Source: Eubacterium sp. (lineage in GTDB: Bacteria; Bacillota; Clostridia; Oscillospirales; Acutalibacteraceae). Taken from it: a stretch of 64,000 bases of DNA. Shown here in pieces: positions 1 through 64,000 of this stretch; positions within the stretch are counted from its first letter, which is position 1; the number at the start of each line of letters is the position of its first letter. The stretch spans positions 11,978 through 75,977 of the forward strand of contig JAFSZK010000057.1 in the NCBI GenBank assembly GCA_017458975.1, read 5' to 3'. The translations under genes were made by a program, and so were the position numbers. Under the pieces are notes generated by a model. It had not been told where the DNA came from. It worked only from the letters and a program-made list of their open reading frames with translations, and did no database searches.

Positions 1-750
1 AACCTCAATTTGTCTTGCTGATTTAGAGATATGCTCCTTCTTGCTGAAATATGAGCCGTAGGTAATCATAATGCCCATTGCAAGCGACATTGAGTAGAAT
101 AACTGACCGAGCGCAGCAAGGAAGGTTTTAACATTTAAATCCTTAATATTAGGCATTAAGTAATACTTTACGCCGGCTCCCGCGCCGGGTCTTGTTACAA
201 CGTAAATCGAAAGCGCAACGGTTAAAACAAGAAGCGCGGGCATAAGAACGCGGGACAGCTTTTCAATACCCTTGTTAACGCCGAAAATAATAACAAGCGC
301 CGTTGCAATAATAAAGATTAAAAACCATATGAGCGGTTCGCCCGTTTTTCCGATAAAGCTTCCGAAATAGTCATCGCTCGCCGCCTGCTTTACCGTACCG
401 GAAATCATAACGCCGGCATATTTTGTTACCCAGCCGCCGATTAAACAGTAATACGGGAAAATCAAAACGGGTACGATTGTTGCAAGCTTTCCGAGCCAGC
501 TCCACTTTTTATTAAGAGAGCCGAAAGCTTCCATAGGGCTGAGCTGCGTTTTACGTCCGATTGCAATTTCGGTTACCATCAATACAAAACCGAAGGTAAT
601 TGCAAGAACTATGTATACAAGAAGGAACGCGCCTCCTCCGTATTTTGCAGCTAAATACGGAAATCGCCAGAGATTTCCGAGACCTACAGCCGAGCCCGCC
701 GCTGCAAGAACGAAGCCAAGCTTTCCTGAAAATGTACTTCTTTGTTCCAT
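1..750 (-). CDS. Sodium-dependent transporter, NSS/SNF family (partial, runs off the window's left edge)
   Basis: Missing from the ORF track; translated by hand from the ATG at 750: MEQRSTFSGKLGFVLAAAGSAVGLGNLWRFPYLAAKYGGGAFLLVY. GSAVGLGNLWRFPY is the NSS signature, and LGQLFYSMSLAMGIMITYGSY occurs near position 100. AAGGA RBS upstream. Confidence 0.93.
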   Translation of the reverse strand, partial: MEQRSTFSGKLGFVLAAAGSAVGLGNLWRFPYLAAKYGGGAFLLVYIVLAITFGFVLMVTEIAIGRKTQLSPMEAFGSLNKKWSWLGKLATIVPVLIFPYYCLIGGWVTKYAGVMISGTVKQAASDDYFGSFIGKTGEPLIWFLIFIIATALVIIFGVNKGIEKLSRVLMPALLVLTVALSIYVVTRPGAGAGVKYYLMPNIKDLNVKTFLAALGQLFYSMSLAMGIMITYGSYFSKKEHISKSARQIEV

Positions 751-844
751 GGATTATATTCCTTTTTCTTATAATATCAAAATGTATTATAGTAAATAGA
801 ATTTTAAAAGTAAAGTGTTAAGTATTTTATTTATACTTTATTAA

Positions 845-2215
845 TTATTTGTCAAGTATTACGGTAAGAAGGGAATCGGGCTTTGAAAGTATCTCGCTCT
901 TGAAATCGCCCGAATAAATCTCATTAAGCTTTTCGTCCTTATCTGATTCAATAATTACCGCTTTTGAATAATCCGCGTCAAGAGTAACCGAACGTTCTTC
1001 TCCCTCGTTTACAATTACAACAACGGTCCTGCCGTCGCCTGTTTCAAACGCGAAAATATTAAAATCGTTTTCCTTTTCGCTTACATAATAATTAATATCA
1101 AGCGCAACCGAGCCCTTGGGAATATACCTTGAAAAATGGGCGTATCCGTAATATCTTGCGTTTCTGCTCCATTTTGTAAAATCGTCGTTTGCGCTGAACA
1201 TAGCGTCGGAATAATCCTCGCCGTCCTTCATTGCATACTGATTTACCGCAACCCAGCTCGTCCAGCTTCTGCAGCCCGCGTAAATTAAATCCTGACCGAT
1301 AATTCTTGCGGTAATGAGCGCACCCTTAAAATTCCTTGTATGGCTCTTGTTGGGAAGCTCGCACCATTCACTCTGGTCAAAACGAATTTCAGGGTATTTA
1401 TCAACAAACTCTCGCTTGAATTCATACCTCGTTTCGGGAGAGTGGTCGGCGTGGTAGGAGTGAACGGCAAAAACGCCCAGCACACTCATTATTTCCTTAT
1501 CGTTATATAGCTTTTCAAAATAAACCTTTGTATCCTTCAGATATTCCCCGCTTTCGGGACCGTAGAGCTTAATCGGCATTTTACGGCGTATGATTTCCTT
1601 TGCGAAAAGGCTGTAAATCTCATAAAGCTCCTCGACTTCATAATGGCAGCCCTCCTGCCATACATTGGGTCCGCCCCATTTCCATTGGGGCTCGTTAATA
1701 GGGCTGAGATAGTCGACCGGCAAACCCTCGTCAAGAAAATGCTGAGTTACGTCCAGGGCGTAATCAACAAATTTTTTATAGTTCATTTTAGGAAGATTGC
1801 AGGTATGGTAAATAAGTCCGCCCGACGCCTGACCCGTTGAGGTAAAGGAGTAATGGGGCGAATTGCAAAAGAGAATAAGCGTATCAACATTTCCCGTTTC
1901 AAGCGCTTTTTTCATAACCTCGACGGCGGTTTTATCCCTTGTAAAATCCCAGCTCCTGAGCTCTCTTTCTAGCTCAAAGGTCATAAAGCTGTCACACCGT
2001 CTCCACGGATTTGAAACGCGGCAATTGTTTTCGTCAAAGCCCGCGCCTATATTGTAACGGTAAATATTAAGGTCAAGCCCCTCCTCAGTATAAAGAAGGC
2101 GGATTAGCTCGTCCTGAGTTTTTTCATTTGTACATGCCTGAGCCCACCAGCAAGCCGAGGTTCCCCAGCCCTCCAGGGTCTGCATTTTCTTTGCGTTTTT
2201 TAAATTAATTTTCAT
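845..2215 (-). CDS. Glycoside hydrolase family 30 (GH30_4/5-like, possible endo-beta-1,6-galactanase), no signal peptide
   Basis: Motifs GWGTSACWWA, YRYNIGAG, INEP (acid/base Glu), SEWC (nucleophile Glu) and a C-terminal beta-sandwich. ATG at 2215 fits RBS spacing better than the TTG at 2221. Confidence 0.82.
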   Translation of the reverse strand: MKINLKNAKKMQTLEGWGTSACWWAQACTNEKTQDELIRLLYTEEGLDLNIYRYNIGAGFDENNCRVSNPWRRCDSFMTFELERELRSWDFTRDKTAVEVMKKALETGNVDTLILFCNSPHYSFTSTGQASGGLIYHTCNLPKMNYKKFVDYALDVTQHFLDEGLPVDYLSPINEPQWKWGGPNVWQEGCHYEVEELYEIYSLFAKEIIRRKMPIKLYGPESGEYLKDTKVYFEKLYNDKEIMSVLGVFAVHSYHADHSPETRYEFKREFVDKYPEIRFDQSEWCELPNKSHTRNFKGALITARIIGQDLIYAGCRSWTSWVAVNQYAMKDGEDYSDAMFSANDDFTKWSRNARYYGYAHFSRYIPKGSVALDINYYVSEKENDFNIFAFETGDGRTVVVIVNEGEERSVTLDADYSKAVIIESDKDEKLNEIYSGDFKSEILSKPDSLLTVILDK

Positions 2216-2290
2216 AAGCAAAATTCCTTTACAAATCTATATTTTTATAATACAATTAATACATATTGATGTCAATAATCAGGAGCTATT

Positions 2291-3121
2291 ATGGAAATAA
2301 ACGGAAATATCCGTCTTGCGGGAATTGACCTTGACGGAACGCTTTTAAACGACGACAAGCTTCTTTGCGAAGGCGCTGCGGATACAATTAAAAAAGCGTA
2401 TGAAAACGGAATACATATTGTACCCATTACCGGCAGACCCCTGCTCGGTATTCCTAAGTGCGTCACCGAGCTTGACGAGGTTGAATATATTATTTCTTCA
2501 AACGGCGCTCAGATTAACGATATGAAAAATAAAAAAGCTCTTTATACCTGTACGATTTCTCACGGGCGCTCGCTTGAAATAATGCGGCTTTTAAGAGAGC
2601 TTGACCTCGTTTTTGAACCGTTTACCGAGGGCTTCGGCTTTACGGAAAAACATATTTATAATAAGTATTTACACCAATATATCGGAACGGTGCTCGAGGA
2701 ATATATCCGCTCGTCAAGGCGTATTGTAAAACGTATTGAGGACTTATACGAGGGTAACGACCGTGTTACGGACGAATACTTTGTTCACGCCGGCGACGTT
2801 GAAAAAAGAAAAAAGCTCTTAAAAGAGCTTGATAAGGCGGAGGATTTACAGTACTGCGTTTTAAACGACACCTTCGTTGAAATTACCGCAAAGGGCTGCG
2901 ACAAGGGCGAATCGCTCGAAAAGCTGTGCAAACATCTCGGCGTGGATATAAAAGACACAATCGCTTTCGGCGACGGTGAAAACGACCTGTTGTTTCTTGA
3001 AAAGGCGGGAGTCGCCGTTGCTATGGAAAACGCCCATCCCGCAGTAAAGGAAAAAGCCGATATTATTGCAAAAAGCAATAATGATAACGGAGTTTGCGAG
3101 ATTCTGGAAAAGTTAATATAA
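2291..3121 (+). CDS. Cof-type HAD-IIB family hydrolase
   Basis: DLDGTLL, ITGR, KG..K and AFGDGENDL motifs; AGGAG RBS. Confidence 0.95.
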   Translation: MEINGNIRLAGIDLDGTLLNDDKLLCEGAADTIKKAYENGIHIVPITGRPLLGIPKCVTELDEVEYIISSNGAQINDMKNKKALYTCTISHGRSLEIMRLLRELDLVFEPFTEGFGFTEKHIYNKYLHQYIGTVLEEYIRSSRRIVKRIEDLYEGNDRVTDEYFVHAGDVEKRKKLLKELDKAEDLQYCVLNDTFVEITAKGCDKGESLEKLCKHLGVDIKDTIAFGDGENDLLFLEKAGVAVAMENAHPAVKEKADIIAKSNNDNGVCEILEKLI

Positions 3122-3123
3122 TT

Positions 3124-3152
3124 AAAGGACGTCGGCGACGTCCTTATTTTTC
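3124..3152. terminator. Bidirectional intrinsic terminator between convergent genes
   Basis: aaggacgtc-ggc-gacgtcctt hairpin flanked by A and T runs. Confidence 0.7.
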
Positions 3153-3845
3153 TTCTGTTAATTTGTATGGCTTCATAGGCTGTTTCTTGCGGTAGATAAT
3201 CATTATAATCATACCGATTATACCGCCGATTGCGTTCATCATCATATCGGTCATAGAATCAACCAAGCCGAGATAACCGTATTCATTTCTGTATTTTGAA
3301 AGGTCGAACATAGCGGTTTCGGCACCCTCCTTTGCAAGCTGGAGATTTGTTCCGTGCAGAGTATCCATTAAAAACTCGTAAAACTCCCAGCCGACTGCAA
3401 TTGTAAGGGCGAACATAAGCCCGAACATTGCCGCAAGGGTTATTGCGCATTTACCCTTTTTTCTTTGTACAATACACGCAAAATCATATCCGAAAACCGC
3501 TGAGACGATTCCCGCCGTACAATGCATAATCTCATCAAAAAACGAGCATTTGTCAAAAAGCTCAAAATAAGAACCGATTACAATTCCGACAAAAATTATT
3601 GCGTTAAGAGCGGTTTGAGAAATCGGGGGCACCTCCTCAATAAAAGAGCCGTTTCCGAGAATCTGAAACAAATCCCATAGGTGGGTGAAAATAAAGCAAA
3701 ACACGCTTTCAAAGCCCATTACAAGGTCACCGTGCACAAAGGAGTAGGTTGCGCATATAATCATTGCAATTCTTACTATTATCCAGAATATAAGCTGACC
3801 CTTCGGAATATCCTTAACAGGGTCTTTCTTAATTTTATAAGCCAT
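3144..3845 (-). CDS. Integral membrane protein, DUF2238/YjdF-like
   Basis: Multiple TM helices with the D-x-x-x-H, W-E-x-x-E-F and D-S/T-M-x-D-M-x-x-N pattern typical of this family. Confidence 0.6.
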   Translation of the reverse strand: MAYKIKKDPVKDIPKGQLIFWIIVRIAMIICATYSFVHGDLVMGFESVFCFIFTHLWDLFQILGNGSFIEEVPPISQTALNAIIFVGIVIGSYFELFDKCSFFDEIMHCTAGIVSAVFGYDFACIVQRKKGKCAITLAAMFGLMFALTIAVGWEFYEFLMDTLHGTNLQLAKEGAETAMFDLSKYRNEYGYLGLVDSMTDMMMNAIGGIIGMIIMIIYRKKQPMKPYKLTEEK

Positions 3846-4031
3846 ATTTAACTCCGTTTAAACTTGATACCATATATATTATCATAAATCGCCGATAAAT
3901 CAATACGCAATTTTCACAAATATAAAATAAAAATAAACAATTATAAAAACACTTGTAATTCAACTTTTAAGTAGTTATCATATTAGCAACAAAAACAAAT
4001 GGACAACTGTTTATAAGCGGAGGAAGAAATA

Positions 4032-5807
4032 ATGATAAACAAACCCAACGCACCTTGGCTCAAATTTTTTGACGGTATTCCGGAAACTCTCGAATATCCC
4101 CAGGGCTCTATGTATGAAGCTTTGAAATTTGCGCTTGATACTCATATTCACGGTAATTGCTACAAAAACGACGCCTATACGTTTCAGGGTAAGGGTACTT
4201 CCTACCCCGAATTTTTCAAAAGAATTGACCGCGTAGCTAAAGCGTTTAAGTCAATCGGAATTGAAGAGGGCGATAAGGTAACTATCTGTATGCCCAACGC
4301 ACCCCAGGCAATCGACGCGTTTTATGCGCTTAACAGAATCAGCGCTGTTCCCGCAATGATTCATCCCCTTTCCGCTCCCGGCGAAATCAATTTTTATGTA
4401 ACAAACTCAAAGAGCAAGGCTGTACTTGTTCTTGATATGTTCTACGAAAAGGTACTTGAAGCCCTTGAGGGCGTTGATTATCCCGTTAAGGTTATTGTTG
4501 CAAGAATTAAAGACGAGCTTCCTTTCCCGCTTAATATGCTCTATCCGCTTACCGTTAAGGATAAGCCCGCTCCGCTTCCTAAGGATAACGAAAACGTGAT
4601 TTCCTGGAACAGCTTTATCTCAGCGGGCAGGAAAATCAAGTCCCTTCCGGAAAAGCTCCCCGAAAAGGACGATACGGCGGTTATCCTTTTCTCGGGCGGT
4701 ACAACGGGTACCTCAAAGGGAATTGAGCTTACAAATATGAATATGAACGCGCTCGCTTATCAGGTTGCCGCAAGCGCAGGCTTCTCGATGAAGGGACTCA
4801 GGATGTTCTCCGTTATGCCTCTTTTCCACGGCTTCGGTCTCGGAGTCGGTATTCACACGGCGCTCGCCGCGGGAGGAACGTGTATTCTTATTCCTCAGTT
4901 CACAATTAAGACCTATGCAAGAGACGTTAAAAAATACAAGCCCGCGGTTATCGTAGGCGTTCCTACTCTCTTTGAAGCGCTCCTCAGAAGCGACGGCTTT
5001 GACGGGGTCGATTTATCCTTCCTTCGCGGAGTGTTCTGTGGCGGAGATTCGCTTTCGGTTGAGCTTAAAAAGAAGGTTGACACCTTCCTTACCGAGCACA
5101 ATTCAAAGGTACAGATAAGAGAGGGTTACGGTACTACCGAGTGCGTAACGGCTTCATGCCTTACTCCGTATAACTTCTTCAGAGAAGGCAGTATAGGTAT
5201 TCCTTTCCCCGATACATATTACCAGATTGTTGACCCGAAAAACGATACCGAGGTTCCGTACGGTACGGAGGGCGAAATCTGTATTTACGGTCCGTCGGTT
5301 ATGAAGGGTTATCTTGATAACGCCGCTGAGACCGCTGCAACCCTCAGGACTCACAAGGACGGTCTTAAGTGGCTGCACACGGGCGACCTCGGTATGATGG
5401 ACGAGGACGGCTTTATCTACTATAAACAGAGGATGAAAAGACTCATAATCGTTTCGGGCTTTAACGTATATCCCTCCCAGGTTGAAAATACAATCGACGC
5501 TCATCCCGATGTACTTCTTTCCTGTGCAATCGGTATTCCCGACCCGTACAAAATCCATAAGGTTAAAGCTTTTGTCGTACTTCGTCCGGGCGTTGAGCCG
5601 AGCGATAAAATTAAAGAGGAAATTCTCGAGCACTGCCGAAAGAATATTTCAAAACACGCAATGCCCCGAGAGATTGAATTCAGAACCGAGCTTCCCAAAA
5701 CTCTTGTAGGCAAGGTTGCATACAGGGTTCTCGAAGAAGAGGAGGAAGCTAAGGCAAAAGCAAAGGAAGAGGCTGAAAAAGCCAAAGAGACAAAGGACGC
5801 TGAATAG
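4032..5807 (+). CDS. Long-chain fatty acid-CoA ligase (AMP-binding)
   Basis: LFSGGTTGTSKG P-loop, EGYGTTE, WLHTGD and LPKTLVGK motifs; GGAGG RBS. Confidence 0.92.
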   Translation: MINKPNAPWLKFFDGIPETLEYPQGSMYEALKFALDTHIHGNCYKNDAYTFQGKGTSYPEFFKRIDRVAKAFKSIGIEEGDKVTICMPNAPQAIDAFYALNRISAVPAMIHPLSAPGEINFYVTNSKSKAVLVLDMFYEKVLEALEGVDYPVKVIVARIKDELPFPLNMLYPLTVKDKPAPLPKDNENVISWNSFISAGRKIKSLPEKLPEKDDTAVILFSGGTTGTSKGIELTNMNMNALAYQVAASAGFSMKGLRMFSVMPLFHGFGLGVGIHTALAAGGTCILIPQFTIKTYARDVKKYKPAVIVGVPTLFEALLRSDGFDGVDLSFLRGVFCGGDSLSVELKKKVDTFLTEHNSKVQIREGYGTTECVTASCLTPYNFFREGSIGIPFPDTYYQIVDPKNDTEVPYGTEGEICIYGPSVMKGYLDNAAETAATLRTHKDGLKWLHTGDLGMMDEDGFIYYKQRMKRLIIVSGFNVYPSQVENTIDAHPDVLLSCAIGIPDPYKIHKVKAFVVLRPGVEPSDKIKEEILEHCRKNISKHAMPREIEFRTELPKTLVGKVAYRVLEEEEEAKAKAKEEAEKAKETKDAE

Positions 5808-5817
5808 CGTCCTTTTT
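5792..5817 (+). terminator. Intrinsic terminator after the acyl-CoA ligase
   Basis: aaaggacgc-tgaata-gcgtccttt stem followed by a T run, overlapping the stop codon. Confidence 0.75.
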
Positions 5818-5877
5818 AAATTGACAAAAGCAGTTATAAGTAATATAATAATTTAAATATGATTTACGGGTGATGAG

Positions 5878-6744
5878 ATGAAAATTTCGGATATTCTTAA
5901 GGATAATAAGGTAACCGTTTCCTTTGAGGTTTTTCCGCCAAAGCAATGGGACAGGATTGAAAACACAAAGGCGGTAGTTCGCGAGATGAGCAAGGCAAAT
6001 CCCGCTTTTATGAGCGTTACCTACGGCGCGGCAGGTACGGCTTCGGGCTTTACCCAGGAGATTGCAAACGAGATAAAAAAGGATAATATCACCCCCCTCT
6101 CCCACCTTACCTGTTTAACCTCAACCAAGGATAAAATTCACGAGGTAGTAAGCGAGCTTAAGGAAAACGGAATTGAAAACATATTAGCGCTTCGCGGCGA
6201 TATTCCCGAGGGCTTTGTTTTCCCCGATAAACAGTATTACAAGTACGCCTATCAGTTAATAAACGATATTAAGGAAATGGGCGACTTTTGCATCGGTGCG
6301 GCGTGCTATCCCGAAATCCACCCCGAAAGCAAAAACCGCGTTGAGGATATTGAACACCTTAAATTAAAGGTGGATTGCGGCGCTCAGTTTCTCACCTCAC
6401 AGATGTTCTTCGATAATGAAATATTCCTTAACTTTGTCGAAATGTGCCGGATTAAAGGGATTGAGGTCCCTATTGTTGCGGGAATTATGCCCGTTACAAA
6501 CGTAAGAGTTATTAAAAGAAGCCTTGAGCTTTCAAACTGCTCTCTTCCGAAGAAGTTCTCCAAGATTATGGAACGCTTCGGAGAGGACGATAAATCAATG
6601 CTTCAGGCGGGTATTATCTACGCCACCGAACAGATTATCGACCTTATGGCAAACGGAATTAACAATATTCATATTTACACTATGAACAAGCCCGAGGTTG
6701 CAAGCGAAATAATGAGGGGCTTATCGGATATTATAAATGAATAA
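5878..6744 (+). CDS. metF: Methylenetetrahydrofolate reductase
   Basis: SFEVFPPK, SVTYGA, HLTC, ILALRGD, ACYPE.H, TQMFFD and HIYTMNK motifs; TTGACA promoter at 5821. Confidence 0.96.
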   Translation: MKISDILKDNKVTVSFEVFPPKQWDRIENTKAVVREMSKANPAFMSVTYGAAGTASGFTQEIANEIKKDNITPLSHLTCLTSTKDKIHEVVSELKENGIENILALRGDIPEGFVFPDKQYYKYAYQLINDIKEMGDFCIGAACYPEIHPESKNRVEDIEHLKLKVDCGAQFLTSQMFFDNEIFLNFVEMCRIKGIEVPIVAGIMPVTNVRVIKRSLELSNCSLPKKFSKIMERFGEDDKSMLQAGIIYATEQIIDLMANGINNIHIYTMNKPEVASEIMRGLSDIINE

Positions 6745-7297
6745 AAAAGACATACTCCTTTATTTAAGGACTAATTCAAAAACCGAAAACGAACAGATAT
6801 TAAAGCTTGTTGACGAGGCTGCCGTTACGGTTGAAAGAGCCGCAAAGCCTAAAACCCTTTACCGTATTTTTGACTGCACGGTAACGGACGGCGCCCTTAT
6901 TGTTGACGGCGTTGAGTTTAAAAGCCGCCGACTTGCCGAAAACCTTAGGGGCTGTAAAAGGGTTGTAATTTTCGGCGCAACCCTCGGCGTTGAAATCGAC
7001 AGGCTTATCAAGTCCGCTTCCTCGTCGGATATTGCAAAGGCAATGGCGTATCAGGCGGCGGGCGCAACGCTTATTGAAGAGGTCTGCGACGCCCTTGAAG
7101 AGGAGATAAAAAAGGAATACGGCGTATCTTTAAGACAAAGATATTCGCCCGGCTATTTTGACCTTGATATTACCGAACAGAAAAAGCTGTTCTCGTTAAT
7201 AGAAATAACAAAAAGAATCGGCTTAACGCTTACGGATTCCTGCGAAATGGTACCTACCAAAAGCGTTACCGCCTTTATCGGAATTGAGGAAAAGTAA
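6737..7297 (+). CDS. Stand-alone B12-dependent methionine synthase activation domain
   Basis: FGATLG, RYSPGY.D, IGLTLTDS..M.P.KSVTA motifs; overlaps metF and the metH core. Confidence 0.88.
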   Translation: MNKKDILLYLRTNSKTENEQILKLVDEAAVTVERAAKPKTLYRIFDCTVTDGALIVDGVEFKSRRLAENLRGCKRVVIFGATLGVEIDRLIKSASSSDIAKAMAYQAAGATLIEEVCDALEEEIKKEYGVSLRQRYSPGYFDLDITEQKKLFSLIEITKRIGLTLTDSCEMVPTKSVTAFIGIEEK

Positions 7298-9591
7298 TGA
7301 TTAAATTTTTTGACGGCGCAATGGGCACAATGCTTAACCTTAAAGCAGGCGAGCTTCCCGAACAGCTTAATATAACCGACCCCGAAAGGGTTTTTAAGGT
7401 TCATAAGGCTTATGCCGACGCAGGATGCGATATTATTACCTCTAACACCTTCGGCGCAAACCGTCTTAAATATGATAACTGCGCCGAAATAGTAAAGGCC
7501 GGCGTTGCTCTTGCCAGGAAAACGGGTAAATTGGCTGCGCTTGATATGGGCCCCACGGGTAAGCTTTTAAAGCCGCTCGGCGACCTTTCCTTTGAGGATT
7601 GCTATGAGCTTTATAAAGAGGTTGTTAACGCGGGTAAGGACGGGGCTGATTTAATCCTTATTGAAACAATGGGAGATACCTATGAAATCAAAGCCGCCGT
7701 GCTTGCCGCAAAGGAAAACAGCACCCTTCCCGTCTTTGTTTCAATGATTTTTGACGAAAATTCAAGATTGCTTACCGGAGCCGACGTAAAAACCGCGCTT
7801 GCCATGTGCGAGGGACTCGGCGTTGACGCGGTAGGCTTTAACTGCGGACTCGGACCGAAACAGATGCTGCCCCTTGTCAAGGAGCTTTCACGATATTCCT
7901 CAACCCCGATTACCGTATGTCCCAACGCAGGACTTCCCGAGGTTGTAAACGGCGAGACGGTTTACAATGTTAACCCCGCCGAATTTGCTTCATATATGAA
8001 AGAAATTGCCGAAATCGGCGTATCTTACCTCGGCGGCTGCTGCGGTACAACTCCCGAACACATTAAGGCGCTTATTGAAAGCACTGAGAATATTCCCGAT
8101 TACGTTCCGACGAAAAAGGATTACTCCTTTGTAACAAGCTCAAACGAGTGCGTAAGCCTTGGTAAAAAGAGCGTTGTTATCGGCGAAAGGATTAATCCGA
8201 CGGGTAAAAAGCTCTTAAAGCAGGCGCTTCGCGATAACGATATGGAGTATATCCTGCGCGAAGGCATTACCCAGAAGGACTGCGGAGCGCAGATACTTGA
8301 CGTCAACGTCGGTCTTCCCGAAATTGACGAAACCGAAATGCTTAAAAACGCGGTATACGAGCTTCAGTCGGTGCTGTCCTGCCCGCTTCAAATTGACACG
8401 GCAAGCACAAAAGCTATGGAGGCGGCGCTCAGAATTTATAACGGTAAGCCGCTTATTAACTCGGTAAACGGTAAAAAAGAGTCAATGGAGGCGGTGTTCC
8501 CGCTTTCAAAAAAATACGGCGGAATTGTTGTATGTCTCTGCCTTGACGAAAACGGTATTCCCGAAACCGCCGAGGGCAGAATTGAAATTGCAAAAAAGAT
8601 TATTGAAGGCGCAAAGGCTTACGGTATTGATAAAAAGGATTTAATTATCGACCCGCTTGCAATGACGATAAGTACAAATTCCCGAAACGCTGTTGAAACC
8701 TTAAAGGCGCTTGATTATATTAAAAACACTCTCGGCGTAAATACAATTTTAGGCGTATCCAATATTTCCTTCGGTCTTCCGAACCGTGAGGCAATTAATA
8801 CTGCATTTTATACCGAGGCGCTGCAAAACGGTCTTTCGGCGGGAATTATCAACCCGAAGGCTCAGAATATGATGAACGCCTATTATTCCCACAACGCCCT
8901 TGCGGGACTTGATAAAAACTGCAATGATTATATCTCCTTTGCAACCGTTGTCGATACAACCGTGACTCAAAGCGATATGAGCCTTGACGAAGCAATTTAC
9001 AAGGGTATGAAAGAGGAGAGCTCAAAGAGCGCAAAGCTTCTTCTTGAAAGCAAAAACGCGCTTGATATCATTAACGAATATATTATTCCGGCGCTGGATA
9101 AGGTAGGCGAAGCGTTTGAAAAAAACAAGCTCTTTTTGCCCCAGCTTCTTATGAGCGCGGACAGCGCAAAGGCTGCGTTTGACGAGATTAAAGCGCATAT
9201 TGTTATGAGCGGTAATTCCTCGGTCAAGGGTGAAAAAATCATTATGGCAACCGTTGAGGGCGATATCCACGATATCGGAAAGAATATCGTTAAGGTGCTG
9301 CTTGAAAACTACAGCTTTGACGTTATCGACCTCGGCAAGGACGTAAAATGCGAAAAGGTGCTCGAGGCTGTTCAAAAGCACGACGTTAAGCTTGTCGGTC
9401 TCTCTGCGCTTATGACCACTACGGTTGCAAATATGGAAAAAACAATCCGTCTTATTCACGACAATACCGACGCTAAGGTGTTCGTCGGCGGAGCAGTTCT
9501 TACAAAGGATTACGCTAAAATGATTAACGCCGATTTTTACACGAAGGACGCTATGGAAAGCGTAAGAGTTGCCCAGGAATTCTTTTCTTGA
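7297..9591 (+). CDS. metH: Cobalamin-dependent methionine synthase core (homocysteine-, pterin- and B12-binding domains)
   Basis: DGAMGT, GFNC, GGCCGT Zn motif, IGERINPTG, GDIHDIGKNIV B12 motif, VGLSALMTTT. Confidence 0.95.
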   Translation: MIKFFDGAMGTMLNLKAGELPEQLNITDPERVFKVHKAYADAGCDIITSNTFGANRLKYDNCAEIVKAGVALARKTGKLAALDMGPTGKLLKPLGDLSFEDCYELYKEVVNAGKDGADLILIETMGDTYEIKAAVLAAKENSTLPVFVSMIFDENSRLLTGADVKTALAMCEGLGVDAVGFNCGLGPKQMLPLVKELSRYSSTPITVCPNAGLPEVVNGETVYNVNPAEFASYMKEIAEIGVSYLGGCCGTTPEHIKALIESTENIPDYVPTKKDYSFVTSSNECVSLGKKSVVIGERINPTGKKLLKQALRDNDMEYILREGITQKDCGAQILDVNVGLPEIDETEMLKNAVYELQSVLSCPLQIDTASTKAMEAALRIYNGKPLINSVNGKKESMEAVFPLSKKYGGIVVCLCLDENGIPETAEGRIEIAKKIIEGAKAYGIDKKDLIIDPLAMTISTNSRNAVETLKALDYIKNTLGVNTILGVSNISFGLPNREAINTAFYTEALQNGLSAGIINPKAQNMMNAYYSHNALAGLDKNCNDYISFATVVDTTVTQSDMSLDEAIYKGMKEESSKSAKLLLESKNALDIINEYIIPALDKVGEAFEKNKLFLPQLLMSADSAKAAFDEIKAHIVMSGNSSVKGEKIIMATVEGDIHDIGKNIVKVLLENYSFDVIDLGKDVKCEKVLEAVQKHDVKLVGLSALMTTTVANMEKTIRLIHDNTDAKVFVGGAVLTKDYAKMINADFYTKDAMESVRVAQEFFS

Positions 9592-9648
9592 CAATAAAGA
9601 AATATTAATATAAAATTAATGTATATCTTCTCTCAGGAGGAATTATTT

Positions 9649-10491
9649 ATGAAAAAAATAATTGCACTTGTACTTTCGGTTGCGCTTATTATGTGCATTT
9701 TTGCAGGCTGTTCCTCAAAAAATTCCGAAAAATACAGCGATACAACCCTGATTATCGGCTATACCGAGGAAACCGCGCCCTTCCTTAAGGTTGATAAAAA
9801 CGGTAAGGCTACGGGCTTTTCCGCCGATTTATGGAAAAAAATCTTTGACGGCGTTAAGGGAGACCTTAAGGATTACCGCTTTGAAAAGGTTGAAAAGGGA
9901 TATGCTCTTGAGGACGAGGGCGGCTTCTTTGACAGCGAAAAGAAAGAGTATTCCGCCGGTCTGCTTATGGGAGCCGTTAAAAAGAATGACGGTACCTTTA
10001 ACGAGGATTATTCCTTTACCGAAGCGATTATTTCAAACCGCGTAATCGCCGTTACAAAGAAGGGCTCAAAGGTTAAGAGCTTTTCGGATTTTGCCGGCGC
10101 GAAGGCTGTCGTTCTTAATCCCGTTGCCAAAGAATCGTTTTCAAAAAATACTCAGCTCAGCTCCGCTTGCGCCGGAGTTACGGAGGTTAAGGATTTAAAC
10201 GCTGCGTTTACCGCGCTTGATTCGGGCAGCGCCGACGTTCTTATTACCGACGAATTCACCTTTACGCCGAGCGATAAGGCTAAGAGCTATACCGTTCTTG
10301 AGCACGAGCTTGACAGGATTGATTATGTTATCGCCTGCGCAAAATACAGCGGATGGAAGGACTCCATCAACACCGCAATCTATGAGCTTAAGAGCCCCGA
10401 GTATAACGATAAGGACGAATTTACTCCCCTTGTTGAAAAATATTTCGGCTATAACGCTTCGTCCTTTAATTATAAACCCGCGGAAGAATAA
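9649..10491 (+). CDS. Lipoprotein, family 3 (amino acid-type) solute-binding domain
   Basis: Signal peptide MKKIIALVLS... with lipobox FAGC; APF...G...GF..DL and D......D pattern; start moved to 9649 behind AGGAGG. Confidence 0.75.
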   Translation: MKKIIALVLSVALIMCIFAGCSSKNSEKYSDTTLIIGYTEETAPFLKVDKNGKATGFSADLWKKIFDGVKGDLKDYRFEKVEKGYALEDEGGFFDSEKKEYSAGLLMGAVKKNDGTFNEDYSFTEAIISNRVIAVTKKGSKVKSFSDFAGAKAVVLNPVAKESFSKNTQLSSACAGVTEVKDLNAAFTALDSGSADVLITDEFTFTPSDKAKSYTVLEHELDRIDYVIACAKYSGWKDSINTAIYELKSPEYNDKDEFTPLVEKYFGYNASSFNYKPAEE

Positions 10492-10538
10492 TTAAAAATA
10501 ATTACCGTCGCTTGTGCGGCGGTTTTTTGGGATTAATT

Positions 10539-11108
10539 ATGAACGTTTTTGATTTTGATAATACAATATATGACGGTGAAAGCACTCTTGATTTGTTCTT
10601 TTACTATCTTGTAAGAAAGCCTTTTCTGTTAAGGCTTTTTCCTACTGTTTTAAAAGCGTTTTCGAAGTATAAAAAGGGCGAGGTAACTCTTAATCAGGCG
10701 CTTGAGGAGTACGCTCCCCTGATTGAAAAATACGTTTTGCGTATAGTCGATTTCGATAACGACCCGAGGCTTTTCTGGGATAAGCATATGAAAAAAATCA
10801 AACCCCTTTATGACGAGCTGAGAAGCGACGACGATTTAATTATAACCGCCTCGCCCGAATTCAGCATAGAGGAGGTATGCAAAAGACTCAAAATTAAGCG
10901 TTATCTTGCCTCAAGGGTTAACCGCACTACCGGAAAAATCGAATTTGCAAACCTTCGGGAAAACAAGATTAACGCCTTTCATGAGCTTTACGGCAACGAA
11001 AAAATCGAAGCGTTTTATACCGACTCCCCCGAAAACGACGCGCCGCTTATTGAAATAAGCGAGAGCGCGTATCTTGTAAAAAAGAATACCGTTACCAAAA
11101 TAAAATAA
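10539..11108 (+). CDS. HAD-IB family phosphatase/hydrolase
   Basis: FDFDNTI motif I, ITASP motif II, K and YTDS..D motifs; start placed at the ATG at 10539. Confidence 0.85.
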   Translation: MNVFDFDNTIYDGESTLDLFFYYLVRKPFLLRLFPTVLKAFSKYKKGEVTLNQALEEYAPLIEKYVLRIVDFDNDPRLFWDKHMKKIKPLYDELRSDDDLIITASPEFSIEEVCKRLKIKRYLASRVNRTTGKIEFANLRENKINAFHELYGNEKIEAFYTDSPENDAPLIEISESAYLVKKNTVTKIK

Positions 11109-11168
11109 TATTGTATATTTTAACGTTTAATGGTATAATCAATTAGATAAAATTAAGGAGAAATTAAC

Positions 11169-11921
11169 TTGTCGGATAAAAGATATGATAACGACTCCCT
11201 CGTAATCGGCAGAAATGCGGTTATTGAGCTTATAAAAAGCGGAAGAGAGATTGAAAACGTGCTTATTGCAAAGGGCGAAAGAGAGGGTTCGGTTAACCGA
11301 ATCGTTGCGCTTTGTAAGGAAAAGGGTATTGTAATTAAGACTACGGATAAAAAGAAGCTTGACGCGATAACAAACGGCGCAAACCATCAGGGCGTTGCGG
11401 CTAACGCGTCGGCGCACGAATACTCAAGCGTTGAGAATATCCTCGCTTACGCCGAAGAAAAGGACGAAAAGCCGTTTATAATTATCTGTGATGAAATTGA
11501 GGACCCCCACAATCTCGGCGCAATAATCCGTACCGCGGAAGCCTGCGGAGTCCACGGCGTTATTATTCCTAAAAGACGCGGGGCAGGTCTTAATTTTACG
11601 GTTGCCAAAACCTCGTGCGGCGCGCTTGAATATATGCGCGTTGCAAGAGTTTCAAATCTTGCGGATACAATTGAAAAGCTTAAAAAGAAAAACATCTGGG
11701 TTTATGCCGCGGATATGGACGGTCAGCGTTGGGACAAAACCGATTTTTCGGGCGGCGCAGCGCTTGTCGTCGGAAGCGAAGGAAAAGGCGTAGGACGACT
11801 TATTAAGGAAAAATGCGACGTTACGGTAAGCCTTCCGATGCTCGGTCGCGTCAATTCCCTTAACGCCTCGGTTGCCGCGGGAATTATTATGTATGAAATC
11901 GCAAGACAGAGATTAGATTAA
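11169..11921 (+). CDS. rlmB: 23S rRNA (guanosine-2'-O)-methyltransferase RlmB (TrmH/SPOUT)
   Basis: GRNAV.E, HQGV, DPHNLGAIIRTA, GSEGKG and SLNASVA motifs; TTG start with AAGGAG RBS. Confidence 0.95.
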   Translation: MSDKRYDNDSLVIGRNAVIELIKSGREIENVLIAKGEREGSVNRIVALCKEKGIVIKTTDKKKLDAITNGANHQGVAANASAHEYSSVENILAYAEEKDEKPFIIICDEIEDPHNLGAIIRTAEACGVHGVIIPKRRGAGLNFTVAKTSCGALEYMRVARVSNLADTIEKLKKKNIWVYAADMDGQRWDKTDFSGGAALVVGSEGKGVGRLIKEKCDVTVSLPMLGRVNSLNASVAAGIIMYEIARQRLD

Positions 11922-11938
11922 TTTTCAAGGATGAAAAT

Positions 11939-14311
11939 ATGAGCGAGAATTTATCAATTGATGAAATAATCAAAAAAGCGGAAAAAATAAAAGCCGAAGC
12001 CGAAAAAGAGCTTCTTGCAGCAGAAAAGCGGCTCGATGAAAAGGCTAAGGAGGCAGTAAACGAGGTTACTGTTGACGAGGAGGAAATTGAGGAAATCGTT
12101 TCCTTTACTGCCGCCGGGGACGAGGATGTTAAGGAATTCCGTCCCGCCCAAAAGAGCGAGGAGATTATTATTGAGGACGTCGCGCCCGACTCTAAAACAA
12201 GAAGCATTGTTCTCGAGGCGAGCGATAAAACGATGGACGTTGAGGATTTCGGCAAAACGAAAATTTCAAAGGCAATTAAGCTTGCAAACGAAAAGACGAA
12301 GCGCGTATCCTTTGTTTCAACAAACGAGGACGAACACGGCGGTCTTGAAAAGATTCCGACAATTGTTGCCCATGATACAATAAAGGGCTTCAACGAGGAG
12401 GAAAAGGTCGAAGAAGAGAGTATTCAGATTAAGTTTGCGGGCTTTGACGATAAGATTGAAAGCGTACCCGAAATTGACGAAGAGGTTGCCGAGAGAGAGC
12501 TTGAAAAAAGACGTAAGGAAAAGGTCGGAAAATTCCGCCTTTTCGGTCCCGAGGAAACCGATGAGGAGCTCGGCGACAGCTCGCTTGCCGCTGACGATTT
12601 TGAAGAGGACGACGAAAAGGACGCCTTCGTACAGGGTCTTATTTCCAAGAAAAACAGTATATGGATTAAAATTGTTGCAACCTTAATCCTCGGTATACCG
12701 CTTCTTTTAATGACGGTGTTCAGGGACAGCGCCTCCCTTCCGGGCTTTCTCGCTTCCCACGGGGCGTATTTCGGAACCGCAACCGCGCTGTTTTCAATTA
12801 TTTGTATCGTTAACCTGAACGTGTTTACCCACGGCTTTAAAATTAAAAAGCCGTTTAATCTTAATTTTGATTTTTACATAAGCGTTGTTTCAATCCTGAT
12901 TCTTATACATACCCTTGCTCTTGCAATAAGCGAAAGTCTATGGATTGATAACGGGGTTTTACTTGCCTCGGCGGGAACGCTCGCTCTGTTTATGTCACAG
13001 CTCGGCAAGCATAATATGATGACGAGGATAATTGACAACTTTGAATTCATTACCTCGCTCGATTCAAAATACACGGTTGAAAACATTACAAATACGGTTG
13101 ACGCCGATATAATAAGCCGCGGTCTTGTTGAAAACGAGGGTAAGCTGAAAATCAGCGTTAACTGTGATTTCCCGACTAATTTTCTTGAAATATCGTGTAA
13201 GAACGAGCCCTCCGACAGACTTTCAAAAAGAATAATGACCGTAAATTTTGTTTTAAGTCTGATTCTTTTTATTGTCATCGGAATTAAGGATAATTTCAAT
13301 ACGGGCTTCAATATGGCGCTTTGCGCAATGGCAATGGCTACTCCGCTTTCAGCGCTGTTTCTTACTAACAGTATACTTTCGGACATCTCCTCACAGCTTT
13401 CCTCCTATAACTCAAGAGTATGCGGTTATGAGGGCTCAAGAATAGTAAGCGACACTAACGCAATAGTTATGGAGGCGGCGGATTTATTCGATAAAAACAG
13501 CTGTGACCTCCATGGAATAAAGACCTTCGGCGGAGCCAAGGTTGACGACGCAATTATAAACGCCGCGGCGGTTATGGTGCAGACCAAAAGCCCGCTTGCG
13601 CATGTATTTGACGACGTTATAATCGGTCAGCAATCAATCCTCCCCCGCGTTGAGAGCATTGTTTACGAGGAAAGCCTCGGCACCTCGGCGTGGATTTACA
13701 AGCGCAAGGTGCTTATCGGTACAAGGGAGCTTCTTAAGCTTCACGGCGTCAGCGTTCCGCTTGAAAGCTTTGAACAAAAGTATACGATTAAAGACAGAAA
13801 AGCGCTTTATCTTGCCGTAGGCGGCGAGATTATGGCAATGTTTATAGTAAGCTATAACGCCGACCCCGACCTTAAAAGAGAGCTCAAAAAGCTTGAGAAA
13901 AGGGACGTTACCGTTATTGTTAAAAGCACGGACCCGTATATAAACGAAAAAAGCCTTGCAACGCTTTTCGGCGTTCCGGACGGCTTTATAAGGGTTATGA
14001 ATTACTCGGCGTCAAGAGTTTATGATAAATACTCCCACTTATCGGTTGAAAAGTCCCCCGCTTATATCGTTCATAACGGAACTGCGCTCGGCTTCGTTTC
14101 GGCTATGAGGGGCGCGGCAATAATTAAATCCGCAAAGGATTTGGTAAATTTCCTGCTCTTCTTCGGAACTGCGCTCGGCTTTATTGCAATCGCCCTGTTC
14201 TCGGTAATGGGCGCATATACTCAAATTTCAACGCTGAGCATTATTCTTTTCCACCTTATATGGACTCTGTTTTCCTTTGTAATCTCAAAAATGCGAAGTA
14301 TAGGAATTTAA
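11939..14311 (+). CDS. Membrane protein with a degenerate P1B-type ATPase-like fold and an acidic N-terminal region
   Basis: About 220-aa acidic N-terminus, a TM bundle, then segments matching P1B ATPase P/N domains (KSPLAHVF, VLIGTRELLKLHGV, LYLAVGGEIMAMF) but with no DKTGT, TGE or GDGxND. Confidence 0.6.
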   Translation: MSENLSIDEIIKKAEKIKAEAEKELLAAEKRLDEKAKEAVNEVTVDEEEIEEIVSFTAAGDEDVKEFRPAQKSEEIIIEDVAPDSKTRSIVLEASDKTMDVEDFGKTKISKAIKLANEKTKRVSFVSTNEDEHGGLEKIPTIVAHDTIKGFNEEEKVEEESIQIKFAGFDDKIESVPEIDEEVAERELEKRRKEKVGKFRLFGPEETDEELGDSSLAADDFEEDDEKDAFVQGLISKKNSIWIKIVATLILGIPLLLMTVFRDSASLPGFLASHGAYFGTATALFSIICIVNLNVFTHGFKIKKPFNLNFDFYISVVSILILIHTLALAISESLWIDNGVLLASAGTLALFMSQLGKHNMMTRIIDNFEFITSLDSKYTVENITNTVDADIISRGLVENEGKLKISVNCDFPTNFLEISCKNEPSDRLSKRIMTVNFVLSLILFIVIGIKDNFNTGFNMALCAMAMATPLSALFLTNSILSDISSQLSSYNSRVCGYEGSRIVSDTNAIVMEAADLFDKNSCDLHGIKTFGGAKVDDAIINAAAVMVQTKSPLAHVFDDVIIGQQSILPRVESIVYEESLGTSAWIYKRKVLIGTRELLKLHGVSVPLESFEQKYTIKDRKALYLAVGGEIMAMFIVSYNADPDLKRELKKLEKRDVTVIVKSTDPYINEKSLATLFGVPDGFIRVMNYSASRVYDKYSHLSVEKSPAYIVHNGTALGFVSAMRGAAIIKSAKDLVNFLLFFGTALGFIAIALFSVMGAYTQISTLSIILFHLIWTLFSFVISKMRSIGI

Positions 14312-14342
14312 AAAAGCGACTCAACGAGTCGCTTTTTTTTTT
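14310..14342. terminator. Bidirectional terminator between the P-ATPase-like gene and galM
   Basis: aaaaaagcgactc-aac-gagtcgctttttt hairpin. Confidence 0.8.
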
Positions 14343-14379
14343 CAAATGAATACCTGAATTCGGGTACGTTTTTGAATTA

Positions 14380-15390
14380 CTAGTTTGCTTTAACCGTACG
14401 AATCGGGAAGTCCTTAATATTAACCGTATCGGGATAGAACTGAGTTTCAAGAGCTACGCCCCTGCGATAGCTTACCGCGCCGTTTTCCTTACCCGCGGTG
14501 TAGTCGGATTTAAGCCAGCCGCCGCAGTAAACCTGAATTCCGGGAAGGTCGGTAAATACCTCCATTTTTCTTCCCGTTATCTCATCGTAAAGGGTTGCGG
14601 CGTGCTGCATTTTTCCGTCCTTGTTTCTCAAACAATAGTTATTATCGTAGCCGATACCCTCAATAATAGCTCTGAAAGGAACGTCGATATTATCGCCGAT
14701 TTTATGAAGCGCGGTAAAGTCCATCATCGTGTCCTTAACCTCGCCGAGCTCACCTGTCGGGAGCTGGTTTTCGTCGGTTTCGGTAAAGTAATCGGCGTTA
14801 ACCAAAAGATACTCGTCCTCAACCGTTCTGTTTTTATCTCCGCTTAAATTGAAATAAGCGTGGTTGGTAGGATTGGCTACGGTATCAATATCCGAAAGAA
14901 CGCCGTACTCAAGCCTTAAAATATTGTTATCGTCAAGAGTGTATTTAACCCTCATTGTGAAGTTACCGCAAAAGCCGTCCTCGCCGTCGGGAGAAAAGCG
15001 CATAAAGGTAACGAAGTTTTCACCCGTTTCCTCAACCTCCCACGGAGTAAACGAAAAGCGACCGCCGCCGTGAAGTGTCCATGTGCCCTGATTTTTAGGG
15101 GTTATGTACTCTTTAGAGTCAAAGGTGAATTTTCCGTCCCTTATACGGTTTGCCCACCTTCCTACAACAAGGCCCTGATAGCCGTAATCGGGATTTATAT
15201 AATATTTCGGGTCGTCAAAGCCGAGTACAACGTCGGCAAGCTTTCCCTCCCTGTCGGGCATAAAAAGCGAGTGAATACCCGCTCCGAGGGTCTGAAGAGT
15301 TACGGACGCGCCGTTTTTATTTGTGATTTTATAAAAATAAATCGGCGTGCTTTCGTCAAGATTTCCAAAAAAAGATTTTTCAACAGCCAT
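14380..15390 (-). CDS. galM: Aldose 1-epimerase (mutarotase); C-terminus apparently truncated by tandem stops
   Basis: VGRWANRI, LHGG, NPTNHAYFNL, GYDNNY, FTDLPGIQVY and ALETQFYPD motifs. The ORF ends TVKAN-TAG-TAA, and an in-frame FKNVPEFRYSFE follows. Confidence 0.9.
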   Translation of the reverse strand: MAVEKSFFGNLDESTPIYFYKITNKNGASVTLQTLGAGIHSLFMPDREGKLADVVLGFDDPKYYINPDYGYQGLVVGRWANRIRDGKFTFDSKEYITPKNQGTWTLHGGGRFSFTPWEVEETGENFVTFMRFSPDGEDGFCGNFTMRVKYTLDDNNILRLEYGVLSDIDTVANPTNHAYFNLSGDKNRTVEDEYLLVNADYFTETDENQLPTGELGEVKDTMMDFTALHKIGDNIDVPFRAIIEGIGYDNNYCLRNKDGKMQHAATLYDEITGRKMEVFTDLPGIQVYCGGWLKSDYTAGKENGAVSYRRGVALETQFYPDTVNIKDFPIRTVKAN

Positions 15391-15551
15391 AGCTAACTCC
15401 TTTCGTTTTCTGAATTTAGTATATATTAAATATTTCTTAATTTCAAGGCTGAAAAATTTATAACTCTTGACTTTTTAATTAATAGTTATTATTATATAGG
15501 GGTAACAAAATATTACAAATGTATAACAAAATGTAATCGAAAGGACAAGCT

Positions 15552-16382
15552 ATGGAAAAGATTATGGAAATAATCATTTCGCTTATGCGTTATATTGCGC
15601 CCGCTGCTGCAATCTTTATTTTGTTTGTATGCGTAGTGTCGCTGTTTCGCAACCGACCGAGAGTTCATACTCTTGCAAGGCTTGTAAGCCAGAGCGACGG
15701 AGCGATTATAAATATTGACCACTGGGAAACGTCAATCGGCAAGAGCCGTTCAAACGACATAGTTTTAAAATCCCCCTCAATCGCAAGATTTCACGCGGTT
15801 ATCGCAAAGAAAAGGCGCGACTGGGTTATTACAAATACCACCCAGCAGACCCTCGGCTTTATAGGTACTCTTCCGTTTATCGGTCAGCCGCTTGAGGATT
15901 TCTTTGCCGCAAGGTCAAGAGAGCCCGCCGAGGTGCTTATTAACGGTCAGAACGTTGAAAGCAGCACCGTTCTTGAAAACGGCGACCTTGTAACAATCGG
16001 AAGAACTCCGTTTCGTTTTGAGTGCGACGAAGCTATCGGCGCCGCGAAAAAGGAGGAAATACGCACTACCGTAAGGGCGCAGAATCCTAAGGTTGTAGCC
16101 TACGGCGTTCTTGTTGATATTAAAACCAAGCGTCCTATTTACCTTAAAAAGACGGACGTTCTTATCGGTCGCGGAAACGACTGTGATATTCAGATTATGA
16201 GCGAAACCGTAAGCTCAAATCACGCAAGAATTCATAAAACCAGCCGCGGTTGGGCAATTTCCGACCTTGATTCCCATAACGGAACAAAGCTTAACGGAAG
16301 ATATATCAATCAGCCCCAGCTTATATTCGACGAGGATATGCTGACCTTCGGCGATAAGGTATTTATTTTCTACGAGAAGTAA
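15552..16382 (+). CDS. Membrane-anchored protein with two FHA domains
   Basis: N-terminal TM helix; FHA1 SIGKSRSNDIVL..IARFHA; FHA2 IGRGNDCDI..VSSNHA..DLDSHNGTKLNG. Confidence 0.9.
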   Translation: MEKIMEIIISLMRYIAPAAAIFILFVCVVSLFRNRPRVHTLARLVSQSDGAIINIDHWETSIGKSRSNDIVLKSPSIARFHAVIAKKRRDWVITNTTQQTLGFIGTLPFIGQPLEDFFAARSREPAEVLINGQNVESSTVLENGDLVTIGRTPFRFECDEAIGAAKKEEIRTTVRAQNPKVVAYGVLVDIKTKRPIYLKKTDVLIGRGNDCDIQIMSETVSSNHARIHKTSRGWAISDLDSHNGTKLNGRYINQPQLIFDEDMLTFGDKVFIFYEK

Positions 16383-16394
16383 GGAGGGTTATTT

Positions 16395-17660
16395 ATGGCT
16401 AAATACAAAAAACCGCCAAAAATCAAGCCGATAAATAACTTCCTTGTGTTGTTTATTCTTTCGGCATTTCAGCTTGCAACGGGCTTTATAGGCGCGTCGG
16501 TTAAGGAAGGCTTTAATATGAACGCCTTTCTCGCGCTTGCACTTCTTGTTGCAACCGAATGGGTTTATCTTGTATTCTTCTATACGGTATTCCACAGAAG
16601 AAATTTTGAGCTCGAGCTTATTGCCTTTTTCCTCAGCGGAGTCGGGCTCGTAACAATCGGAAGCGTCTATCCCGATTCGGCTTTCAAGCAGTACTTTATG
16701 GTGCTTGCGGGACTTGTTGCGTTTATAGCTCTTGTTTTTATTCTCGGTCATGTTGACTTTTGTATGAAGATAAGACCCTATGTTGCAATCGCGGCGATTG
16801 TTCTTCTTATAATCAATCTTGCAATCGCAGGCTATACAAACGGCGCGAAAAACTGGATTGAAATCTTCGGCGTTACGCTTCAGCCCTCGGAATTTGTAAA
16901 GGTTGCTTTCATTTTCGTAGGCGCGGCAACGCTTGAAAAAATACAGACCTCAAGAAATATCATTGCATTTATCATTTTCTCGGTAGGCTGCGTCGGCGCG
17001 CTTATACTTATGCGCGATTTCGGTACGGCTCTGATATTCTTTATCACGTTCCTTATTTTAGCTTTTATGACCTCGGGCGATATTAAAACAATCGTCCTTG
17101 CGGTAACAAGCGCGGTTATGGGCGGAGCGATTGTTCTTAAATACCGTTCATACGTACTGAGGCGTTTTGATATTTACCGCCACGTTTGGGAATACCCCTT
17201 TGACCAGGGTATGCAGCAAACAAGAGTTCTTGTAGGTATTGCAAGCGGCGGACTCTTCGGAGTCGGAATAGGAAACGGATACGTAAGAAGCTACTATGCG
17301 CCCGTGTCCGACAGTATTTTCGGCGTAATCTGTGAGGAGTGGGGACTTATTTTCGGAGTTATTATGGTTCTCTCCTTTGTTGCAATCGCAATTTCGGCTC
17401 TTACAAATTCAATTGCTTCACGCTCCGCGTTTTATTCAATCGGCGCAATTGCTGCAGCGGGACTTTTACTTTTCCAGTGCGGACTCAATGTTTTCGGTAT
17501 TACCGATATTCTTCCGCTTACGGGCGTTACAATTCCTTTTGTATCCCTCGGCGGCTCGTCAATGATTAGCTGTTGGGCTCTTCTCGCCTTTATCAAGGCA
17601 AGCGATGTAAGAACCTACAACTACCTCGGAAACGTGAAAAAAGGAGGTGCCGATAAATAA
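16395..17660 (+). CDS. FtsW/RodA/SpoVE family SEDS peptidoglycan glycosyltransferase
   Basis: GAKNWI, LQPSEFVK, RDFGTA, GGLFGVGIG, SDSIF..ICEEWG and LTGVTIPFVSLGGSS motifs. Confidence 0.95.
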   Translation: MAKYKKPPKIKPINNFLVLFILSAFQLATGFIGASVKEGFNMNAFLALALLVATEWVYLVFFYTVFHRRNFELELIAFFLSGVGLVTIGSVYPDSAFKQYFMVLAGLVAFIALVFILGHVDFCMKIRPYVAIAAIVLLIINLAIAGYTNGAKNWIEIFGVTLQPSEFVKVAFIFVGAATLEKIQTSRNIIAFIIFSVGCVGALILMRDFGTALIFFITFLILAFMTSGDIKTIVLAVTSAVMGGAIVLKYRSYVLRRFDIYRHVWEYPFDQGMQQTRVLVGIASGGLFGVGIGNGYVRSYYAPVSDSIFGVICEEWGLIFGVIMVLSFVAIAISALTNSIASRSAFYSIGAIAAAGLLLFQCGLNVFGITDILPLTGVTIPFVSLGGSSMISCWALLAFIKASDVRTYNYLGNVKKGGADK

Positions 17661-19048
17661 TGAAAATGATTACAAAAAGAGGCATCTTCCTCTGGCTTCT
17701 GTCAATACTTTTCGTTGCGGGTATGGTAATTTTAATCGTCAGCTTCGTTAATAACGGAAGCGACTGGGCGATGAAGAGATATAACAAGCATATGTACTCA
17801 AACGGCGAGCTTATCGGCGCGGGTACTATCTATGACAGAAACGATGTTCCCCTTGCGCAGACCGTTGACGGAAAACGCGTTTACGCAAAGGACGCTATAA
17901 CAAGAAAATCAACCCTTCATATTGTCGGCGACAAAAAGAATTTTATCTCCTCGAGCGTTCAGGCAACCTATGACTCAAGGCTTACGGGATATAATCTTAT
18001 GTTCGGAGTATATTCGCTTAAGCGATACGGAAAGGGTAACGACCTTAAAACAACTATTGACAGCGAAATATGCAATACCGCCTACCGCGCGCTTGACGGA
18101 CGAAAGGGTACCGTCGGCGTGGTTAATTATAAAACCGGCGAATTAATATGTTGCGTATCCTCGCCGTCCTACGACGTTAAGGACCCGCCGTATAACCTTG
18201 AAACAAGCGAAAGATACGAGGGCGTTTATATTAACCGTCTTTTTGACGCACATTATGTTCCGGGCTCAACCTTCAAGATTGTAACCGCCATCTGCGCTAT
18301 TGAGAATATGCCCGACGTGTTTACAAGAAGCTGGCCCTGTCGCGGCGGATACACTCCTCCGCAGGGTGTTACGATTAAATGTAATTCAAACCACGGAAAG
18401 AGCGTTACCTTTGAGGAGGCGCTTACCGAAAGCTGTAACTCGGTTTTCGCCCAGATTGCAATTGAGCTCGGAAGCGAAAAGCTTTCTGCAACCGCAAAGG
18501 AGCTCGGCATAGGCACTCCCGTTGTTATAAGCGGTGAAATCGAATGCTTTAAGGGTACTTTCAATATTGACGGCATTGCCGACGATAAGCTCGGCTGGAC
18601 GGGAATAGGCCAGGGCGATACAAGAATTGCGCCGATTACAATGCTTCGTATTGTAAGCGCAATTGCAAACGGCGGAAGCGCGGTTTCGTTTAACATCGTT
18701 GAAAACCTTGCCGACCAGGCGGGCAAGGCGCTTAATATTACTCTTCCTACCAACAAGGTCTCAATGATTGACCCGAATACCGCCTCAACAATCGGAAATA
18801 TGATGAGAAAGAACGTCATTAACGGCTACGGCGAGAGCAGATACGAGGGTCTCAGTCTCTGCGCAAAGAGCGGTACGGCTCAGATTGACAGCAATCCCGA
18901 CCACGATATCGCTTGGTTTACGGGATATATGCAGGATGACGCGCACCCCTACGCCTTTGTTGTAGTTGTTGAAAACGGCGGCTTCGGTTCAAGAACCGCA
19001 GGTCCTATTGCAAGAAAGGTATTAAACGCCGTTAAGGAAAAATATTAA
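17660..19048 (+). CDS. Class B penicillin-binding protein (PbpA-like transpeptidase)
   Basis: N-terminal TM; intact SxxK (PGSTFK), SxN (ESCNS) and KSGTAQ motifs; coupled to the SEDS gene by a TAATG overlap. Confidence 0.93.
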   Translation: MKMITKRGIFLWLLSILFVAGMVILIVSFVNNGSDWAMKRYNKHMYSNGELIGAGTIYDRNDVPLAQTVDGKRVYAKDAITRKSTLHIVGDKKNFISSSVQATYDSRLTGYNLMFGVYSLKRYGKGNDLKTTIDSEICNTAYRALDGRKGTVGVVNYKTGELICCVSSPSYDVKDPPYNLETSERYEGVYINRLFDAHYVPGSTFKIVTAICAIENMPDVFTRSWPCRGGYTPPQGVTIKCNSNHGKSVTFEEALTESCNSVFAQIAIELGSEKLSATAKELGIGTPVVISGEIECFKGTFNIDGIADDKLGWTGIGQGDTRIAPITMLRIVSAIANGGSAVSFNIVENLADQAGKALNITLPTNKVSMIDPNTASTIGNMMRKNVINGYGESRYEGLSLCAKSGTAQIDSNPDHDIAWFTGYMQDDAHPYAFVVVVENGGFGSRTAGPIARKVLNAVKEKY

Positions 19049-19102
19049 TAATTGATAATATATCTGCATAGTATTATATGAATTTGAAAAAGGTGTGATA
19101 CT

Positions 19103-19576
19103 ATGCAGGTTTTTACCTTTAAAGCAAATATAAAGGCGATTGCGGGAGTTACCGTTTCTCTTTTGATTTTATGTCTTGCCGTCTTTTTCTTTGTTTCAAA
19201 CCACCCTGCCGAATCCGCAAGCGGAAAGGCTAAGGAGCTTCACTGTAAAACAAGCGGGCAACGCCTTGCTTATTTAAAGGAATTCGGCTGGGAGACCGAC
19301 GGCAACGAGGCTTCAAAGGAAATAACTATTCCCGAAACCTTTAACGAGGTATATAAAAACTATAACTCAATTCAGAGGCAGCAGGGCTTTGACCTTGAAA
19401 AATACAAGGGCAAAAAGGCTGTTATTTATACCTATAAGATTACAAACTACAAGAATAACAAAAACGTTATCGCCGATTTGATTGTGTCGGGCGGCACCCT
19501 GATAGGAGCCGATTTGTGCGACCCTGCGGCTGAAAACGGATTTTTAACGGAGCTTACAAAAAATGGAAAGACTTGA
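19103..19576 (+). CDS. DUF4830-like small secreted/membrane protein
   Basis: N-terminal TM, then RLAYLKEFGWE, IPETFNEVY..YN..Q..QGFDL..YKGK pattern. Confidence 0.7.
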   Translation: MQVFTFKANIKAIAGVTVSLLILCLAVFFFVSNHPAESASGKAKELHCKTSGQRLAYLKEFGWETDGNEASKEITIPETFNEVYKNYNSIQRQQGFDLEKYKGKKAVIYTYKITNYKNNKNVIADLIVSGGTLIGADLCDPAAENGFLTELTKNGKT

Positions 19577-20264
19577 TAAGCTGCTCTCAAGCCGTCTTAA
19601 TATAACAAGAAAACAGGCAAAGGAGCTTATTAAAAATGAAAAAGTCAGCGTTAACGGCAAAACCGTAAAAAGCGCCGATTTCAAATGCGGCGACGATGAC
19701 GAGGTTGTTGCCGACTCAAAAAGAATTAATACCTCGCGCTTTGTTTATATTATGATGAACAAGCCGAAGGGAGTTATTTGCGCAAGCGACGGCAAAGGCG
19801 ACAAAACCGTTATTGACCTTCTCCCCGAGGATATGAAAAGAAAGGGACTTTTTCCCGCAGGAAGGCTTGATAAGGATACTACGGGCTTCGTTCTTATTAC
19901 CGACGACGGCGAATTTGCCCATAATATTTTAAGCCCGAAAAAGCATATTGAAAAAGCCTATACTGCGCTTCTTGACAAGCCCGTAAATGAAAACGTTATC
20001 AAGGACTTTGAAGCGGGTATGTCCCTCGGCGAAGAAAAGCTCCTCCCCGCAAGGCTCAAAACGCTGAACGAAAACAATACCGAGGTTGAGATAATTATCT
20101 CCCAGGGAATTTATCACCAGATTAAAAGGATGTTTTTAAAGCACGGAATTACGGTTCTTGAGCTGAAAAGGACAAGCCTCGGCTCCCTCACCCTCGACAA
20201 AAACCTTAAAGAGGGCGAAAGCAGATACTTAACCGAGGAGGAATCGGCAAAAATCCATAGTTGA
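19563..20264 (+). CDS. rsuA: RsuA-family pseudouridine synthase with S4 domain
   Basis: RLDK S4 start, MNKPKG, GRLDKDTTG catalytic Asp motif, QGIYHQIKRM. Confidence 0.9.
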   Translation: MERLDKLLSSRLNITRKQAKELIKNEKVSVNGKTVKSADFKCGDDDEVVADSKRINTSRFVYIMMNKPKGVICASDGKGDKTVIDLLPEDMKRKGLFPAGRLDKDTTGFVLITDDGEFAHNILSPKKHIEKAYTALLDKPVNENVIKDFEAGMSLGEEKLLPARLKTLNENNTEVEIIISQGIYHQIKRMFLKHGITVLELKRTSLGSLTLDKNLKEGESRYLTEEESAKIHS

Positions 20265-20278
20265 CGCCAAATGCAGCT

Positions 20279-20296
20279 ACCACTATATATTGTGGT
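20279..20296. promoter_or_regulatory. Palindromic site resembling an NrdR box
   Basis: accactatatattgtggt is 16/18 self-complementary and matches the acaCwAtATaTwGtg consensus; single copy. Confidence 0.35.
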
Positions 20297-20482
20297 TATT
20301 GTGGAATTTATGCAATTTCTACAATTTTTTTAAAAAAATTTGTTAAAAAGGTTGCAATAATATCGAATCACTTGTATAATATATACAACTGATTTGATAT
20401 TTTTTTGTGCATAATTATGGGAATAACCAATACCATTGTATTTTTTGCACAAATTAATACTACTAAAGAAAGGATTACGAGT

Positions 20483-21568
20483 ATGCCAAATAAATTATTC
20501 CAGGGAATTATTACTCAGATGAGGCAGGCTACCGACCGTGTTATTGGCGTTATTGACGAAAGCGGAACAATCGTTGCCTCAAGCGACCTCCCCCTTATCG
20601 GCGAGGTCAGAAAGGGAGTTATTGCAGCAGGTGTATTCAACGGTCCGCTCATCAGCGTGGACTCCTGTACTTATAAGGCTTTCGGTGACAGCGTTCATCC
20701 CGACTATGCCGTTTTTGTTGACGGTACTGACGAGGCAAGCCGCCACTACGCAAGCATTATCGCCATTTCTCTTGACCAGATTAAGAAGAATAACGATGAA
20801 AAATTTGACCGCTCTAATTTTGTTAAAAACGTAATTCTTGACAATATTCTTCCCGGTGATATTTATATTAAATCAAGGGAGCTTCATTTTAATAACGACG
20901 CTTCGAGAGTTGTATTCTTAATAAGAGTTACCAAGACAAGCGATATTTCGGTATTTGATATCGTTCAAAACTTCTTCCCCGACAAGTCCAAGGATTTCGT
21001 TATCAATATTAACGAAAGCGATATTGCTCTCGTTAAAGAGGTTCGACCGAATATTGATTCAAAGGACCTTGAAAAGCTTGCGGGCTCAATTTGCGACACT
21101 CTTACAAGCGAATTTAACTGTACCTCGATTATCGGTATAGGCGCCTGCGTTACCGGCATTAAAGAGCTTGCAAGGTCGTTTAAAGAGGCTCAGGTTGCGC
21201 TTGAGGTCGGAAAGGTATTCGATAACGAGCGCTCAATAATAAGCTATGAAAATCTCGGTATTGCAAGACTTATCTACCAGCTTCCTACAACGCTTTGCGA
21301 TATGTTCTTAAAAGAAGTCTTTAAGAAGGGCTCGATTGATTCGCTCGATAGCGAAACCCTCTTTACTATTCAGAAATTCTTTGAAAACAACCTTAACGTG
21401 TCCGAGACGTCAAGAAAGCTCTTTGTTCACAGAAACACCCTTGTATACCGTCTTGAAAAAATTAAGAAGCTTACGGGTCTTGACCTGAGGGAATTTGACG
21501 ACGCTATTGTATTCAAAGTAGCGCTTATGGTAAATAAATACCTTTCCTCAACACCCGTTAAATACTAA
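20483..21568 (+). CDS. CdaR/PucR-family transcriptional regulator
   Basis: N-terminal sugar-diacid recognition-like region, GGDEF-like middle, C-terminal HTH NLNVSETSRKLFVHRNTLVYRLEKI. Start moved to the ATG at 20483 (AAAGGA RBS). Confidence 0.92.
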   Translation: MPNKLFQGIITQMRQATDRVIGVIDESGTIVASSDLPLIGEVRKGVIAAGVFNGPLISVDSCTYKAFGDSVHPDYAVFVDGTDEASRHYASIIAISLDQIKKNNDEKFDRSNFVKNVILDNILPGDIYIKSRELHFNNDASRVVFLIRVTKTSDISVFDIVQNFFPDKSKDFVININESDIALVKEVRPNIDSKDLEKLAGSICDTLTSEFNCTSIIGIGACVTGIKELARSFKEAQVALEVGKVFDNERSIISYENLGIARLIYQLPTTLCDMFLKEVFKKGSIDSLDSETLFTIQKFFENNLNVSETSRKLFVHRNTLVYRLEKIKKLTGLDLREFDDAIVFKVALMVNKYLSSTPVKY

Positions 21569-21573
21569 ATCTT

Positions 21574-21876
21574 ACGCACGGAGTTGCCCACCTGTTCTAA
21601 AGGCTAACAAGGTTTAAATCGTAATCTTTTGCTCATCTTGGCGATTAAAAATCGCCTGAATACGAAAGTATGCAGTCAATTTTATAATCACCAATCCAAC
21701 CAAAATCTTAACGATTTAAACTGCTGCGCACCTCATTCTTAGGATTTTAGTGTAAGAACAAGGCATATTTTTTTGGGAAGGCTGACGCCTTCCCAAAAAA
21801 TTTAACGCAGTTATTATGCTAAAAGACAAGAAATGAGGCTTATTATCCTTTAGAACAGGTGGGCTTTCCCGTGCGT
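21574..21876. repeat. 303-bp fold-back element with 30-bp imperfect terminal inverted repeats (MITE-like or structured RNA)
   Basis: 21574-21603 and 21847-21876 are reverse complements at 26/30 positions (perfect 18-bp core gcccacctgttctaaagg); nested stems inside. Confidence 0.75.
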
Positions 21877-21952
21877 TTTGTTATAATATTGTAATTGTAT
21901 TTAGAGTGAATTTATGATACTATAATAAAAAAATATAAAAGGAGTAATTTTT

Positions 21953-22798
21953 ATGAAAAAGACATTATCAATTTTACTTGCAATTTTAATGATTACAGGC
22001 TTTTCCTCTGTTGCGTTTACGGCGGTGGCTGACGAGCCGGCCTTATGCCATCTTGAAACGCTTGCAACCGAAGGCGGAACCGCTATTGGTGGCGACTACT
22101 ATCCGTCCGGAGATACGGCAGAAATCACAGCAACTCCTGATGAAAACTATATTTTTGTCGGCTGGTATGAAGGCGACAATTTGTTTTCCGACAAAGCCGT
22201 TTACGAATTTACCGTAACAAAGGACATTACCCTTACCGCAAAATTTGAGCCCAAGGCTCTAAAACTCTCTGCAATCAACGTTACAATGACTTATAACATT
22301 GCCAAAAAGCTCAGTATAACGGTTTACGGTGCAAACAACGCTGCACTCAGCAACAAAAATGTAACTATTACTTTTAACGGCAAAAAATACTATTTGAAAT
22401 CAGACAGCAACGGTAAAGCCTCTTTTATTGTTCCGAATACTATTCCCAAAACCTATACCGCAACTGTTGAATGCGACGGAGTTAAACAACAGGTAAAGAT
22501 AGCTATTAAAAAGGCTTCGCCTAAATTAAAAGTAACCACTAAAGCCTTTAAAGCAAACGTAAAAACAAAGAAGTATTCCGTAACCTTAAAAGACAACAAG
22601 GGTAAAGCTCTTAAGAAAGCTAAGGTTACCTTAACTGTTAGGGGTAAAACATATAAAGCAACTACAAATGCAAAGGGCAACGCTACCTTTAAAATTACGA
22701 AGCTTACCAAAAAAGGAAACTATAACGCCTCTATTAAATATAAAGGCGACAAGTATTATAACGCTGCTTCCAAAAAAGCAAAGATTACCGTAAAATAA
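21953..22798 (+). CDS. Secreted protein: divergent InlB B-repeat-like module plus two Lys-rich Ig-like domains resembling methanogen adhesin-like protein tails
   Basis: Signal peptide; GG...G...A.P..NY.FVGWY...YEFTVTKD.TLTAKF module; tail KKASPKLK..K.FKANVKTKKYSVTLKDNKGK..KITKLTKKG.Y...YKGDKYYN...KITVK. Confidence 0.7.
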   Translation: MKKTLSILLAILMITGFSSVAFTAVADEPALCHLETLATEGGTAIGGDYYPSGDTAEITATPDENYIFVGWYEGDNLFSDKAVYEFTVTKDITLTAKFEPKALKLSAINVTMTYNIAKKLSITVYGANNAALSNKNVTITFNGKKYYLKSDSNGKASFIVPNTIPKTYTATVECDGVKQQVKIAIKKASPKLKVTTKAFKANVKTKKYSVTLKDNKGKALKKAKVTLTVRGKTYKATTNAKGNATFKITKLTKKGNYNASIKYKGDKYYNAASKKAKITVK

Positions 22799-22819
22799 TC
22801 ATAAACAAGGAGTTTTTCT

Positions 22820-25800
22820 ATGGCAAAGGTATATCGGGTTTTTGTTGAAAAAAAGAAAGGAAACGACATTGAAGCGGGTCAGATTCTTGAGGACCTGCGC
22901 TCAAACGTCGGCATTACCGCGCTTAAGGATTTAAGAATTATCAACCGCTATGACGCCGAGGGCTTAAGCGAGGAGGAATTCAAATCCGCAGTGGGTCAGG
23001 TATTTTCCGAGGCGAATCTTGATAACGTGTATTATGAAATCAGCTTTGACGAGGGCTGGAAGTATTTTGCAACCGAGTATCTTCCCGGTCAGTATGACCA
23101 GAGGGCGGACTCCGCGGCGCAATGTATTCAGCTTCTCACCGCGGGCGAAAAGCCAACCGTTGCTTACGCAAAGATTATTGCCTTTAAGGGCGATGTTTCC
23201 GAAAGCGAAATTAAAAAAATAAAATCGTATATTATCAACCCCGTTGAGTCAAGAGAGGCGTCAATGGAGCTTCCCGAAACGCTTGATATTAAAAGCGACG
23301 TGCCCGAAGATATTAAAAGAATCGCGGGCTTTATCGCTTTGAGCGATGAAGAAATTGCCGCTTACCACGGAGAAATGGGCTTTGCAATGAGCGTTGCCGA
23401 CCTCTGCTGGGTTCGCGATTATTTTAAAAATGACGAAAACCGCGACCCCTCCCTTACCGAGCTCAAGGTTATTGATACCTATTGGAGCGACCACTGCCGT
23501 CATACCACCTTTGCCACACAGCTTGATGAAATAAAAATCGACCAAAGCAGGTATTGTGCTGCAATCGAAAAAGCATTAAACGATTACTTTGAGGTAAGAA
23601 AAGAGGTCTACGGCGAGCGCAAGGACAAGCTTGTCTGCCTTATGGATATGGCTTGTATCGGTACAAAGGTTCTTAAAAAGAGAGGCTTTGTAAACGACCT
23701 TGACGAGAGCGAGGAAATCAACGCCTGCTCGATTAACGCCAAGGTTGACGTTGACGGAAAAGAAGAGGACTGGCTTATTCAGTTTAAAAACGAAACCCAT
23801 AACCACCCGACTGAAATCGAGCCCTTCGGCGGAGCGGCAACCTGTCTCGGCGGCGCTATCCGCGACCCGCTTTCGGGAAGAGCTTATGTATACCAGGCAA
23901 TGCGTGTAACGGGCTCGGGCGACCCGACTACTCCGTTTGAAAAAACGCTTGACGCAAAGCTTCCCCAAAGTAAAATCACCGTCGGCGCGGCGCAGGGCTA
24001 TTCCTCCTACGGTAACCAGATTGGTCTTGCAACGGGTCAGGTAGTCGAGCTTTACGACGAGGGATATGTTGCAAAAAGAATGGAAATCGGCGCAGTTATA
24101 GGCGCTTCTCCTAAAGAAAATGTAAAAAGAGAAACCCCCGAAAAGGGCGACGTAATCGTTCTTCTCGGCGGCAAGACAGGACGCGACGGCTGCGGCGGCG
24201 CAACGGGCTCCTCAAAAGCGCATAACTCAATGTCAATTGAGACCTGCGGCGCAGAGGTACAAAAGGGTAATCCCCCGACCGAAAGAAAAATTCAGCGACT
24301 TTTCCGCAGAGGAGAGGTTGCAAAAATGATTAAACGCTGTAACGACTTTGGAGCGGGCGGCGTTTCCGTTGCAATCGGTGAGCTTGCCGACGGTCTTAAA
24401 ATCGACCTTGACAAGGTTCCCAAGAAATACGACGGTCTTGACGGTACAGAGCTTGCAATTTCCGAATCCCAGGAAAGAATGGCTGTTGTTATTGACAAGG
24501 GCGATGTTGAAAAATTTGAGGCTTTTGCTAATGAAGAGAACCTTGAAGCAACCGTAGTTGCGGTTGTTACCGATGAAAACAGACTTGAAATGACCTGGAG
24601 GGGCGACAAGATTGTTGACCTTTCCCGTGATTTTCTTAATACTAACGGCGTTGTTCAGCACGCAAAGGCTGAAATCGGCGCGATTGACAGCGACTCATAC
24701 AGGACTTCCGTCCCTGAGGCGCTTCGCGGCTTAAGCAACGCCAAAGCTTTTAAACACAATCTTTCCCGCCTTGAGGTTGCTTCCCAGAAGGGACTCGTTG
24801 AGCGCTTTGACTCCTCAATCGGAGCCGCTACGGTATTAATGCCGTATGCGGGAAGCTACCAGCTTACTCCCGAGGAAGCAATGGTATCAAAAATTCCGCT
24901 TCTCAAGGGTGAAACGGACACTGCGAGCGTTATGGCTTACGGCTTTATTCCGAAGCTCTCCTCATGGTCTCCGTTCCACAGCGCCGCTTTTGCGGTAACC
25001 GAATCGCTTTCAAAGCTTGCAAGCGTCGGTTGTGACCCGTCAAAGGCAAGACTTACCTTCCAGGAATATTTTGAAAGACTCGGCGACGACCCGAAGAGAT
25101 GGGGCAAGCCCACCGCTGCGCTGCTCGGCGCGCTTTCGGCTCAGCTTGGATATAAAACCCCGTCAATCGGCGGTAAGGACTCAATGAGCGGCTCGTTTAA
25201 CGAGCTTGACGTTCCTCCGACTCTCGTATCCTTCGCGGTTGGTATGAGCAAGGCTTCAAAGACGGTATCTTCAAGATTCAAAAAGGCGGACAGCCGCGTA
25301 TTACTTCTTCCCATACCGATTGACGACAGCTCCTCGCTTCCCGATTATGACAGAGCAATGGCGCTTATGATGAGCGTTTACGAGGGTATCAGAAACGGTA
25401 AAATCCTTTCGGCTTCGGTTGTTAAGGAGGGCGGTGCGGCTGCATGTATCTGTAAGATGGCGTTCGGCGATAAATTCGGCTTCACCTTTGAGCGCGACCT
25501 GCTCCCCGAAACACTTTTTGCTCCGATTCAGGGCTCGTTTGTTGTTGAGCTTGCGGCGGGCGAAAATATGGACGGAATCCTTCTCGGTAAAACTAACGAC
25601 AACTCCGTGTTCATTATCGACTCTGAGGTTTATACCTGCGACGAACTTATTGAAGAGTGGACTTCAAAGCTTGAAAAGGTATTCCCGACCGACTCAAAAA
25701 AGGAGGCAAAAATGCCTCAGGACGTTACTCTTTATAATGAACGTTCTATCTTTGTTAATAAAAATAAGGTTGCAAAGCCTAAGGTATTTATCCCCGCTTT

Positions 25801-26572
25801 CCCGGGTACAAACTGCGAAATCGACACAGCGAGAGCTTTTGAAAAAGCGGGCGCCGAGGCTTCAATTCTTGTTGTTAACAACCTCACTCCGGCGTCAATT
25901 AACGAGACGATTGATAAAATGGTATCCGAAATTGAAAGCTCCCAGATTGTTATGCTTCCCGGTGGCTTCAGCGGCGGCGACGAGCCCGAGGGCTCGGGCA
26001 AATTCATTGCTACAACCTTCCGCAACCCGAAGGTAAGCGAAGCTGTAAGCAAGCTTCTGAACAACCGCGACGGACTTATGCTCGGTATCTGTAACGGCTT
26101 CCAGGCGCTTATCAAGCTCGGTCTTGTTCCCTACGGTCAGATTACCAAAACAAAGGAAACCGACCCGACCTTAACCTTTAATACAATCGGCAGACATATT
26201 TCCCAAATGGCGTATACAAGAGTTACAAGCGTTAAGTCACCTTGGTTCTCATCGGTTAATGCGGGAGACGTTTTCGCCGTTCCTATCAGCCACGGAGAGG
26301 GACGCTTTGTTGCCGACGCGGCTACGGTTAAAGCTCTTGCCGAAAACGGTCAGATTGCAACCCAGTACGTTAATCTTGACCTTCAGGTTTGCAGCGATAT
26401 GCCCTTTAACCCGAACGGCTCCGTTTGTGCAATCGAGGGTATTACCTCGCCCGACGGACGCGTACTCGGAAAAATGGGTCACTGTGAGAGAAAGGGAGAT
26501 AATCTTTATACCAACGTTCCGTTTAATAAGGATATGAAGCTCTTTGAAAGCGGCGTTAATTACTTTAAGTAA
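22820..26572 (+). CDS. purL: Phosphoribosylformylglycinamidine synthase (fused PurL/PurQ type)
   Basis: WSDHCRH, KNETHNHPT, GGAIRD, NDFGAGG, SESQERM, and glutaminase PGGFSGGD, GICNGFQ, SHGEG, MGH.ER. Confidence 0.97.
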   Translation: MAKVYRVFVEKKKGNDIEAGQILEDLRSNVGITALKDLRIINRYDAEGLSEEEFKSAVGQVFSEANLDNVYYEISFDEGWKYFATEYLPGQYDQRADSAAQCIQLLTAGEKPTVAYAKIIAFKGDVSESEIKKIKSYIINPVESREASMELPETLDIKSDVPEDIKRIAGFIALSDEEIAAYHGEMGFAMSVADLCWVRDYFKNDENRDPSLTELKVIDTYWSDHCRHTTFATQLDEIKIDQSRYCAAIEKALNDYFEVRKEVYGERKDKLVCLMDMACIGTKVLKKRGFVNDLDESEEINACSINAKVDVDGKEEDWLIQFKNETHNHPTEIEPFGGAATCLGGAIRDPLSGRAYVYQAMRVTGSGDPTTPFEKTLDAKLPQSKITVGAAQGYSSYGNQIGLATGQVVELYDEGYVAKRMEIGAVIGASPKENVKRETPEKGDVIVLLGGKTGRDGCGGATGSSKAHNSMSIETCGAEVQKGNPPTERKIQRLFRRGEVAKMIKRCNDFGAGGVSVAIGELADGLKIDLDKVPKKYDGLDGTELAISESQERMAVVIDKGDVEKFEAFANEENLEATVVAVVTDENRLEMTWRGDKIVDLSRDFLNTNGVVQHAKAEIGAIDSDSYRTSVPEALRGLSNAKAFKHNLSRLEVASQKGLVERFDSSIGAATVLMPYAGSYQLTPEEAMVSKIPLLKGETDTASVMAYGFIPKLSSWSPFHSAAFAVTESLSKLASVGCDPSKARLTFQEYFERLGDDPKRWGKPTAALLGALSAQLGYKTPSIGGKDSMSGSFNELDVPPTLVSFAVGMSKASKTVSSRFKKADSRVLLLPIPIDDSSSLPDYDRAMALMMSVYEGIRNGKILSASVVKEGGAAACICKMAFGDKFGFTFERDLLPETLFAPIQGSFVVELAAGENMDGILLGKTNDNSVFIIDSEVYTCDELIEEWTSKLEKVFPTDSKKEAKMPQDVTLYNERSIFVNKNKVAKPKVFIPAFPGTNCEIDTARAFEKAGAEASILVVNNLTPASINETIDKMVSEIESSQIVMLPGGFSGGDEPEGSGKFIATTFRNPKVSEAVSKLLNNRDGLMLGICNGFQALIKLGLVPYGQITKTKETDPTLTFNTIGRHISQMAYTRVTSVKSPWFSSVNAGDVFAVPISHGEGRFVADAATVKALAENGQIATQYVNLDLQVCSDMPFNPNGSVCAIEGITSPDGRVLGKMGHCERKGDNLYTNVPFNKDMKLFESGVNYFK

Positions 26573-26583
26573 GGAGCGGTAAT

Positions 26584-26874
26584 ATGGATAATAATTCACA
26601 TCAGCATTATCACTCCGAGGAGCATAAAAAAACGGTCTCCAACCGCCTTGCAAGAGCGATAGGACACCTTCAGAAGGTAAAGCAGATGGTTGAGGACGAT
26701 GAGGATTGCAGCGAGGTTTTAATCCAGCTTGCGGCAGTTAAATCGGCAATAAATAACACGAGTAAGGTTATTTTAAAAGAGCATATGGACCACTGTATTG
26801 TTCACGCTGTTGAGGACGGAGACCTCGAAATGCTCGACGAGCTTTCAAACGCAATAGATAAATTTATTAAATAA
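26584..26874 (+). CDS. CsoR/RcnR-family metal-sensing repressor (InrS-like His/Cys/His/Cys set)
   Basis: NRLARAIGHL, DCSEVLIQLAAV and EHMDHC motifs; His-rich N-terminus HQHYH. Confidence 0.92.
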   Translation: MDNNSHQHYHSEEHKKTVSNRLARAIGHLQKVKQMVEDDEDCSEVLIQLAAVKSAINNTSKVILKEHMDHCIVHAVEDGDLEMLDELSNAIDKFIK

Positions 26875-26911
26875 AAATCACCCTGTAAGGATATCCTTAC
26901 AGGGATTTTTT
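26874..26911. terminator. Bidirectional terminator
   Basis: ccctgtaagga-ta-tccttacaggg hairpin with flanking A and T runs. Confidence 0.75.
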
Positions 26912-28328
26912 ATAATTTATAGAAGTCCTCGTTATGAGTATTAAGTCCTCTTCTTTCAAGATTGGAGCGGTCAATTCCCTTAAGCTTATCAAGTATTCTT
27001 AAAATGAGGTCCTTAATATCGCTTGAAAAGCTCGTTCGGTTAAGCGCGCGGAATTCCTCAACATATCTGTTAAGATACTGATTTTTAAAATCGGTCTTGC
27101 TCTGGTTATATTCCGCCCATCTCTCAATCGTTGCCTCCTTATCAAGAGTAACTATTGAGGGGATTTCCTTATTATCAAGCTTTTTAAGAAGCTTGTCATA
27201 CGGAACGTCGCCGTCGTAGGTCCTGTCGAATACAGTTTCAAGTCCGTTAGTTTTAAGGAATTCCTTATAGTGTTCAAAATTCTTATGATGAACGTCAAAG
27301 AGGCTCTTGAAATCAGCCTTTTCGATAAGCTCTTCAAGGTTCTTCGTTTTTGCAACCTCCTCGCCGGATACGGTTGGCAGCTTGTGATAATCAATAAGCT
27401 CCCTCATTCTTACGCCGTGAGGAATAAACAGGCTCGGCGTTCCCGCAATTATTGAGGTCACGTTACCGTGAAGCCTTGAGCCTACCGACAAATCAACCGT
27501 TTTAAGAAAATCAATCCAGTCGTTCGGGGAGGCGAACATCTTAACGCGGTTTTCAGCATATACGCCCTCATTTACCTTGTGTGGATATTCGGGCTTATTG
27601 TCAAAGCGGTGAATATAATCAATGCCAAGATAAAACGCCTTCATTTCCTCGTATCGCTGAGGAAGGAAGAAGCTGTTTTTATAGTCGCTGAGTACGCCGT
27701 TTAAAAACTCAATAGTGCTCGGAGAGGAAAGAATTGAATTATTAACGCTTATTCTCGAGTCACTGTTGATAACTGGCTTTTCAAAAGGCTTAAGCTCGCC
27801 GAAGGTATACATCGAAGGACAACCGATAACCGTAAATTCCTTGCCCTCTTTATACCCGAAACGAGTTAAATACTCGCCCGTAAGCTCGCCCCTTATTCCG
27901 ATAATCGCGCTTTTTTCAAGAACTGCGTCGCAAAGCTTTTTAACGTACGGGTCGAACTCCCTTTTAGTTTTCATAAGCTCATAGGTTTCAGCCCTTACTC
28001 CCGCGCCTACAATAATACACGGAATTTTCAGCGCCTTGACAAGTCTTGTAAGTCTTTCAAGCTCGACGTTTCCGTTAAGTCGGAAAATATCGGCAAGCGG
28101 AATAACGTAACAATCGTATTTTTCATTAATCCACTCGGCGTCAAGATTTGACATCCTGCAATAATCAACTCCGATTTCCACGTCGTCATCAACCATAAGA
28201 GCGCGCATAACGCTGTTTGCAAAAATCATATTTCCCGAATTACCGCGAATCAGATTTTTGGATACGACGTCGCATACGGATATGTCGTCGGCAGGATTAA
28301 AGCCCGCGCGAACAAGGATTCTTTTCAT
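26910..28328 (-). CDS. Polysaccharide pyruvyl transferase family protein
   Basis: GNSGNMIF, IIVGAG, IGIRGELT, VIGCPS and GSRLHG motifs. Confidence 0.85.
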   Translation of the reverse strand: MKRILVRAGFNPADDISVCDVVSKNLIRGNSGNMIFANSVMRALMVDDDVEIGVDYCRMSNLDAEWINEKYDCYVIPLADIFRLNGNVELERLTRLVKALKIPCIIVGAGVRAETYELMKTKREFDPYVKKLCDAVLEKSAIIGIRGELTGEYLTRFGYKEGKEFTVIGCPSMYTFGELKPFEKPVINSDSRISVNNSILSSPSTIEFLNGVLSDYKNSFFLPQRYEEMKAFYLGIDYIHRFDNKPEYPHKVNEGVYAENRVKMFASPNDWIDFLKTVDLSVGSRLHGNVTSIIAGTPSLFIPHGVRMRELIDYHKLPTVSGEEVAKTKNLEELIEKADFKSLFDVHHKNFEHYKEFLKTNGLETVFDRTYDGDVPYDKLLKKLDNKEIPSIVTLDKEATIERWAEYNQSKTDFKNQYLNRYVEEFRALNRTSFSSDIKDLILRILDKLKGIDRSNLERRGLNTHNEDFYKL

Positions 28329-28429
28329 ACAAGAACCACCTTTATACTATAATAATTTAAGTATATTATAAACTCCCGTTAATGTCAAACAAAAAACGGG
28401 CGGTAACATCCGCCCGAAATAAGTGTAAT

Positions 28430-28867
28430 TTATAATTCAACCGTCATTTTAAGGAAATCCTCTTCGTTCTCTTCGGTAATCTCAAAGCCAAAGGATTTAT
28501 AAAGATTAACCGCAGTAATATTATCCTTATTAACCTCAAGAGTGATATAGGAATATCCCTTTTTCTTATAGAGAGTCAAAAGGAAGTTGAGCAACGCTGT
28601 TCCGATACCCTCGTTCCTGTCTTCTTTTTTTACTATAAGCTTTGAAAGAAATGCCTGTTGCTCGGGGAAGGCAATACCCTCCTTTTTAACAACAACGTCG
28701 CACTCACCGAGAAATTCGCCCTCATATTTATATACGTAAACTATGCGGGAGCCCTCTTTAATTTCCTCTTCCCAGATTTTAGTGTGCTCGCATTCTTCCA
28801 TATTCCAGATATTGTCGCATTTGAAATAGTCTTTAGTTTTCATCTTTTCTATTGTATACTCTTTCAT
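28430..28867 (-). CDS. GNAT family N-acetyltransferase
   Basis: Acetyl-CoA motif V....RNEGIGTALL and LEV..DN..A..LYKSFGF. Confidence 0.9.
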   Translation of the reverse strand: MKEYTIEKMKTKDYFKCDNIWNMEECEHTKIWEEEIKEGSRIVYVYKYEGEFLGECDVVVKKEGIAFPEQQAFLSKLIVKKEDRNEGIGTALLNFLLTLYKKKGYSYITLEVNKDNITAVNLYKSFGFEITEENEEDFLKMTVEL

Positions 28868-29080
28868 AACTGCCTCCTATATCTTGTGCTTAATGTATAT
28901 TTATACGGTTTTTGTTTTATTGTTAATTCGTCGTAAACTCCCTTTCTGTAAGCATATAGTAGCACATCTTATGTATGATGTCAATAGTTTTTTGCATTTT
29001 TATTCATAATTTTTGTAAGTTTATGCAATATTTATGCAAAAATAATAAGGAGGGTATGATAACCCTCCCCTGAACAATTA

Positions 29081-29620
29081 TTAATAATTAGCTTCGTGGA
29101 TTTCAAAGAAGCTCTGCGGGTGCGCGCAGGTCGGACAAATTTCAGGAGCCTTTGTTCCGATTACGATATGACCGCAGTTTCGGCATTCCCAAACCTTAAC
29201 CTCGCTCTTTTCAAATACCTGAGCTGTCTCAATATTCTTAAGAAGCGCGCGGTATCTTTCCTCGTGGTGCTTTTCGATTTCGGCAACAAGTCTGAACTTT
29301 TCGGCAAGCTCGGTAAAGCCCTCTTCCTCGGCGGTCTTTGCAAAGCCTTCGTACATATCCGTCCACTCATAATTTTCGCCGTCGGCTGCCTGAGCAAGAT
29401 TCTGAGGTGTGTCGCCGATTCCCTCAAGCTCCTTTAACCAGAGCTTCGCATGCTCCTTCTCGTTATCCGCAGTTTTAAGAAACAGCGCGGAAATCTGCTG
29501 ATAGCCCTCTTTTTTAGCTACCGAAGCAAAGTAAGTATACTTATTCCTTGCCTGGCTCTCGCCGGCAAAAGCCGCTTCAAGATTCTTCTTTGTTTGCGTT
29601 CCCTCATACTTATTAGCCAT
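29081..29620 (-). CDS. rbr: Rubrerythrin
   Basis: [14 protein letters not shown] di-iron motifs, C-terminal rubredoxin CRNCG...CPTC. Confidence 0.95.
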
Positions 29621-29775
29621 AATTAGCCCTCCTTAAATAAAATAGTACAATATCATTATACCCTCTTTTTATGTTAAATCAAAGCTTTTCTTTAATTTTT
29701 CTTTACCTTTTCGCAATAATAGTATATAATATATACGATAGGCGATTATCTAATAAAAATTAAGGAGGTTTTTTA

Positions 29776-31878
29776 ATGAAAAAATTATTATCAATTCTTT
29801 TATCATTGGTTTTGGTTATCGGATTATCTCCTCTTACGGCGTTTGCCGCAAACGGACCGAGTCCGGCTTATGAGGAGTATGAAGGCGGCGAAAGGGGCTA
29901 TTTTGCCTCAATCTATGCTATGGCTCCCGACAGTAACGGAAATTATTTCGGCGAGTGGTTTCAGCCTCTCGGACAGTCCTATCCGATATTCGCAAACAAT
30001 GCGGCTGACAACTCCGCGCTTGCGGGAGTTACCTATGACCGTGATAACAATCAGCTTACTCTCGACGGAACAAAAAGCATTCCGACGGTAAGATTAACCG
30101 CAAATTGTATGGGCGACGACTTTTCAATTAAGGTTATCGGTACCGTTCGCCTTGCGCAGATTGTAATATCCGGTTCAAGATACGGCGGCAATCTTAAAAT
30201 AGTCGGCGACGGCGAGCTTCTTGTTAACGAGAGCAAAAAATTCCCTTCGGCAATAGTTATGAACGCTTATGAGACCCCCGGTACTCTTACCTTCGGACAG
30301 AACGTTAAGGTCGGTCTCTGGGCAGAAAGCGGTTACGTTGCCGAAACCGAGCAATCAACTAACGATTCGGCAGCTGCGGCATATGTTTTTGAAAACGGCG
30401 CAAGCTATTCCGTTAATAAATCAGATTACGGCTATGAAACTCCGCGTAAAGTAAACGGAATTTATCTTTCGGACCCCGATGAAAACAGATGGGGCGGTTA
30501 CCTCTGTACCTCAAAGGACGACCCGACGGGCTTTTATGTAACCGGCACGGAAGAGGATGGTAACGGCAAAACGCTTCACACTCTCGGAAGATACGTTTAC
30601 GTTCCGAAATATAACGCGTATGTAAGGGATTATTCCTTCGGCGACAGATATTCAAACGGCTATGAATACGTTTTTACAGAGGACGAATGGAACGCCCAGA
30701 CAACATATACCCCGAAAACAACCATATCCTCAGACCCGAACACCATTGATTACTATGACCCCGACGACCCGGAAGCAAATTATGTAACCGACCAGGTTCA
30801 AAGAGCTTCCGACCCCGACGGAATTTACGGATATAGTTCTTATACAAAATCCCAGAACAACGTAGTATACGAAAGAGGATACAACATTACCCGCTACGTT
30901 TATTCTTCACAGCACGGTAAATATGTTGAAGACACTACGTTTACTCCGATTGAGGTAACAGAAGACAATTTCTGCGAACCCGAATGGAGCATCGTATACG
31001 CCGAGGTACCTGTAAGCCTTGAATGGACGGGATCAGTGGTTCAGGGCGAATATGAAATTCTTACCGACGGAAAAGGCGGTTATTACTTTAGCGATTATCA
31101 AGGAAACTATTACACCTACGACACTAACGACGGCGTGGATATTTACGGCGATTTCTACGCTTACCTTAATAAAGCGGACGGCGTAAATGCTGACGCTATT
31201 GAAAATGTATATGATTATGTTAAGGTTGACGGACAATACAATTACCGAATTAATCTTACCGAATTTTTCTACAATATGGATTCGGGCGATGTTCATCAAC
31301 ACAACCTTACACAAATCAACGCAAAAGCGCCGACCTGCTCAAAGCCGGGAAATAAGCCGTACTATTTCTGTACCTCATGTCATAAGTATTTTTCCGATAA
31401 CGCAGGCACTGTTGAAACAACCGAAGCGGCTCAGAGCATACCCGCAACAAACAATCACGTTTCCGACAAGGGTACTCTCACAAAAGCGGCAACATATACC
31501 GCAACGGGCGTAAAGACCTATAAATGCGCTACCTGCGGAAAGGTTCTCAGAACCCAGACTATCCCGAAGCTTGCCAAAAAGGCAAATCCGATAGCAGCAA
31601 CGCCGCTTAAGCCTTCGGTAAAATTCAGCAAGCTCAAAAAGAAGAATCAGAGTGTCGCTATCTCCAAAGCGCTTAAAGTAACCGGCGCCAAGGGTAATTT
31701 AAGCTACGCAAAAGCAGGCGGCAACAAGAAGATTTCCGTTGCCAAAAGCGGAAAAATCACAATTAAAAAAGGTCTTAAAAAAGGCACATATAAGATTAAA
31801 ATTAAAGTTACCGCTTCGGGTAACGCAGCTTATAAGGCTGGATCAAAAACAGTAACCGTAGCAATTACAGTTAAATAA
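29776..31878 (+). CDS. Secreted modular surface protein with Tyr/Asp-rich internal repeats, Cys/His repeats and a Lys-rich C-terminal domain
   Basis: Signal peptide; YDRDNNQLTLDG beta-rich N-domain; two DPxGxY...RYVY...YVxD repeats; APTC..PG..YFC..C module; basic tail ending VAITVK. Confidence 0.75.
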   Translation: MKKLLSILLSLVLVIGLSPLTAFAANGPSPAYEEYEGGERGYFASIYAMAPDSNGNYFGEWFQPLGQSYPIFANNAADNSALAGVTYDRDNNQLTLDGTKSIPTVRLTANCMGDDFSIKVIGTVRLAQIVISGSRYGGNLKIVGDGELLVNESKKFPSAIVMNAYETPGTLTFGQNVKVGLWAESGYVAETEQSTNDSAAAAYVFENGASYSVNKSDYGYETPRKVNGIYLSDPDENRWGGYLCTSKDDPTGFYVTGTEEDGNGKTLHTLGRYVYVPKYNAYVRDYSFGDRYSNGYEYVFTEDEWNAQTTYTPKTTISSDPNTIDYYDPDDPEANYVTDQVQRASDPDGIYGYSSYTKSQNNVVYERGYNITRYVYSSQHGKYVEDTTFTPIEVTEDNFCEPEWSIVYAEVPVSLEWTGSVVQGEYEILTDGKGGYYFSDYQGNYYTYDTNDGVDIYGDFYAYLNKADGVNADAIENVYDYVKVDGQYNYRINLTEFFYNMDSGDVHQHNLTQINAKAPTCSKPGNKPYYFCTSCHKYFSDNAGTVETTEAAQSIPATNNHVSDKGTLTKAATYTATGVKTYKCATCGKVLRTQTIPKLAKKANPIAATPLKPSVKFSKLKKKNQSVAISKALKVTGAKGNLSYAKAGGNKKISVAKSGKITIKKGLKKGTYKIKIKVTASGNAAYKAGSKTVTVAITVK

Positions 31879-31882
31879 TTCA

Positions 31883-31915
31883 AAAGGCACGGAATAATCC
31901 GTGCCTTTCTTTTTT
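31883..31915 (+). terminator. Intrinsic terminator
   Basis: aaaggcacgga-ataa-tccgtgccttt hairpin followed by a T run. Confidence 0.75.
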
Positions 31916-31964
31916 ATGCATAAAATAAAGCACTTCCAAACGAAAGTGCTTTAATAAAATATAA

Positions 31965-32363
31965 TTATCTCTTTGAAAACTGAGGAGCACGACGAGCGCC
32001 TTTGAGACCGTACTTCTTTCTTTCCTTCATTCTCGGGTCACGAGTAAGGAAGCCTGCCTTCTTAAGAGCCGGGCGGAGAGCCTCGTCATACTGAAGAAGC
32101 GCTCTTGAAATACCGTGGCGGATTGCACCTGCCTGACCTGTTACGCCACCGCCATTAACGCGGCAAACGATGTCAAACTTTTCAGCTGTTTCTGTTAAAG
32201 CGAGAGGCTGACGAACGATGAGCTTGAGGGTTTCAAGTCCGAAATAATCGTCAATGTCTCTGTCGTTAATTGTAATTTTACCTGTGCCTGCGTATACACG
32301 AACGCGAGCTACAGATTCTTTTCTTCTGCCTGTTCCGTAGAAATAAGGATTTGATTCATACAT
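31965..32363 (-). CDS. rpsI: 30S ribosomal protein S9
   Basis: [39 protein letters not shown] and APQFSKR motifs; start MYESNP at 32363 behind AAGGAGGT. Confidence 0.99.
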
Positions 32364-32377
32364 ATTCACTTACCTCC

Positions 32378-32806
32378 TTAAAATTCCCAAGCTTCGGGCT
32401 TCTGAGCCTCGTGCTTGTGCTCTGCGTTCTTAAATACTCTGCATCTTGTGAGCTGCTTTCTTCCGAGTGTTGTATCGGGAATCATGCCCTTTACGGCAAG
32501 AGTCATAACAAAGTCGCTCTTTTCCTGCATAAGGGTCTTATACTTAACCGTCTTAAGGTTTCCGATATAACCCGAATGGTGTTGATAAAGCTTCTTTTCA
32601 AGCTTGTTGCCTGTAAGAACTACCTTATCGGTGTTGATAATAATAACAAAATCACCGCAATCTACGTTAGGTGTGAAAATCGGCTTGTTCTTTCCTCTGA
32701 GAAGAGTAGCAGCCTCGGTAGCAACTCGTCCGAGCGGCTTACCTGCAGCGTCGATTACATACCACTTGCGTTCGATTTCGTCAGCTTTTGGCATAAATGA
32801 TGACAT
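32378..32806 (-). CDS. rplM: 50S ribosomal protein L13
   Basis: WYVIDAAGKPLGR, RGKNKPIFTPNVDCGD and VKGMIP motifs; start MSSFMPK at 32806 behind GGAGG. Confidence 0.99.
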   Translation of the reverse strand: MSSFMPKADEIERKWYVIDAAGKPLGRVATEAATLLRGKNKPIFTPNVDCGDFVIIINTDKVVLTGNKLEKKLYQHHSGYIGNLKTVKYKTLMQEKSDFVMTLAVKGMIPDTTLGRKQLTRCRVFKNAEHKHEAQKPEAWEF

Positions 32807-32997
32807 AATCTTTTCCTCCGAAATTATTTTTAGTGCCTGATAATAATAACAAAATGAAGAAAAAAAGTCAACACTTAAATTAAAATAATTTATACTTGCT
32901 CTGTTTTTCTCGTTTTTTCTCATTTTTTCATATGGTTTTCTCTTTTATTATTTACGAAAAAATAACGGGCAGCCCGCGCTGCCCGCATAAAATCTGT

Positions 32998-34140
32998 TTA
33001 TTTTCCGTTCCATTTATAGAACTTATTTTTACTGTTTTTAAGCGACGCCGTCTGGTTTTTGTAAACCTTAAGCGCCTTGTTTTTACCCTTTCGGCAATAG
33101 AGCTTATTGCTCTTAATTACTACCTTTCCGAACTTTGAGGAGGTGTGGGAATAAACGAGGAGTGCCTCGCGTCCACCCTTTATTTTGTTTTTATAAACAG
33201 TAATCTTACCCTTTTTCAGACCCTTGGCTTTCGCAAAGTTAGCAATATGAAGACCTACCGTATACGAATCTCCGCCCGGAGCTTTACATATAATTGTATT
33301 TCCCTTAACCGTTGCGCTCTTTGTGTTAAAGAGAGCTACCGCCTCGCCCCTTTTGGAGTTAATCTTATTATTTTTTATTATAATGTTTTCGTGAAGCTTA
33401 TTAATATATTTCTTATTTTCTTTTTTGGTATAATTCGCAACAACGCCGCGGTTTCCCGAAATCGTATTTCCGATAATCGTTATATTTTTACAGGTTGCTC
33501 CGTTTTGAAGAGCTTTTGCGATACCCGTATTAAACGGCTCTCCCTCAAGAAAATATGCCGTTGTATGGGTTGCGATATCAAGCTGAACAGCCTCCTCGGT
33601 TTTAGAGGCGTCCGAGCCGAGCGCGGCAATATTACAATTCTTTATTAAAGCGTCCTTACAACCGATAAGCTCAATCGCGTGTCCCTTAGCGTTATTATGG
33701 CGGATGTTCATATTAATAAACTTAATATTTCTTCCGTGAATAAGCTTTATCGACGAGCCCTTATAGCCCGTTAAGTTATCATATCTCCATATTCCACCGT
33801 TAATTGTAAAGTTGTTTATTGCGTTATATCCTGCCGTTTCGGGAATATTAAAAAGAATCGGACCGCTGCAGATAATTGTTGCGCTCCCGGCATTAATCGT
33901 CATATTGCTTTCTACATGAAGCGCGCCGCTGAGATAATAGGTTTTTCCGTTGACAAGAGTAACGCTTCCCGTTTCGTCAAGCTCGCTTTGTATGGCATAT
34001 TTGTCGGTAGTGCAGCTTTCGTCGTTACAGGGATAAACAACCCCCGCAAACGCGCTTTTTGCGCCGAAAAGGATAAATCCAAGCGCAAAAAAACACAGTG
34101 CAAATACGAAAATATTTATGTTCTTTTTTACTAATTTCAT
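32998..34140 (-). CDS. Secreted right-handed parallel beta-helix (pectin lyase-like) protein with basic C-terminus
   Basis: Signal peptide; repeated I.I.N..I / HAIELIGCKDALIKNCNI / EEAVQLD pattern; Lys-rich final rungs. Confidence 0.75.
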   Translation of the reverse strand: MKLVKKNINIFVFALCFFALGFILFGAKSAFAGVVYPCNDESCTTDKYAIQSELDETGSVTLVNGKTYYLSGALHVESNMTINAGSATIICSGPILFNIPETAGYNAINNFTINGGIWRYDNLTGYKGSSIKLIHGRNIKFINMNIRHNNAKGHAIELIGCKDALIKNCNIAALGSDASKTEEAVQLDIATHTTAYFLEGEPFNTGIAKALQNGATCKNITIIGNTISGNRGVVANYTKKENKKYINKLHENIIIKNNKINSKRGEAVALFNTKSATVKGNTIICKAPGGDSYTVGLHIANFAKAKGLKKGKITVYKNKIKGGREALLVYSHTSSKFGKVVIKSNKLYCRKGKNKALKVYKNQTASLKNSKNKFYKWNGK

Positions 34141-34256
34141 TTTAATCACCTATTTTATTATACTACATTTATAGGACGTTTTCAACAACAAACGCCTATT
34201 GACTGAAAAGAAACGGTATGATACTATAATCATAATAAAATAAAGGCGGTTTTATT

Positions 34257-35186
34257 ATGGCTCTTTACAACTCGGTAGGCGATATAATCGGTAATACTCC
34301 CCTTGTTCGCCTTAATAATTTTGAAAAAGAATACGGACTTAATGCAAAGGTTTTTGCAAAGCTCGAATACTTTAATCCCGCAGGCTCTGTTAAGGACAGA
34401 ATAGGAAAAGCAATTATAGACGAAGCCGAAAGAACGGGAAAGCTTAAAAGCAATTCGGTAATAATTGAGCCCACCTCGGGCAATACGGGAATAGGAATTG
34501 CCTCATACGCGGCGGCTAAGGGCTATAAGGTTATTATTACCATGCCCGAATCAATGAGCGTTGAAAGGCGTAACCTTATGAAGGCTTACGGCGCAGAGCT
34601 CGTTTTAACCGACGCTTCAAAGGGTATGAAGGGCGCGATTGAAAAAGCCGAAGAGCTACACGAAAAAAATCCCGATTCAATTATAGCGGGTCAGTTTACA
34701 AATCCCGTTAATCCCGAAACCCATTACCTTACAACGGGTCCCGAAATATGGAAGGATTTAAACGGCGATATTGACGTTTTTGTTGCGGGAGTCGGAACGG
34801 GCGGCACCCTTTCGGGAGTCGGAAAATACCTTAAAGAGAAGAATTCCGATATTAAAATTGTTGCGCTTGAGCCCGAGGGCTCGCCCGTGCTTTCAAAGAG
34901 CTTATCGGGAGCGCATAAAATCCAGGGAATCGGCGCCGGCTTTGTTCCGGACACGCTTGATACCAAGGTATTCGACGAGGTTTTAACCGTACCCGACGAC
35001 GCGGCGTTTGAGTACGGAAAAAAATTCCCCGCCCTTGAGGGCGCGCTTGTAGGAATATCAAGCGGCGCGGCGCTTTGGGGCGCGGCAACGCTTGCAAAAA
35101 GAAGCGAAAACGAAGGAAAAACAATAGTCGTGCTTCTTCCGGATTCGGGTGACAGATATCTTTCAACCCCCATGCTTTCCGAATAA
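34257..35186 (+). CDS. cysK: Cysteine synthase A
   Basis: IGNTPLV, NPAGSVKDR (PLP Lys), EPTSGNTG, GVGTGGT and HKIQGIG motifs. Confidence 0.97.
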   Translation: MALYNSVGDIIGNTPLVRLNNFEKEYGLNAKVFAKLEYFNPAGSVKDRIGKAIIDEAERTGKLKSNSVIIEPTSGNTGIGIASYAAAKGYKVIITMPESMSVERRNLMKAYGAELVLTDASKGMKGAIEKAEELHEKNPDSIIAGQFTNPVNPETHYLTTGPEIWKDLNGDIDVFVAGVGTGGTLSGVGKYLKEKNSDIKIVALEPEGSPVLSKSLSGAHKIQGIGAGFVPDTLDTKVFDEVLTVPDDAAFEYGKKFPALEGALVGISSGAALWGAATLAKRSENEGKTIVVLLPDSGDRYLSTPMLSE

Positions 35187-35284
35187 ATAACAGACATCTT
35201 GCCATTAAGCAAGGTGTTATTATTTTTTAAAATATACAAATTATCAAAAGCGTATAAAAAATTATTAGATTATATATTGTAATA

Positions 35285-35313
35285 TTGACTATTATTAAAA
35301 TAAATGTTAAAAT
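35285..35313 (+). promoter_or_regulatory. Sigma-70-type promoter of the oxidoreductase-hypA operon
   Basis: TTGACT-N17-TAAAAT. Confidence 0.65.
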
Positions 35314-35325
35314 ATTAACGATTAG

Positions 35326-35343
35326 TATGCCCCCTGGGGGGAT
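35326..35343. promoter_or_regulatory. Putative CsoR/RcnR-family operator
   Basis: tatgCCCCCtGGGGGGat: C/G tracts flanked by AT-rich DNA, just downstream of the -10 box. Confidence 0.45.
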
Positions 35344-35381
35344 TTGAATAATCAGGAAAATATTATGATTGGAGAAGTATT

Positions 35382-38201
35382 ATGGCAGACAAAATGTTAG
35401 GCTATGCTCCCGAGTGGACCTATGATGATTCCATTCCGATTCGTGAGCCGATAATGAAGCTTGGCAAAATGATTACCGACAGAATTCCGATTGTTCTCGG
35501 CGTTCGCAAAATCACCAAGCAGGACCCCGAATACTGGGCAGTAGCAACGATTTGCCCCACCGATGAGATGGCTGAGATAGCACTGCGTATGAAAAAGCGC
35601 AATCCGCGTACTCTCGCCGATATGAAAAAGCTCACCGCTAATATGAATCTCAGCGACTCTATTGAGAATCTTCTTGAGCAAATGAGCGAAAACGGTCTTA
35701 TCGAGTGGAACTATGAAAACGAACAGCATGAAAAGCAGTGGGTGCTTCCTATGTTCGTGCCCGGTTCAGCCGAGTTCTCAAATATGAACAGCGAGATGCT
35801 CGAAAAGCATCCCGAGCTCGGTATGTTCTTTGAAAGAATGACCCGACTTCCTCTTGAAAAGGTAACTCCTATGGTGCCTCCCGGAGGCGGCGGAATAGGA
35901 ATGCACGTTATTCCCGTTGAAAAAGCTATTGAGATGGAAAACGAGGCAATAGGCCTTGAAAAGATTTCTCACTGGCTTGATAAATATGACGGAAAATATG
36001 CCGCTTCTCCCTGCTCCTGCCGTGCGTCAAGAAAGACCTACGGAGAAGGCTGTGCCGACGACCCTGAGGGTTGGTGCGTTGCAGTAGGCGATATGGCTGA
36101 CTATGTTGTTGAAACCAAGAAGGGCGGCCATTACATAACAAGAGAGCAGGCGCTTGAAATCTTTAAGCAGGGCGAGGAAAACGGCTTCGTTCACCAGATT
36201 ACAAATATCGACGGCGAAGACAAAATCTTTGCTATTTGTAACTGTAACGTAAATGTGTGCTATGCACTTCGTACGTCACAGCTCTTCAACACCCCGAATA
36301 TGTCGCGTTCGGCTTACGTTGCAAACGTTAAGAAAGAAAACTGCGTTGCCTGCGGACGCTGCGTTGAGCATTGCCCGGCAGGTGCGTTAAAGCTCGGCCA
36401 GAAGCTTTGCAAAAAGGACGGCAGCGAGGTTACTTATCCCAAGCAGGAATTACCCGATACAGTTAAATGGGGTCCCGAAAAATGGGAAGAGGAATACAGG
36501 GATAAGAACAGAATTAACTCCCACGAGTCGGGTACCGCTCCGTGTAAGACGGCGTGTCCCGCTCATATCGCTATCCAGGGTTATCTTAAGATGGCGGCTC
36601 AGGGAAGATATGAGGACGCTCTTGCTCTTATAAAGAAAGAAAATCCCTTCCCCGCAGTTTGCGGTCATATCTGTAACAAGCGCTGCGAAGAGGCTTGTAC
36701 AAGAGGTACGGTTGACGAGGCTATCGCAATTGACGACGTAAAGAAATTCCTCGCTCACCGCGATATGGATAATAAGACAAGACTCATCCCCAAGAAGGTT
36801 ATTCCGAAGATTACCGTTGACGGCGTATTTGACCGTGAGCCCGGCTTTACCGAAAAGGTTGCTATTATCGGCGCAGGTCCCGCAGGACTTTCATGTGCGT
36901 TCTTCCTTGCCGAAAAGGGCTATCTTAACGTAACGGTATTTGAAAAGAATAAGGAGCCCGGCGGAATGCTTCGTTACGGTATTCCTAACTACAAGCTCGA
37001 AAAAGAGGTTATTGACGCTGAGATTGATATCATCCGCGAAATGGGCGTTGAGATTAAATGCGGCGTTGAGATTGGTAAGGATATTACCCTTGACGAGCTT
37101 CGTGAGCAGGGCTATAAAGCATTTTATATGGCAATCGGCGCACAGGACGGAAGAAAAGCAGGCGTTGAAGGCGAGGACGCACAGGGCGTGCTCACCGCTG
37201 TTGAATTCCTCCACGAGGCTGCCGAAAAGGAAGCATACGATATCGGTAAAAACGTTGTTGTAGTCGGCGGCGGTAACGTTGCTATTGACGCAGCAAGAGT
37301 AAGCGCGCACTGCGGAGCTGAAAATGTTTCAATGTTCTGTCTTGAGAGCAGAGAGGAAATGCCTGCTGCCGAGGACGAGATTGAAGAGGCTATGGAAGAC
37401 GGCGCAACCATTAACTGCGGCTGGGGTCCGAAGGAAATCCTTAAGGACGATAACGGCAAGGTTAAGGCTATCGTGTTTAAAAAGTGCTTATCCGTATTTG
37501 ACGAGGAGCACCGTTTCTCGCCGAAGTATGACGAAAACGATACAAAGACCGTTGAGTGCGAAAACGTTATTCTTTCAATCGGTCAGGCTATTGAGTGGGG
37601 CGGACTTCTTGAGGGAAGCGCAGTTGAGCTTAACCGTAATATGACGGCTCAGGCTGACTCATTTACCTTCCAGACCGCTCAGCCCGATATCTTCGTAGGC
37701 GGCGACGCTCTTACCGGACCGCGCTTTGCTATTGACGCAATCGCAATGGGTAAGGAAGGCGCAATCTCGATTCACAGATTTGTTCAGCCCAATTCAACTC
37801 TTACAATCGGACGTAACCCGAGATACTACGTTGAGCTTGATAAGGATGACCTCACCCTTGAGGGCTACGATACGGCTCACCGCCAGGTACCCAAGGCAAC
37901 CAGGAAGGTTGACAAGATGGGCTTTAAGGACGATTATAAGATGCTTACCGAGGAGCAGGTTAAGATTGAAACAAACCGCTGTCTCGGATGCGGCGCAACA
38001 ATCGTTGACGCAAACCGTTGTATCGGATGCGGCGTATGTACAACCAAGTGTGAATTCGACGCAATCTATCTCAAGAGAGAAAGACCCGAATGCTCAACCA
38101 TGTACAGAGCCGAGGATAAGCTCAAGGCAATTCTTCCTTATACTGTCAAGAGAGAATTTGCAATTAAGAAAGCTAACCGTGCTGCTAAAAAAGGCAATTA
38201 A
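35382..38201 (+). CDS. Multidomain Fe-S/FAD/NAD(P) oxidoreductase (Cys-rich N-domain, ferredoxin motifs, GltD/NfnB-like flavoprotein)
   Basis: CSCR..C..C and ICNCNVNVC; CVACGRCVEHCP; PCKTACP..VCGHICNKRCEEAC; GAGPAG; GGGNVAID; CIGCGVCTTKC. Confidence 0.85.
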   Translation: MADKMLGYAPEWTYDDSIPIREPIMKLGKMITDRIPIVLGVRKITKQDPEYWAVATICPTDEMAEIALRMKKRNPRTLADMKKLTANMNLSDSIENLLEQMSENGLIEWNYENEQHEKQWVLPMFVPGSAEFSNMNSEMLEKHPELGMFFERMTRLPLEKVTPMVPPGGGGIGMHVIPVEKAIEMENEAIGLEKISHWLDKYDGKYAASPCSCRASRKTYGEGCADDPEGWCVAVGDMADYVVETKKGGHYITREQALEIFKQGEENGFVHQITNIDGEDKIFAICNCNVNVCYALRTSQLFNTPNMSRSAYVANVKKENCVACGRCVEHCPAGALKLGQKLCKKDGSEVTYPKQELPDTVKWGPEKWEEEYRDKNRINSHESGTAPCKTACPAHIAIQGYLKMAAQGRYEDALALIKKENPFPAVCGHICNKRCEEACTRGTVDEAIAIDDVKKFLAHRDMDNKTRLIPKKVIPKITVDGVFDREPGFTEKVAIIGAGPAGLSCAFFLAEKGYLNVTVFEKNKEPGGMLRYGIPNYKLEKEVIDAEIDIIREMGVEIKCGVEIGKDITLDELREQGYKAFYMAIGAQDGRKAGVEGEDAQGVLTAVEFLHEAAEKEAYDIGKNVVVVGGGNVAIDAARVSAHCGAENVSMFCLESREEMPAAEDEIEEAMEDGATINCGWGPKEILKDDNGKVKAIVFKKCLSVFDEEHRFSPKYDENDTKTVECENVILSIGQAIEWGGLLEGSAVELNRNMTAQADSFTFQTAQPDIFVGGDALTGPRFAIDAIAMGKEGAISIHRFVQPNSTLTIGRNPRYYVELDKDDLTLEGYDTAHRQVPKATRKVDKMGFKDDYKMLTEEQVKIETNRCLGCGATIVDANRCIGCGVCTTKCEFDAIYLKRERPECSTMYRAEDKLKAILPYTVKREFAIKKANRAAKKGN

Positions 38202-38203
38202 TA

Positions 38204-38548
38204 ATGCACGAGCTCGGAATAGTTTTTCATATTATTAAAACAATCGAAGAGGTGGCTGAGGAGCAAAGCCTTACAAAGGTGTCCTCCGTCACCCTTGAGG
38301 TTGGCGAGGTTTCAACCGTAATTATCGAATATCTCGAGGACTGCTGGGTATGGGCTTGCAAAAAAAGCGAGCTTATGAAGGACTCAAAGCTGAAGCACGA
38401 GATTGTTAAGGGCGTTACCTACTGCGAGAATTGCGGTAAAACCTATGAAACCGTTAAATACGCTAAAATCTGTCCTTACTGTAACTCGGAAAATACCTAT
38501 CTTATTCAGGGAAACGAGGTACAGATTAAGGAAATTGAAGCTCAGTAA
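38204..38548 (+). CDS. hypA: HypA/HybF-family nickel metallochaperone
   Basis: N-terminal MHE Ni-binding motif, two CxxC (CENC, CPYC), G.E..IKEIE end. Confidence 0.92.
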   Translation: MHELGIVFHIIKTIEEVAEEQSLTKVSSVTLEVGEVSTVIIEYLEDCWVWACKKSELMKDSKLKHEIVKGVTYCENCGKTYETVKYAKICPYCNSENTYLIQGNEVQIKEIEAQ

Positions 38549-38609
38549 AGTTCTTTCCGGCTCTTTTTAAGAACCGCAAATATATTTTTCTTACAGGAGG
38601 AAAAACATC

Positions 38610-39707
38610 ATGGGAATGTTATTCCAGATTTACGGTGATACAAGCATCTGGCAGCTTGTCGGATGGTGTCTTGCTTTCACCGGACTCGTTGTTGCTAATG
38701 AAATAGCACGACGCACCAAGATAGGCGGTATTTTCTGCTTTATCGTTTTACCCTCAGCCCTTACGGTTTACTTTATTGCAATCAACATTGCAGCCAAATC
38801 AGGCGCTGAATGGGCAGTAAACAACCCGACAATTGTTCAGATGAACGGTTGGTTCCACTATGCAAAGCTCTATGCGGCAACAGTCGGCTGTATCGGCTTT
38901 ATGATTCTTAAATATCAGTGGGGCAGCCTCGGAAAGAGCCATTGGTTCAAGGCTTATCCGTTCCTTATTGTTGGTATTAACATCCTTATCGCGGTTGCTT
39001 CCGACTTCGAATCTGCAGTAAAAGGTATGCAGATTGGCGGAATGCAAGGCGGCTGGTGGTATTCATCAGAAGGCGTATGGCTTTACGGCGGCTGGTGGAA
39101 TATCCTCAACGGTATCGCGGGCTTAATCAACATTATGTGTATGACCGGCTGGTGGGGAATCTACTCCTCGAAAGACCAGAAGGATATGCTCTGGCCCGAT
39201 ATGACCTGGCAGTTCATCCTTGCATACGATGTTTGGAACTTTGAGTATACTTACCTCAATCTTCCTCTTCACACCTGGTACTGCGGTGTTGCACTTCTTC
39301 TTGCACCGACCTTTGCAAACCTCTTCTGGAACAAGGGCGGCTGGATTCAGAACCGTGCAAACACTCTTGCACTCTGGTGTATGTTCGCTCAGGTTGTTCC
39401 CGGATTCCAGAACCACTCACGTTTCACAACTCTTCCCACAGTTTACAAAGCAGCAGAGAGATTTGCTACCGGCGCTGACGGAAGAATGAATCCTGACCTC
39501 GTTCTCAGCGCTTCCGACGCTAACCCGACAGCTCAGGGCGTAGTTGCTATTCTTGCTATCGCTGTTAATGTTCTTGTTATTACAAACATTATTAAGAGAG
39601 CTAAGGAGCAGAAGAAGAATCCGTATAAGAACGAAATCTTTGCTGATACAAAAGACTTCAAGCTTGCTCTTGAAAGAGCAGCTGCAGCTAATAAAGAGGT
39701 AGCATAA
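38610..39707 (+). CDS. Multi-pass membrane protein, DUF5692-like
   Basis: Trp-rich TM protein with WFHYAKLY, NILIAVASDFE, DMLWPDMTW and WIQNRANTL; family recognised from memory. Confidence 0.6.
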   Translation: MGMLFQIYGDTSIWQLVGWCLAFTGLVVANEIARRTKIGGIFCFIVLPSALTVYFIAINIAAKSGAEWAVNNPTIVQMNGWFHYAKLYAATVGCIGFMILKYQWGSLGKSHWFKAYPFLIVGINILIAVASDFESAVKGMQIGGMQGGWWYSSEGVWLYGGWWNILNGIAGLINIMCMTGWWGIYSSKDQKDMLWPDMTWQFILAYDVWNFEYTYLNLPLHTWYCGVALLLAPTFANLFWNKGGWIQNRANTLALWCMFAQVVPGFQNHSRFTTLPTVYKAAERFATGADGRMNPDLVLSASDANPTAQGVVAILAIAVNVLVITNIIKRAKEQKKNPYKNEIFADTKDFKLALERAAAANKEVA

Positions 39708-39716
39708 AAAAATAAG

Positions 39717-39746
39717 AAAGGCAGTTGAGAAATCAACTGCCTTTTT
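39717..39746. terminator. Bidirectional terminator between convergent operons
   Basis: aaaggcagttga-gaaa-tcaactgccttt hairpin. Confidence 0.8.
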
Positions 39747-39747
39747 A

Positions 39748-42273
39748 TTATGCCGTAACTATATCGTTTGCGCTTTGTAAGCCGAGCTTTTTAACCGCGT
39801 CCTCGCGCATCTGGTACTTAAGGATTTTACCCGCTGCGTTCATCGGGAAAGCGTCAACAAAATCAACGTATCTCGGAACCTTATGCCTTGCCATGCTTGC
39901 TCCGACAAAATCCTTCATTTCCTGTTCGGTCATACTTTCGCCTTCTTTAAGGATGACGCAAGCCATAATCTCCTCGCCGTACTGCTCGTCGGGTACGCCG
40001 ATAACCTGAACGTCGCTTACCTTCGGGTTGGTGTAAATAAATTCCTCAATCTCCTTGGGATAAATATTTTCACCGCCGCGGATAATCATATCCTTAAGAC
40101 GTCCCGTAATCTTATAGTTTCCGTCGGGCGTCTTACACGCAAGGTCGCCCGTATGGAGCCAGCCGTCCTTGTCAATAGCTTCGCTCGTTGCCTTGGGCAT
40201 CTTGTAGTAGCCCTTCATAATATTGTAGCCCCTTGCAAGGAATTCGCCCGGTACGTCGTACGGACACTCCTCGCCCGTTTCGGGGTCAACAATTTTACAC
40301 TCAATCTCGGGCATTGCGCGTCCTACGGTTGCAACGCGAACCTCAAGCGGGTCGTCAGTCGAGCTCATAGTACAGCCCGGTGACGCCTCGGTCTGACCGT
40401 ATACGATTACGATTTCGGTCATATTCATTTTATTTACAACGTCCTGCATTGCCGAAATAGGACAGGGGCTGCCCGCCATAATTCCCGTTCTCATATACGA
40501 AAAGTCGGTCTTTTCAAAATCGGGATGCTCAAGCAATGCGATAAACATTGTAGGTACGCCGTGAAAGGCGGTAATATGCTCGTTATTAATACACGCAAGC
40601 GACGGCTTGGGTGAAAAATACGGAATAGGAAGCAGCGTTCCGCCGTGGGTCATAGTCGACGTCATTGCAAGCACCATACCGAAGCAGTGGAACATCGGAA
40701 CCTGAATCATCATTCTGTCCGCGGTAGACAAATCCATTCTGTCGCCTATGCACTTTCCGTTATTAACAATATTATAATGGGTAAGCATAACTCCCTTCGG
40801 GAAGCCCGTTGTACCCGAGGTGTACTGCATATTGCATACGTCGTCGGGCTTAACAGCTGCCGCCATTGCGTAAACCTTTTCCTTATTAACCCTGCTTGCA
40901 TATTCAAGCGCTTCGTTCCATTCGATACAGCCCTTTTGCTTAAAGCCGACGGTAATAACGTTACGAAGGAAGGGAAGGCGCTTGCTGTGAAGCTGTTCGC
41001 CCTTCTTTGTATTTTCAAGCTCGGGGCACAAACGCGCAATAATATCGCCGTAGCTCGTGTCCTTTGCTCCCTCGGTAATAACAAGGGTGTGGGTATCGCT
41101 CTGTTTTAAAAGGTATTCCGCCTCGGCAATTTTATAAGCGGTATTAACCGTTACAAGAACCGCGCCGATTTTTACCGTAGCCCAGAAGGTGATAAACCAC
41201 TGTGGAACGTTTGACGCCCATATCGCAACGTGGCTTCCCGCCTTAACGCCCATTGAAATCAGCACTCTTGCAAATTCGTCAACGTCGTCGCGGAATTCGC
41301 TGTAGGTTCTTGTATAATCAAGGGTTGTGTATTTAAACGCATACTGGTCGGGGAATTCTTCAACCATACGGTCAAGCACCTCGCCGAAGGTCTTTTCAAT
41401 AAGAAGGTCCTTTTTCCAAACGCATCTTCCCGTATGGGTTCTGTTATAGTAAAGGGTCTTTTCCTTGCCCGCGGTATAGTTAAACTGCTTCATAAAGTTT
41501 ACGAAATGGGCAAAGATAATTTCCATATCGTCAAGCTCCTCGCACCATCTCGGGTCCCATACAAGCGAGGTAAAGCCGTCAAAGTTAACGCTTCTTAAAG
41601 CAAGCATAATTTCCTTAAGCGGAAGCTCACCCTCACCGATTAAGCAGTATTCAAAGCCTTCGTCGCTCTTTCTGCAATCGGTAAGCTGGACATGTTTAAC
41701 GTAAGCTCCGAGATTTGTAATAATCGTATCGGGGTTTTCGCCTACGCTCTGATATGCCTCGGCTACGTTCCAAAGAGCCGCAAGGCTGTCGCTTGCAAAA
41801 TTCTCAAGAATATCGCGAAGGTTCGAGGTATCGGCAAACATACCCTTTGTTTCAATTAAAACTACTACTCCCTTTGCTTCGGCAAGGGGAACTATTTTTT
41901 CGAGCATTTCGGTAACAAAGGCAAAGCTCTTTTCAGTTTTTTCGCCGTGCTCCGCTCTTACTCTTATATAAGGAATATGAAGATTGCCCGCAACGTTAAG
42001 GCACGCCTCAACCTCCTTCATTGTATCCTCTGCTTTTTCGGTATCCGAAATGTCGCAAATCGTATCCATACACGCAAGGGAAAGCTTTTTTTCATAGAGC
42101 TTCCTTAACGTAGCGTTAGCCGTATAATCGTGGAACGCTCCGTCCTTGTCGGTAAAAAGAGGGTTATGGATATTATGAAGCTCTATACCCTTAAAGCCTA
42201 AATCTACGGCTGTGTTACAGAAATCGTCAAAGCTGATTCCGTACCAGCCCTTAGTTGAAAACGAAAGCTTCAT
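39748..42273 (-). CDS. Fusion of a degenerate xylose-isomerase-like TIM barrel and an acyl-CoA synthetase (AMP-binding)
   Basis: N-terminal roughly 265 aa MKLSFST..GFKGIEL..IET..KHVQLTD..GEGELP (AP-endonuclease-2-like). C-terminal part has intact YTSGTTGFPKG, YGQTE, WLHTGD, IIRGGENIYP and GKILK. Confidence 0.88.
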   Translation of the reverse strand: MKLSFSTKGWYGISFDDFCNTAVDLGFKGIELHNIHNPLFTDKDGAFHDYTANATLRKLYEKKLSLACMDTICDISDTEKAEDTMKEVEACLNVAGNLHIPYIRVRAEHGEKTEKSFAFVTEMLEKIVPLAEAKGVVVLIETKGMFADTSNLRDILENFASDSLAALWNVAEAYQSVGENPDTIITNLGAYVKHVQLTDCRKSDEGFEYCLIGEGELPLKEIMLALRSVNFDGFTSLVWDPRWCEELDDMEIIFAHFVNFMKQFNYTAGKEKTLYYNRTHTGRCVWKKDLLIEKTFGEVLDRMVEEFPDQYAFKYTTLDYTRTYSEFRDDVDEFARVLISMGVKAGSHVAIWASNVPQWFITFWATVKIGAVLVTVNTAYKIAEAEYLLKQSDTHTLVITEGAKDTSYGDIIARLCPELENTKKGEQLHSKRLPFLRNVITVGFKQKGCIEWNEALEYASRVNKEKVYAMAAAVKPDDVCNMQYTSGTTGFPKGVMLTHYNIVNNGKCIGDRMDLSTADRMMIQVPMFHCFGMVLAMTSTMTHGGTLLPIPYFSPKPSLACINNEHITAFHGVPTMFIALLEHPDFEKTDFSYMRTGIMAGSPCPISAMQDVVNKMNMTEIVIVYGQTEASPGCTMSSTDDPLEVRVATVGRAMPEIECKIVDPETGEECPYDVPGEFLARGYNIMKGYYKMPKATSEAIDKDGWLHTGDLACKTPDGNYKITGRLKDMIIRGGENIYPKEIEEFIYTNPKVSDVQVIGVPDEQYGEEIMACVILKEGESMTEQEMKDFVGASMARHKVPRYVDFVDAFPMNAAGKILKYQMREDAVKKLGLQSANDIVTA

Positions 42274-43652
42274 TAATTTTCCTCCTCATAAACAATTTTA
42301 TTAATTGCATTGAGATATGCTCTGATGCTTGCGCCGATAATATCGGTTGAAATACCGTTGCCCGAATAGAGCTTTGAGCCCGAGCGAAGCTTAACAACAG
42401 CAGAGCCCATTGCCTCCTTACCCTCGGTAACGGCCTGAATCTGAAAATCATCAAGCTCATAGTGGCTTCCGATAATGGAGTCAATTGCAATAAAGGACGC
42501 GTCAATCGGTCCGTCGCCGAGCTTAATGCTCTCAAGCGTTTCGCCGTCCTTTTCAAGAACGATATGCGCGCTTGCGGTTATGATATTTCCGTTATTTATA
42601 ATATAGCTGACAAGCTTATAAGCCGACGGAACCTGAAGCGCGGCGGAGGCTACTATTGCGTCAAGCTCCTTTGCTCCGACGTTCTTCTTATTTGCAACGC
42701 GGAGAAATTCCTTATATACCTTGCCCCCGTCCTCATCGGAAAGGTCGTAGCCGAGCTTTTTAACGGCTGAAAGAACAGTCTCCTCGGTATCGGATTTATC
42801 AAGTCTTATTCCCTCGAACTCCGTACTTACCGTAACGGTTGTCCTGTCGTTTTTAGCGTTGTCGGTAATCCAGTTAATCTGGGATACGATTCGGTTAAGC
42901 TCGGTATATTTAAGGCTTGACTTAATACCGTAGTCAATACCGTAGTCCTTAATAATTGAGCCGAAGGTATCAAGCTCGGTTGTATCTCCGCCGACTGCGC
43001 ACTTAACGCAGGCAGCGCCGTTTCTTACGGCAAGAATAGCCTGAGCCGCCGCAAGACCCGTCTTATTATTACATTTAATGCCGATGGGCACGCCCGTATT
43101 TTCGATTACCTCCTTAACAAAGCAGGCAAAATCGTCGGGAAGCATCGAACCCGCCGTATCGCATACGGTAATCTTATCCGCGCCCGCGTCGGTAGCCTTT
43201 TTAATTGCTTCGTAAAGAAAATCGCGCTCCGCTCTTGTTGCGTCAACGGCGCAAAATTCAACGCCGTTTTTTGTTTGCCCCGCTTTCTTTACGGTAAGCT
43301 CAATCCAGCTGAGCATTTTAGCCGGCTTTTTATGACAGGTATACTCCATTCCCACGGGAGATACGGGAAGCTCAATTCTTATAACGCCTTTCTTCGCCTT
43401 ATCAAGCGCCTCGGCAGCAAAGTCAATACTCTCCTCGCTCATACCTGCCGCAACGGAAAGAACACCGTTATTGACAAATGCCGAAACAGTGCGCAGTAAT
43501 AGAACGTCTGTTTTTTCGTTTTCGATTTCGGGAAATTCGATAATATCGACATTTAGCTTTTCAAGCTGACGCGCAATTTCAATTTTCTCTTTAAAAGAGA
43601 AGGAGTTGTTTTCTCTGCACAATGTTGTGTCTGCAATTTTAATGCCTTTCAT
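42273..43652 (-). CDS. 2-isopropylmalate synthase-like protein with eroded active site and intact LeuA regulatory domain
   Basis: IADTTLCRE, DATRA, DTAG and KCNNKTGLAAA in the barrel; C-terminal GDGPIDA..QAVTEG.EAMG..SGNGISTDIIGASIRAYLNA. Start MKGIK at 43652 (AAAGGA RBS). Confidence 0.85.
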   Translation of the reverse strand: MKGIKIADTTLCRENNSFSFKEKIEIARQLEKLNVDIIEFPEIENEKTDVLLLRTVSAFVNNGVLSVAAGMSEESIDFAAEALDKAKKGVIRIELPVSPVGMEYTCHKKPAKMLSWIELTVKKAGQTKNGVEFCAVDATRAERDFLYEAIKKATDAGADKITVCDTAGSMLPDDFACFVKEVIENTGVPIGIKCNNKTGLAAAQAILAVRNGAACVKCAVGGDTTELDTFGSIIKDYGIDYGIKSSLKYTELNRIVSQINWITDNAKNDRTTVTVSTEFEGIRLDKSDTEETVLSAVKKLGYDLSDEDGGKVYKEFLRVANKKNVGAKELDAIVASAALQVPSAYKLVSYIINNGNIITASAHIVLEKDGETLESIKLGDGPIDASFIAIDSIIGSHYELDDFQIQAVTEGKEAMGSAVVKLRSGSKLYSGNGISTDIIGASIRAYLNAINKIVYEEEN

Positions 43653-43671
43653 AGTATTCTTCCTTTCGATA

Positions 43672-43922
43672 TAAAATAATAAAGTCCCCGAGCCTATGCT
43701 CAGGGACGGGATAAACCGCGGTACCACCCTAATTGACCTTAAGGTCCTCTCAGCGAGATTCCATCAAATCTCCTGCCATGATAACGGGGCAATCCGTAGC
43801 CGCTTACTTATTCGGCGGCTCTGCTCGGGAACGAGACTTGGTATCCGCTCGCGCTGTCTTACACCGACCGACAGCTCTCTTTGCCGAGTTGAGAATAACA
43901 ATTAATTCCGTCATTGCATTTG
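43672..43922 (-). ncRNA. T-box riboswitch, likely Leu specifier (CUC)
   Basis: On the minus strand: stem I with AGAGAG and GGUGUAA motifs, CUC at 43835-43833, stem II with AGUA, CCGUUA, T-box AAUUAGGGUGGUACCGCG (43734-43717), and terminator hairpin 43707-43684 with a U tract. Confidence 0.92.
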
Positions 43923-43943
43923 GGTTTTATTTGATTGCAAACT

Positions 43944-43972
43944 ATAATATCACAATTTATATTTTATGTCAA
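43944..43972 (-). promoter_or_regulatory. Sigma-70 promoter of the T-box leader
   Basis: TTGACA-N17-TATTAT on the minus strand. Confidence 0.8.
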
Positions 43973-44100
43973 CTGTTTTTTGAAAGGCGCTCCTGCGTTA
44001 AGAGCTTTCTTGACGAAAACGGGAATATATGATAATTTATAATTAAATAACAGCTTTGCGAAAAGCGTAAAGGCTGCAAACAGCTAATTGCGGTGATTTT

Positions 44101-45390
44101 ATGAAAAACAAGACAAAAACAAAAAAGATAATATCCGTTATCCTTGTTATTACGGTTATAGTATCAATCGGCGCCGTTGCCGGTTTTAATGCATTTTCCG
44201 TTGAACCGCTCGGCGAACACAGCTATGTTTATCAATACCGACGCGGCGCAAGGCTTTATTATAAATGCACCCACTGCGGCGATTACAGCCATTACGAAAG
44301 TGCAAAAAATCTTCGCCTTGCCTTTGAGGACGCTGTTACAAGCGAGGATAATCCGTATCATCAAAGCAATTACGACGGACGTTTTGATATTCTCAGGGAC
44401 GGATTTATAAACGCCAAGGATTATACGCTCATCAACGATATGGCGTCCGGAAAGTCGACGGATTATGACAAAATCCTTACTAATGAAAACGCAACCGAAA
44501 GAGCTAAAAGACTTTACCGTTATATCTGTAAGACCTATAAAAACAAAACCTTTTCGGGTCAGCAGGAATCAACCTGGATGGACTCTCCCGAATACGAGAT
44601 GAACTATCTTTATCAGACAACGGGAAAATACCCCGCAATCCGCGGACTTGATTTTATTAACGACGATTTTAACGGCGTTGTTCAGCGCGCAAAAGCGTGG
44701 GACGCAAGGGGCGGAATTGTAACAATCTGTTGGCACTGCTCAAAGAATTTTAATTTAGGCTATAACGAGTGCAAGGCTGACGAGCTCACTCCCGCCGAGT
44801 GGGAGGCTGTTTTAACCGACGGCACCCCCGAGCACGCCGCGTTTATTAACGCAATGGACAGGGCGGGCAATGCTCTGCTTCAGCTTCAAAGCGACGGTAT
44901 TCCCGTGCTTTGGAGACCCTTCCACGAGTTTGACGGAGGCTGGTTCTGGTGGGGCAAGGGCGGATATGATTATTTCAAGCGCCTTTGGATTATGATGCAC
45001 GACCACTTTACAAACGACCTCGGACTCAATAATTTAATCTGGGTTCTCGGTTATTCCCACAACGGAACCGACTACGGCGAAAACCTTACCAACTGGTACC
45101 CGGGCTATCAGTACGTTGATATTGCGGGAGCGGACAGCTATGAGGTTGCTCAAAACGGCGCGGAGCAAAGACTTTTCACCCCCGTAAATACTGCGGCAAA
45201 TTATATTAAGCCGCTTGCTATGCACGAAACGGGCTTAATTCCGACCGTAACGCAGCTTCAAAACGTCGGCTGGGTATTCTTTATGACCTGGCATACAAAT
45301 TATTTAACCGACGAAAACACGCCCGAGCATCTCAGCGGAATATATAACAGCGAATATGTAATTACGCTTGATGAATTAGAGGAATTTTAA
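44101..45390 (+). CDS. Secreted GH26 beta-mannanase with an N-terminal CxxC/EF-hand (dockerin-like) module
   Basis: Signal peptide; CTHC and DILRDGFINAKD; GKYPAIRGLD, VTICWH, WRPFHEFDGGWFWWG (acid/base), WYPG..YVDIAG.DSY, LAMHETG (nucleophile). Confidence 0.92.
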   Translation: MKNKTKTKKIISVILVITVIVSIGAVAGFNAFSVEPLGEHSYVYQYRRGARLYYKCTHCGDYSHYESAKNLRLAFEDAVTSEDNPYHQSNYDGRFDILRDGFINAKDYTLINDMASGKSTDYDKILTNENATERAKRLYRYICKTYKNKTFSGQQESTWMDSPEYEMNYLYQTTGKYPAIRGLDFINDDFNGVVQRAKAWDARGGIVTICWHCSKNFNLGYNECKADELTPAEWEAVLTDGTPEHAAFINAMDRAGNALLQLQSDGIPVLWRPFHEFDGGWFWWGKGGYDYFKRLWIMMHDHFTNDLGLNNLIWVLGYSHNGTDYGENLTNWYPGYQYVDIAGADSYEVAQNGAEQRLFTPVNTAANYIKPLAMHETGLIPTVTQLQNVGWVFFMTWHTNYLTDENTPEHLSGIYNSEYVITLDELEEF

Positions 45391-45522
45391 AATTAAACAA
45401 CGACCTCCTGTTAAACACGGGAGGTTATTTTTTGTCAAAAGTGCATAATTGAATATTTATAATATATATGTTATAATTTATTTTGGAATATTTTAACCTT
45501 TTATTAGATTCAGGTGATATAT

Positions 45523-48500
45523 ATGAAAATTAAAAAATTTAAGAAGGTGCTAAGCGTTATCGTATCGCTGTCAATGCTGTTGACGGCTTTGCTTCCCGTC
45601 GGCGTATTTGCGTATGACGAGGGCACGTCCGCCCTTTCGGCGGTATCAAGCGAGAGCTGGATGAGCGTTATACGCGATGATACCTATCTCACCGAAATTA
45701 CAATCCCCGGTACTCACGATTCCTGCGCAAGGAAGTTTGCAAACGAGGACGCTTTCGGCGTTTTGTCGGGTATTTCAAAATGCCAGAATCTTAATATTAC
45801 GCAACAGCTTAACGCGGGTATACGTTTTCTTGACATACGCTGCGAGGCTGACGCTTCGTCCTATTCGGTAAAGACCGTCCACGGCTCAACCGATTGCTGG
45901 AACGGTGACGATTACTATTATCTTGATTTCGTTTTGCAGGACGTTTATAACTGGCTTGACGCTCACCCGAGCGAGACGGTTCTGATTTCGGTTAAGGAGG
46001 ATGACGGAAGCGTCGGAGCGCCCGCCTTTACCGAAGCAATTTACCAATATATCCACGGCTACGGTCAGGGCAAGTATTTTTACGGCTCGGATTACAACTA
46101 CAATAATTACTGGTATCTCGGTAAAGAGGTTCCTCACCTCAGTCAGGTCAGGGGTAAATGCGTGCTGTTTAACCGATTTGACCAGTATATTCAGTCTTCC
46201 GGCTCAAGCGTAAACGAAAACGAGTCGGGTCAGAAGATAAAATGGAACGACCAGGGAGGAACCTCCTACTCCTCCCCCGTTTACCAGAACGGCTATAACA
46301 ATAATACGGGAGTCGGCACCTTCCACGTTCAGGACCACTATGAGTGGAGCACGTCAAATAAAATCTCGGCAACTCAGGATATGCTGAATCTCGGTCACTA
46401 CCGCGGAGAGTATTATTTTAATTTCTCCTCAACCACCGAGGGCGCAAGCATCCCGAGTCCCAAGAACTGCGCCGATACAGTTAATCCTAATTACTTTTCA
46501 TTTAACTATACTAAAAATAAGCCTTCGGGAATCTATGCAATCGACTTTGCAACGAGCGATATTGCAAGAAAGATAATTGAAAACAACGAAGGCGTTTGTA
46601 CCGTTGTTACCGCGAGCGACGGTAGTATTAACTATACCCTTAACCGAAAGAGCGGAGTCCTTACAATAAGCGGAAACGGAAATATGAAAAACTATGCGTT
46701 TTCTTCCGATTCGGGCGCAAACGGTATGGGCTCAACCGCTCCCTGGGGCGACCAGCCGAAAAATTCGCTCTTTGAGGGTCAGTACAATTCCGATTTAATT
46801 ACCTCGGTTGTAATCGATGAGGGAATCGGCTCAATAGGAAACTATGCCTTTTACGGCTTTGATAACCTTACAAGCGTTACCATACCGAGCTCGGTAAAAA
46901 GCATCGGTGAGGGCGCATTTACAAAATGCTCCTCCCTTCGCTCCATTGATATTTCGGACAAGAATATATCCTCAATCGGAGCATACGCGTTTAAAGACTG
47001 TACGGCTTTGACGAGCTTTAAGACCGCGGAGTGCGTAAATGAAATCGGAGAAAACGCATTTCAGAATACTCCATCACTTGTTATGTACGGCTCGGGCGGT
47101 ACGCTTTCTCAAAGCTATGCTCAAAATAACAATATCCGCTATATCGCCACGGGCGCATACGACGCTCAGACCGACTGGTTTATCTCAAAATCGCTGTTCA
47201 GCGAGCCCTTTAACGAGGACATGGGCGGTACGGGCTACACCAATACCGCGGGTTCAAACGGCGAACAGGTTTCCTACGAGGCTTCACACGACGGACGCGA
47301 CGGCGTTGTTTTCTTGCCGTGGAGTATAGAAAGAACGGGCAATAACTATATCGACTCGGGCAGCGCTCCCTTTGCCGACAAGGATTTAAGCAACGGCGTT
47401 ACAATCAGCTTTTTCAGAGAAATCAGCGGAAATTTTTTTGACGGCGCGGCGCTTACTTTTGCCGATAACGGCGGCAACTACTTTGCAATTTACGATAACG
47501 GAAAAATGTATTTCAATAACGCCACAGGCTCGTTCTCATATGAAACCGAGGCAAGCGACTGTAAGAATAAGGAGTGGCAATTCATAACCGTTACCGCTAC
47601 CAATACCGGAGTTAAGCTTTACGTAAACGGACGGCTTAATTCAACCTATAACTATCAGTCCTCCACGGCGCTTGTTGATTTCCTTTCGGGCGAAAACACT
47701 AAGCTTTATTACGGCTCATATATTCCGCGCGGTACCTGCTCGCTCTATCTTGACGAGGTTTCGCTCTATGATTTTGCGGTAAACGCAACCGAGCAAAAAG
47801 CAATGTATCTCAGCTACGAAACGCCCCAAATCTATTCCGAAGCCCAGTGCGCTGCGGACGCGGACGTTAAAATTTATGCCTCCGACGGCTGGGAAAACGT
47901 AATATATACCCACGGTGAAAATACCGAAACGGTTGCGGGACTCAATATGGCGGCTGACTATATGTTCAGAGGCGACGAAATTGCCGACGGTGACAATGAC
48001 GGCGCATATTATTACTCGACCTCCTCCGCAGGATGCGAAACCGAGCTTTATACTACGCTCACACTTAACAGTAAATACAGTATTACGGGCATTACCGATA
48101 ATTATTCAAACAATATCGGCTACACCCTTCTTTCGGAGGAGAACGGTAAAAAGACCTATAAGCTCTACGGCGCGCTTTCCTCGGGCTATACCGACGGTAC
48201 GGACGATAATATTACGCTTGAGGTCGGTATTACCGACGGCGAAAAGGAATATACCCAGACTAAATTCATATTCGTTACGCCACACCCCGTGTCCTCTCAT
48301 GCGGCAAGCGCGGTTTATAAGGGCTGGACCTCGGGCACCTCGTCAAAATCGAGGGACTCCGCAGTATTATTCAGAGCCGACGGCTCAACGGGTATGTCGC
48401 TTACCTATTATTCGGGTAACTACGTATTTGTTCATACTCCCGTATTTATCGGAAACGGCTGGTGCTTTGCGTCAAATTACAACGCCGATAACCTCCTTAT

Positions 48501-57600: not shown

Positions 57601-59692
57601 CGTTACAACAAACAAGACTCTTGAGGAAGCGTTTACAAAGGTTGCTCTTCCCGAGGCTTGTAACAATAAGAAAAATCTCTATATCCGTATTGTAGCCTCT
57701 GACGACGTTACAATCGGCGGCGGCGCTTACGTAGGCACAACCTCGGGCGCAATCGCATTTAACAATATCAGCGTAACCGGCGAGGTTGTAAGCGTTGATA
57801 CCTATACCGTAACATTTATTAACGCCGCGGGTACTACGGTATCAAGCGAGGAATATCCCTCGGGTACTCCCGCAAACGAGGTAGCCGTTCCGAGGGTAAC
57901 GGCTTCATGGTATGACGATGATTTCCATTACAGCTACGCGTGGGGTACAATTGCCGACGTTACGGATAATGCAACATATAACGAAACCGAAACCAAAGCT
58001 TCGCATAACGGAAACTACACCGAAGAAATAATCAAAGCTCCCGACTGTACTAATGCGGGCGAAACGAAATACACCTGTACCTGCGGACATTCTTACACTG
58101 TTTATCCTGAGGCGCTCGGACATACCTGGGGCGCTCCCTCATATCAGTGGAATCAGGACAACAATGTTTGGAAGTGTACGGCTACAAGAACCTGTACAAG
58201 GGACGCAAACCACGTTGAAACCGAAACAGTAACAGGCGTTGGCGCTCAGAGCCTTGCTCCTACCTGTACAACAAAGGGTAAGACGACTTATACCGCAACC
58301 TTCACTAATGCAGCGTTTGCTCAGCAGACCAAAGAGGTTGAGGATATCGACGCTACGGATCACGCATACGGTGCTCCCTCCTATTCCTGGGAACTTGTTG
58401 AAAACGTATGGAAATGTACGGCTACAAGAGTTTGCGCTAACGATGCAAACCATATCGAGACCGAAACTGTGGACGGCGTTGGCGCTCAGAGTCTTGCTCC
58501 CACATGTACAACCAAGGGTAAGACGACGTATACCGCTACCTTTACAAATGCGGCGTTCGCTCAGCAGACCAAAGAGGTTGAGGATATCGACGCTACGGAT
58601 CACGCATACGGCGCTCCCTCATATTCCTGGGAGCTAGTTGAAGGCGTATGGAAATGTACGGCTACAAGAGTTTGCGCTAACGACGCAAACCATATCGAGA
58701 CCGAAACAGTGAACGGCGTTGGCGCTCAGAGCCTTGCTCCTACCTGTACAACAAAGGGTAAGACGACATATACCGCTACCTTCACTAATGCAGCGTTTGC
58801 TCAGCAGACCAAAGAGGTTGAGGATATTGCAGCGCTCGAACATGACTATGTTCCCGTTGTTACTGCTCCTACCTGCACAGAACAGGGTTATACAACCTAC
58901 ACCTGCTCAAGAGGTGACGATAGTTATATTAATGATTACGTTCCCGCAAAGGGTCATACCGGCGGAGCTGCCGTTCACGAAAACGAAACCGCAACGTCAT
59001 ATGACGAGGTAGTTTACTGTACGTCTTGTCATACCGAGCTTAGCAGAAAAACCGTAAGCAAGGCTGCTCCCTCCGTTCCCGAGGGTACGACTCCGAGCGA
59101 GACCGAGGCAAACAACGCTAAGGAAAACAAGTCGTTAATTACAATTAATGCAAGCAAAATCGCTACCTTCCAGAGCAAGAAGAATAAGACTCTTACCCTT
59201 AAGTTCTCAACCGTTAAGGGCGCAACGAACTACAGAGTAAGATATGCAAAGGCAGGCGGTAAGTGGACATACGCATGGACCGGCGGCAAGGGCGAATACG
59301 TAATAAGAAACCTTAAGAATAAAGGTCTCTATCAGTTCCAGATTGCCGTATACGTTTACAAGAACGGCGTATGGCAGAGAAGCAAGTATTCAAATATGAA
59401 TTACCGTTACTTCACTAAGCTCTCAAAGGTTAAGGCTAAGGCTGCAAAGAAGAGCATTAAGGTTAACTGGGCTGTTGACAAAAAGGCTTCGGGCTATGAT
59501 ATTGCATATGCAACCTCAAAGAAAGGCGCCAAGAAGGTTAAAACCGTTAAGGGCGCAAAGAAAAAGGCGTATACAATTAAGAAGCTTAAGAAGAACAAGA
59601 CCTACTATGTATTTGCACGTCCCTACAAAATGAAGGGCGGCAAGAAATACACGGGTCAGTGGAGCACAGCCAAGAAAATCAAAGTTAAATAA
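54635..59692 (+). CDS. Secreted CotH-family kinase domain protein with Ig-like modules, three 80-aa repeats and basic FN3-like tail
   Basis: Signal peptide; KGRGNATW, YNINLDKK, KWCLLAN, YLGSYMLSEK and GPMWDMDKSFG (CotH). Start at 54635 behind GGAGG. Confidence 0.88.
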   Translation: MLKTYSKRMLSIFISLTIILSALAITPITALAVDDPGTLDSAKLNFWADPENTITQDDITAFQGGDKTTMVGAVAVHKRSGSSSNYYLFLPTNADCTALKVWFTASSASVDGTPLTNGEATDAFSAANAGGVKSDHTLTLDGTDYSLHVMKSGEVGAVYIDTSSGTIANINNSSDKSVYESGTILVTRPDGTVDYDGALKKMKGRGNATWSAKGKKNPYNINLDKKASLLGMEKSKKWCLLANSDDSTLVKNEITYDFAEYIGVNSQVICKPVDLYVNQQYLGSYMLSEKVEVGKERVNVTDSYESLEEANAVTDPATGEVITDLEGRTEAEVKSYNDSNGTPAATGAQAYLQSNNIAHMVGARKYSPALTDPADVTGGYLYELEISNRWVDEPAGFCAYNRQGWVLKNCDFASKGMVDYSYDLLYALGSSVYNGGVVPSASTTTNCSGLSTVSIALYGPREITNPAPAAQYQGKKWSELLDADSAVKLYWTQELFKNLDSSTSSTYFYKDTDSKDSKLYAGPMWDMDKSFGTDSVLDSSRWGSSLTSSTGWYARNTRIYRWRANDGGTSYSNDNQAPRTFYGALANYCPDFWQMAKGSWYTLVEPAVQILLGNETDSTGTLKSIDEYVNTISKTGSMNKYRHNIDNDKAYDASSVGNTLKTWLSERRTWINGQFPTSDISTDSDFNVEAIPAQKYTGSAICPKLTVTCNGAVLKEGTDYSVEYSNNILPGDFAKATITGLGLYTGEKIVEFVISKGTLEGGSVTIKESAFPDEELTAEVKNADGSAISDGIVYQWYADDTAIQGQTANTYTTTQEDIGKTITVKAKGNGTVIDNYEITSNECAVRAPVVTNVIASWDYSYTDDSAALANADTSGETYYYTATGGEQKDKATLTGSFDAANSAEIKWSGSDIYANGAISDQAPILEADKVTPVAWGSYPYFETKLSTVGYDNLKISAKLGGSKKGAKNYKLQYSTDGSTYTDVTGAAYSVTTNKTLEEAFTKVALPEACNNKKNLYIRIVASDDVTIGGGAYVGTTSGAIAFNNISVTGEVVSVDTYTVTFINAAGTTVSSEEYPSGTPANEVAVPRVTASWYDDDFHYSYAWGTIADVTDNATYNETETKASHNGNYTEEIIKAPDCTNAGETKYTCTCGHSYTVYPEALGHTWGAPSYQWNQDNNVWKCTATRTCTRDANHVETETVTGVGAQSLAPTCTTKGKTTYTATFTNAAFAQQTKEVEDIDATDHAYGAPSYSWELVENVWKCTATRVCANDANHIETETVDGVGAQSLAPTCTTKGKTTYTATFTNAAFAQQTKEVEDIDATDHAYGAPSYSWELVEGVWKCTATRVCANDANHIETETVNGVGAQSLAPTCTTKGKTTYTATFTNAAFAQQTKEVEDIAALEHDYVPVVTAPTCTEQGYTTYTCSRGDDSYINDYVPAKGHTGGAAVHENETATSYDEVVYCTSCHTELSRKTVSKAAPSVPEGTTPSETEANNAKENKSLITINASKIATFQSKKNKTLTLKFSTVKGATNYRVRYAKAGGKWTYAWTGGKGEYVIRNLKNKGLYQFQIAVYVYKNGVWQRSKYSNMNYRYFTKLSKVKAKAAKKSIKVNWAVDKKASGYDIAYATSKKGAKKVKTVKGAKKKAYTIKKLKKNKTYYVFARPYKMKGGKKYTGQWSTAKKIKVK
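58115..58834 (+). repeat. Three tandem in-frame 240-bp (80-aa) repeats inside the CotH gene
   Basis: tcagcagaccaaagaggttgaggatat recurs at 58321, 58561 and 58801; unit H..GAPSY.W..WKCTATR.C..D.NH.ETET..GAQSLAPTCTTKGKTTYTATF. Confidence 0.95.
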
Positions 59693-59791
59693 AAATTCAG
59701 GGAGAGCTTTGGCTCTCCCTCTTTGATTTATTATTGAAATTATCCGGCTGATGGTTTATAATATTTTTAACATATATTAAGGAGAAATAAA

Positions 59792-60517
59792 ATGTTTGAC
59801 GCTCTTAAGGTAAAAAACGACTGTGTTAAATGGATTCGTGATTTCTTTGAAAAAAACGGAAAGGACTGCAACGCCGTTGTCGGTATCTCGGGCGGTAAGG
59901 ACAGCTCGATTGTAGCCGCGCTGTGCGTTGAGGCTCTCGGAAAAGAAAGAGTTATCGGTGTTTTAATGCCAAACGGTGAACAAAGCGATATTGATATGGC
60001 AAAGCTTCTTGTTAATCACCTCGGCATTAAGCATTATATTATTAATATCAAGGACGCCTTTGACGGAGTAGTCGGCGCGATGCCCTTTGAGCTTTCCGAA
60101 CAGAGCCGTATTAACCTTGCTCCGCGAATCCGTATGTCGGTTTTATACGCCGTATCCCAAAGTAATAACGGACGTGTTGCAAATACCTGTAACCTCTCCG
60201 AGGACTGGGTGGGCTACTCAACAAGATACGGCGACTCCGTAGGTGATTTCAGTCCGTGTTCGTTTATTACCGTTGCCGAAATGAAGCAAATCGGCGCGCT
60301 TCTCGGACTCCCCGACTGTCTTATTAACAAGGTACCCTCCGACGGACTGAGCGGTAAGAGCGACGAGGATAACCTCGGTTTTACATATGCCGAGCTTGAT
60401 AAATATATAAGAACGGGCGAAATTGAGGACGCCGCTAAAAAGGAAAGAATTGATTATCTTCATAAGCTTAATCAGTTCAAGCTTGAGCTTATGCCTGCTT
60501 TCAAACCCGAAATATAA
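59792..60517 (+). CDS. nadE: NH3-dependent NAD+ synthetase
   Basis: VGISGGKDSS, PRIRMSVLY, GYSTRYGD, KVPSDGL and DEDNLG motifs. Confidence 0.96.
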   Translation: MFDALKVKNDCVKWIRDFFEKNGKDCNAVVGISGGKDSSIVAALCVEALGKERVIGVLMPNGEQSDIDMAKLLVNHLGIKHYIINIKDAFDGVVGAMPFELSEQSRINLAPRIRMSVLYAVSQSNNGRVANTCNLSEDWVGYSTRYGDSVGDFSPCSFITVAEMKQIGALLGLPDCLINKVPSDGLSGKSDEDNLGFTYAELDKYIRTGEIEDAAKKERIDYLHKLNQFKLELMPAFKPEI

Positions 60518-60635
60518 CCCCGAAAACGGGGTTTTTATTTTTCTGTACCGATTTTCGGACATAGAATTTTTGTTCTATTTACTTATTGCCTTTTTCGGGT
60601 TATGGTATTAACAGAAATCTTACGGAGGTGGAGAA

Positions 60636-60782
60636 ATGATGGACGAAGCGCGGCTTAAAACAATTGACTTAACCGACGGTACCTCACCGGAGGAGGACGT
60701 GCTCTGGGCGCTCAATTTCCTTCTTAACCTTCCTGCCGATGACGATATGCCCCTTGTTATCGAGGATAATAAAAATAATTAA
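60636..60782 (+). CDS. Small acidic protein (48 aa), unannotated in the ORF track
   Basis: MMDEARLKTIDLTDGTSPEEDVLWALNFLLNLPADDDMPLVIEDNKNN*, preceded by CGGAGGTGGAG; fills an otherwise empty intergenic gap. Confidence 0.55.
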   Translation: MMDEARLKTIDLTDGTSPEEDVLWALNFLLNLPADDDMPLVIEDNKNN

Positions 60783-60854
60783 TTTTAGTATTGTTATACT
60801 TGCACTATTCTGTTATAATGTTTTGTATAATGTAATATAACAAGGAGTAATTTT

Positions 60855-62219
60855 ATGGAAAATACGGGCAATTTTACGGTTGACTTTATAAACGATAATA
60901 TCGACGGAACTACAACCGTTTACTACGATTTTAACTGGGTTAAAAACACGTCCGAAGAATATAACCATAAGCTCGCAAAAATGGTAAGCCAGTTTGCAAT
61001 GCTCGGTTACGACAAGGGCTTTGAGGACGAAACCAAATCCACGGGCTACGATTATACAAAACCGAATCTTAAAATCGCTCTTGAGAACTGCGGCTTTAAA
61101 AATATTGAGATTAACGCAACCGCAACAAGGGACGAGGTAAACTACTTTATAGCTCAGCGTCCTACCGAGGTTGAGGGTAAAAAATACAACCTTGTTTTTG
61201 CCGCGTTTATAGGCTCTTATACAAAACAGTGGTATTCTAATTTTGACCCGTTCGGAACCGAAAGAATAACAAACGACGGTTACGGTTATGCGGGCTTTGA
61301 GGAAAAGGGCAAGGTTCATCTCGGCTTCGCCGACGCAAGAGAATACGTTTACGATAAGCTCATTAAGTATATAAAAAGAAATCCCGATGACGGCGAGCTT
61401 AAGCTCCTTTTAACGGGTCATTCCCGAGGCGCCGCCGTTGCAAATCTTCTTGCGGCAAAGCTTATTGTTCAGGGTAAGCTCGGCGATATTGAAATAGATA
61501 AGGATAATATTTTTACCTATTGCTACGCTACTCCGAACGGCGTTATTCTTTCCGAAGAGGAAAAAAACAATCCCGACTTTAAACGAATTTTCAGTATCGT
61601 AAATCCCGAGGATTTCGTAACCGAGGTTCTTCCCGAGGCATGGGGCTTCGGAAAATACGGTACGGTTTATACTCTTCCGAGTAAATCCAATAACAAGATT
61701 TTAAGCTTTGAAGCCTACGAAAAGGTTATGCAGGATTACTACAAGCGTTTTAAGCTCGGTAAGGAGTACCACCCGTTTAAAAAGGGTACCGACGCCGTAG
61801 ATAAGATTTCGGAAATATTCGCCATGGGTATGGAAAACCTCGAAAGCTATTATACTAAGGAAATGAAGGAGCTTTTTGATGATAAAACTCCGTTTGATTA
61901 CTTTATGACTACGCTTTGTCCCTACGTTGCCTGCGGAACAAGCGACGAGGATATCGCCGCTAAAAACGAATGTGCAAAGCTGCTGCTTCTCAGCGCATAC
62001 GATTTTGTAGGTACCGACGCAGCATACAGGAATATCTCCCGCTTCTTTGTACAAAAGGAGGGCTTCGGCGGAATTACCAATAACCGCGTATCCTCAACCT
62101 ATTTCAGCGACAGCCACCGACCCGAAACCTACTGCGCATATATGATGGCGGTATCAAAGGAGGCTTTCCTTAACGAACCCGAGCCGGAGGATACTCAAAC
62201 CGAAGAAACAAGCGAATAA
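60855..62219 (+). CDS. Lipase class 3 (alpha/beta hydrolase), no signal peptide
   Basis: HLGF..A, LLLTGHSRGAAVA (GxSxG), YCYATP, VNPEDFVT.V.P and a late DSH.PETY His motif. Confidence 0.85.
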   Translation: MENTGNFTVDFINDNIDGTTTVYYDFNWVKNTSEEYNHKLAKMVSQFAMLGYDKGFEDETKSTGYDYTKPNLKIALENCGFKNIEINATATRDEVNYFIAQRPTEVEGKKYNLVFAAFIGSYTKQWYSNFDPFGTERITNDGYGYAGFEEKGKVHLGFADAREYVYDKLIKYIKRNPDDGELKLLLTGHSRGAAVANLLAAKLIVQGKLGDIEIDKDNIFTYCYATPNGVILSEEEKNNPDFKRIFSIVNPEDFVTEVLPEAWGFGKYGTVYTLPSKSNNKILSFEAYEKVMQDYYKRFKLGKEYHPFKKGTDAVDKISEIFAMGMENLESYYTKEMKELFDDKTPFDYFMTTLCPYVACGTSDEDIAAKNECAKLLLLSAYDFVGTDAAYRNISRFFVQKEGFGGITNNRVSSTYFSDSHRPETYCAYMMAVSKEAFLNEPEPEDTQTEETSE

Positions 62220-62235
62220 TAAAAAATAAAATACC

Positions 62236-62276
62236 AAAAAGAATCTGACTTGCAAATGCAAGTCAGATTCTTTTTT
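62236..62276. terminator. Bidirectional terminator between lipase and guaA
   Basis: aaaaagaatctgacttgc-aaat-gcaagtcagattcttttt, 18-bp perfect stem. Confidence 0.85.
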
Positions 62277-62308
62277 AGGATAATTCACTCCGTTTGCTGC
62301 AAGCTTCT

Positions 62309-62437
62309 GAGAAACGGTCTCGAAATTTGCCTTCGGCTTTAGTCTGTGTCAAGTTTCTACGCATCAGTCCCCCGGACTGTTGCTCCCAAATCAAAGATTT
62401 GGAGAAACGGTCTCGAAATTTGCCTTCGGCAAATTTC
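62309..62437. repeat. Palindrome-rich element with a 29-bp direct repeat immediately after the guaA stop
   Basis: gagaaacggtctcgaaatttgccttcggc at 62309-62337 and 62402-62430; hairpins gaaatttgc-cttcgg-gcaaatttc type, cagtcc-ccc-ggactg and ccaaatc-aaa-gatttgg. Confidence 0.7.
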
Positions 62438-63964
62438 TCACTCCCATTCCACCGTGCCCGGGGGCTTCGAGGTTATGTCGTAAACTACGCGGTTGATATT
62501 TTTAACCTCGTTTGTTATACGGTTTGAAACCTTTGCAAGAATATCGTAGGGTATTCTCGCCCAGTCGGCAGTCATGAAATCGTCGGTTGTAACCGCCCTT
62601 ATTGCCACAAGGTTCTCATACGTCCTGTGGTCACCCATAACGCCTACGGTATTAACTCCGGGAAGAACGCAGAAAAACTGCGCAAGCTCCCTTTCATAGC
62701 CGTTTTTAGCCATTTCGTCGCGGAGAACTGCGTCCGCCTCCTGCAAAAGCTTTACCTTTTCGGCTGTAATTTCACCGATTATTCTTACGCCGAGTCCCGG
62801 TCCCGGGAAGGGCTGGCGCCATACGAGCTCACGCGGTATTCCGAGCCTTTCGCCCACTCTTCTTACCTCGTCCTTAAATAAATCCGCAAGCGGCTCGATA
62901 ATTCCTAAAAATTCAACGTCCTCGGGCGTTTTTACTCGGTTATGGTGTGTTTTGATAACGTCCGCGTCACCCTTGCCCGACTCAATACAATCGGGATAAA
63001 TAGTACCCTGAGCAAAGTAGCCCTTGTCGTTTTGCTTTCTGATTTCGTCCCAGAAAACGTTAAAGAACTCGGTTCCGATAATTCTTCTTTTTTCCTCGGG
63101 GTCCGTCACTCCCTTAAGCGCTTTAAGGAATTGTTCCTGACAATTAACGCGGATAAAATTCATATCAAAGAGCGTTGTAAAGGTTTTTTCAACAAAGTCG
63201 CCCTCGTCTTTTCTCATTAGTCCCTGGTCAACAAAAACGCAGGTGAGCTGTTTTCCGACTGCTCTTGAAAGCAGTCCCGCGGCTACCGAGGAATCAACTC
63301 CTCCCGAAAGACCTAAAATAACGTTTTTGTCGCCGATTTGCGCTTTCAGTTTTTCAACCGTATCGTCAATAAAGCTGTCCATAACCCATTCGCCCTTACA
63401 ATGACAAATCTCGTAAAGGAAGTTATAAAGCACCCTGTCGCCGTATTCGCTGTGGGTAACCTCGGGATGGAACTGAACGGCATAAATATCCTTTTTTGTA
63501 TTTTCCATAGCCGCAACGGGACAATCAAAGGTAGTTCCGATAATATCATAACCCTCGGGTGGGGTTGCAATATAGTCCGTGTGGCTCATCCATACAACCG
63601 ATTTTTCGGGAACGTTTTTAAAAAGCTTCGATTCCTTCGCGGTAAATTCAATTTTTCCGTATTCCGAAACGGGAGCGGTTTTAACCTCGCCGCCCGCCAT
63701 ATACGAAATCAGCTGACACCCGTAACAAATACCGAGTATCGGTATTCCGAGCGATAAAATATCCGCCGTATAATGAGGAGAGGACATATCAAAAACCGAG
63801 TTTGGTCCGCCCGTAAAAATAATTCCCCTGTATCCTCTTTTTTTAATCTCTTCAAGCGGCGCGGTATATGGCAGGATTTCCGCATAAACCCTGTGGTCGC
63901 GCACTCTTCGTGCAATAAGCTGGTTATATTGGCCGCCAAAGTCAAGAACTAATATTTTCTCCAT
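62438..63964 (-). CDS. guaA: GMP synthase (glutamine-hydrolyzing)
   Basis: LDFGGQY, GICYGCQ, QFHPEV, LSGGVDSS, QGTIYPD, PFPGPGLGVRI and SKPPGTVEWE motifs. Confidence 0.99.
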   Translation of the reverse strand: MEKILVLDFGGQYNQLIARRVRDHRVYAEILPYTAPLEEIKKRGYRGIIFTGGPNSVFDMSSPHYTADILSLGIPILGICYGCQLISYMAGGEVKTAPVSEYGKIEFTAKESKLFKNVPEKSVVWMSHTDYIATPPEGYDIIGTTFDCPVAAMENTKKDIYAVQFHPEVTHSEYGDRVLYNFLYEICHCKGEWVMDSFIDDTVEKLKAQIGDKNVILGLSGGVDSSVAAGLLSRAVGKQLTCVFVDQGLMRKDEGDFVEKTFTTLFDMNFIRVNCQEQFLKALKGVTDPEEKRRIIGTEFFNVFWDEIRKQNDKGYFAQGTIYPDCIESGKGDADVIKTHHNRVKTPEDVEFLGIIEPLADLFKDEVRRVGERLGIPRELVWRQPFPGPGLGVRIIGEITAEKVKLLQEADAVLRDEMAKNGYERELAQFFCVLPGVNTVGVMGDHRTYENLVAIRAVTTDDFMTADWARIPYDILAKVSNRITNEVKNINRVVYDITSKPPGTVEWE

Positions 63965-64000
63965 TGCCTAATCCTCCGTAATGAAAATATTATACACATT

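Follow-up and report, generated by a model that had tools for sequence, protein, structure and literature searches.

A folded, non-coding repeat in the loop of a predicted terminator of a Eubacterium sp.: probable assignment to the MITE-type elements

Behind a gene for a PucR/CdaR-like regulator of a Eubacterium sp., the window, i.e., the whole stretch of 64,000 nucleotides analysed here, carries a nested fold-back sequence. An initial annotation described it as a 303-bp element of unrecognised type closed by an outer 30-bp inverted repeat, and considered three explanations, namely a MITE, an HUH/REP-like element recognised by its hairpin, and a structured ncRNA of a new kind. This raises the questions which of these the sequence represents, to which of the two neighboring genes it is related, and on what level its fold is maintained. 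In this study, the window copy was compared with its relatives in the own genome and in other genomes, the insertion sites were analyzed, and the host genomes were searched for an enzyme that could have moved it.

Fold, ends and terminator context of the window copy

The fold-back structure is present, with every pairing that the initial annotation had listed. The outer arms (21574-21611 and 21839-21876; 38 nt) are 84% complementary and enclose a perfect 11-bp pair (21612-21622 and 21711-21721) and arms of 52 nt (21731-21782 and 21787-21838); the hairpins ggcgatt-aaa-aatcgcc and atac-GAAA-gtat and the 14-bp stem formed by a T-run and an A-run are all found in the window sequence. For the 311 nt from 21570 to 21880, the RNA MFE was −127.3 kcal/mol on the plus strand and −141.3 kcal/mol on the minus strand, compared to −64 and −69 kcal/mol for shuffled sequences (z −13.7 and −13.4, thus about −13.5 on both strands), and DNA folding parameters gave a z of −13.2. 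What had been taken for one outer inverted repeat does pair, and is a composite of an 8-bp terminator stem, unpaired remnants of 4 nt and a perfect TIR of 18 bp (21586-21603 and 21847-21864). The element proper comprises the 279 bp from 21586 to 21864; it is gene-less and, as had been stated before, contains no ORF (none of at least 40 aa). Its orientation is given as S, the strand reading GCGTTAAAT...TGCCTTG, which for the window copy is the minus strand (Table 1). The inner stems of this copy have T residues 5′ and A residues 3′ on both strands, which had rightly been called the wrong polarity for a terminator. Since A/T-run polarity also varies among the copies of the family, the inner hairpins were rejected as terminators. 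The suggested comparison with Rfam (release 15) yielded no match at gathering score, and the best permissive hits (E ≥0.15) were microRNA/snoRNA noise.

Six nucleotides separate the PucR-like gene's stop codon from ACGCACGG, which is followed, in this order, by AGTT, the 279-bp element, TTTC, CCGTGCGT and TTTGTT. Deletion of the element and one TT in silico leaves ACGCACGG-AGTTTC-CCGTGCGT and TTTGTT, which is an ordinary terminator. The flanking stems have what characterizes an intrinsic terminator (a GC-rich stem, a T-run and a location 6 nt past the stop codon), the stem closes the predicted fold, and the terminator scan found the T-run TTTGTT together with a local mini-stem. The window element sits in the loop of the predicted intrinsic terminator of the PucR-like gene, flanked by the two stem halves. 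Directly at its ends, TT is present on both sides as a direct repeat (21584-21585 and 21865-21866), in agreement with the AA/TT flanks of the whole family, which corrects the earlier description of the flanks as having no clear target-site duplication. The element had also been described as sitting directly before a ‘foreign-looking’ gene; its context is the terminator of the gene upstream and not this downstream gene. The downstream gene for a secreted protein of 281 aa starts at 21953.

In G026, the only other species of the genus, no copy of the family was found. The G026 ortholog of the PucR-like gene (78% aa identity) has an intact terminator of different sequence at the same place, and so has, at the same position, the ortholog of a gpmI-like gene located beside another copy of the own genome. 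Because synteny is broken at the matched two-flank loci, this comparison covers gene-proximal terminators only, and the intact terminators are positional empty sites in a different species, not strain-level empty sites.

Table 1. Coordinates of the element, its parts and its surroundings in the window
Feature	Position	Strand	Basis
Upstream gene, PucR/CdaR-like regulator (GGDEF_2 + HTH_30), 361 aa	20483..21568	+	ORF; gene prediction and Pfam assignments for the identical contig at ENA
Terminator stem, 5′ half ACGCACGG	21574..21581	+	Pairs with 21869-21876 in RNA and DNA folds
Left loop remnant AGTT, last two bases TT repeated on the opposite side	21582..21585	+	Sequence
Non-coding element	21586..21864	− (S orientation)	Length class of 40 elements from other species; full-length alignment with 12 other subfamilies
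Left TIR GCCCACCTGTTCTAAAGG	21586..21603	+	Exact reverse complement of 21847-21864
Arm B (arm 1 of the initial annotation), long hairpin around GGCGATT-AAA-AATCGCC and conserved GCATAC-UUUC-GUAU tip	21612..21721	−	Folds
Junction motif GGTGCGCAGCAGTTT between the arms	21718..21732	−	Columns GGTGC...GCAGTTT nearly invariant in 13 subfamilies; served in the scan of species genomes
Arm A (arm 2 of the initial annotation), nested stems around conserved core	21731..21838	−	Folds and family alignment
Module A core (CUGCGUUAAAU - hairpin - AUAUGCCUUG)	21746..21819	−	Covariance model R1, 82.7 bits, E 1.7e-20 (G000:C8:33723-33796)
Right TIR CCTTTAGAACAGGTGGGC	21847..21864	+	Pairs perfectly with 21586-21603
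Right loop remnant TTTC, first two bases TT = direct repeat	21865..21868	+	Sequence
Terminator stem, 3′ half CCGTGCGT (21869-21876), then T-run TTTGTT	21869..21882	+	Sequence, fold, terminator scan
AT-rich promoter region of the gene downstream (secreted protein, 281 aa), outside the element	21883..21952	+	Promoter-like hexamers 21889-21918

A multi-copy family with a conserved fold

The copy number check, which had been proposed before, showed the sequence to be multi-copy in the own genome and in many relatives. In the own assembly (1.85 Mb, 117 contigs), BLAST detected a second copy with 69% identity and the same architecture on contig C63. For a search based on structure, covariance model R1 was used, which comprises 72 positions of module A (CUGCGUUAAA - hairpin - UGCCUUG) in orientation S. 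It gave 12 matches in the own genome (G000), 28 in G010 and 25 in G145, and at least one match in 47 of the 151 genomes sampled from the same taxonomic family. Many R1 matches are located at contig ends, as expected because the repeat breaks assemblies. Altogether, the own genome has at least 14 loci of the family. The main subfamily of 279 bp accounts for 10 loci with 97-100% identity to the consensus (BLAST), and the other forms are diverged copies (window, C63, C84), a deletion derivative (C19) and solo ends. The window copy is a lone diverged subfamily member, which has 54% identity to the other own-genome copies, no twin above 80% among them, and the full architecture and length. In G124 (10 contigs, 98% complete), nine full copies are about 98% identical and further copies are found at contig ends; this genome has 12 or more near-identical copies.

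One genome of each prokaryote species was searched with the long-form pattern GTTAAA...TGCCTT...GTGCnnnGCAGTTT, which was found at no fewer than 119 places in species genomes of gut Clostridia. Nearly all of the listed matches come from MAGs of human, sheep, goat and deer guts that carry the labels Acutalibacteraceae, Oscillospiraceae, Ruminococcaceae, Faecousia or Clostridia; the complete genome CP091729.1 is also among them. The lengths of 40 elements from different species range from 262 to 281 nt. The repeat family is thus both multi-copy and widespread, and its members have TIRs of 18-26 bp, arm A, a conserved junction and arm B. Shorter TA-flanked repeats in relatives share module A, including its core, or module B with it.

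For analysis of the fold, 13 subfamilies (45-91% pairwise identity, 260-281 nt) were aligned over their full length and a consensus was calculated with RNAalifold. Paired cells amounted to 90.6%, compared to 67.8% in shuffled alignments and 37-49% when the partners were slid. Changes on both sides were found in 48 of 64 pairs, which none of 500 shuffles reached. The helix of the TIRs is present in all 13 subfamilies, and its covariation is expected for any transposon. Covariation extends, however, to the internal helices, i.e., to arm A (helices 2-4 of the alignment; 90% paired, compensatory changes in 24 of 31 pairs) and to the tip hairpin of arm B (helix 6; 4 of 6 pairs). Conserved unpaired motifs are GCGTTAAA, TGCCTT, GGTGCnnnGCAGTTT and AATACT. 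The covariation check named by the initial annotation was thereby positive; a single-copy sequence with no covariation, which had been named as a refutation, is not what was found, because copies are many and covariation is strong.

Two-sided changes (183) far exceeded one-sided changes (about 22), with few G-U intermediates. The S strand was more stable in 23 of 40 elements (p = 0.2), so that the strands do not differ in energy, and the orientation of the copies is random with respect to genes. Therefore, selection appears to act on pairing as such and not on a dedicated RNA gene; the data point to the DNA (as a cruciform or a folded single strand) or, equally, to the transcripts of both strands. 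Between subfamilies, the outer 13 nt of the TIR are wholly different and still complementary. Such conservation of the outer TIR in pairing only is unusual for ends recognised by sequence. Just inside, at position 14-15 and thus 13 nt from each end, nearly all subfamilies have a TA. The idea that the GC-rich outer ends of 13 nt form an independent REP-like hairpin, which served as target for a TA-flanked inner part, was rejected as no ‘empty’ GC hairpin was found in G000. One possible footprint of such an empty outer-end hairpin was seen at C83.

Insertion sites and search for the mobilising enzyme

Each of the nine full copies of G124 splits a different, locus-specific hairpin, with an A-run to the left and a T-run to the right. 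From left to right, these sites consist of an A-run, one half of the stem, the element with a few bases on either side of it, the complementary half of the stem and a T-run, and several own-genome copies have the same layout; locus-specific flanking stems were also seen at other copies of the family. For the 40 elements from different species, pairing of the own flanks had a mean of −14.7 kcal/mol compared to −6.9 kcal/mol for mismatched flanks, and none of 200 permutations was below −8.3 kcal/mol. Of these elements, 35 have an A-run to their left and 34 have a T-run to their right. The flanking dinucleotides are identical in 26 of the 40 (AA/AA in 14, TT/TT in 11). This pattern is consistent with an A/T-rich loop being cut at a 2-bp stagger and the element entering in both orientations, although a repeat of 2 bp is too short to separate a duplication from a preference for A/T-run targets. 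Most copies lie between convergent genes (7 of 9 in G124), 10-20 nt from each stop codon; at loci with a single abutting gene, two copies had orientation S and three the opposite one. Taken together, the copies are found inside the loops of terminator hairpins that are unrelated to each other and specific to their locus, in either orientation and with a 2-bp AA/TT repeat.

In the host genomes examined, a mobilising enzyme with matching ends was not found, and the previously suggested search for a transposase sharing the terminal repeat was likewise negative. The TIR of the window copy has no significant likeness to any IS ends found, in keeping with the earlier remark that the ends do not resemble recognised IS termini. 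DDE_Tnp_1 was not detected in five host genomes (G000, G124, G112, G067 and the complete G201); IS30 (NF033563) was detected in none of five host genomes, and rve in one of five. DUF4096 is absent from G000 and the complete G201, DDE_3 from G000 and G124, and the IS1182 domains PF13751 and PF05598 from G000. On these grounds several partners were rejected. An IS630 partner was rejected in view of the distribution of DDE_3 and of module A being present in none of the DDE_3 loci, and an IS630/Tc1-mariner MITE would need a TA duplication at the outer ends, where AA or TT is found. An IS1182 partner was discarded because its domains are lacking in G000 and because both stem halves are intact and single, with the element in the loop and a 2-bp repeat. 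IS30-family elements produce 2-3-bp duplications and use palindromic targets, so that the size of the duplication and the hairpin target would fit; as NF033563 was found in none of five host genomes, and rve is missing in four of five, an rve-type partner was rejected, and an IS30 partner appears unlikely.

Autonomous IS with the ends of the family were not found in G124 and the complete G201, where the TIR pairs are about 255 bp apart. Exceptions were contig ends in G124 and, in G201, a few lone or degenerate matches and three pairs 1.04 kb apart. The latter were considered as autonomous forms and rejected, since the copies at these three loci consist of the repeat with a degraded IS200-like insert of 770 bp beside the hairpin of arm B. 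Two of them that were aligned are 95% identical over the full length. Because this identity covers the whole 1.04 kb, the composite was probably copied through the ends of the repeat and moved as a unit.

From the features of the sites, a mechanism can be proposed in which an enzyme acting in trans, by cut-and-paste or copy-and-paste, would make a 2-bp staggered cut where the tip of a hairpin or cruciform is rich in A/T and prone to be single-stranded, and insert the element there. Whether this enzyme is of the DDE type is, in our judgement, an even question. Two reasons, singly or together, may explain why the compact self-fold is kept: it could be the form that the mobilising enzyme recognises, or it could rejoin the split halves of the terminator in the transcript, so that termination and the insulation of convergent genes would survive and the insertion would be nearly neutral.

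Assignment, alternative explanations and meaning

With high probability, 21586-21864 represents a non-autonomous, non-coding repeat of the mobile, MITE type lodged in a terminator loop. The window element is shorter than about 600 bp and non-coding, and has TIRs, dispersed family copies and a flanking repeat, as do MITEs. A further mark, a related autonomous IS with the same ends, was not found in G124 and the complete G201. Such an IS is often lacking for accepted MITEs. Of the options offered by the initial annotation, the MITE is the one that was borne out: the ORF-less element is multi-copy here and in relatives, with near-identical copies at unrelated loci, TIRs and a 2-bp repeat. The feature is regarded as a MITE variant and not as a new RNA class. 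The element is most likely mobile, judging by paralogous copies and by positional empty sites in a different species. The argument takes this form because the species occurs in one public sample; exact-protein look-ups of four flanking genes always returned the element in place and gave no strain-level empty allele.

Bacterial MITEs with conserved folds include bcr1 of the Bacillus cereus group, Correia/NEMIS, RUP, ERIC and QMITE (PMC3184786, PMC10969869), and in bcr1 compensatory changes keep a cruciform-like fold (PMC3184786). The present element resembles them in being small, non-coding, multi-copy and intergenic, with TIRs, short direct repeats and a very stable stem-loop. Unlike these, its insertion is confined to the loops of terminator hairpins, its two-arm architecture and length (about 277 nt) are constant across genera at 45-55% identity, its outer TIR is conserved in pairing and not in sequence, and a related autonomous element is absent from the host genomes. 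A structure-guided choice of target is also known from autonomous IS. IS1397 lands in the loop of a palindromic unit and generates a 3-4-bp duplication. Together with ISKpn1, likewise of the IS3 family, and other REP-targeting IS, it inserts inside palindromic extragenic hairpins with a specificity that resides in the transposase (PMC1525189). However, these IS are autonomous, have 1.4 kb and use one repeated REP target, whereas the present element is gene-less and is found in many unrelated terminator hairpins, and rve-type transposases are missing in four of five host genomes. Terminator hairpins are the targets of IS1272 and TnSha1 of staphylococci (IS1182 family), which insert in both orientations and without a primary-sequence consensus; IS1272 cuts in the stem, removes part of the stem-loop and does not generate a duplication (PMC4923244). 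The present element, in contrast, leaves both stem halves intact, and the IS1182 domains are lacking in G000, as described above. SPRITE of Streptococcus pneumoniae is a terminator-associated repeat of about 105 bp that is terminator-like itself (PMC3049150, PMC3184786), whereas the present element interrupts a terminator that was there before it, and the polarity of its inner hairpins is not consistently that of a terminator. A published description of this family, or of a loop-specific insertion into terminators, was not found in the literature searched, which was not exhaustive.

One alternative is a REPIN-like origin. In this case, the folded repeat would owe its movement to a RAYT, a domesticated HUH tyrosine transposase present in a single copy, which would bind the hairpin in single-stranded DNA. 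Compensatory changes likewise maintain the hairpins of REPINs. Like REPINs and REP-BIME elements (PMC2817692, PMC3333891), the element is hairpin-shaped, non-autonomous and located between convergent genes, and its compensatory changes extend over the whole hairpin while the outer TIR keeps its pairing and not its sequence. Also in favor of this, no DDE partner was found, and a single RAYT-like gene is present in the own genome (G000:C78:454-1200; NF047646, 68 bits at a cut-off of 80). Further RAYT-like genes are present in G064, G092 and G100; a similar match to Y1_Tnp, weak and long, was obtained in G126. However, next to the RAYT-like gene of G000 lies a different, unrelated hairpin of its own (GGGACAGGGGACGGTTCCTTGTCCC, 5 copies), the copy-rich and 98% complete G124 has no Y1_Tnp or RAYT match, and the complete G201 has IS200-type matches only, many of them broken. 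Moreover, a 2-bp direct repeat with insertion in either orientation is not the trace of HUH single-strand insertion, and the element has conserved internal modules and ten times the length of a REP, instead of a GC-rich palindrome or doublet of 20-40 nt with a cognate RAYT flanked by the same repeat. We consider this HUH/REP option improbable, and a RAYT partner was rejected. An origin as a MITE of the IS5 family, moved by the small IS (about 0.8-0.9 kb) with DUF4096 and DDE_Tnp_1_2 that occur in some relatives, is of similarly low probability. It is suggested by an 818-bp IS5-family element in G072 with the ends TA|GGGTGTGTTGACACTAAT, which are almost identical to those of the short TA-flanked module-A repeats of G010, and by the long-form subfamilies of G124, G115 and G064/G112b, which match IS5-family ends at 13-14 of 20 positions, as at most 1.3% of shuffles do. 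But the window copy and the main own-genome subfamily match at only 10-11 of 20 positions (13-23% of shuffles are as good for the window TIR), the long form is flanked by AA/TT and not by TA (TT/TT in the window), and DDE_Tnp_1 is absent from all five host genomes. For the long form, an IS5-family partner was rejected; the complete G201 already suggests that fresh long-form copies can occur in a genome lacking any IS5-family gene. IS5-like ends, TA or TNA flanks and a transposase in the host come together only for the short TA-flanked relatives.

A free-standing structured RNA, either an ncRNA gene or a cis-acting module for 3′-end stabilisation, termination or protein sponging, with mobility as a secondary trait, is very improbable. 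The very strong covariation speaks for it, as do the unpaired GCGUUAAA, UGCCUUG, GGUGCnnnGCAGUUU and AAUACU that are conserved across subfamilies of 45-55% identity, the sharing of module A by repeats with quite different ends, the location of all copies in transcribed 3′ regions, and one short relative (L021) in a 5′ leader behind a near-consensus promoter. It is countered by the lack of any preferred orientation towards the upstream gene, by the equal folding of both strands, by the rarity of G-U intermediates, which is unlike typical RNAs, by the negative Rfam search, and by near-identical copies at unrelated loci that break assemblies as repeats do. For a chance or locally generated palindrome without a family, e.g., from replication slippage, only the missing close twin of the window copy in its own genome could be cited; its full-length homology to 12 other subfamilies with the same architecture and 273-281 nt length, together with the R1 match (E 1.7e-20), has already refuted it, and its probability is negligible. 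A further, unlikely reading is a distinct class of structure-dependent mobile element. Here, an enzyme outside the usual transposase families, or a host DNA-structure enzyme, would recognise the folded-back strand, and the element would home to terminator hairpins at their tips. The core for recognition or catalysis would consist of modules A and B, and the split terminator would still work thanks to the fold; if so, the ends would keep their pairing but not their sequence because it is the folded strand that is recognised.

If the assignment to a MITE-type repeat in a terminator loop is true, gut Clostridia would harbor a very widespread small mobile element with a target chosen by the shape of the DNA. 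The tip of a terminator hairpin would be about the safest landing place in a compact genome, and a precise two-arm fold would have been kept across many genera while the sequence drifted. In practice, such repeats break metagenome assemblies at terminators and comparative screens may wrongly take them for structured RNA genes. The family would thereby provide a natural system for studying the recognition of hairpins and cruciforms by mobile DNA, the survival of terminators after insertion, and the enzyme behind transposase-less elements.

RAYT-like gene and a possible excision footprint in a terminator loop of the window's own genome

Outside the window, the genome of this Eubacterium sp. (G000) encodes a RAYT-like HUH tyrosine transposase, the C-terminal tail of which resembles a helix-turn-helix. 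The gene is bordered on either side by the hairpin GGGACAGGGGACGGTTCCTTGTCCC, and since five copies of this hairpin occur in the G000 genome, it represents a small separate REP-like family. In the same genome, the loop of a terminator on contig C83 contains the palindrome GGGGCGCCCC, in which the outermost 5 nt at either end of the main G000 subfamily of the long form (the 279-bp copies of the gene-less terminator-loop repeat) can be recognised. The palindrome may be an excision footprint or may have arisen by chance. Within the 64-kb window, the T-box leader was the sole Rfam match.

Features outside the long-form copies of the own genome, with their positions
Feature	Location	Strand	Details
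RAYT-like HUH tyrosine transposase gene	G000:C78:454-1200	minus	248 aa; scores 68 bits against NF047646 (cut-off 80 bits, not reached); outside window
Terminator AAAAGACGG...CCGTCTTTTTTT	G000:C83, ~8105 from contig's end	read on minus	
T-box leader	window 43699-43923	minus	RF00230, 108 bits
IS5-family insertion sequence	L145 (G072:C223) 700-1517		complete, 818 bp, TA-flanked
IS630-family element	L085 (G010:C31) ~1075-2100		DDE_3, TA-flanked, frameshifted
Short TA-flanked module-A repeat	L021 (G010:C29) ~1405-1620		
Terminator-loop repeat with insert	L295 (G201, CP091729.1:985800-987300); also L296, L297		1.04 kb each

Insertion sequences associated with the repeats in other genomes

The IS5-family element of the relative G072, inserted within an IS3-type orfA, carries a DUF4096 ORF and a DDE_Tnp_1_2 ORF in two frames. 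The 165-nt TA-flanked repeats of G010, which have module A in common with the long form, terminate in almost the same sequences as the 18-bp ends of this element, making it a likely source or mobiliser of the short TA-flanked forms. The non-coding left end of the IS630-family element in G010 contains a module-B-like hairpin (CAGGAATACTTCCGTATTGCAAG...GCAACACAGGCAGGCGGAAAA), the sequence of which is also present in a TA-flanked repeat with module B only (L077).

In the complete genome G201, the same 770-bp degraded IS200-like (Y1 transposase) insert was found inside each of three repeat copies, where it directly adjoins the arm B hairpin. Two of these copies, L295 and L296, were aligned and are 95% identical from end to end. 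This could mean that repeat and insert were copied together as one composite, or else that IS200 targets the arm B hairpin repeatedly.

Terminal layout and module arrangement

In nearly every long-form subfamily (all were compared), a TA dinucleotide lies 13 nt inside both ends and marks the boundary between a hypervariable yet complementary outer part and a conserved inner part (TAAGGAAGTATT...). None of the explanations tested accounted for this TA-divided layout.

Among the short repeats, the copy at L021 is located about 25 nt 3′ of a near-consensus promoter (TTTACA-17-TATAAT) and 5′ of an ABC-transporter gene, therefore in a 5′ leader, where it could affect expression. In the TA-flanked repeats of G021 (L050, L109, L110) and G101 (L051, L107, L108), module B together with the junction motif has the opposite orientation to module A compared with the usual arrangement, the sequence reading AAACTGCTCCGCACC in place of GGTGCGGAGCAGTTT. 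This inversion shows that modules A and B are open to independent rearrangement.

What the first reader, a model, noticed from the sequence alone, without database searches (positions are those of the whole stretch)
22250..22798. Bacterial secreted protein carrying a Methanobrevibacter-type adhesin tail
Seen: a clostridial-style signal peptide and InlB-like module are fused to two basic Ig-like domains (..VTMTYNIAKKLSITV..PKTYTATV.. and KKASPKL..FKANVKTKKYSVTLKDNKGK..GKTYKATTNAKG.ATFKITKLTKKG..YKGDKYYN..KITVK). From memory, this closely resembles the C-terminal repeats of Methanobrevibacter adhesin-like proteins; I have not verified it. Two 60-nt lines I counted here have 20/60 G+C versus 27/60 in a purL line, although Lys richness explains part of this. 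Inference: inter-domain gene transfer creating a chimera, possibly relevant to bacterium-methanogen attachment.
Basis: partly seen in the sequence, partly recalled or inferred. Interest (0 to 1): 0.66.

Follow-up and report, generated by a model that had tools for sequence, protein, structure and literature searches.

The report
Bacterial protein with methanogen adhesin tail
A small secreted protein of a rumen/gut Clostridia bacterium really does end in the lysine-rich two-domain tail that Methanobrevibacter methanogens use on dozens of their surface adhesin-like proteins, most likely a rare archaeon-to-bacterium transfer of a cell-wall-binding module, though what it binds is untested.

Summary
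Window 21953..22798 (+) is an intact 281-aa gene: Sec signal peptide, one acidic Flg_new_2 (divergent InlB B-repeat) domain, then two Ig-like domains. The last domain has 28 Lys in 95 residues and net charge +27.

The tail is homologous (50-71% identity) to the C-terminal module of Methanobrevibacter adhesin-like proteins, the "M1-C" domain of Leahy 2010. That module matched in 57 of 121 sampled Methanobacteriaceae genomes, often at the 42-match scoring cap. It matched in none of the bacterial samples outside the genus (draws of 150 family, 400 order, 399 class and 400 phylum genomes, which overlap) and in 3 of 60 same-genus species.

All eight Flg_new_2-bearing bacterial tails form one clade (93/93) among archaeal branches. 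This fits one old fusion that then diversified in an Eubacterium coprostanoligenes-group genus. The archaeon-to-bacterium direction rests mainly on distribution; rooting is only partly informative and the GC signal is weak.

The gene is not an assembly chimera. It has bacterial flanks on a 77.9-kb contig, two independent assemblies carry it, and the architecture recurs on long bacterial contigs.

Function is inferred only: a non-covalent, electrostatic wall-polymer anchor, either on the producer's own wall or on the methanogen's. I found no report of this transfer in the papers I could search.

The parts
20405..21568 (+). Upstream flank: PucR-type regulator gene, native to the genus
   Evidence: 79-89% identical in 8 same-genus genomes. 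It lies on the same contig and strand as purL in G663, 2.1 kb apart, and in G661, 18.5 kb apart.
21889..21918 (+). Promoter-like site (TTGTAA-18-TATGAT) ahead of the gene; an AAGGAG ribosome-binding site lies at about 21940-21945
   Evidence: Consensus scan and the sequence itself. A pattern match only.
21953..22798 (+). Complete gene for the 281-aa secreted chimeric protein (stop codon included)
   Evidence: The gene differs by 1 nt in two independent metagenome contigs.
21953..22030 (+). Sec-type signal peptide (aa 1-26, AVA|DE cleavage site)
   Evidence: By inspection of the translation. No lipobox, LPXTG motif or C-terminal TM helix is present.
22052..22255 (+). Flg_new_2 (divergent InlB B-repeat) head domain, acidic (pI 4.2)
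   Evidence: Pfam PF18998, E 1.7e-13. Related domains occur in 57 of 60 same-genus genomes.
22265..22510 (+). Ig-like domain 1, matching the penultimate 'archaeal Big domain' of methanogen adhesin-like proteins
22511..22795 (+). Ig-like domain 2: the lysine-rich terminal domain (net +27), the core of the M1-C-type tail
   Evidence: Up to 71% identity to C-terminal domains in Methanobacteriaceae genomes. Conserved Lys positions. The module lies at the C-terminal end in 186 of 239 homologues.
22820..26572 (+). Downstream flank: purL (FGAM synthase), 21 nt after the stop with no terminator between, so co-transcription is likely
   Evidence: Homology with relatives resumes at about 22805.

Best explanation
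Gene and organism. The gene is real and intact. It sits in a rumen/gut MAG of the Eubacterium coprostanoligenes group and encodes a small secreted protein.

Architecture. A Sec signal peptide is followed by a native-type acidic Flg_new_2 domain. That domain is joined in frame to the last two Ig-like domains of a Methanobrevibacter adhesin-like protein. This is the 'M1-C' C-terminal module, which Leahy et al. 2010 proposed attaches such proteins to the pseudomurein wall or its glycopolymers.

Origin. The module most likely passed from a Methanobrevibacter to an ancestor within this bacterial genus. It fused once to a Flg_new_2 domain. Since then it has diversified and moved between loci as a small accessory family.

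Inferred mechanism. After export and signal cleavage, the extremely basic terminal domain (+27, with conserved lysines) binds anionic wall polymers non-covalently. This holds the acidic head at a cell surface. The protein has no LPXTG motif, lipobox or TM anchor, so this would most simply be the producer's own Gram-positive wall.

Shown: homology, architecture, taxonomic distribution, and that the junction is genuine. Inferred: direction of transfer, and wall binding with its target.
For: Homology and family size
- 551 hits in the word-indexed search. Named ones are almost all Methanobrevibacter sp. (DUF3344, Ig-like repeat or peptidoglycan-binding proteins) at 45-54% identity.
- 4625 cluster representatives match at E<=1e-3, mostly 500-2000+ aa proteins matched at their extreme C-terminus.
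- The tail reaches the C-terminal end in 186 of 239 homologues. In 39 more it is followed by 76-98 further residues; members scanned carry PG_binding_1 there.

Distribution of the last domain at E<=1e-5
- 57 of 121 genomes in the family of a Methanobrevibacter MAG match, many at the 42-match scoring cap, with up to 71% identity.
- The window genome's own family gives 0/150, order 0/400, class 0/399 and phylum 0/400. These draws overlap.
- The tail occurs in 3 of 60 other species of the genus, each with a different N-terminal part.

Tree
- All 8 Flg_new_2-bearing tails form one clade at 93/93; 7 of them have 99/85 support. Rows from archaeal genomes lie on all other major branches.
- When the Ig2 subtree is rooted with Ig1, the bacterial rows are nested after at least five archaeal splits. 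Two of those splits have SH-aLRT 87 and 91.
- An unnamed close hit, P0073, lies on a 133-kb contig with CofC, UPF0179 and archaeal-type aminoacyl-tRNA synthetases.

The gene is genuine
- The 77.9-kb contig has bacterial genes on both sides. PucR-purL linkage is conserved in the genus, with variable cargo between the two genes.
- Two independent metagenome contigs carry the gene with 1 nt difference, followed by purL.
- The same Flg_new_2 to Ig1 to Ig2 order is found on Firmicute-type contigs of 17-52 kb, next to SASP, LepA and PBP5 genes.

Anchor reading
- M1-C was proposed as a wall-attachment domain, and M. ruminantium walls are phosphate-rich like teichoic-acid walls (PMC2812497).
- Net charge of the last 95 residues is +29 +/- 6 in archaeal tails and +25 to +32 in bacterial ones. 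Many invariant columns are Lys.
Against: - The tree is unrooted. The Ig1 subtree places the bacterial group at the root (support 74, long branches), so topology alone does not fix the direction.
- Members of the bacterial clade are as far from each other (~50-56% identity) as from archaeal tails. The event is therefore old or the family evolves fast, and no donor lineage is resolved.
- The GC3 deviation is weak.
- A general wall anchor would be expected on several proteins per genome, as in Methanobrevibacter. The tail occurs once in this genome, and I found one tail-bearing gene in each of the three other genus members that have it. That fits a specialised ligand better than a housekeeping anchor.
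- I found no experimental test of M1-C binding in the searchable literature.
Confidence: 0.55

Rival explanations
1. Trans-acting methanogen binder. The bacterium secretes the protein, and the archaeal-type tail docks specifically onto the pseudomurein wall or glycopolymers of Methanobrevibacter cells. The tail is built for exactly that. The Flg_new_2 head contacts the bacterium, for instance its own membrane-anchored Flg_new_2 proteins. The result promotes close contact for interspecies hydrogen or formate transfer.
For: - The tail family is otherwise confined to pseudomurein-walled methanogens, where it is proposed to bind their wall.
- It is single-copy per bacterial genome and rare in the genus, unlike a generic anchor.
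- All sources are ruminant or gut samples where Methanobrevibacter co-occurs (RUG, STEW19 and XIEF21 records).
- M. ruminantium co-aggregates with hydrogen-producing Gram-positive bacteria (PMC2812497).
- A membrane-anchored zinc-ribbon/TM/Flg_new_2 family occurs in same-genus genomes and could be a partner; Flg_new_2 matches were found in 57 of 60.
Against: - There is no evidence that M1-C recognises pseudomurein rather than any polyanionic wall polymer.
- Nothing in the 281-aa protein would tie it to the producer, so bridging needs an unproven head-to-bacterium contact.
- The head is a single 70-residue domain with no known ligand.
Confidence: 0.25
2. Reverse direction. The basic tail arose in Clostridia of this group and was donated to Methanobrevibacter, where it expanded massively. 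This would match the published view that methanogen adhesin-like proteins came from bacteria.
For: - The literature infers bacteria-to-archaea transfer for many surface genes of Methanobrevibacter and Methanosphaera (PMC3445992; PMC10658910).
- The Big_1 fold is bacterial in the deep sense.
- The unrooted tree shows bacteria as one side of a branch.
- The Ig1 subtree puts the bacterial group at the root.
Against: - The tail is found in 4 of 61 species of one genus and in none of the other sampled Bacillota (overlapping draws of 150, 400, 399 and 400 genomes), against about half of the sampled Methanobacteriaceae with tens of paralogues each.
- The bacterial rows are monophyletic, not paraphyletic to the archaeal radiation.
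- The Ig2 subtree nests them inside archaeal rows.
- The bacterial proteins carry only the last one or two domains of what is a long repeat array in archaea.
Confidence: 0.12
3. Artefact. The gene, or its Flg_new_2/Ig junction, is a metagenome assembly chimera or comes from a mis-binned archaeal contig.
For: - Such chimeras exist. The 2.8-kb 'Lachnospiraceae' contig L002 switches at nt 1329 from bacterial cbi genes (GC 48%) to sequence 93-94% identical to a Methanobrevibacter contig, non-coding DNA included.
- The sequence just upstream of the start codon differs among three assemblies.
- Read support could not be examined.
Against: - The tail is at most 71% identical in protein to any archaeal copy.
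- The ORF is complete and in frame, with its own signal peptide and RBS.
- It is flanked by conserved bacterial genes on a 77.9-kb contig.
- Two independent assemblies reproduce the gene and the purL junction.
- At least seven other bacterial proteins share the same domain order at 48-56% identity.
Confidence: 0.02

Closest known systems
M1-C C-terminal domain of Methanobrevibacter ruminantium M1 adhesin-like proteins (Leahy et al. 2010, PMC2812497)
   Same: - About 185-200 residue C-terminal module with weak Big_1 homology.
- Two Ig-like domains, the last one extremely lysine-rich.
- Sits at the very C-terminus behind an N-terminal secretion signal.
- 44-55% identity to copies in a 2.9-Mb single-contig genome of the family, which may be M1 (not verified), and up to 71% to other species.
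   Different: - Here the host is a bacterium.
- The passenger is a single bacterial Flg_new_2 domain, not a long array of archaeal Big domains, beta-helices, DUF3344 or proteases.
- There is one copy per genome instead of tens.
- The wall it would meet in cis is murein, not pseudomurein.
Adhesin-like proteins (ALPs) of gut and rumen Methanobacteriales (Samuel 2007; Gupta & Seedorf 2024, PMC11532034; PMC13658579)
   Same: It shares the 'archaeal Big domain' type of Ig-like repeat, and a secreted surface location is presumed.
   Different: It is not an ALP as a whole: 281 aa, no beta-helix domain, no membrane-anchoring helix, and a bacterial genome. Only the terminal module is shared.
Listeria InlB (B-repeat plus GW modules)
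   Same: It has a B-repeat-type domain (Pfam Flg_new_2). In both, a secreted protein without covalent anchor would be held on a Gram-positive surface by a basic C-terminal module that binds anionic wall polymers; in InlB the GW modules bind lipoteichoic acid (established knowledge, not tested here).
   Different: It has no LRR or inter-repeat region. The C-terminal module is Ig-like rather than GW/SH3-like. There is no homology beyond the B-repeat, so this is an analogy of layout, not membership.
Inter-domain gene transfer between gut methanogens and Firmicutes (Lurie-Weinberger et al. 2012, PMC3445992)
   Same: Same habitat and same partners, and surface-related genes are involved.
   Different: Published cases run overwhelmingly from bacteria to archaea; two to four of roughly 200 trees ran the other way. 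Here a surface-protein module appears to have moved from archaeon to bacterium and fused to a bacterial domain.

Membership tests
M1-C-type C-terminal tail of Methanobrevibacter adhesin-like proteins | Significant sequence homology to the C-terminal ~200 residues of Methanobrevibacter ALPs | tested here: met
   Named Methanobrevibacter hits at E 1e-34 to 1e-39. Identity of 60-71% over the last 95 aa in Methanobacteriaceae genomes.
M1-C-type C-terminal tail of Methanobrevibacter adhesin-like proteins | Located at the extreme C-terminus of a secreted protein | tested here: met
   The tail ends at residue 281 of 281, and the N-terminal signal peptide is seen by inspection. The position is the same in 186 of 239 homologues.
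M1-C-type C-terminal tail of Methanobrevibacter adhesin-like proteins | Weak Big_1 (PF02369) homology and an Ig-like fold | tested here: met
   Big_1 E 1.5e-12. The AF2 model shows two beta-sandwiches with pLDDT above 95. Foldseek matches Ig-like adhesin stalks.
M1-C-type C-terminal tail of Methanobrevibacter adhesin-like proteins | Strongly basic terminal domain with conserved lysines | tested here: met
   Net +27 here, +29 +/- 6 in archaeal tails. Invariant K187, K204, K206, K213, K232 and K253.
M1-C-type C-terminal tail of Methanobrevibacter adhesin-like proteins | Binds the cell wall (pseudomurein or wall glycopolymers) | not testable with these tools
   This is only a proposal in Leahy 2010. 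I found no experimental test.
Methanogen adhesin-like protein (whole-protein class) | Archaeal host; large multi-domain protein with ABD arrays, beta-helix domains and/or membrane anchor | tested here: not met
   The contig and genome are bacterial. The protein is 281 aa, with no beta-helix and no TM anchor.
Internalin B-like proteins | LRR domain plus inter-repeat region plus B-repeat plus GW modules | tested here: not met
   Only Flg_new_2/Flg_new matched. There were no LRR or GW/SH3 hits, even at E up to 10.
Flg_new_2 (PF18998) domain proteins | Score above the Pfam gathering threshold | tested here: met
   50.8 bits against a cutoff of 23.6. TIGR02543 scored 25.5 against 20.95.

The most novel reading that the evidence does not exclude
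A hydrogen-producing rumen Clostridia lineage captured the wall-docking tail of Methanobrevibacter adhesin-like proteins. It uses the tail on a secreted protein to tag or grip the methanogen's own pseudomurein wall. That would be a bacterium-encoded adhesin aimed at its archaeal syntrophic partner, built from the partner's own anchor module.
Probability: 0.22. Interest if true: 0.8.

Novelty: new variant of a known kind. Interest (0 to 1): 0.58.

Why it matters
Gene flow between gut methanogens and bacteria is documented almost entirely as bacteria-to-archaea. Methanogen adhesin-like proteins are usually described as bacterial imports. Here the most expanded, methanogen-typical part of those proteins turns up in a narrow bacterial lineage, fused to a bacterial domain and kept intact.

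This offers a small, soluble, easily expressed version of the M1-C module for the first direct test of what the module binds. That question has been open since 2010 and bears on methane-mitigation vaccines and on how methanogens and hydrogen producers stick together. If the tail targets methanogen walls, the protein would be a bacterial tool for choosing an archaeal partner.

Tried and rejected
- **Read support across the junctions.** I substituted independent assemblies.
- **G+C as evidence of foreign origin.** Tail GC3 of 0.362 against a genome mean of 0.456 +/- 0.058 is only the 8th percentile of equal-sized windows, and the 13th without Lys codons. This is weak support at most. The other five bacterial family members show the same direction, but those numbers are noisy.
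- **Donor lineage.** The sister group of the bacterial clade has only 86/78 support, so it is not resolved.
- **Paralogue rooting.** Ig2 supports nesting, while Ig1 puts the bacterial rows at the root on long branches. The result is inconclusive overall.
- **A second bacterial lineage.** The Lachnospiraceae RUG11047 contig L002 was rejected. The contig is a chimera whose second half is 93-94% identical to a Methanobrevibacter contig.
- **Vector search.** No match was found in the phage or plasmid collections. One IMG/VR methanogen-virus contig has an ALP tail at its edge, but it may be host flank.
- **Other searches with nothing useful.** PDB by sequence gave nothing below E 0.1. Rfam on 21400-23000 found nothing. 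Earlier findings of this scan had nothing related.
- **Recent sweep.** I first took the 1-nt difference in L141 as a sign of a recent sweep. That was dropped when the identical block turned out to extend 1.4 kb into purL before L141 becomes about 80% identical. L141 is a mosaic or strain-mixed contig.

Full report
**What is there**

Window 21953..22798 (+) is an uninterrupted 281-codon ORF with an AAGGAG ribosome-binding site 8 nt upstream.

- Pfam finds Flg_new_2 ("Divergent InlB B-repeat domain", PF18998) at aa 34-101 (E 1.7e-13, 50.8 bits against a cutoff of 23.6).
- Two Ig-like domains follow, hit by CarboxypepD_reg, Big_1 and Big_3_5. NCBIfam adds only the Listeria-Bacteroides repeat.
- The N-terminus (MKK, a hydrophobic core, then AVA|DE) reads as a Sec signal peptide.
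- There is no lipobox, LPXTG motif or C-terminal helix.
- AlphaFold2 with a 71-row alignment gives mean pLDDT 87.5, and above 95 throughout the tail, which forms two beta-sandwiches. Foldseek returns only generic tandem Ig-like stalks such as MpIBP, SiiE, Bap and macroglobulin domains.
- The mature head is acidic (pI 4.2, net -9). Ig1 is basic (+8). Ig2 is extreme: 28 Lys in 95 residues, net +27, pI 10.5.

**Whose genome**

The window is C8:11978-75977 of a 1.85-Mb MAG with 117 contigs, 90% complete and 0.76% contaminated. C8 is 77.9 kb long.

Its purL is 83% identical to that of Eubacterium coprostanoligenes ATCC 51222. It is 85-89% identical to uncultured rumen and gut Clostridia MAGs such as RUG177 and a sheep-ileum MAG.

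**Is the tail Methanobrevibacter-like?**

Yes.

- In the 5.8-billion-protein search, almost every hit that carries a name is a Methanobrevibacter sp. protein: DUF3344-containing, "Ig-like domain repeat" or "peptidoglycan-binding". Identities are 45-54% over the tail.
- The exhaustive representative search finds 4625 clusters (475 at E<=1e-30). Most are proteins of 500 to more than 2000 aa, matched at their C-terminal end.
- Of 239 homologues aligned over at least 160 residues, 186 end with the tail. In another 39 it is followed by 76-98 more residues; members scanned with Pfam carry a PG_binding_1 domain there.
- One Methanobrevibacter MAG (RUG823) has 31 matches to the last domain.
- An unnamed close hit, P0073, lies on a 133-kb contig with CofC, UPF0179 and archaeal-type synthetases.
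- Leahy et al. 2010 described this module as "M1-C". It is a conserved C-terminal domain of 44 M. ruminantium adhesin-like proteins with weak Big_1 homology. They proposed that it attaches the proteins to pseudomurein or wall glycopolymers, and noted that these walls are as phosphate-rich as teichoic-acid walls (PMC2812497).

**Distribution**

I searched with the last domain (95 aa) at E<=1e-5.

| Group sampled | Genomes with a match |
|---|---|
| Family of the Methanobrevibacter MAG | 57 of 121, many at the 42-match scoring cap, up to 71% identity |
| Window genome's own family | 0 of 150 |
| Its order (30 families) | 0 of 400 |
| Its class | 0 of 399 |
| Its phylum | 0 of 400 |

The bacterial draws overlap: some genomes were sampled more than once.

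Within the genus, the Flg_new_2 head has relatives in 57 of 60 species. Those I inspected are zinc-ribbon/TM/Ser-Thr-rich/Flg_new_2 proteins. The tail occurs in only three other species, each with a different N-terminal part:

- G663, which resembles P0002.
- G1074, with several Flg_new_2 repeats plus the tail.
- G1104, with the last domain only.

Metagenome proteins P0002, P0003, P0216 and P0219 share the Flg_new_2-plus-tail layout. P0002 and P0003 lie on contigs of 17-52 kb with SASP, LepA, PBP5 and Fic genes, which is a Firmicute context, and at non-syntenic sites.

**Phylogeny**

I built an IQ-TREE (LG+C20) tree of 86 tails.

- All eight Flg_new_2-bearing tails fall in one clade (93/93), and seven of them at 99/85.
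- Rows from archaeal genomes and named Methanobrevibacter proteins occupy every other major branch.
- The junction between Flg_new_2 and Ig1 is at the same place in the seven most closely clustered members.

This fits one founding fusion.

The tree is unrooted, so I tried rooting each domain with its paralogue.

- In the Ig2 subtree, the bacterial rows are nested after at least five archaeal splits. Two of those have SH-aLRT 87 and 91.
- In the Ig1 subtree, the long-branched bacterial rows sit at the root with support 74. That may be long-branch attraction.

Direction therefore rests mainly on the lopsided distribution and copy number, with partial support from rooting. I put archaeon-to-bacterium at about 0.8.

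Members of the bacterial clade are as divergent from each other as from archaeal tails (about 50-56%). The transfer is therefore not recent, and no donor species can be named.

**Composition**

The tail is G+C-poor: 0.34-0.37 against 0.49 in purL. Its GC3 of 0.362 is at the 8th percentile of equal-sized windows of the genome's long ORFs, and at the 13th when Lys codons are left out.

**Is it an assembly artefact?**

- The flanks are native. The PucR-type regulator and purL are 79-89% identical to same-genus homologues.
- They are linked in the same order in G663 (2.1 kb apart, with a PAS protein and a methyltransferase between) and in G661 (18.5 kb apart).
- The interval is therefore a variable cargo site, and the 281-aa gene is this strain's cargo. 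Homology with relatives stops at the PucR stop codon and resumes about 12 nt before the purL start.
- Two independent metagenome contigs, L141 and L142, carry the gene with a single nucleotide difference and run on into purL.
- L141 is identical for a further 1.4 kb and then drops to about 80%. It is itself a strain mosaic.
- Upstream of the RBS, the three assemblies have three unrelated sequences.
- For contrast, a true chimera was seen. The "Lachnospiraceae" contig L002 switches at nt 1329 to sequence 93-94% identical to a Methanobrevibacter contig, non-coding DNA included.

**How it probably works**

Shown: the architecture, the homology, the conservation of the terminal position, and of charge and lysine columns across both domains of life.

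Inferred: the protein is exported, and the basic terminal domain binds anionic wall polymers non-covalently.

Two targets are possible.

1. **Cis, about 0.55.** The protein binds the producer's own Gram-positive wall and displays the Flg_new_2 head. This is the simplest reading, because the module keeps the role and position proposed for it in the donor. Phosphate-rich glycopolymers exist in both wall types.
2. **Trans, about 0.25.** The protein binds the methanogen wall. Two points fit a specialised ligand: the tail is single-copy and rare in the genus, and the family is otherwise confined to pseudomurein-walled hosts. Nothing in the protein would tether it to the bacterium.

The 21-nt gap to purL has no terminator-like site, which suggests co-transcription.

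**Comparison with what is known**

The tail meets every testable feature of the M1-C module. The whole protein is neither a methanogen adhesin-like protein nor an internalin (see the membership tests).

Published inter-domain transfers in this habitat run almost entirely from bacteria to archaea (PMC3445992; PMC10658910). Recent surveys of adhesin-like proteins do not mention bacterial carriers of the tail (PMC11532034, PMC13658579). Within the searchable library I found no description of this bacterial family.

**Verdict**

- It is a new variant of a known kind: a methanogen surface-anchor module captured by a bacterium.
- Interest is moderate. The transfer is well supported and runs in the unusual direction.
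- The protein is a convenient handle on the untested function of M1-C.
- The mechanism, and any role in bacterium-methanogen contact, remain inference.

Noticed in passing
window 21574-21876: The intergenic DNA between the PucR-type gene and the target holds a ~300-nt element. It is bounded by 38-nt imperfect inverted repeats (84% complementary) and has an inner hairpin with 52-nt arms. A 45-nt core (21644-21688) recurs at 10 other sites in the genome at 80-82% identity, and about half of these lie within ~200 nt of a contig end. It looks like a MITE-like dispersed repeat. No transposase was seen beside the four copies I inspected.
   Followed up: partly
window 21569-22805; L139 (G663:C29), L140 (G661:C6): The PucR-purL interval is a variable cargo site in this genus. 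It holds 1.25 kb with the target gene here, 2.1 kb with a PAS-domain protein and a methyltransferase in G663, and 18.5 kb of other genes in G661. Homology to relatives ends exactly at the PucR stop and resumes at the purL ribosome-binding site.
   Followed up: partly
L002 (CACWZK010000182.1, 'Lachnospiraceae' MAG RUG11047), nt 1329-2808: This 2.8-kb contig is a chimera. Nt 1-1328 carry bacterial-type cobalamin genes (GC 48%; the CbiJ-like protein is only ~40% identical to Methanobrevibacter homologues). From nt 1329 it is 93-94% identical to the Methanobrevibacter RUG823 contig OMSA01000076, including low-GC non-coding DNA. It is probably an assembly artefact, so it does not count as a second bacterial carrier of the tail.
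   Followed up: yes
L155 (IMGVR_UViG_3300037676_000011), 2-1009 and 1506-6771: This contig is from a virus of a pseudomurein-walled methanogen. It has a PMBR-containing lysin-like protein, a Gp10_C baseplate protein and Ig-repeat fibre proteins. Its very edge carries an adhesin-like protein end with the same tail plus PG_binding_1, 51% identical to the window's tail. I did not resolve whether this is viral cargo or host flank of a provirus.
   Followed up: partly
L146-L149, L151, L152 (same-genus genomes); G000:C22:22759-22974: Same-genus genomes encode ~230-290-aa proteins with an N-terminal zinc ribbon (CxxC...CxxC), one TM helix, a Ser/Thr-rich linker, a single Flg_new_2 domain and an acidic C-terminus. 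All six relatives I inspected have one. Flg_new_2 matches in frames of similar size occur in most of the 57 of 60 matching genomes, and this genome has a 254-aa frame with such a match. It is an uncharacterised membrane-anchored surface family and the likely source of the target's head domain.
   Followed up: partly
L141 (ERZ28018901 k141_545410) vs window 21950-24676: The contig is identical to the window (1 mismatch) up to 24207, inside purL. It then falls abruptly to ~80% identity. This is either a recombination mosaic or a strain-mixed metagenome contig. All three assemblies (window, L141, L142) have unrelated sequence immediately upstream of the target's RBS.
   Followed up: partly

Follow-up and report, generated by a model that had tools for sequence, protein, structure and literature searches.

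An IsrA-family operon of an Fe-S flavoprotein oxidoreductase, HypA and a DUF5692 membrane protein in a rumen bacterium: a candidate nickel enzyme system

Layout of the operon

The window analysed here, a 64,000-nt stretch of DNA, holds at 35285-39744 a single promoter-to-terminator unit of three genes, encoding an oxidoreductase, HypA and a DUF5692 membrane protein. An earlier note on this DNA had described a three-gene operon running from one promoter to a terminator, and that description holds: the open reading frames lie at 35382-38201, 38204-38548 and 38610-39707, between consensus matches to a promoter and a terminator hairpin. The 2-bp gap that it reported before hypA is likewise present: 2 nt separate the oxidoreductase stop codon (TAA, 38199-38201) from the hypA ATG. 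The promoter and terminators, as consensus matches, are predicted elements. The features are as follows.

35285..35313, + strand: predicted sigma-70-like promoter, TTGACT-17-TAAAAT with extended TG (consensus scan and sequence)
35327..35345, + strand: short GC-rich hairpin with a CCCCCTGGGGGG core in the 5' untranslated leader (sequence)
35382..38201, + strand: IsrA-type Fe-S flavoprotein oxidoreductase, 939 aa (ORF; Pfam, NCBIfam and PDB sequence/fold matches)
35382..36311, + strand: its N-terminal domain, aa 1-310, with a candidate nickel/iron-sulfur catalytic site (Cys6 + E265 + H271)
36315..36410, + strand: first ferredoxin-type [4Fe-4S] motif, C321, C324, C327, C331; C343 (Pfam Fer4)
36534..37751, + strand: electron-input module, Fer4_20 (two [4Fe-4S]) and FAD/NAD(P)H-binding Pyr_redox_2 (Pfam)
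37980..38078, + strand: C-terminal ferredoxin-type [4Fe-4S] motifs, C867, C870, C880, C883, C886, C890 (weak Fer4_8/Fer4_21)
38204..38548, + strand: HypA metallochaperone of the oxidoreductase-linked lineage, 114 aa (PF01155, tree)
38610..39707, + strand: DUF5692 nine-helix integral membrane protein, 365 aa (PF18948), a frequent partner of the oxidoreductase
39717..39744, both strands: predicted bidirectional intrinsic-terminator-like hairpin, 12-bp stem, closing the operon

The last of these hairpins is common to the operon and a convergent acyl-CoA ligase gene. Upstream, a cysK-like gene ends in a terminator-like hairpin of its own (35193-35218), which sets it apart from the operon. At the position of the leader hairpin, the close relatives L038 and L037 carry another GC-rich inverted repeat.

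The encoded proteins and their linkage

The oxidoreductase (AF2 model: pLDDT 82.3, pTM 0.85) contains the Pfam domains Fer4 (aa 316-337), Fer4_20 (385-464) and Pyr_redox_2 (492-790), with a further weak Fer4 match at about aa 873-911. PDB sequence and fold searches both match aa ~385-870 to NfnB, StnC, dihydropyrimidine dehydrogenase (DPD) and GltD. By sequence the electron-input module found 9bov_A (E 8.8e-97) as well as DPD 1gt8, and Foldseek returned 9bov_A at E 9.8e-42 and, over about 440 residues, DPD at about 1e-28. An NfnB/DPD/GltD-like NAD(P)H-FAD-2x[4Fe-4S] input module is thus joined to two more ferredoxin-type clusters. The N-terminal domain (aa 1-310), on the other hand, gave no match in Pfam, NCBIfam or PDB sequences. 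Within it lie six cysteines, C211, C213, C232, C286, C288 and C293, which form two CxC motifs plus two further cysteines and are termed Cys6 here. Cys6, E265 and H271 are invariant in 27 diverse representatives (identity down to 28%) and in 38 full-length homologues, as are the cysteines of the first ferredoxin-type motif; those of the C-terminal motifs (C867-C890) are invariant in the 38 homologues.

On the evidence of its sequence, the protein appears to belong to the family of IsrA ("putative isoprene reductase", clade 9), the comparison with IsrA VUZ27132.1 itself being by description. Kronen et al. (2023, PMC10134865) described this "clade 9" family as ~900-aa FAD-dependent Fe-S oxidoreductases, its founding member being the putative isoprene reductase of Acetobacterium wieringae. 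They reported HypA, HypB and DUF5692 as its commonest neighbours (frequencies 0.73, 0.56 and 0.40), found that isoprene induces IsrA, HypA and HypB, and proposed a candidate nickel site at the Cys6 of IsrA, their 'cluster V' (PMC10134865). The two CxC motifs are 75 residues apart here and 74 in IsrA as reported (PMC10134865). In Pelotomaculum, hypA goes up 373-fold and hypB 585-fold with isoprene; IsrA is still regarded as uncharacterised in a preprint of 2026.

The operon's HypA, the only HypA in the genome, scores 107.8 bits against PF01155 (cut-off 28.9) and 65.6 bits against TIGR00100 (cut-off 88.1), placing it below the NCBIfam HypA equivalog cut-offs. It aligns end to end with Helicobacter pylori HypA (6g81/2kdx), and the motifs that had been read in it are there: MHE at the N-terminus, and the zinc-ribbon pairs C74xxC77 and C90xxC93. 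The MHE start and both CxxC motifs recur in 62/62 oxidoreductase-linked HypAs. In a tree, a branch with support 84/72 separates off the 24 linked HypAs, and none of 500 label shuffles was as clustered.

The earlier note had found no hydrogenase, urease or HypB. As far as hypB is concerned, this stands for the operon and the 64,000-nt window, but a true HypB is encoded elsewhere in the genome (TIGR00073, 217 bits against a cut-off of 121), its gene broken across two contig ends (G000:C88:26625-27176 on the - strand and C10:2977-3108 on the + strand). This protein scores as the TIGR00073 equivalog, not as ZigA or CobW, and has 70-76% identity with the HypBs encoded beside the oxidoreductase in other taxa, with which it shares a subfamily. 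Other nickel clients were searched for in the genome, a MAG of 117 contigs that is 90% complete, and PF00374 and PF00346 ([NiFe]-hydrogenase large subunits), HypD, HypF, urease alpha and Prismane/CODH were not found; nor were the nickel transporters CbiM/NikM and NiCoT/NicO. The complete hyp/hydrogenase set that the note named as evidence against its reading is thus not seen, although at 90% completeness hydrogenase absence counts as not found in this assembly and not as proven. LarA relies on LarC/LarE, not on HypAB; judging by a LarA-like gene at C82:6450-7733, the cell may own another nickel-dependent protein besides the oxidoreductase.

The third protein, noted as DUF5692-like, is a true member of that family (PF18948, 456.5 bits against a cut-off of 27). 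Its AF2 model (pLDDT 84.3, pTM 0.86) has nine long helices and matched no PDB fold, including no known permease or transporter fold. Many of its polar residues are invariant, among them His221, Cys225, Cys94 and several Asp/Glu in or near the helices. DUF5692 also stands alone beside TetR regulators: Fervidibacillus provides one example and Paraclostridium, where it is a second copy, another. Genome G076 carries it with no HypA, oxidoreductase or hydrogenase match found.

Co-occurrence analysis, as the note had advised, puts the linkage of oxidoreductase, HypA and DUF5692 far beyond chance. A single draw of 250 Clostridia genomes contained 16 with the oxidoreductase, and all 16 have an adjacent HypA; 11 of the 16, including genomes that are 99-100% complete, have no PF00374 match, while in G075, G213 and G277 a second, separate HypA adjoins the hydrogenase. 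Sixty complete named loci include HypA in 49 cases, HypB in 45 and DUF5692 in 39, the commonest order being hypB-ox-hypA-DUF5692 (24 loci). About one fifth of complete loci are without an adjacent HypA, and the relatives L012/L036 and L023 have ox-DUF5692 with no hypA in between. Within the same genus the order ox-HypA-DUF5692 is found at 9 of 12 DUF5692 loci, and hypB/ox/hypA/DUF5692 clusters extend to Anaerosporobacter, Dorea, Paraclostridium and Spirochaetales. By its gene neighbourhoods the oxidoreductase goes with a HypA lineage of its own and, in most cases, with HypB as well; here hypB has moved to another locus.

Proposed function and rival explanations

The earlier note suggested that the client of HypA may be the oxidoreductase and not a hydrogenase or urease, the Cys-rich N-domain being the likely site. 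We support this, because the comparative evidence fits it best: the 16/16 adjacency, the 11 genomes without hydrogenase, the HypA tree and the invariant cysteines. A candidate nickel site is a reasonable proposal, but neither the site nor the module is new as an idea, the same having been published for IsrA in 2023 (PMC10134865). This operon type is widespread and was described in that year; therefore, this rumen bacterium adds a new member to a known candidate class of nickel enzymes. What is new here is the invariance of the six cysteines with His271 and Glu265, the grouping of the linked HypAs in a tree, and a nine-helix DUF5692 without PDB fold match but with many invariant polar residues.

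We consider it probable, with reservations, that the three genes form one IsrA-family operon in which HypB and HypA load nickel at Cys6 for C=C hydrogenation, with DUF5692 as a substrate-side partner. The metal would be inserted into, or next to, the Cys6 site, and would be nickel rather than zinc because HypB is the TIGR00073 equivalog and is close in sequence to the oxidoreductase-adjacent HypBs. NAD(P)H would donate electrons to FAD, from which the [4Fe-4S] chain would lead them on to the Ni/Fe-S site, following the logic of DPD with the Cys6 domain standing in for the FMN domain. The reaction there would be hydrogenation of a C=C in a substrate that is hydrophobic and unactivated, a conjugated diene being the most likely candidate. 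DUF5692 would be an optional partner in the membrane that delivers or prepares this substrate, a role we infer because of its TetR neighbours, its occurrence alone in G076 and its lack of resemblance to known permeases. Isoprene is unlikely to be the main substrate in the rumen. Clusters of this type occur in classical linoleate-hydrogenating bacteria, and thus may be the missing linoleate isomerase and conjugated-diene reductase module, which we offer as a speculative lead.

Cys6 might instead be an all-iron FTR- or HdrB-like [4Fe-4S] site with a redox-active cysteine pair, HypA and HypB having another role (another metal, scaffolding or assembly control). Ferredoxin:thioredoxin reductase and ISCA2 have CxC motifs, and Kronen et al. 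noted that paired CxC motifs are also seen at sites that are purely Fe-S or disulfide in nature, the former enzyme being an example (PMC10134865). The divergence of the operon's HypA from TIGR00100 and the loci that lack hypA or hypB also fit. Against this, the nickel-binding MHE is preserved in each of the 62 linked HypAs, and the GTPase partner is plainly a HypB equivalog rather than a zinc/cobalt CobW type. Moreover, we know of no Fe-S-only protein among the targets on which HypA and HypB act. We therefore regard an all-iron site as unlikely.

The earlier note saw the membrane protein as a transporter or electron partner; DUF5692 resembles no known permease and is probably neither a nickel permease nor an electron carrier. 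As a new nickel importer feeding HypA/HypB, it would couple metal uptake to oxidoreductase assembly. The position of its gene directly 3' of hypA, the invariant His, Cys and acidic residues and the failure to find a known nickel transporter in the genome all suit that role, but its model has no known transporter fold, it occurs alone beside TetR and in G076, and the A. wieringae IsrA operon has HypA and HypB yet no DUF5692; we hold this to be rather improbable. Finally, the adjacency could be incidental. HypA/HypB would then mature a hydrogenase, urease, CODH or similar ordinary nickel enzyme encoded in the 10% that is missing from the assembly, the genome being fragmented enough to split hypB itself over two contig ends. 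This we consider very improbable, given that no such enzyme, HypD or HypF was found in the assembled 90%, that HypA adjoins the oxidoreductase in every bearing genome sampled, near-complete ones without hydrogenase included, that hydrogenase-bearing genomes keep a separate HypA for that enzyme, and that the linked HypAs are a distinct lineage.

Comparison with known systems

The closest system is IsrA of A. wieringae ISORED-2 (PMC10134865), a single chain of ~900 aa whose domains follow one another as they do here, with four canonical [4Fe-4S] motifs and a Cys6 whose two CxC are 74-75 residues apart. Its host, like the present genome as far as assembled, is without [NiFe]-hydrogenase and hypCDEF, and hypA, hypB and DUF5692 are neighbours of the family. 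The isr operon differs in that it has two hypA genes, a hypB and an N-domain-like ferredoxin and is without DUF5692, whereas here there is one hypA with DUF5692, and hypB lies at another locus. The IsrA host is an acetogen; ours is a rumen/gut Clostridia MAG.

DPD (PDB 1h7w, 1gt8) shares the NADPH-FAD module and a four-[4Fe-4S] chain to a distant site, where it reduces a C=C, but ends in an FMN/DHODH-like domain; the protein described here instead has the N-terminal Cys6 domain, for which no relative in fold is known, and a nickel chaperone as partner. Over aa ~385-870 nothing matches better in sequence and fold than the large subunits NfnB/StnC/NfnABC and the glutamate synthase small subunit GltD, yet these belong to transhydrogenase, bifurcating or GOGAT complexes and have neither an N-terminal Cys6 domain nor Hyp partners. 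For HypA and HypB, their action on urease in H. pylori is a precedent for serving a non-hydrogenase nickel enzyme, and H. pylori HypA aligns over its full length with shared MHE and zinc-ribbon positions. That single HypA, however, also serves hydrogenase and hands nickel to UreE, while here no hydrogenase or urease was found and HypA belongs to a separate, oxidoreductase-tied lineage.

For DUF5692, a parallel may lie in BBI/LAI of Bifidobacterium breve, a membrane-bound linoleate isomerase of 330 aa and nine transmembrane helices from a previously unknown family (PMC9636412, PMC12048573). Compared by description only, DUF5692 proteins are similar in length (311-365 aa), in their nine predicted helices and in their enzyme-like invariant polar residues. 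The membrane-bound linoleate isomerases of Butyrivibrio fibrisolvens and Clostridium sporogenes are uncloned (PMC12254105); DUF5692 proteins, too, occur in known linoleate hydrogenators.

The operon and its oxidoreductase

The earlier note had read, from the sequence of the window, a single operon of three genes for an Fe-S flavoprotein oxidoreductase, HypA and a membrane protein. This layout is confirmed, with the same three ORFs; the promoter and terminator signals that frame them are consensus matches.

Features of the operon and its borders (window positions)
35193-35218, terminator-like hairpin of the upstream PLP-enzyme gene (cysK-like)
35285-35313, sigma-70-like promoter upstream of the oxidoreductase gene, a good match to consensus
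35327-35345, GC-rich hairpin CCCCCTGGGGGG, in the leader of the oxidoreductase gene, after the -10 box and before the ribosome-binding site
35382-38201, oxidoreductase ORF, 939 aa
38204-38548, HypA ORF, 114 aa
38610-39707, membrane-protein ORF (DUF5692), 365 aa
39717-39744, hairpin with a 12-bp stem (consensus match) closing the operon against a convergent acyl-CoA ligase gene

The start of hypA lies 2 nt after the stop of the oxidoreductase gene, and the DUF5692 gene follows hypA after 61 nt with its own AGGAGG. Two loci of relatives, L038 and L037, carry a different GC-rich inverted repeat at the position of the leader hairpin, so it seems from these sequences that the stem is conserved rather than its sequence; the hairpin may be a 5' stabiliser or an operator.

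Pfam places Fer4 at aa 316-337 of the oxidoreductase, Fer4_20 at 385-464 and Pyr_redox_2 at 492-790, followed by a weak C-terminal ferredoxin motif, while NCBIfam gives the protein a match below threshold to GltD-like 'NAD(P)-binding proteins' and nothing more. Homologues of 894-963 aa align with it end to end at 46-90% identity. Residues ~385-870 resemble NfnB/StnC/NfnABC, dihydropyrimidine dehydrogenase (DPD) and GltD in both sequence and fold (AF2 model of the whole protein: pLDDT 82.3, pTM 0.85). The cysteines of two ferredoxin-type motifs are invariant, one set before Fer4_20 (C321/324/327/331) and one near the C-terminus (C867/870/880/883/886/890).

The N-domain (aa 1-310) has no sequence match in Pfam, NCBIfam or the PDB, permissive thresholds included, and a Foldseek search with the whole model found fold relatives for the GltD-like half only. 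Six of its cysteines (C211, C213, C232, C286, C288 and C293; hereafter Cys6), together with E265 and H271, are invariant in 27 diverse representatives, down to 28% identity, and in 38 full-length homologues. The cysteines include two CxC motifs, C211xC213 and C286xC288, 75 residues apart; C224 is conserved in part only.

The N-domain profile also has matches, at 78-96 bits, in stand-alone proteins of 376-461 aa from five of the compared genomes. These, like the 'ferredoxin' of the Acetobacterium wieringae isr operon, suggest that the Cys6 domain exists as a separate protein family as well.

Stand-alone matches to the N-domain profile (genome:contig:positions)
G160:C100:12464-13246
G218:C53:8430-9158
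G267:C35:68958-69788
G166:C6:43618-44424
G074:C2:1755016-1755738

The window's own genome (G000) encodes a second GltD-like protein outside the window (G000:C103:6730-8130, minus strand), which is 34% identical to aa 385-871 of the oxidoreductase. No N-terminal Cys6 domain match was found in it, and it is probably an ordinary GltD/NfnB-type subunit.

HypA, HypB and their probable client

The HypA of the operon scores 107.8 bits against Pfam PF01155 (cut-off 28.9) and 65.6 bits against NCBIfam TIGR00100 (cut-off 88.1). Since it likewise falls under the cut-off of every other HypA equivalog in NCBIfam, we class it by its scores as a divergent subfamily. It aligns with H. pylori HypA and keeps the MHE N-terminus (the nickel site) and the zinc-ribbon motifs C74xxC77 and C90xxC93, and the MHE start and both CxxC motifs are present in 62/62 oxidoreductase-linked HypAs. 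A maximum-likelihood tree of 45 HypAs, which left out nine fetched stretches lacking an ORF by pattern search, places the 24 oxidoreductase-linked proteins on one side of a branch of moderate support (84/72), and 0/500 label shuffles were as clustered as this set.

No other HypA is found in the genome. Its assembly, of which the window is C8:11978-75977, has 1.85 Mb in 117 contigs and is 90% complete, and missing genes are to be read as 'not found' rather than 'absent'. The earlier note had described the operon as having no hydrogenase, urease or HypB. For hydrogenase and urease this holds across the genome, where we found no match to [NiFe]-hydrogenase large subunits (PF00374, PF00346), urease alpha, Prismane/CODH, HypD or HypF, and we therefore reject the ordinary HypA clients (hydrogenase, urease and CODH). 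It does not hold for HypB. A true HypB (TIGR00073, 217 bits, cut-off 121) is encoded outside the window, in two halves split at contig ends:

G000:C88:26625-27176, minus strand, half of hypB
G000:C10:2977-3108, plus strand, half of hypB

The translations of the two halves overlap (SSPGSGKTTTL), which joins contigs C10 and C88 at hypB. The gene sits between a fused ABC-ATPase/FtsX-type transporter gene and hpt, with no hydrogenase near it. Its product shares 70-76% identity with the oxidoreductase-flanking HypBs of other taxa and, judged by this identity, is the HypB that belongs to the cluster, encoded at another locus. The window is thus a clean minimal example of the cluster, with one hypA, no hydrogenase found and hypB at another locus.

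The nickel transporters CbiM and NicO were not found in the genome. A LarA-like protein of 427 aa (Lar_N, 47 bits) is encoded outside the window (G000:C82:6450-7733, minus strand). Its gene adjoins those of 6-phosphogluconate dehydrogenase (gnd) and a PfkB-type sugar kinase, with no larB/C/E or other Lar accessory genes near it. The protein is an implausible client of HypA; it may be a nickel-pincer-dependent sugar-acid epimerase.

Is the linkage of HypA to the oxidoreductase more than an accident of one genome? We searched one even draw of 250 Clostridia genomes (≥90% complete) for four families. A full-length oxidoreductase was present in 16/250 genomes, with HypA directly beside it in 16/16, and PF00374 has no match in 11 of these 16. 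A second HypA adjoins the hydrogenase in G075, G213 and G277. HypA exceeded the threshold in 45 of the 250 genomes: 24 with hydrogenase, 16 with the oxidoreductase (five with both) and 10 with neither. Eight of these 10 belong to a weakly scoring HypA-like group from a single family, f45.

The f45 group (G208, G233, G099, G258, G129, G182, G282 and G066; 58-68 bits) is divergent and matches the profile from position 6-7 on, in genomes with neither a hydrogenase match nor an IsrA-type oxidoreductase (the family named after IsrA, a putative isoprene reductase of A. wieringae). It may be another orphan HypA lineage.

A scan of species-representative genomes with the N-domain profile returned at least 596 loci. 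Among the best 80 of these, 60 were complete with flanks, and in these HypA is adjacent in 49/60, HypB in 45/60 and DUF5692 in 39/60, with the order hypB-oxidoreductase-hypA-DUF5692 in 24/60. This order recurs in Anaerosporobacter faecicola and in a Spirochaetales MAG. Dorea has oxidoreductase-hypA-hypB, with DUF5692 5.5 kb downstream, and Paraclostridium bifermentans has hypB-oxidoreductase-DUF5692-hypA, with a TetR gene and a second DUF5692 alongside. Within the genus of the window, DUF5692 is present in 14/24 other genomes; the 12 loci fetched (one being the window's) comprise nine of oxidoreductase-HypA-DUF5692, one of oxidoreductase-DUF5692 and two of DUF5692 alone, in genomes that still have the oxidoreductase elsewhere.

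Our conclusion is that the oxidoreductase-HypA linkage is real, and the earlier note's reading of HypA as serving the oxidoreductase gains support from this comparative genomics.

Directly upstream of the cluster in the Spirochaetales MAG lies a gene for a DsbD_2-family membrane protein (L119:2519-3166), which may be a further membrane component that serves metal or thiol transfer.

The IsrA-type family abounds in Firmicutes of the gut and rumen and in spirochaetes, some of its protein clusters having more than 1,000 members. The closest named relatives of the window's genome are rumen Oscillospiraceae/Clostridia MAGs. Comparing the window with L078, L092 and L112 (Treponemataceae), L095 (Erysipelotrichaceae) and L079 (binned as Bacteroides), we observed that the N-domain is 65-79% identical among Oscillospiraceae, Lachnospiraceae, rumen spirochaetes and Erysipelotrichaceae. 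Such identity, with that of about 70% for DUF5692 across phyla, suggests that the cluster has repeatedly been transferred horizontally within gut ecosystems.

The DUF5692 membrane protein and its possible substrate

DUF5692 (PF18948) is the sole Pfam match of the membrane protein (456.5 bits, 2-303 of 304 profile positions), and NCBIfam has none. The family has two subfamilies, one of 345-365 aa, to which the window's protein belongs, and one of about 311 aa, found in Peptostreptococcaceae, Clostridium, Bacillaceae, spirochaetes, Bacteroidota and Eggerthellaceae. Identity is about 70% within each subfamily, across very distant hosts, and about 40% between them. Many polar residues are conserved without exception in both: N30, E31, R34, D132, D192, P196, D197, Y206, D207, W209, N210, F211, Y213, T214, Y215, H221, C225, Q247 and R249, a pattern that resembles an active site more than a pore. 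The confident AF2 model (pLDDT 84.3, pTM 0.86) shows nine long helices, with no fold relative in the PDB (Foldseek best E 0.08, TM at most 0.28).

Considered as a known nickel/cobalt permease (NiCoT/NicO, CbiM/NikM), this protein showed no similarity to one in sequence or fold by Pfam, NCBIfam or Foldseek against the PDB. The association of DUF5692 with the oxidoreductase is not a strict one: of nine sampled genomes with a real DUF5692, seven have the oxidoreductase (adjacent in five) and two do not. It also occurs alone beside TetR regulators, and in G076 it is present with no match to HypA, the oxidoreductase or a hydrogenase. TetR control and the G076 occurrence lead us to favour a role with a hydrophobic substrate over that of a nickel permease.

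A more specific form of the hydrophobic-substrate role, which we consider rather unlikely, is that hypB-oxidoreductase-hypA-DUF5692 is a long-sought module for PUFA biohydrogenation by rumen and gut bacteria. Membrane-bound DUF5692, as a cis-12 to trans-11 linoleate isomerase, would turn linoleate into a conjugated diene, and the IsrA-type enzyme, as a nickel-dependent CLA reductase, would reduce this diene (CLA) to vaccenic acid. Isoprene, the only known substrate of IsrA, is a conjugated diene like CLA; that the isoprene operon lacks DUF5692 agrees with an isomerase required only where the diene has still to be formed, and DUF5692 alone with TetR would match CLA accumulators. Linoleate hydrogenators include Butyrivibrio, Pseudobutyrivibrio, Roseburia and a rumen Treponema. 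The oxidoreductase cluster is present, always with DUF5692, in Butyrivibrio proteoclasticus and two other Butyrivibrio strains; Pseudobutyrivibrio and a Roseburia MAG have hypB-oxidoreductase, with DUF5692 not found in the DNA examined; and among rumen Treponema MAGs the full cluster is seen in L112 and the oxidoreductase alone in L078 and L092. However, the family is also common in many Clostridia without a known phenotype, and the best 80 matches to a rumen query would be rumen and gut taxa anyway. Furthermore, the CLA reductase purified from B. fibrisolvens is reportedly of 53-60 kDa, against 104 kDa here.

The clostridial cases bear on the same proposal. C. bifermentans, C. sordellii and C. 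sporogenes convert linoleate to vaccenate via c9,t11-CLA (2025 review, PMC12254105; for C. bifermentans and C. sordellii also PMC9302108), and the P. bifermentans genes for PUFA biohydrogenation were still not known in 2022 (PMC9302108). The cluster of Paraclostridium bifermentans carries a short-type DUF5692, and in Paeniclostridium sordellii a DUF5692 protein was seen, nothing more; Clostridium sporogenes is not among the best 120 relatives of the Paraclostridium enzyme, which is uninformative. Butyrivibrio and C. sporogenes have membrane-bound linoleate isomerases (PMC12254105). BBI/LAI of Bifidobacterium breve (GenBank OM158463), the one membrane isomerase that has been cloned, is a protein of 330 aa with nine transmembrane helices for which no relatives are known (PMC9636412, PMC12048573). 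DUF5692, with 311-365 aa and nine helices predicted by AF2, is similar to it in size and helix count. In the literature searched, we found no paper linking HypA/HypB with linoleate or biohydrogenation in such a module. Were the proposal true, it would matter for the fat composition of milk and meat and for the production of CLA, and we offer it as a lead only.

IsrA and dihydropyrimidine dehydrogenase as known counterparts

IsrA (VUZ27132.1), of 901 aa, is an FAD/NADH oxidoreductase that carries four canonical [4Fe-4S] sites plus a Cys6 'cluster V' (Kronen et al. 2023, mSystems, PMC10134865, also the sole paper naming DUF5692 in the literature searched). Its cluster V has the CxC motifs C180/C182 and C254/C256, and its ferredoxin-type motifs lie at 289-300 and 848-877. 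IsrA is induced by isoprene; its operon also encodes two HypAs, HypB and a ferredoxin, and the host genome has no [NiFe]-hydrogenase and no hypCDEF; in the neighbourhoods of 988 homologues the frequencies were 0.73 for HypA, 0.56 for HypB, 0.21 for TetR and 0.40 for DUF5692 (PMC10134865). A 2026 preprint on Pelotomaculum and isoprene reports hypA up 373-fold and hypB up 585-fold, and lists IsrA-like proteins as uncharacterised.

Compared by published positions, the oxidoreductase of the window has the same set of landmarks as IsrA, shifted by about 30-31 residues, and on these landmarks we place it in the IsrA-type 'clade 9' family of FAD-dependent Fe-S proteins. It has the traits of that family, namely a ~900-aa chain, a GltD/NfnB-like FAD/NAD(P)H module with Fer4_20, extra ferredoxin motifs and Cys6, and the surroundings of its own family show the same enrichment in hypA, hypB and DUF5692. 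No Acetobacterium or Pelotomaculum name came up when the clusters of ten ~900-aa representatives were looked up.

The earlier note had suggested an unrecognised Ni/Fe-S site in the N-domain. Its reading was sound and reached independently, but the site was not unrecognised: Kronen et al. had already proposed in 2023 that cluster V receives nickel from HypA and HypB (PMC10134865). What is new here, at the level of sequence and predicted fold, is that the Cys6 site with its His and Glu is invariant, that the linked HypAs form a lineage of their own, that hypB lies at another locus, and that DUF5692 has no PDB fold match and a conservation like that of an enzyme. If HypA and HypB do give nickel to IsrA-type enzymes, these would be a new class of nickel enzyme and the first known biological catalyst to hydrogenate unactivated C=C bonds by a nickel route, and the orphan hypA and hypB of hydrogenase-free gut genomes would be explained.

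The closest mechanistic analogue of the oxidoreductase is DPD, in which electrons pass from NADPH to FAD and along four [4Fe-4S] clusters to a distal site, where a C=C bond is reduced. In DPD this distal site is an FMN domain, whereas in the oxidoreductase the Cys6 domain stands in its place.

Follow-up and report, generated by a model that had tools for sequence, protein, structure and literature searches.

Organization of the locus

The operon occupies positions 39748-43972 on the minus strand of the 64,000-nt stretch of DNA analysed here as a whole (the window), which belongs to contig JAFSZK010000057.1 of the Eubacterium sp. assembly GCA_017458975.1. The host is an uncultured gut or rumen bacterium. 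On the minus strand the order is a strong promoter, a T-box leader with a leucine specifier, a LeuA-derived gene (pLeuA), a gene for a TIM-barrel/acyl-CoA synthetase fusion (TIM-ACS), and a terminator (Table 1); all the elements listed in the initial annotation were found, every one on this strand. The overlap described there is also present, the stop codon of pLeuA and the ATG of the fusion having one base in common at 42273 (TAATG). The operon terminator is shared with a convergent gene ending at 39707.

Table 1. Features of the operon, with positions counted in the window
Feature	Position	Strand	Description
Sigma-70-type promoter	43944..43972	-	TTGACA-17 nt-(TG)TATTAT; 11/12 matches, TG extension
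T-box leader	43699..43923	-	Rfam RF00230, 108.4 bits vs gathering score 93, model positions 1-219 of 219
Leu specifier CUC	43835-43833	-	followed by G at 43832
UGGU tRNA-acceptor-pairing bulge	43726-43723	-	pairs with discriminator A
T-box intrinsic terminator	43674..43707	-	10-bp stem, 7 G-C pairs, U tract; also delimited as 43707-43684
pLeuA, 459 aa	42273..43652	-	ATG start, GGAAG ribosome-binding site; HMGL-like and LeuA_dimer domains
TIM-ACS fusion, 841 aa	39748..42273	-	AP_endonuc_2, AMP-binding and AMP-binding_C domains
Xylose-isomerase-like TIM-barrel domain (aa 1-265)	41479..42273	-	Pfam PF01261, 71 bits vs 31
Flexible linker, ~30 residues (aa 266-294), TIM to ACS	41392..41478	-	pLDDT ~31 in full-length model
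AMP-forming acyl-CoA synthetase (ACS) domain (aa 295-841 and stop codon)	39748..41391	-	PF00501 312 bits, PF13193 67 bits
Operon terminator	39717..39744	-	12-bp stem, then T tract

The same -35/-10 pattern lines up in related loci. T-boxes sense the charging of tRNA and typically gate the supply of amino acids. According to the specifier check, the leader is a complete leucine (CUC) T-box, as had been annotated: the match covers the full Rfam model above its gathering score, and the specifier context AAG(U/C)CUC(A/G)UUCC is kept in all related leaders that could be parsed, which is far above chance. The 5' arm of the leader terminator shares sequence with the 3' side of the antiterminator, and the two structures are mutually exclusive. 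Among the 35 tRNAs of the 90%-complete draft the leucine anticodons are CAA, UAA, CAG, and UAG; a tRNA-Leu(GAG) to read CUC is not in this set, and its gene may be missing from the assembly.

No leuB, leuC, or leuD is located inside the operon, in agreement with the initial annotation, and none of them scores over its family cut-off across the 90%-complete assembly, where LeuA and IlvD over cut-offs were not found either.

Gene context in relatives and in the host genome

The gene pair was expected to be conserved together, and in 98 of 102 related loci the TIM-ACS gene does start within a few bases of the pLeuA end. The description of the locus as a two-gene module applies to the window, but the usual module consists of three genes, with an Amidohydro_2 gene bearing an HxH motif, which comes after the synthetase gene in 52 of the 80 loci taken first and is present in about three quarters of relatives; no such gene was found in the window or its clade.

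In dozens of genomes the module is part of a larger array, where the leucine T-box with pLeuA, TIM-ACS, and, variably, the Amidohydro_2 gene is followed by an isoleucine T-box (AUC) with an HTH-cupin-ACS gene, by a valine T-box (GUA) with a second HTH-cupin-ACS gene, and then by a ParA-like gene, the alpha, beta, and gamma genes of a 2-oxoacid:ferredoxin oxidoreductase (OFOR), and a branched-chain aminotransferase gene (BCAT). Three T-box leaders were recognized by Rfam in each of two such loci (L102 and L117). The OFOR alpha subunit reaches 556 bits against VorB (NF005507; cut-off 399), and the sister HTH-cupin synthetases score best against MbcS, which is the S. aureus 2-methylbutyrate/isobutyrate-CoA ligase (PMC10026030).

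In the genome of the window a second contig contains an isoleucine T-box, an MbcS-like ACS gene, ParA, and a Vor operon, in which the alpha subunit (NF005507, 556 bits vs 399) is adjoined by the beta, gamma, and delta subunits, and a third contig encodes a branched-chain aminotransferase 36% identical to the Aminotran_4 protein of the syntenic arrays. In this genome Vor is unlinked to the pLeuA operon, being located on another contig and behind an isoleucine and not a leucine T-box, and therefore starvation for leucine only would rely on basal Vor expression.

A phyletic survey within the same family took in 151 genomes, representing 150 genera; 29 of them carry pLeuA and 122 do not. The co-occurrence check of the pair against LeuB and Vor, suggested in the initial annotation, was run on this set: LeuB is absent in 28 of the 29 carriers and present in 88 of the 122 non-carriers (Fisher p = 3e-12, a statistic that ignores shared ancestry), and the Vor enzyme at an identity of at least 71% occurs in 28 carriers versus 4 non-carriers, counts that ignore shared ancestry as well. 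One exceptional genome possesses both LeuB and the module. A genome of the same genus possesses LeuB, IlvD, and a LeuC-type gene, the last with scores of 145 and 125 bits that do not reach the TIGR00170 cut-off, and has neither pLeuA nor this type of Vor.

The pseudoenzyme and the synthetase fusion

In pLeuA, residues 1-270 form a degenerate HMGL-like barrel, followed by a linker subdomain and, at aa ~326-459, by a LeuA_dimer allosteric domain that is intact and matches PF08502 with 102 bits over positions 4-130 of 131. The initial description of a LeuA-like gene lacking catalytic residues proved correct: the protein scores 270 bits against NF002086 (LeuA cut-off 532) and 238 against TIGR00973 (cut-off 599), RDGEQ is changed to CRE--NN, HCHxD to KCNNK, and NGIGERAGN to GGDTTELDT, and the position of the barrel-Glu motif reads AVDATR. 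The LeuA catalytic motifs are missing from all members of the pLeuA family, including relatives of 40-49% identity; a canonical LeuA from the same bacterial family keeps every one of them. Judged by its residues, pLeuA is not a condensing enzyme.

Invariant columns in the pLeuA family make up 36% of the regulatory domain and 12% of the barrel, with dN/dS values of 0.07 and 0.18, respectively. The motifs GDGPIDA and GISTDIIGAS at helix N-termini correspond in the alignment to GNGPLAA and GIAPSITTAS in the regulatory domain of M. tuberculosis LeuA, a domain in which the carboxylate of leucine lies between the N-termini of two helices (PMC11057210). Three observations fit the role of a leucine-binding feedback subunit: conservation peaks in the regulatory domain, the protein is under purifying selection, and the two genes adjoin in a way that resembles translational coupling. 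It is plausible that pLeuA serves as a leucine sensor for the synthetase.

Another reading, which we consider unlikely, is that pLeuA would be no sensor but a structural scaffold or chaperone, either stabilising the synthetase or binding keto-acid or CoA intermediates and passing them among the synthetase, Vor, and the aminotransferase. Such a role would suit a barrel that is degenerate yet under purifying selection and retains structural motifs of LeuA, EFxAxDATR and DTxG among them, and also the abutting genes, which suggest a fixed stoichiometry; however, it is the regulatory domain and not the barrel that is most conserved, and the positions of the former active site are hypervariable among family members, making a conserved ligand site there less likely.

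The ACS domain of the fusion scores 694 bits against NF009233/PRK12583, below the cut-off of 832, and is 73-93% identical across relatives. Its adenylation motifs are intact, as first noted: the ANL core motifs A3, A5, A7, and A8 and the A10 lysine are all present, and TSGTTGFPKG, YGQTE, HTGD, GRLKDMIIRGGENIYP, and the lysine of AGKILK are invariant in 62 sequences. Invariant columns account for 54% of this domain and for 23% of the linker region (aa 266-295). All four domains of pLeuA and TIM-ACS are under purifying selection, the regulatory domain and ACS being the most constrained. The ACS domain is proposed to be an isovalerate-CoA ligase, a substrate which regulation and gene context alone suggest, because of the leucine T-box, the synteny with Vor and aminotransferase genes, and the sister ligases behind isoleucine and valine T-boxes. 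Against this assignment, the synthetase (PRK12583/ACSF2-like) belongs to a different ACS family from the MbcS-like isoleucine and valine enzymes.

The predicted model of the TIM domain (pLDDT 92) is matched in Foldseek by Art22, AsbF, IolI, and UlaE with TM values of 0.75-0.8. In the window its metal tetrad reads E141, N169, Q196, and V238, so three of four ligands are lost and the canonical Glu-Asp-His-Glu site is not present. A uniformly metal-deficient TIM domain is nevertheless ruled out, because half of the TIM-ACS family retains the complete E-D-H-E tetrad; D is found at position 169 in 30 sequences and N in 26, H occupies position 196 in 54 of 62, and position 238 holds E 30 times and V 29 times. 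The ligand signature does not follow the presence of the amidohydrolase gene.

Candidate route to leucine and known systems

Taken together, the operon is probably the leucine arm of a T-box-gated reductive carboxylation system leading from branched short-chain fatty acids to branched-chain amino acids. In the proposed mechanism uncharged tRNA-Leu would stabilise the antiterminator, allowing both pLeuA and TIM-ACS to be transcribed; the synthetase would form isovaleryl-CoA from isovalerate, ATP, and CoA, Vor would convert it to 4-methyl-2-oxopentanoate by reductive carboxylation, and the aminotransferase would produce leucine. More speculatively, the non-catalytic pLeuA with its LeuA allosteric domain may sense leucine as a partner of the synthetase and slow the first step, which consumes ATP, and the TIM domain may have an accessory or docking role, its ancestral metal-dependent activity being perhaps dispensable in this lineage. 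The anabolic direction is suggested by an AMP-forming ligase together with induction by uncharged tRNA, and a salvage route would be needed because the de novo route is absent from the genome of the window. In view of the TIM domain and the Amidohydro_2 gene, the pathway may include a further step.

The isovalerate-to-leucine route induced by leucine starvation, put forward in the initial annotation, is strongly supported by the conservation of the pair, the synteny, the pattern of Vor presence and LeuB absence, and a host without the isopropylmalate or IlvD pathway; two points of the overall picture need correcting, as the TIM domain is not metal-deficient throughout the family and the module usually has three genes. 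A literature search found no published description of a dead-LeuA/TIM-ACS module, and none of the searchable papers assigns genes to the acid-activation step in these Clostridia or describes a tRNA-sensing control and a pseudoenzyme partner for it.

Alternatively, the synthetase could scavenge isovalerate so that isovaleryl-CoA primes the synthesis of iso-branched membrane fatty acids, the role of MbcS in S. aureus, and does not serve leucine synthesis; this seems very unlikely. Leucine starvation would remove the leucine-derived primer, the sister synthetases have MbcS as their best-scoring family, and exogenous acids can feed branched fatty-acid synthesis through ligases of the MbcS type (PMC10026030, PMC11167679). 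However, the presence of the module tracks the loss of LeuB, and it stands in synteny with Vor and an aminotransferase, neither of which is needed for lipid priming. Control by a T-box, a sensor of tRNA charging typical of amino-acid supply, also speaks against this explanation. Lipid priming and leucine synthesis do not exclude one another.

Least probable of all, with a very slim chance, is a different precursor, turned into isovaleryl-CoA or a leucine keto-acid by a short undescribed pathway whose enzymes would include the TIM barrel and the Amidohydro_2 protein, and perhaps pLeuA as well: the complete tetrad in half of the TIM-ACS family, the frequent HxH-bearing gene after the synthetase (52 of the first 80 loci), and the reversible decarboxylases of the Amidohydro_2 superfamily (weak PDB matches) are in its favour, but the window and its clade lack both three TIM ligands and Amidohydro_2 and yet keep the pair under purifying selection, the TIM ligand signature is independent of the amidohydrolase, and pLeuA has no conserved substitute active site.

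The preferred route from isovalerate to leucine can be compared with several known systems. Leucine (CUC) T-boxes control leucine supply genes of Firmicutes, the Bacillus subtilis ilv-leu leader being one example. The operon has in common with them the riboswitch class, the specifier codon, and the logic of read-through into leucine-supply genes upon uncharged tRNA-Leu, whereas here an acyl-CoA synthetase and a dead LeuA are controlled instead of the isopropylmalate pathway, in a genome without leuBCD. Rumen bacteria reportedly carboxylate isovalerate, isobutyrate, and 2-methylbutyrate reductively to leucine, valine, and isoleucine, according to the physiology of Allison and Bryant in the 1960s. 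With respect to this route and the anabolic VorABC(D) 2-oxoisovalerate:ferredoxin oxidoreductases, the operon is proposed to supply the needed activation step, a VorB-family oxidoreductase and an aminotransferase being syntenic in relatives and both encoded in this genome.

In comparison with LeuA (EC 2.3.3.13; TIGR00973/NF002086; PDB 3ewb, 3rmj, 1sr9/3fig), pLeuA has the same domain order and keeps the regulatory-domain motifs, whereas Arg-Asp-Gly-Glu-Gln, the HxH metal ligands, the barrel Glu, and GERAGN are all replaced and the score is about half the cut-off. MbcS (PMC10026030) and the MbcS-like HTH-cupin synthetases are likewise AMP-forming ligases that act on short branched acids, the substrates also proposed for the leucine arm, but the synthetase of this arm falls into a different ANL subfamily (PRK12583-like), has a TIM barrel at its N-terminus where the others have HTH-cupin, and is accompanied by pLeuA as a separate partner. 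Finally, a further contig of the window's genome has a cluster of IorAB, a PaaK-like ligase, and an ACT-domain protein. Such clusters, in which an acid-CoA ligase lies beside a 2-oxoacid:ferredoxin oxidoreductase and a small regulator of amino-acid-binding type, resemble in design idea the ligase with pLeuA; they differ in using aromatic substrates, in showing no T-box, and in the fold of the sensor, which is ACT there and LeuA_dimer here.

Operon architecture and the catalytically dead LeuA relative

The initial annotation had described a promoter, a complete T-box with a leucine specifier, a LeuA-like gene without catalytic residues (pLeuA), a fusion of a TIM barrel and an acyl-CoA synthetase (TIM-ACS) with intact adenylation motifs, and a terminator, and every one of these elements was located in that order on the minus strand (see the table). 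The specifier is CUC in the Rfam alignment and the same codon is found in all parsed related leaders, while the T-box bulge of the window leader is UGGU. The stop codon of pLeuA and the start codon of TIM-ACS share one base (TAATG, 42273). The operon is flanked by a divergent gene for a secreted protein and a convergent gene for a membrane protein, both unrelated to it; the divergent product has a signal-anchor-like N-terminus and an HEFDGGWFWWG motif and is presumably similar to a GH26-type glycanase.

Positions of the operon elements in the window and of related genes on other contigs and loci
Feature	Position	Strand	Detail
Promoter, TTGACA, 17 nt, TG-TATTAT	43972-43944	-	near-consensus motif match
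T-box leader, complete	43923-43699	-	Rfam RF00230, 108.4 bits against gathering score 93, model positions 1-219
Specifier CUC, then G	43835-43833	-	Rfam alignment position
Leader terminator	43707-43684	-	10-bp G+C-rich stem and U tract
pLeuA gene, 459 aa	43652 (ATG) to 42273	-	GGAAG ribosome-binding site upstream
TIM-ACS gene, 841 aa	42273-39748	-	
Operon-closing terminator	39744-39717	-	
Divergent gene, 429 aa	44101-45390	+	
Ile T-box operon, contig C89	20448-26267		
Split HTH-cupin synthetase, contig C14	1029-3298		
Indolepyruvate-type cluster, contig C19	23887-32686		
Amidohydro_2 gene, related locus L021	9908-10717		

pLeuA consists of an HMGL-like barrel and a LeuA_dimer domain and scores 270 bits against the LeuA family profile (cut-off 532). 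Comparison with solved LeuA structures revealed that the RDGEQ motif is replaced by CRE--NN, the HxH metal motif by KCNNK, the barrel Glu by Val, and NGIGERAGN by GGDTTELDT; in M. tuberculosis LeuA, changes at R80 and E218 abolish activity, according to a review (PMC10464499). The catalytic-motif losses recur in pLeuA relatives of just 40–49% identity, and every catalytic motif is kept in the canonical LeuA genes of the same bacterial family. Because the old active-site positions are hypervariable among these distant relatives, the possibility that pLeuA has evolved a different catalytic site in the same place was rejected.

The protein is nevertheless kept by selection, as indicated by dN/dS ratios of 0.18 for the barrel and 0.07 for the C-terminal regulatory domain (measured against the closest relative with unsaturated dS), the allosteric domain being the most constrained part. 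Across 76 family members 12% of the barrel positions are invariant versus 36% in the regulatory domain. The invariant GDGPIDA and GISTDIIGAS segments align, weakly (whole-chain E = 0.45), with GNGPLAA and GIAPSITTAS of M. tuberculosis LeuA, where the leucine carboxylate lies between the N-termini of two regulatory-domain helices (PMC11057210). A single-sequence search of the PDB with the regulatory domain gave no match, and a profile search gave weak alignments only (E = 0.036 to 0.45).

The fusion partner and its gene neighbourhood

TIM-ACS joins a xylose-isomerase-like TIM barrel (residues 1–265) to an AMP-forming acyl-CoA synthetase through a linker of about 30 residues. The synthetase part shows 73–93% identity across relatives (50–80% for pLeuA and 45–73% for the TIM domain), with 54% of its positions invariant in the family; the adenylation motifs including the A10 lysine are all invariant in 62 relatives. 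Its top NCBIfam family is PRK12583, at 694 bits, below the cut-off of 832. The TIM domain alone gave a confident predicted model (pLDDT 92), resembling Art22 isomerase, AsbF, IolI, and UlaE with TM scores of 0.75–0.8 at 12–20% identity, while the full-length model was poor (pLDDT 72, pTM 0.51, disordered linker) and thus uninformative on the domain arrangement. Of the four canonical TIM metal ligands in the window E141 alone is kept, the others being N169, Q196, and V238; across the family, in an alignment covering the TIM domain (A2), about half of the members carry E-D-H-E and about a third E-N-H-V, so the suggested metal deficiency is true for the lineage of the window but not for the family at large. 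The decay of this site showed no link to the loss of the Amidohydro_2 gene described below. No clear standalone relative of the TIM domain was found among the matches listed, most of which probably stem from the same fusion truncated at contig ends, since they are short or partial products and many include the start of the AMP-binding domain.

Among species-representative genomes at least 566 confirmed relatives of pLeuA were found; most belong to Acutalibacteraceae, Oscillospiraceae, Ruminococcus, and other Clostridia, in assemblies from ruminants and other gut sources. The expected conservation of the gene pair was borne out: TIM-ACS starts within a few bases of the pLeuA end in 98 of 102 loci, and in the remaining four, several of them at a contig edge, no TIM-ACS start was located within 200 bases on the strand of pLeuA. 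Judged by gene order, the pairing is obligate. A fusion of the two genes, sought as evidence of interaction, was not present among the best 120 homologues.

Clustering of the open reading frames around pLeuA loci showed recurrent neighbours, namely, genes for a class IV aminotransferase, a 2-oxoacid:ferredoxin oxidoreductase (alpha, beta, and gamma subunits), a ParA/NUBPL-like P-loop protein, and an acyl-CoA synthetase with N-terminal HTH and cupin domains. In 52 loci (within L001–L080) an Amidohydro_2 gene lies directly 3' of the synthetase; it is absent from the window, where the terminator stands instead. This gene encodes about 269 aa with an HxH motif and has no NCBIfam match (for example, in L021); its paralogues also adjoin an Ile-type synthetase (L101) and occur in the C19 cluster. 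When 80 further loci were fetched with the HTH-cupin synthetase of the window's genome as query, an array emerged in the order pLeuA, TIM-ACS, (amidohydrolase), HTH-cupin synthetase 1, HTH-cupin synthetase 2, ParA-like gene, oxidoreductase alpha/beta/gamma, and aminotransferase, with the pLeuA module divergent or 3' of the aminotransferase in some loci.

Each ligase of the array has a T-box of its own. The strict T-box core motif is present in 59 of 76 regions upstream of pLeuA, and every parsable leader shows the specifier context AAG(U/C)CUC(A/G)UUCC. In front of synthetase 1 the core was found in 65 of 70 leaders, the parsed specifier loops reading ..CC(C/U)AUC(A/C)CUUC (Ile), and in front of synthetase 2 in 49 of 51, most parsed ones reading ..UUUGUA(G/A)CUUC (Val). 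In the Ile leaders the specifier is followed by A or C, compared with the usual purine. Independently, Rfam detected three full-length T-boxes at these positions in two loci, L102 and L117. The oxidoreductase alpha subunit scores 556 bits against the VorB family (cut-off 399; Vor), and the HTH-cupin synthetases score highest against MbcS, a ligase of S. aureus that acts on 2-methylbutyrate and isobutyrate (PMC10026030). From gene content, three tRNA-gated ligases with one Vor and one aminotransferase form the layout expected for the conversion of branched acids to amino acids, in which the array would turn 2-methylbutyrate, isobutyrate, and isovalerate into Ile, Val, and Leu, respectively.

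Distribution in the family and the genome of the window

In a survey of 151 genomes from 150 genera of the bacterial family pLeuA was present in 29 and LeuB, above cut-off, in 89, with both together in one genome only (Fisher p = 3e-12, shared ancestry ignored). A Vor alpha subunit of at least 71% identity was found in 28 of 29 pLeuA carriers versus 4 of 122 non-carriers (shared ancestry again ignored), usually within 10 kb of pLeuA. The co-occurrence check proposed at the outset therefore shows carriers that nearly all lack LeuB and possess Vor. Since relatedness among the genomes does not enter these statistics, a comparison of two species of a single genus is helpful: the genome of the window has pLeuA and Vor and no LeuA, LeuB, LeuC-type, or IlvD gene, whereas in the other species of the genus (G026) LeuB and IlvD are present along with a LeuC-type gene that stays below the TIGR00170 cut-off (145 and 125 bits), and both pLeuA and this type of Vor are absent. 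In the one genus with both systems (G073) pLeuA is equally dead.

In the window's own genome (1.85 Mb, 90% complete) the genes of the proposed route are dispersed. An operon on contig C89 begins with an Ile (AUC) T-box, followed by an MbcS-like HTH-cupin synthetase, a ParA/NUBPL-like gene, a small ferredoxin-like reading frame, and VorB-type alpha, beta, and gamma genes, and an aminotransferase gene is on contig C68. Thus the leucine arm is here unlinked from Vor and down to two genes, and Vor is gated by an Ile T-box, not a Leu one. The other T-boxes of the genome precede valS, pheST, asnS, thrS, Trp genes, and a Cys gene. Genes for tRNA-Leu(GAG), tRNA-Ile, tRNA-His, tRNA-Phe, and tRNA-Ala were not among the 35 tRNA genes of the draft; the assembly's set is incomplete, and the CUC-cognate tRNA cannot be confirmed from it.

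Two further loci of this genome were observed. On contig C14 an HTH-cupin synthetase, 48% identical to the Ile-type enzyme, is split into separate genes for the HTH-cupin part (182 aa) and the synthetase (565 aa); no T-box was detected on C14 when the whole genome was scanned with Rfam, and the protein may be the ligase of the valine arm or have a third specificity. The C19 cluster, with genes assigned by eye and tblastn only, contains an acyl-CoA synthetase, IorA/IorB-like indolepyruvate-type oxidoreductase subunits, a PaaK-like ligase, an ACT-domain protein, a sodium:solute symporter, and an amidohydrolase, and may be an analogous route from arylacetates to aromatic amino acids.

Proposed leucine route and its significance

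The need of rumen and gut fibre degraders for isoacids and the carboxylation of these to branched-chain amino acids have been known since the 1960s, and Vor enzymes, T-boxes, and MbcS-type ligases are also well established. In a full-text literature search the gene pair, the three-T-box array, and a LeuA-derived pseudoenzyme partner were not found described, and the search yielded no gene assignments for the activation step in Clostridia or for the control of this step. According to the proposed mechanism, uncharged tRNA-Leu would cause read-through of the leader, the ligase would form isovaleryl-CoA from its putative substrate, Vor with reduced ferredoxin would carboxylate this to 4-methyl-2-oxopentanoate, and the aminotransferase would yield leucine. 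The opposite, catabolic direction from amino acid to acid was rejected because the ligase is AMP-forming and because of the T-box logic.

As for the origin of pLeuA, reuse of the leading part of an ancestral leu operon, T-box plus leuA, is not supported, since in this bacterial family canonical leuA directly follows ilvC or ilvD and has no T-box upstream. A tentative reading, to which we give somewhat below an even chance, is that pLeuA is the recycled allosteric module of the lost pathway, a leucine-sensing subunit that binds the fusion, with the TIM domain as docking platform. Isovalerate carboxylation would have displaced the isopropylmalate route, and the old first enzyme would have lost catalysis and persisted as a separate subunit, bringing end-product feedback to the new ATP-consuming first step, while the partly decayed TIM barrel would serve for docking. 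That sensor domains attached to such ligases are a general theme is suggested by the HTH-cupin domains in the sister enzymes and by the ACT-domain protein beside the PaaK-like ligase of C19.

In summary, the operon together with its Ile and Val sister genes provides a concrete candidate gene set for isoacid activation. If the proposal is true, it would account for the leucine auxotrophy that hundreds of uncultured species appear to have, lead to better metabolic models for gut and rumen genomes, and have a bearing on isoacid feed supplementation, and the dead LeuA would be a clear case of a pseudoenzyme passing allosteric control from an abandoned pathway to its successor. Speculatively, pLeuA as a putative leucine binder would restrain the ligase, and such restraint would mirror the feedback exerted by leucine on LeuA of the classical pathway.

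Follow-up and report, generated by a model that had tools for sequence, protein, structure and literature searches.

Short-form bacterial LeuA, the 2-isopropylmalate synthase of leucine biosynthesis (TIGR00973 / NF002086), comprises a TIM barrel, a linker and an allosteric domain, in that order. Of its known descendants, methylthioalkylmalate synthase and plant (apple) citramalate synthase are still catalytic but no longer have the allosteric domain. Regulatory subunits for end-product feedback have arisen in different ways in other amino acid pathways: HisZ, a dead paralog of histidyl-tRNA synthetase, serves as the histidine-sensing regulatory subunit of the short-form ATP phosphoribosyltransferase HisG, while acetohydroxyacid synthase has a small valine-binding subunit for its regulation, IlvN/IlvH, which adopts an ACT-type fold and has no enzyme among its ancestors. 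Rumen bacteria, for their part, have been known physiologically for decades to depend on cross-feeding of isovalerate, and its reductive carboxylation to leucine is reportedly part of their established physiology from the work of Allison and co-workers. This conversion in rumen bacteria is mentioned in PMC7356843. In the literature searched we found neither an assignment of genes to this route nor a paper on the protein family considered here. To our knowledge, neither a LeuA-like subunit nor a T-box has been described as part of the route.

The window, i.e. the whole 64,000-nucleotide stretch of DNA that was analysed, encodes on its minus strand a LeuA-like protein that shares the fold and domain order of the short-form enzyme and is 33% identical to a genuine LeuA, but is about 45 residues shorter (Table 1). 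Its frame runs from an ATG at 43652 to a TAA at 42273-42275 and is intact, and it has the good ribosome-binding site already noted in the initial annotation. Pfam searches recovered an HMGL-like domain (PF00682, 1e-30, residues 14-222) and a LeuA_dimer domain (PF08502, 2e-29, 102 bits, residues 327-453), the latter aligned over profile positions 4-130 of 131. The AlphaFold2 model has a mean pLDDT of 81.6, with a low-confidence loop at residues 268-278 within the linker. In Foldseek searches its barrel superimposes on the LeuA catalytic domain 3ewb with a TM score of 0.90 and an rmsd of 1.9 Å, and the full-length model matches Mycobacterium tuberculosis LeuA (3hps and 3fig, E about 1e-21), the best-ranked match being the MAM1 structure 6e1j.

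Table 1. Features of the LeuA-like gene, its leader and the downstream fusion gene, in window coordinates
Feature	Position	Strand	Basis or remark
T-box leader (tRNA-sensing riboswitch), directly 5' of the LeuA-like gene	43699..43923	-	Rfam RF00230
Specifier codon CUC (Leu)	43833-43835	-	sequence reading; purine next
T-box sequence AGGGUGGUACCGCGG	43716-43730	-	sequence reading; UGGU in T-box bulge
Ribosome-binding site GAAAGGAA	43660..43667	-	7 nt before ATG at 43652; read from sequence
LeuA-like pseudo-isopropylmalate synthase P0001, 459 aa	42273..43652	-	ORF, profile searches, motifs
Degenerate DRE-TIM barrel, residues 1-225	42978..43652	-	motifs, alignment; dN/dS median 0.110
DTTLCRE	43611-43631	-	strand-1 motif of degenerate barrel
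KCNNK	43062-43076	-	former metal-His motif of barrel
Shortened linker, residues 226-325	42678..42977	-	lacks GxGERAGN and HxSGIHQDG subdomain-I motif; dN/dS median 0.114
LeuA allosteric/dimerisation domain, residues 326-459	42276..42677	-	PF08502; dN/dS median 0.046
GDGPIDA leucine loop	42498-42518	-	within allosteric domain
Xylose-isomerase-like TIM domain, P0122 residues 1-285 (N-terminal)	41419..42273	-	Pfam PF01261 1e-19
AMP-forming acyl-CoA ligase domain, P0122 residues 286-841	39748..41418	-	AMP-binding 5e-93 and AMP-binding_C

The initial annotation regarded this protein as a LeuA homolog stripped of every catalytic signature, and alignment with true LeuA sequences bears out the individual losses that it listed. 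The DTTLRDGEQ motif has become DTTLCRE at residues 8-14 through a deletion of about four residues (GEQ is gone and the Arg replaced, with the Asp kept), the HCH[ND]D motif bearing both metal-binding His is replaced by KCNNK at residues 193-197, GIGERAGNA has given way to VGGDTTEL at residues 220-227, and the FLHESGIHQDG segment of true LeuA lies opposite a gap at residues 268/269. "Every" was nonetheless too sweeping: the losses comprise the Arg, the pair of His, the Asn of GERAGN and the His motif of subdomain I, but D8, the Asp that opens the D-R-E trio, and E132, the barrel Glu, are retained, as is the threonine of DT.G. The allosteric domain, described as well preserved, does match true LeuA sequences in GDGPIDA (residues 379-385), VTEGKEAMG and GISTDIIGASIRAYLNAINK.

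We found at least 590 genome matches to this LeuA-like family, represented by about 106 full-length cluster representatives, with identities of 33-85% and a spread over at least 13 GTDB families; the carriers are Oscillospirales MAGs from rumen and gut. The former metal-His positions are occupied by E/Q/S and S/N/A, with His in 0 of the 106 representatives, although one sampled genome (G156) retains the first metal His. The allosteric domain is far more uniform: G379, G381, D437, A449 and N451 are invariant (106/106), P382 is present in 99, and conservation across the family is 93-100% in the GxGPxDA leucine-loop motif and in STD..A..AY.NA.NK. Reading frames are intact in all 80 fetched homologs and in all 33 order-level matches, and the gene is retained even in genomes of 1.1 Mb. 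Estimated by domain, dN/dS is 0.11 in the barrel, 0.11 in the linker and 0.046 in the allosteric domain. Given that catalytic residues are lost clade-wide while frames stay intact under a dN/dS well below 1, and that leuB is missing from the carriers, the proposal of a selected pseudoenzyme, i.e. a LeuA paralog without LeuA catalysis, is well supported by these sequence comparisons.

The conserved operon context of this gene, comprising a T-box, a ligase fusion, a VorB-type oxidoreductase and IlvE, is the decisive evidence on its role and was absent from the initial annotation. The leader scores 108.4 bits against RF00230 (gathering score 93) over its full length (1-219). A T-box was found in 74 of the 79 loci with sufficient upstream sequence. 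Among 67 aligned homologous leaders the specifier is CUC in 66 and CUG, also a Leu codon, in the remaining one (L063), while the base preceding it varies between U and C; five further leaders, found by Rfam only and three of them from distant family members, likewise carry CUC, so that the specifier is a Leu codon in 72/72. A Leu (CUC) T-box also precedes the genuine leuA of a genome of the same genus.

Unlike genuine leuA, the LeuA-like gene is not accompanied by leuBCD, and its partner is always an acyl-CoA ligase. The gene directly 3' of it encodes a fusion of a TIM domain to this ligase in every locus that reaches past the LeuA-like gene, including those of family members only 39-48% identical. 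The median intergenic distance is 3 nt, with a 4-nt overlap in 12 loci, and in the window the two genes are translationally coupled, the ATG of the fusion overlapping the stop codon of the LeuA-like gene (TAATG). The ligase domain is 69-93% identical over all loci, with a dN/dS of 0.027. The TIM domain of the fusion is itself degenerate: its metal motifs read N-V-A-E, HVQLTD and SLVWD, where relatives of the fusion that are independent of the LeuA-like protein have D-I-H-H, H-I-K-D and SLEW. The metal motifs of this domain are kept where there is no LeuA-like gene and lost where one is present. The ligase family also occurs without the LeuA-like partner, and the ligase therefore can be active in its absence.

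In about 35 of the 80 loci the LeuA-like gene is closely preceded by genes for a P-loop protein, for the alpha, beta and gamma subunits of an oxidoreductase and for IlvE. The oxidoreductase alpha subunit reaches 552 bits against the VorB model NF005507 (cut-off 399) and the upstream IlvE 491 bits against a cut-off of 307. Thus, the set required for the isovalerate route, namely acyl activation, a 2-oxoacid:ferredoxin oxidoreductase and a transaminase, is encoded together in these loci, and the carriers share its rumen and gut habitat. The distribution of leuB is complementary to that of the LeuA-like gene: among 61 genomes of the same GTDB family the LeuA-like gene is found in 12, leuB in 39 and both in none, and in a sample of 151 genomes of the order the corresponding numbers are 33, 82 and 1 (Fisher p = 2e-12, with the kinship of the genomes ignored). 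In the source genome, which is 90% complete, we did not find leuB, leuCD, ilvC, ilvD or a second LeuA_dimer domain, and the only candidates for leuB and leuCD were an isocitrate dehydrogenase and an aconitase.

An operon under a Leu T-box that encodes a TIM::acyl-CoA ligase beside a VorB-type oxidoreductase and IlvE points to the synthesis of leucine from isovalerate. Given the Leu T-box, the ligase and the lack of a normal leucine pathway in the carriers, the LeuA-like protein is probably the leucine-sensing partner in such a conversion. The role of leucine sensor or scaffold fits the evidence, because the leucine-loop motifs are near-invariant, the T-box is Leu-specific and the coupling to the ligase is tight. 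We accordingly favor, at roughly even odds (about 0.5), a reading in which an isovalerate-activating ligase belongs to a reductive-carboxylation route to leucine and the LeuA-like protein would serve this ligase as a subunit without catalysis of its own, as a leucine sensor or a scaffold. Under this proposal, uncharged tRNA-Leu would permit transcription of the two-gene operon through the Leu-specific T-box; the ligase would use isovalerate, its putative substrate and a plentiful acid in gut and rumen, to form isovaleryl-CoA; the VorB-type 2-oxoacid:ferredoxin oxidoreductase would reductively carboxylate this to 2-oxoisocaproate; and IlvE would transaminate the latter to leucine, thereby replacing the missing leuABCD route. 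The LeuA-like protein would dimerise, bind leucine through its intact allosteric domain and dock on the ligase, probably via the degenerate TIM domain of the latter, to provide fast leucine feedback or scaffolding. T-box and allostery would then amount to double control, as in genuine LeuA.

The logic proposed here resembles that of HisZ, in that an amino-acid-binding paralog loses catalysis and becomes an allosteric subunit of the first committed enzyme; fold and partner differ, and complex and allostery are proven for HisZ but only predicted here. As with IlvN/IlvH, a separate polypeptide encoded beside the catalytic gene would provide end-product feedback in a branched-chain pathway, though from a LeuA-derived protein rather than an ACT-type fold without enzyme ancestry. 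Methylthioalkylmalate and citramalate synthases are neofunctionalised LeuA paralogs but form the mirror image of the present case, in which it is catalysis that has gone and the allosteric domain that has stayed. More tentatively, two dead TIM barrels, one LeuA-like and leucine-binding and the other xylose-isomerase-like and metal-less, may have been assembled around an acyl-CoA ligase in gut and rumen Oscillospirales, making isovalerate activation leucine-feedback-sensitive in place of leuABCD, with the Leu T-box inherited from an ancestral leuA.

Some observations count against the favored reading, among them the occurrence of the ligase family without a LeuA-like partner. The simple four-step pathway gives no role to the P-loop protein, whose gene is present in many loci, or to the Amidohydro_2 enzyme that is the third gene of the operon in 59 of 80 loci. 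In the source genome the LeuA-like gene and the oxidoreductase cluster are on separate contigs, and the T-box preceding the cluster is a different one, probably specific for Ile (AUC). The 35 tRNAs found in the incomplete assembly do not include tRNA-Leu(GAG).

The invariant polar residues on the old active-site face (D8, S98, E103, Y104, K109, E132, D137, R140 and D165) would also be compatible with a new role of the barrel, in ligand binding or in catalysis. By alignment and the AlphaFold2 model, the family-specific invariant residues map to the C-terminal strand ends of the barrel, and K109 is present in 106, E103 in 105 and Y104 in 103 of the 106 representatives. We consider it rather unlikely, yet worth weighing, that the barrel has been repurposed to bind or convert a pathway intermediate (isovaleryl-CoA, 2-oxoisocaproate or CoA) while the allosteric domain still senses leucine; it might, for instance, channel the acyl-CoA made by the ligase towards the oxidoreductase, or carry out a metal-independent step involving the Amidohydro_2 enzyme so frequent in these operons. 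A dN/dS of 0.11 indicates clear constraint, Arg persists at position 12 in 34 of the 106 representatives (Lys in 26, Cys in 18), and structures of the DmpG/DmpF aldolase-dehydrogenase complex, an example of the pairing of DRE-TIM barrels with CoA-dependent partner enzymes, are among the Foldseek matches. However, the conserved motifs of the barrel are for the most part (TS...EY, EF..DATR and DT.G) a LeuA legacy that may serve folding alone, neither the metal ligands nor the capping subdomain is present in any of the representatives, and the formerly catalytic positions vary freely, as relaxed constraint predicts.

Ligase specificity is not readable from sequence: the best NCBIfam match of the ligase is NF009233, a generic "fatty acid CoA ligase family" model, at 694 bits against a cut-off of 832, and its PDB relatives act on many different substrates. 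Moreover, some genomes that do have leuB encode a ligase domain with 70-76% identity, there without the T-box, and separate HTH-cupin acyl-CoA synthetases are encoded in the same clusters. The operon could hence be a leucine-starvation operon whose ligase acts on another leucine precursor or an unrelated acid, with the LeuA-like protein still a leucine-responsive partner. This appears improbable, as the adjacency of the VorB-type oxidoreductase and IlvE, the Leu T-box and the leuB exclusion jointly fit isovalerate best, and its conversion to leucine is said to be established rumen physiology.

That the protein is a working 2-isopropylmalate or citramalate synthase with unconventional residues is very improbable. 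The retention of D8, E132 and the DT.G threonine would be in line with it, and JGI pipelines label some members "2-isopropylmalate synthase", but the protein has neither the Arg nor the two metal His, nor the GERAGN Asn or the HxSGIHQDG segment, and it falls far under the cut-offs of all curated NCBIfam LeuA equivalog models (270.5 bits against 532 for NF002086, the best of these, and 238.5 against 598.7 for TIGR00973), for which the genuine LeuA P0265 scores 722 and 670, respectively. With carriers lacking leuB, and neither leuCD nor ilvC and ilvD found in the source genome, the product of such a synthase would therefore be useless. A decaying, functionless leuA relic, as the loss of the remaining leucine pathway from carrier genomes might suggest, is effectively refuted by the selection analysis (dN/dS 0.05-0.11, intact frames in the 80 loci and 33 order-level matches) and is at odds with the spread of so divergent a family over many GTDB families, its retention in genomes down to 1.1 Mb and the same partner gene and T-box throughout.

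Annotation pipelines currently name genes of this family "hypothetical protein", "2-isopropylmalate synthase" or "regulatory domain-containing protein", and the second of these labels would wrongly assign a leucine pathway step to hundreds of gut and rumen species. The operon and its neighbors instead offer a concrete candidate gene set for making leucine from isovalerate, a cross-feeding dependence that bears on how the exchange of branched-chain fatty acids and amino acids in gut communities is modelled. In evolutionary terms, the allosteric domain of LeuA has outlived the catalytic domain and was apparently recruited to another enzyme, the opposite of what happened in methylthioalkylmalate synthase, with a second dead TIM domain alongside it in the ligase fusion. 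If the more tentative assembly of two dead TIM barrels around the ligase is true, it would link genes to Allison's isovalerate-to-leucine pathway for the first time, add another case to the HisZ principle, and constitute a leucine-supply module that is widespread in gut and rumen Oscillospirales yet hitherto undescribed.

The LeuA-like gene has the intact reading frame and good ribosome-binding site that the initial annotation had ascribed to it, and its product combines, by Pfam matches, an HMGL-like barrel (1e-30) with a LeuA_dimer allosteric domain (2e-29). Its score on the best LeuA equivalog model is 270 bits, where the cut-off is 532 and a genuine LeuA control reaches 722. In the AlphaFold2 model (mean pLDDT 81.6) the barrel has eight strands and is followed by a short helical linker and then a C-terminal domain of the alpha/beta type; in Foldseek comparisons the barrel superimposes on LeuA catalytic domains (3ewb, TM 0.90, rmsd 1.9 A), and the whole chain resembles M. 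tuberculosis LeuA, with the leucine-bound entry 3fig among the matches. Alignment with genuine LeuA recovered the motif changes described earlier: DTTLRDGEQ reads DTTLCRE, HCH(N/D)D reads KCNNK, VGGDTTEL stands opposite GIGERAGNA so that GxGERAGN is absent, and the FLHESGIHQDG of genuine LeuA, with the HESGIHQDG segment reported as missing, falls opposite a gap. The C-terminal domain is as well preserved as had been claimed, its GDGPIDA, VTEGKEAMG and GISTDIIGASIRAYLNAINK motifs pairing with those of genuine LeuA. The broader statement that every catalytic signature had been lost holds for the Arg, both His, the Asn of GERAGN and the subdomain-I motif, but not for D8, the metal Asp, or E132, the Glu of the barrel, both of which are retained.

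Features of the LeuA-like operon in the window and of the second T-box cluster elsewhere in the same genome
Feature	Position	Strand	Remarks
LeuA-like ORF	ATG at 43652, TAA at 42273-42275	-	459 aa; coordinates agree with the initial annotation
Ribosome-binding site GAAAGGAA	7 nt 5' of the LeuA-like ATG	-	read from sequence
T-box leader	43699-43923	-	RF00230, full length, 108 bits
Convergent neighbors of the operon	35382-39707	+	939-aa Fe-S/GltD-like flavoprotein, HypA, DUF5692 membrane protein (Pfam)
Second T-box cluster (locus L095)	contig C89:20448-26261, outside the window		HTH-cupin acyl-CoA synthetase, 220-aa P-loop protein, VorB-type oxidoreductase alpha/beta/gamma

A word-indexed search matched thousands of relatives, the best 120 of which show 63-85% identity, have lengths of 457-475 aa and bear the name 'hypothetical protein' or '2-isopropylmalate synthase'; the most specific PGAP name given to members is 'alpha-isopropylmalate synthase regulatory domain-containing protein'. 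An exhaustive HMMER search over representatives of 50%-identity clusters yielded about 106 full-length, single-stretch representatives (453-497 aa) with identity down to 33%, and genuine LeuAs (502-516 aa) appear in it only at about 213 bits. None of the 106 has His at the metal-His positions, which are occupied by E/Q/S and S/N/A, and at the Arg position 34 of them have R, 26 K and 18 C. G379, G381, D437, A449 and N451 are present in all 106, and P382, D384 and A385 in 99; G379 and G381 correspond to the positions of the G462D-type feedback-resistant mutations of E. coli. Five cysteines of the barrel (C12, C106, C134, C164 and C194) are invariant in close relatives and were considered as a new metal or Fe-S site, an idea that was rejected because they vary across the wider family. 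The frameshifts that the initial annotation named as a sign against a functional family are not seen, frames being intact in all 80 genome loci fetched. Nei-Gojobori estimates over 49 non-independent pairs with dS <1.5 gave median dN/dS values of 0.110 for the barrel, 0.114 for the linker and 0.046 for the allosteric domain, with 0.075 for the partner TIM domain and 0.027 for the ligase described below. All domains are hence constrained, the allosteric domain having the lowest value within the LeuA-like protein, and the proposal of a selected pseudoenzyme is upheld by the absent catalytic His, the intact loci and dN/dS of 0.046-0.114. All carriers seen are MAGs, and a cluster look-up of ten members returned MAG records only, with no cultured carrier. 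The HMMER search also recovered a full-length LeuA homolog outside this family (P0258, 511 aa) with DTTLCDGEQ, IRAYNDL for HCHND, and GIGKRAGC, which may represent an independent degeneration of LeuA.

The gene lies behind a T-box leader whose specifier loop reads AAG-U-CUC-G-UUCC. The specifier is CUC in 66 of 67 aligned homologous leaders and CUG in the remaining one, both being Leu codons, and the base 5' of it varies between U and C, which fixes its reading frame. Five further leaders, detected by Rfam only, also carry CUC, and three of these belong to distant members of the family; altogether 74 of the 79 loci with sufficient upstream sequence have a T-box. Among the 35 tRNAs that ARAGORN finds in all contigs of the organism's own 90%-complete assembly, the tRNA-Leu anticodons are CAA, TAA, CAG and TAG, with no tRNA-Leu(GAG) to match the CUC specifier.

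That genome, a 1.85 Mb MAG, has no second LeuA_dimer domain and no leuB, IlvD or IlvC. Its only other HMGL-like gene (contig C23) was rejected as a hidden LeuA, being of the oxaloacetate-decarboxylase-alpha/transcarboxylase-5S type and adjacent to a carboxyltransferase. Likewise, the candidates for LeuCD and LeuB on contigs C39 and C106 proved to be a PRK07229-type aconitase (507 bits) and an isocitrate-dehydrogenase-like protein; the Iso_dh match scores 140 bits as leuB against a cut-off of 353 and is followed by a Rex gene. In a set of 61 genomes from the same GTDB family, each with a completeness of 90% or more, the LeuA-like gene occurs in 12 and leuB in 39; the two never occur together, and 10 genomes lack both. 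A genome of the same genus (G019) lacks the LeuA-like gene and carries leuB and a leuA of the long form, the latter preceded by a CUC T-box. Among 151 genomes of the order the LeuA-like gene is found in 33 (13 of 26 families) and leuB in 82, with a single genome, G156, having both (Fisher p 2e-12, relatedness uncorrected). This near-exclusion indicates that the operon substitutes for the isopropylmalate pathway rather than supplementing it. The G156 protein (L122, contig C2:50806-52218) reads GMHLRDN, retaining the first His of HxH as well as the Arg after DISL, and its gene stands in one cluster with P-loop, oxidoreductase, IlvE and TIM::ligase genes and no T-box; this copy may be an intermediate state. 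At the end of a contig with a canonical leuA-leuB cluster (G050:C9) we also observed a 43-bit match to a group II intron domain (L125:11177-11242).

The stop codon of the LeuA-like gene overlaps the ATG of an 841-aa fusion, TIM::ligase, in which an N-terminal xylose-isomerase-like TIM barrel (PF01261) precedes an AMP-forming acyl-CoA ligase (NF009233, 694 bits). This gene comes next wherever the contig continues, even for members only 39-48% identical, with a median gap of 3 nt and a 4-nt overlap in 12 loci. The ligase domain is 69-93% identical across loci and by far exceeds both its companions in conservation. TIM::ligase also occurs in leuB-positive genomes without the LeuA-like gene or a T-box (L116-L121, from G008, G045, G035, G001, G046 and G026), the ligase domains of the two clades being 70-76% identical. 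The stand-alone TIM domains retain the metal motifs of the xylose isomerase family (LVETNG, WD-I-HH, H-I-K-D, SLEW), whereas the linked ones read LIETKG, WN-V-AE/SE, HVH..D or HVQLTD, and SLVWD; the TIM domain has thus lost its metal site where the LeuA-like partner is present. The operon combines a single, highly conserved ligase with two TIM barrels that have both degenerated. TIM::ligase has one in-frame stop in two operons that are normal in other respects (G005:C22:31256-33712, TGA; G065:C27:33537-36038, TAA); an error in sequencing or a recent inactivation could account for it. A 'ligase' upstream at locus edges, considered as a second TIM::ligase, proved to be an HTH-cupin acyl-CoA synthetase that shares only 27% identity with it.

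That synthetase belongs to a recurrent neighborhood: directly upstream in about 35 of 80 loci are genes for it, a 220-aa P-loop protein, the alpha, beta and gamma subunits of a 2-oxoacid:ferredoxin oxidoreductase (alpha subunit 552 bits on the VorB model, cut-off 399) and IlvE (491 bits, cut-off 307). In the organism's own genome the oxidoreductase cluster is on contig C89, behind a separate T-box with the specifier AUC (Ile), and an AUC T-box likewise precedes the equivalent clusters of L108, L109 and L111; this arrangement suggests that a parallel route makes isoleucine from 2-methylbutyrate. Downstream, 59 of 80 loci have an Amidohydro_2 gene, whose 268-aa product bears a DAHCH metal motif and which is the third operon gene, directly after the ligase (L008-L083; e.g. 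L039:5402-6208). The operon in the window lacks this gene, and the best match in the same genome (C19, beside another AMP-ligase and an oxidoreductase-gamma-like gene) is only 29% identical. No hydrogenase was seen among the convergent genes in the window.

From the observed motif loss, selection, T-box specificity, linkage, neighbors and leuB exclusion we propose, with a probability of about 0.5 for the mechanism as a whole, that leucine is made from isovalerate. Uncharged tRNA-Leu would open the T-box; the ligase would activate isovalerate, the Vor-type oxidoreductase would carboxylate isovaleryl-CoA to 2-oxoisocaproate, and IlvE would form leucine. The LeuA-like protein would dimerize via its allosteric domain, bind leucine and dock on the ligase, with the degenerate TIM domain perhaps as the contact site, providing feedback control, of whichever sign, or scaffolding. 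A tentative alternative is that its barrel has gained a new ligand-binding or catalytic role: K109, E103, Y104, D137, R140 and D165 are invariant on the old active-site face, and the Amidohydro_2 and P-loop genes have no obvious role in a simple leucine pathway. That the ligase of this Leu T-box operon acts on a substrate other than isovalerate appears improbable. Residual synthase activity is very unlikely, the lost residues being required for LeuA catalysis, as is established for DRE-TIM enzymes. A functionless relic can be dismissed, as no compared pair has dN/dS near 1 and these genes are a selected family.

By fold and descent the protein is a LeuA, but its catalytic features, its curated scores and the context of its pathway set it apart from the functional members of that family. 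We found no description of it in the literature searched on isovalerate/leucine, LeuA pseudoenzymes, T-box/leuA and R. bromii. In its proposed mode of action it would resemble IlvN and HisZ, a dead paralog that serves the first enzyme of a pathway as sensor of the end product. MAM synthase and citramalate synthase present the mirror image, as they have lost the allosteric domain and remain catalytic. A leucine-binding LeuA-like partner behind a Leu T-box would mean that both regulatory devices of the ancestral leuA have been kept and applied to a different first enzyme.
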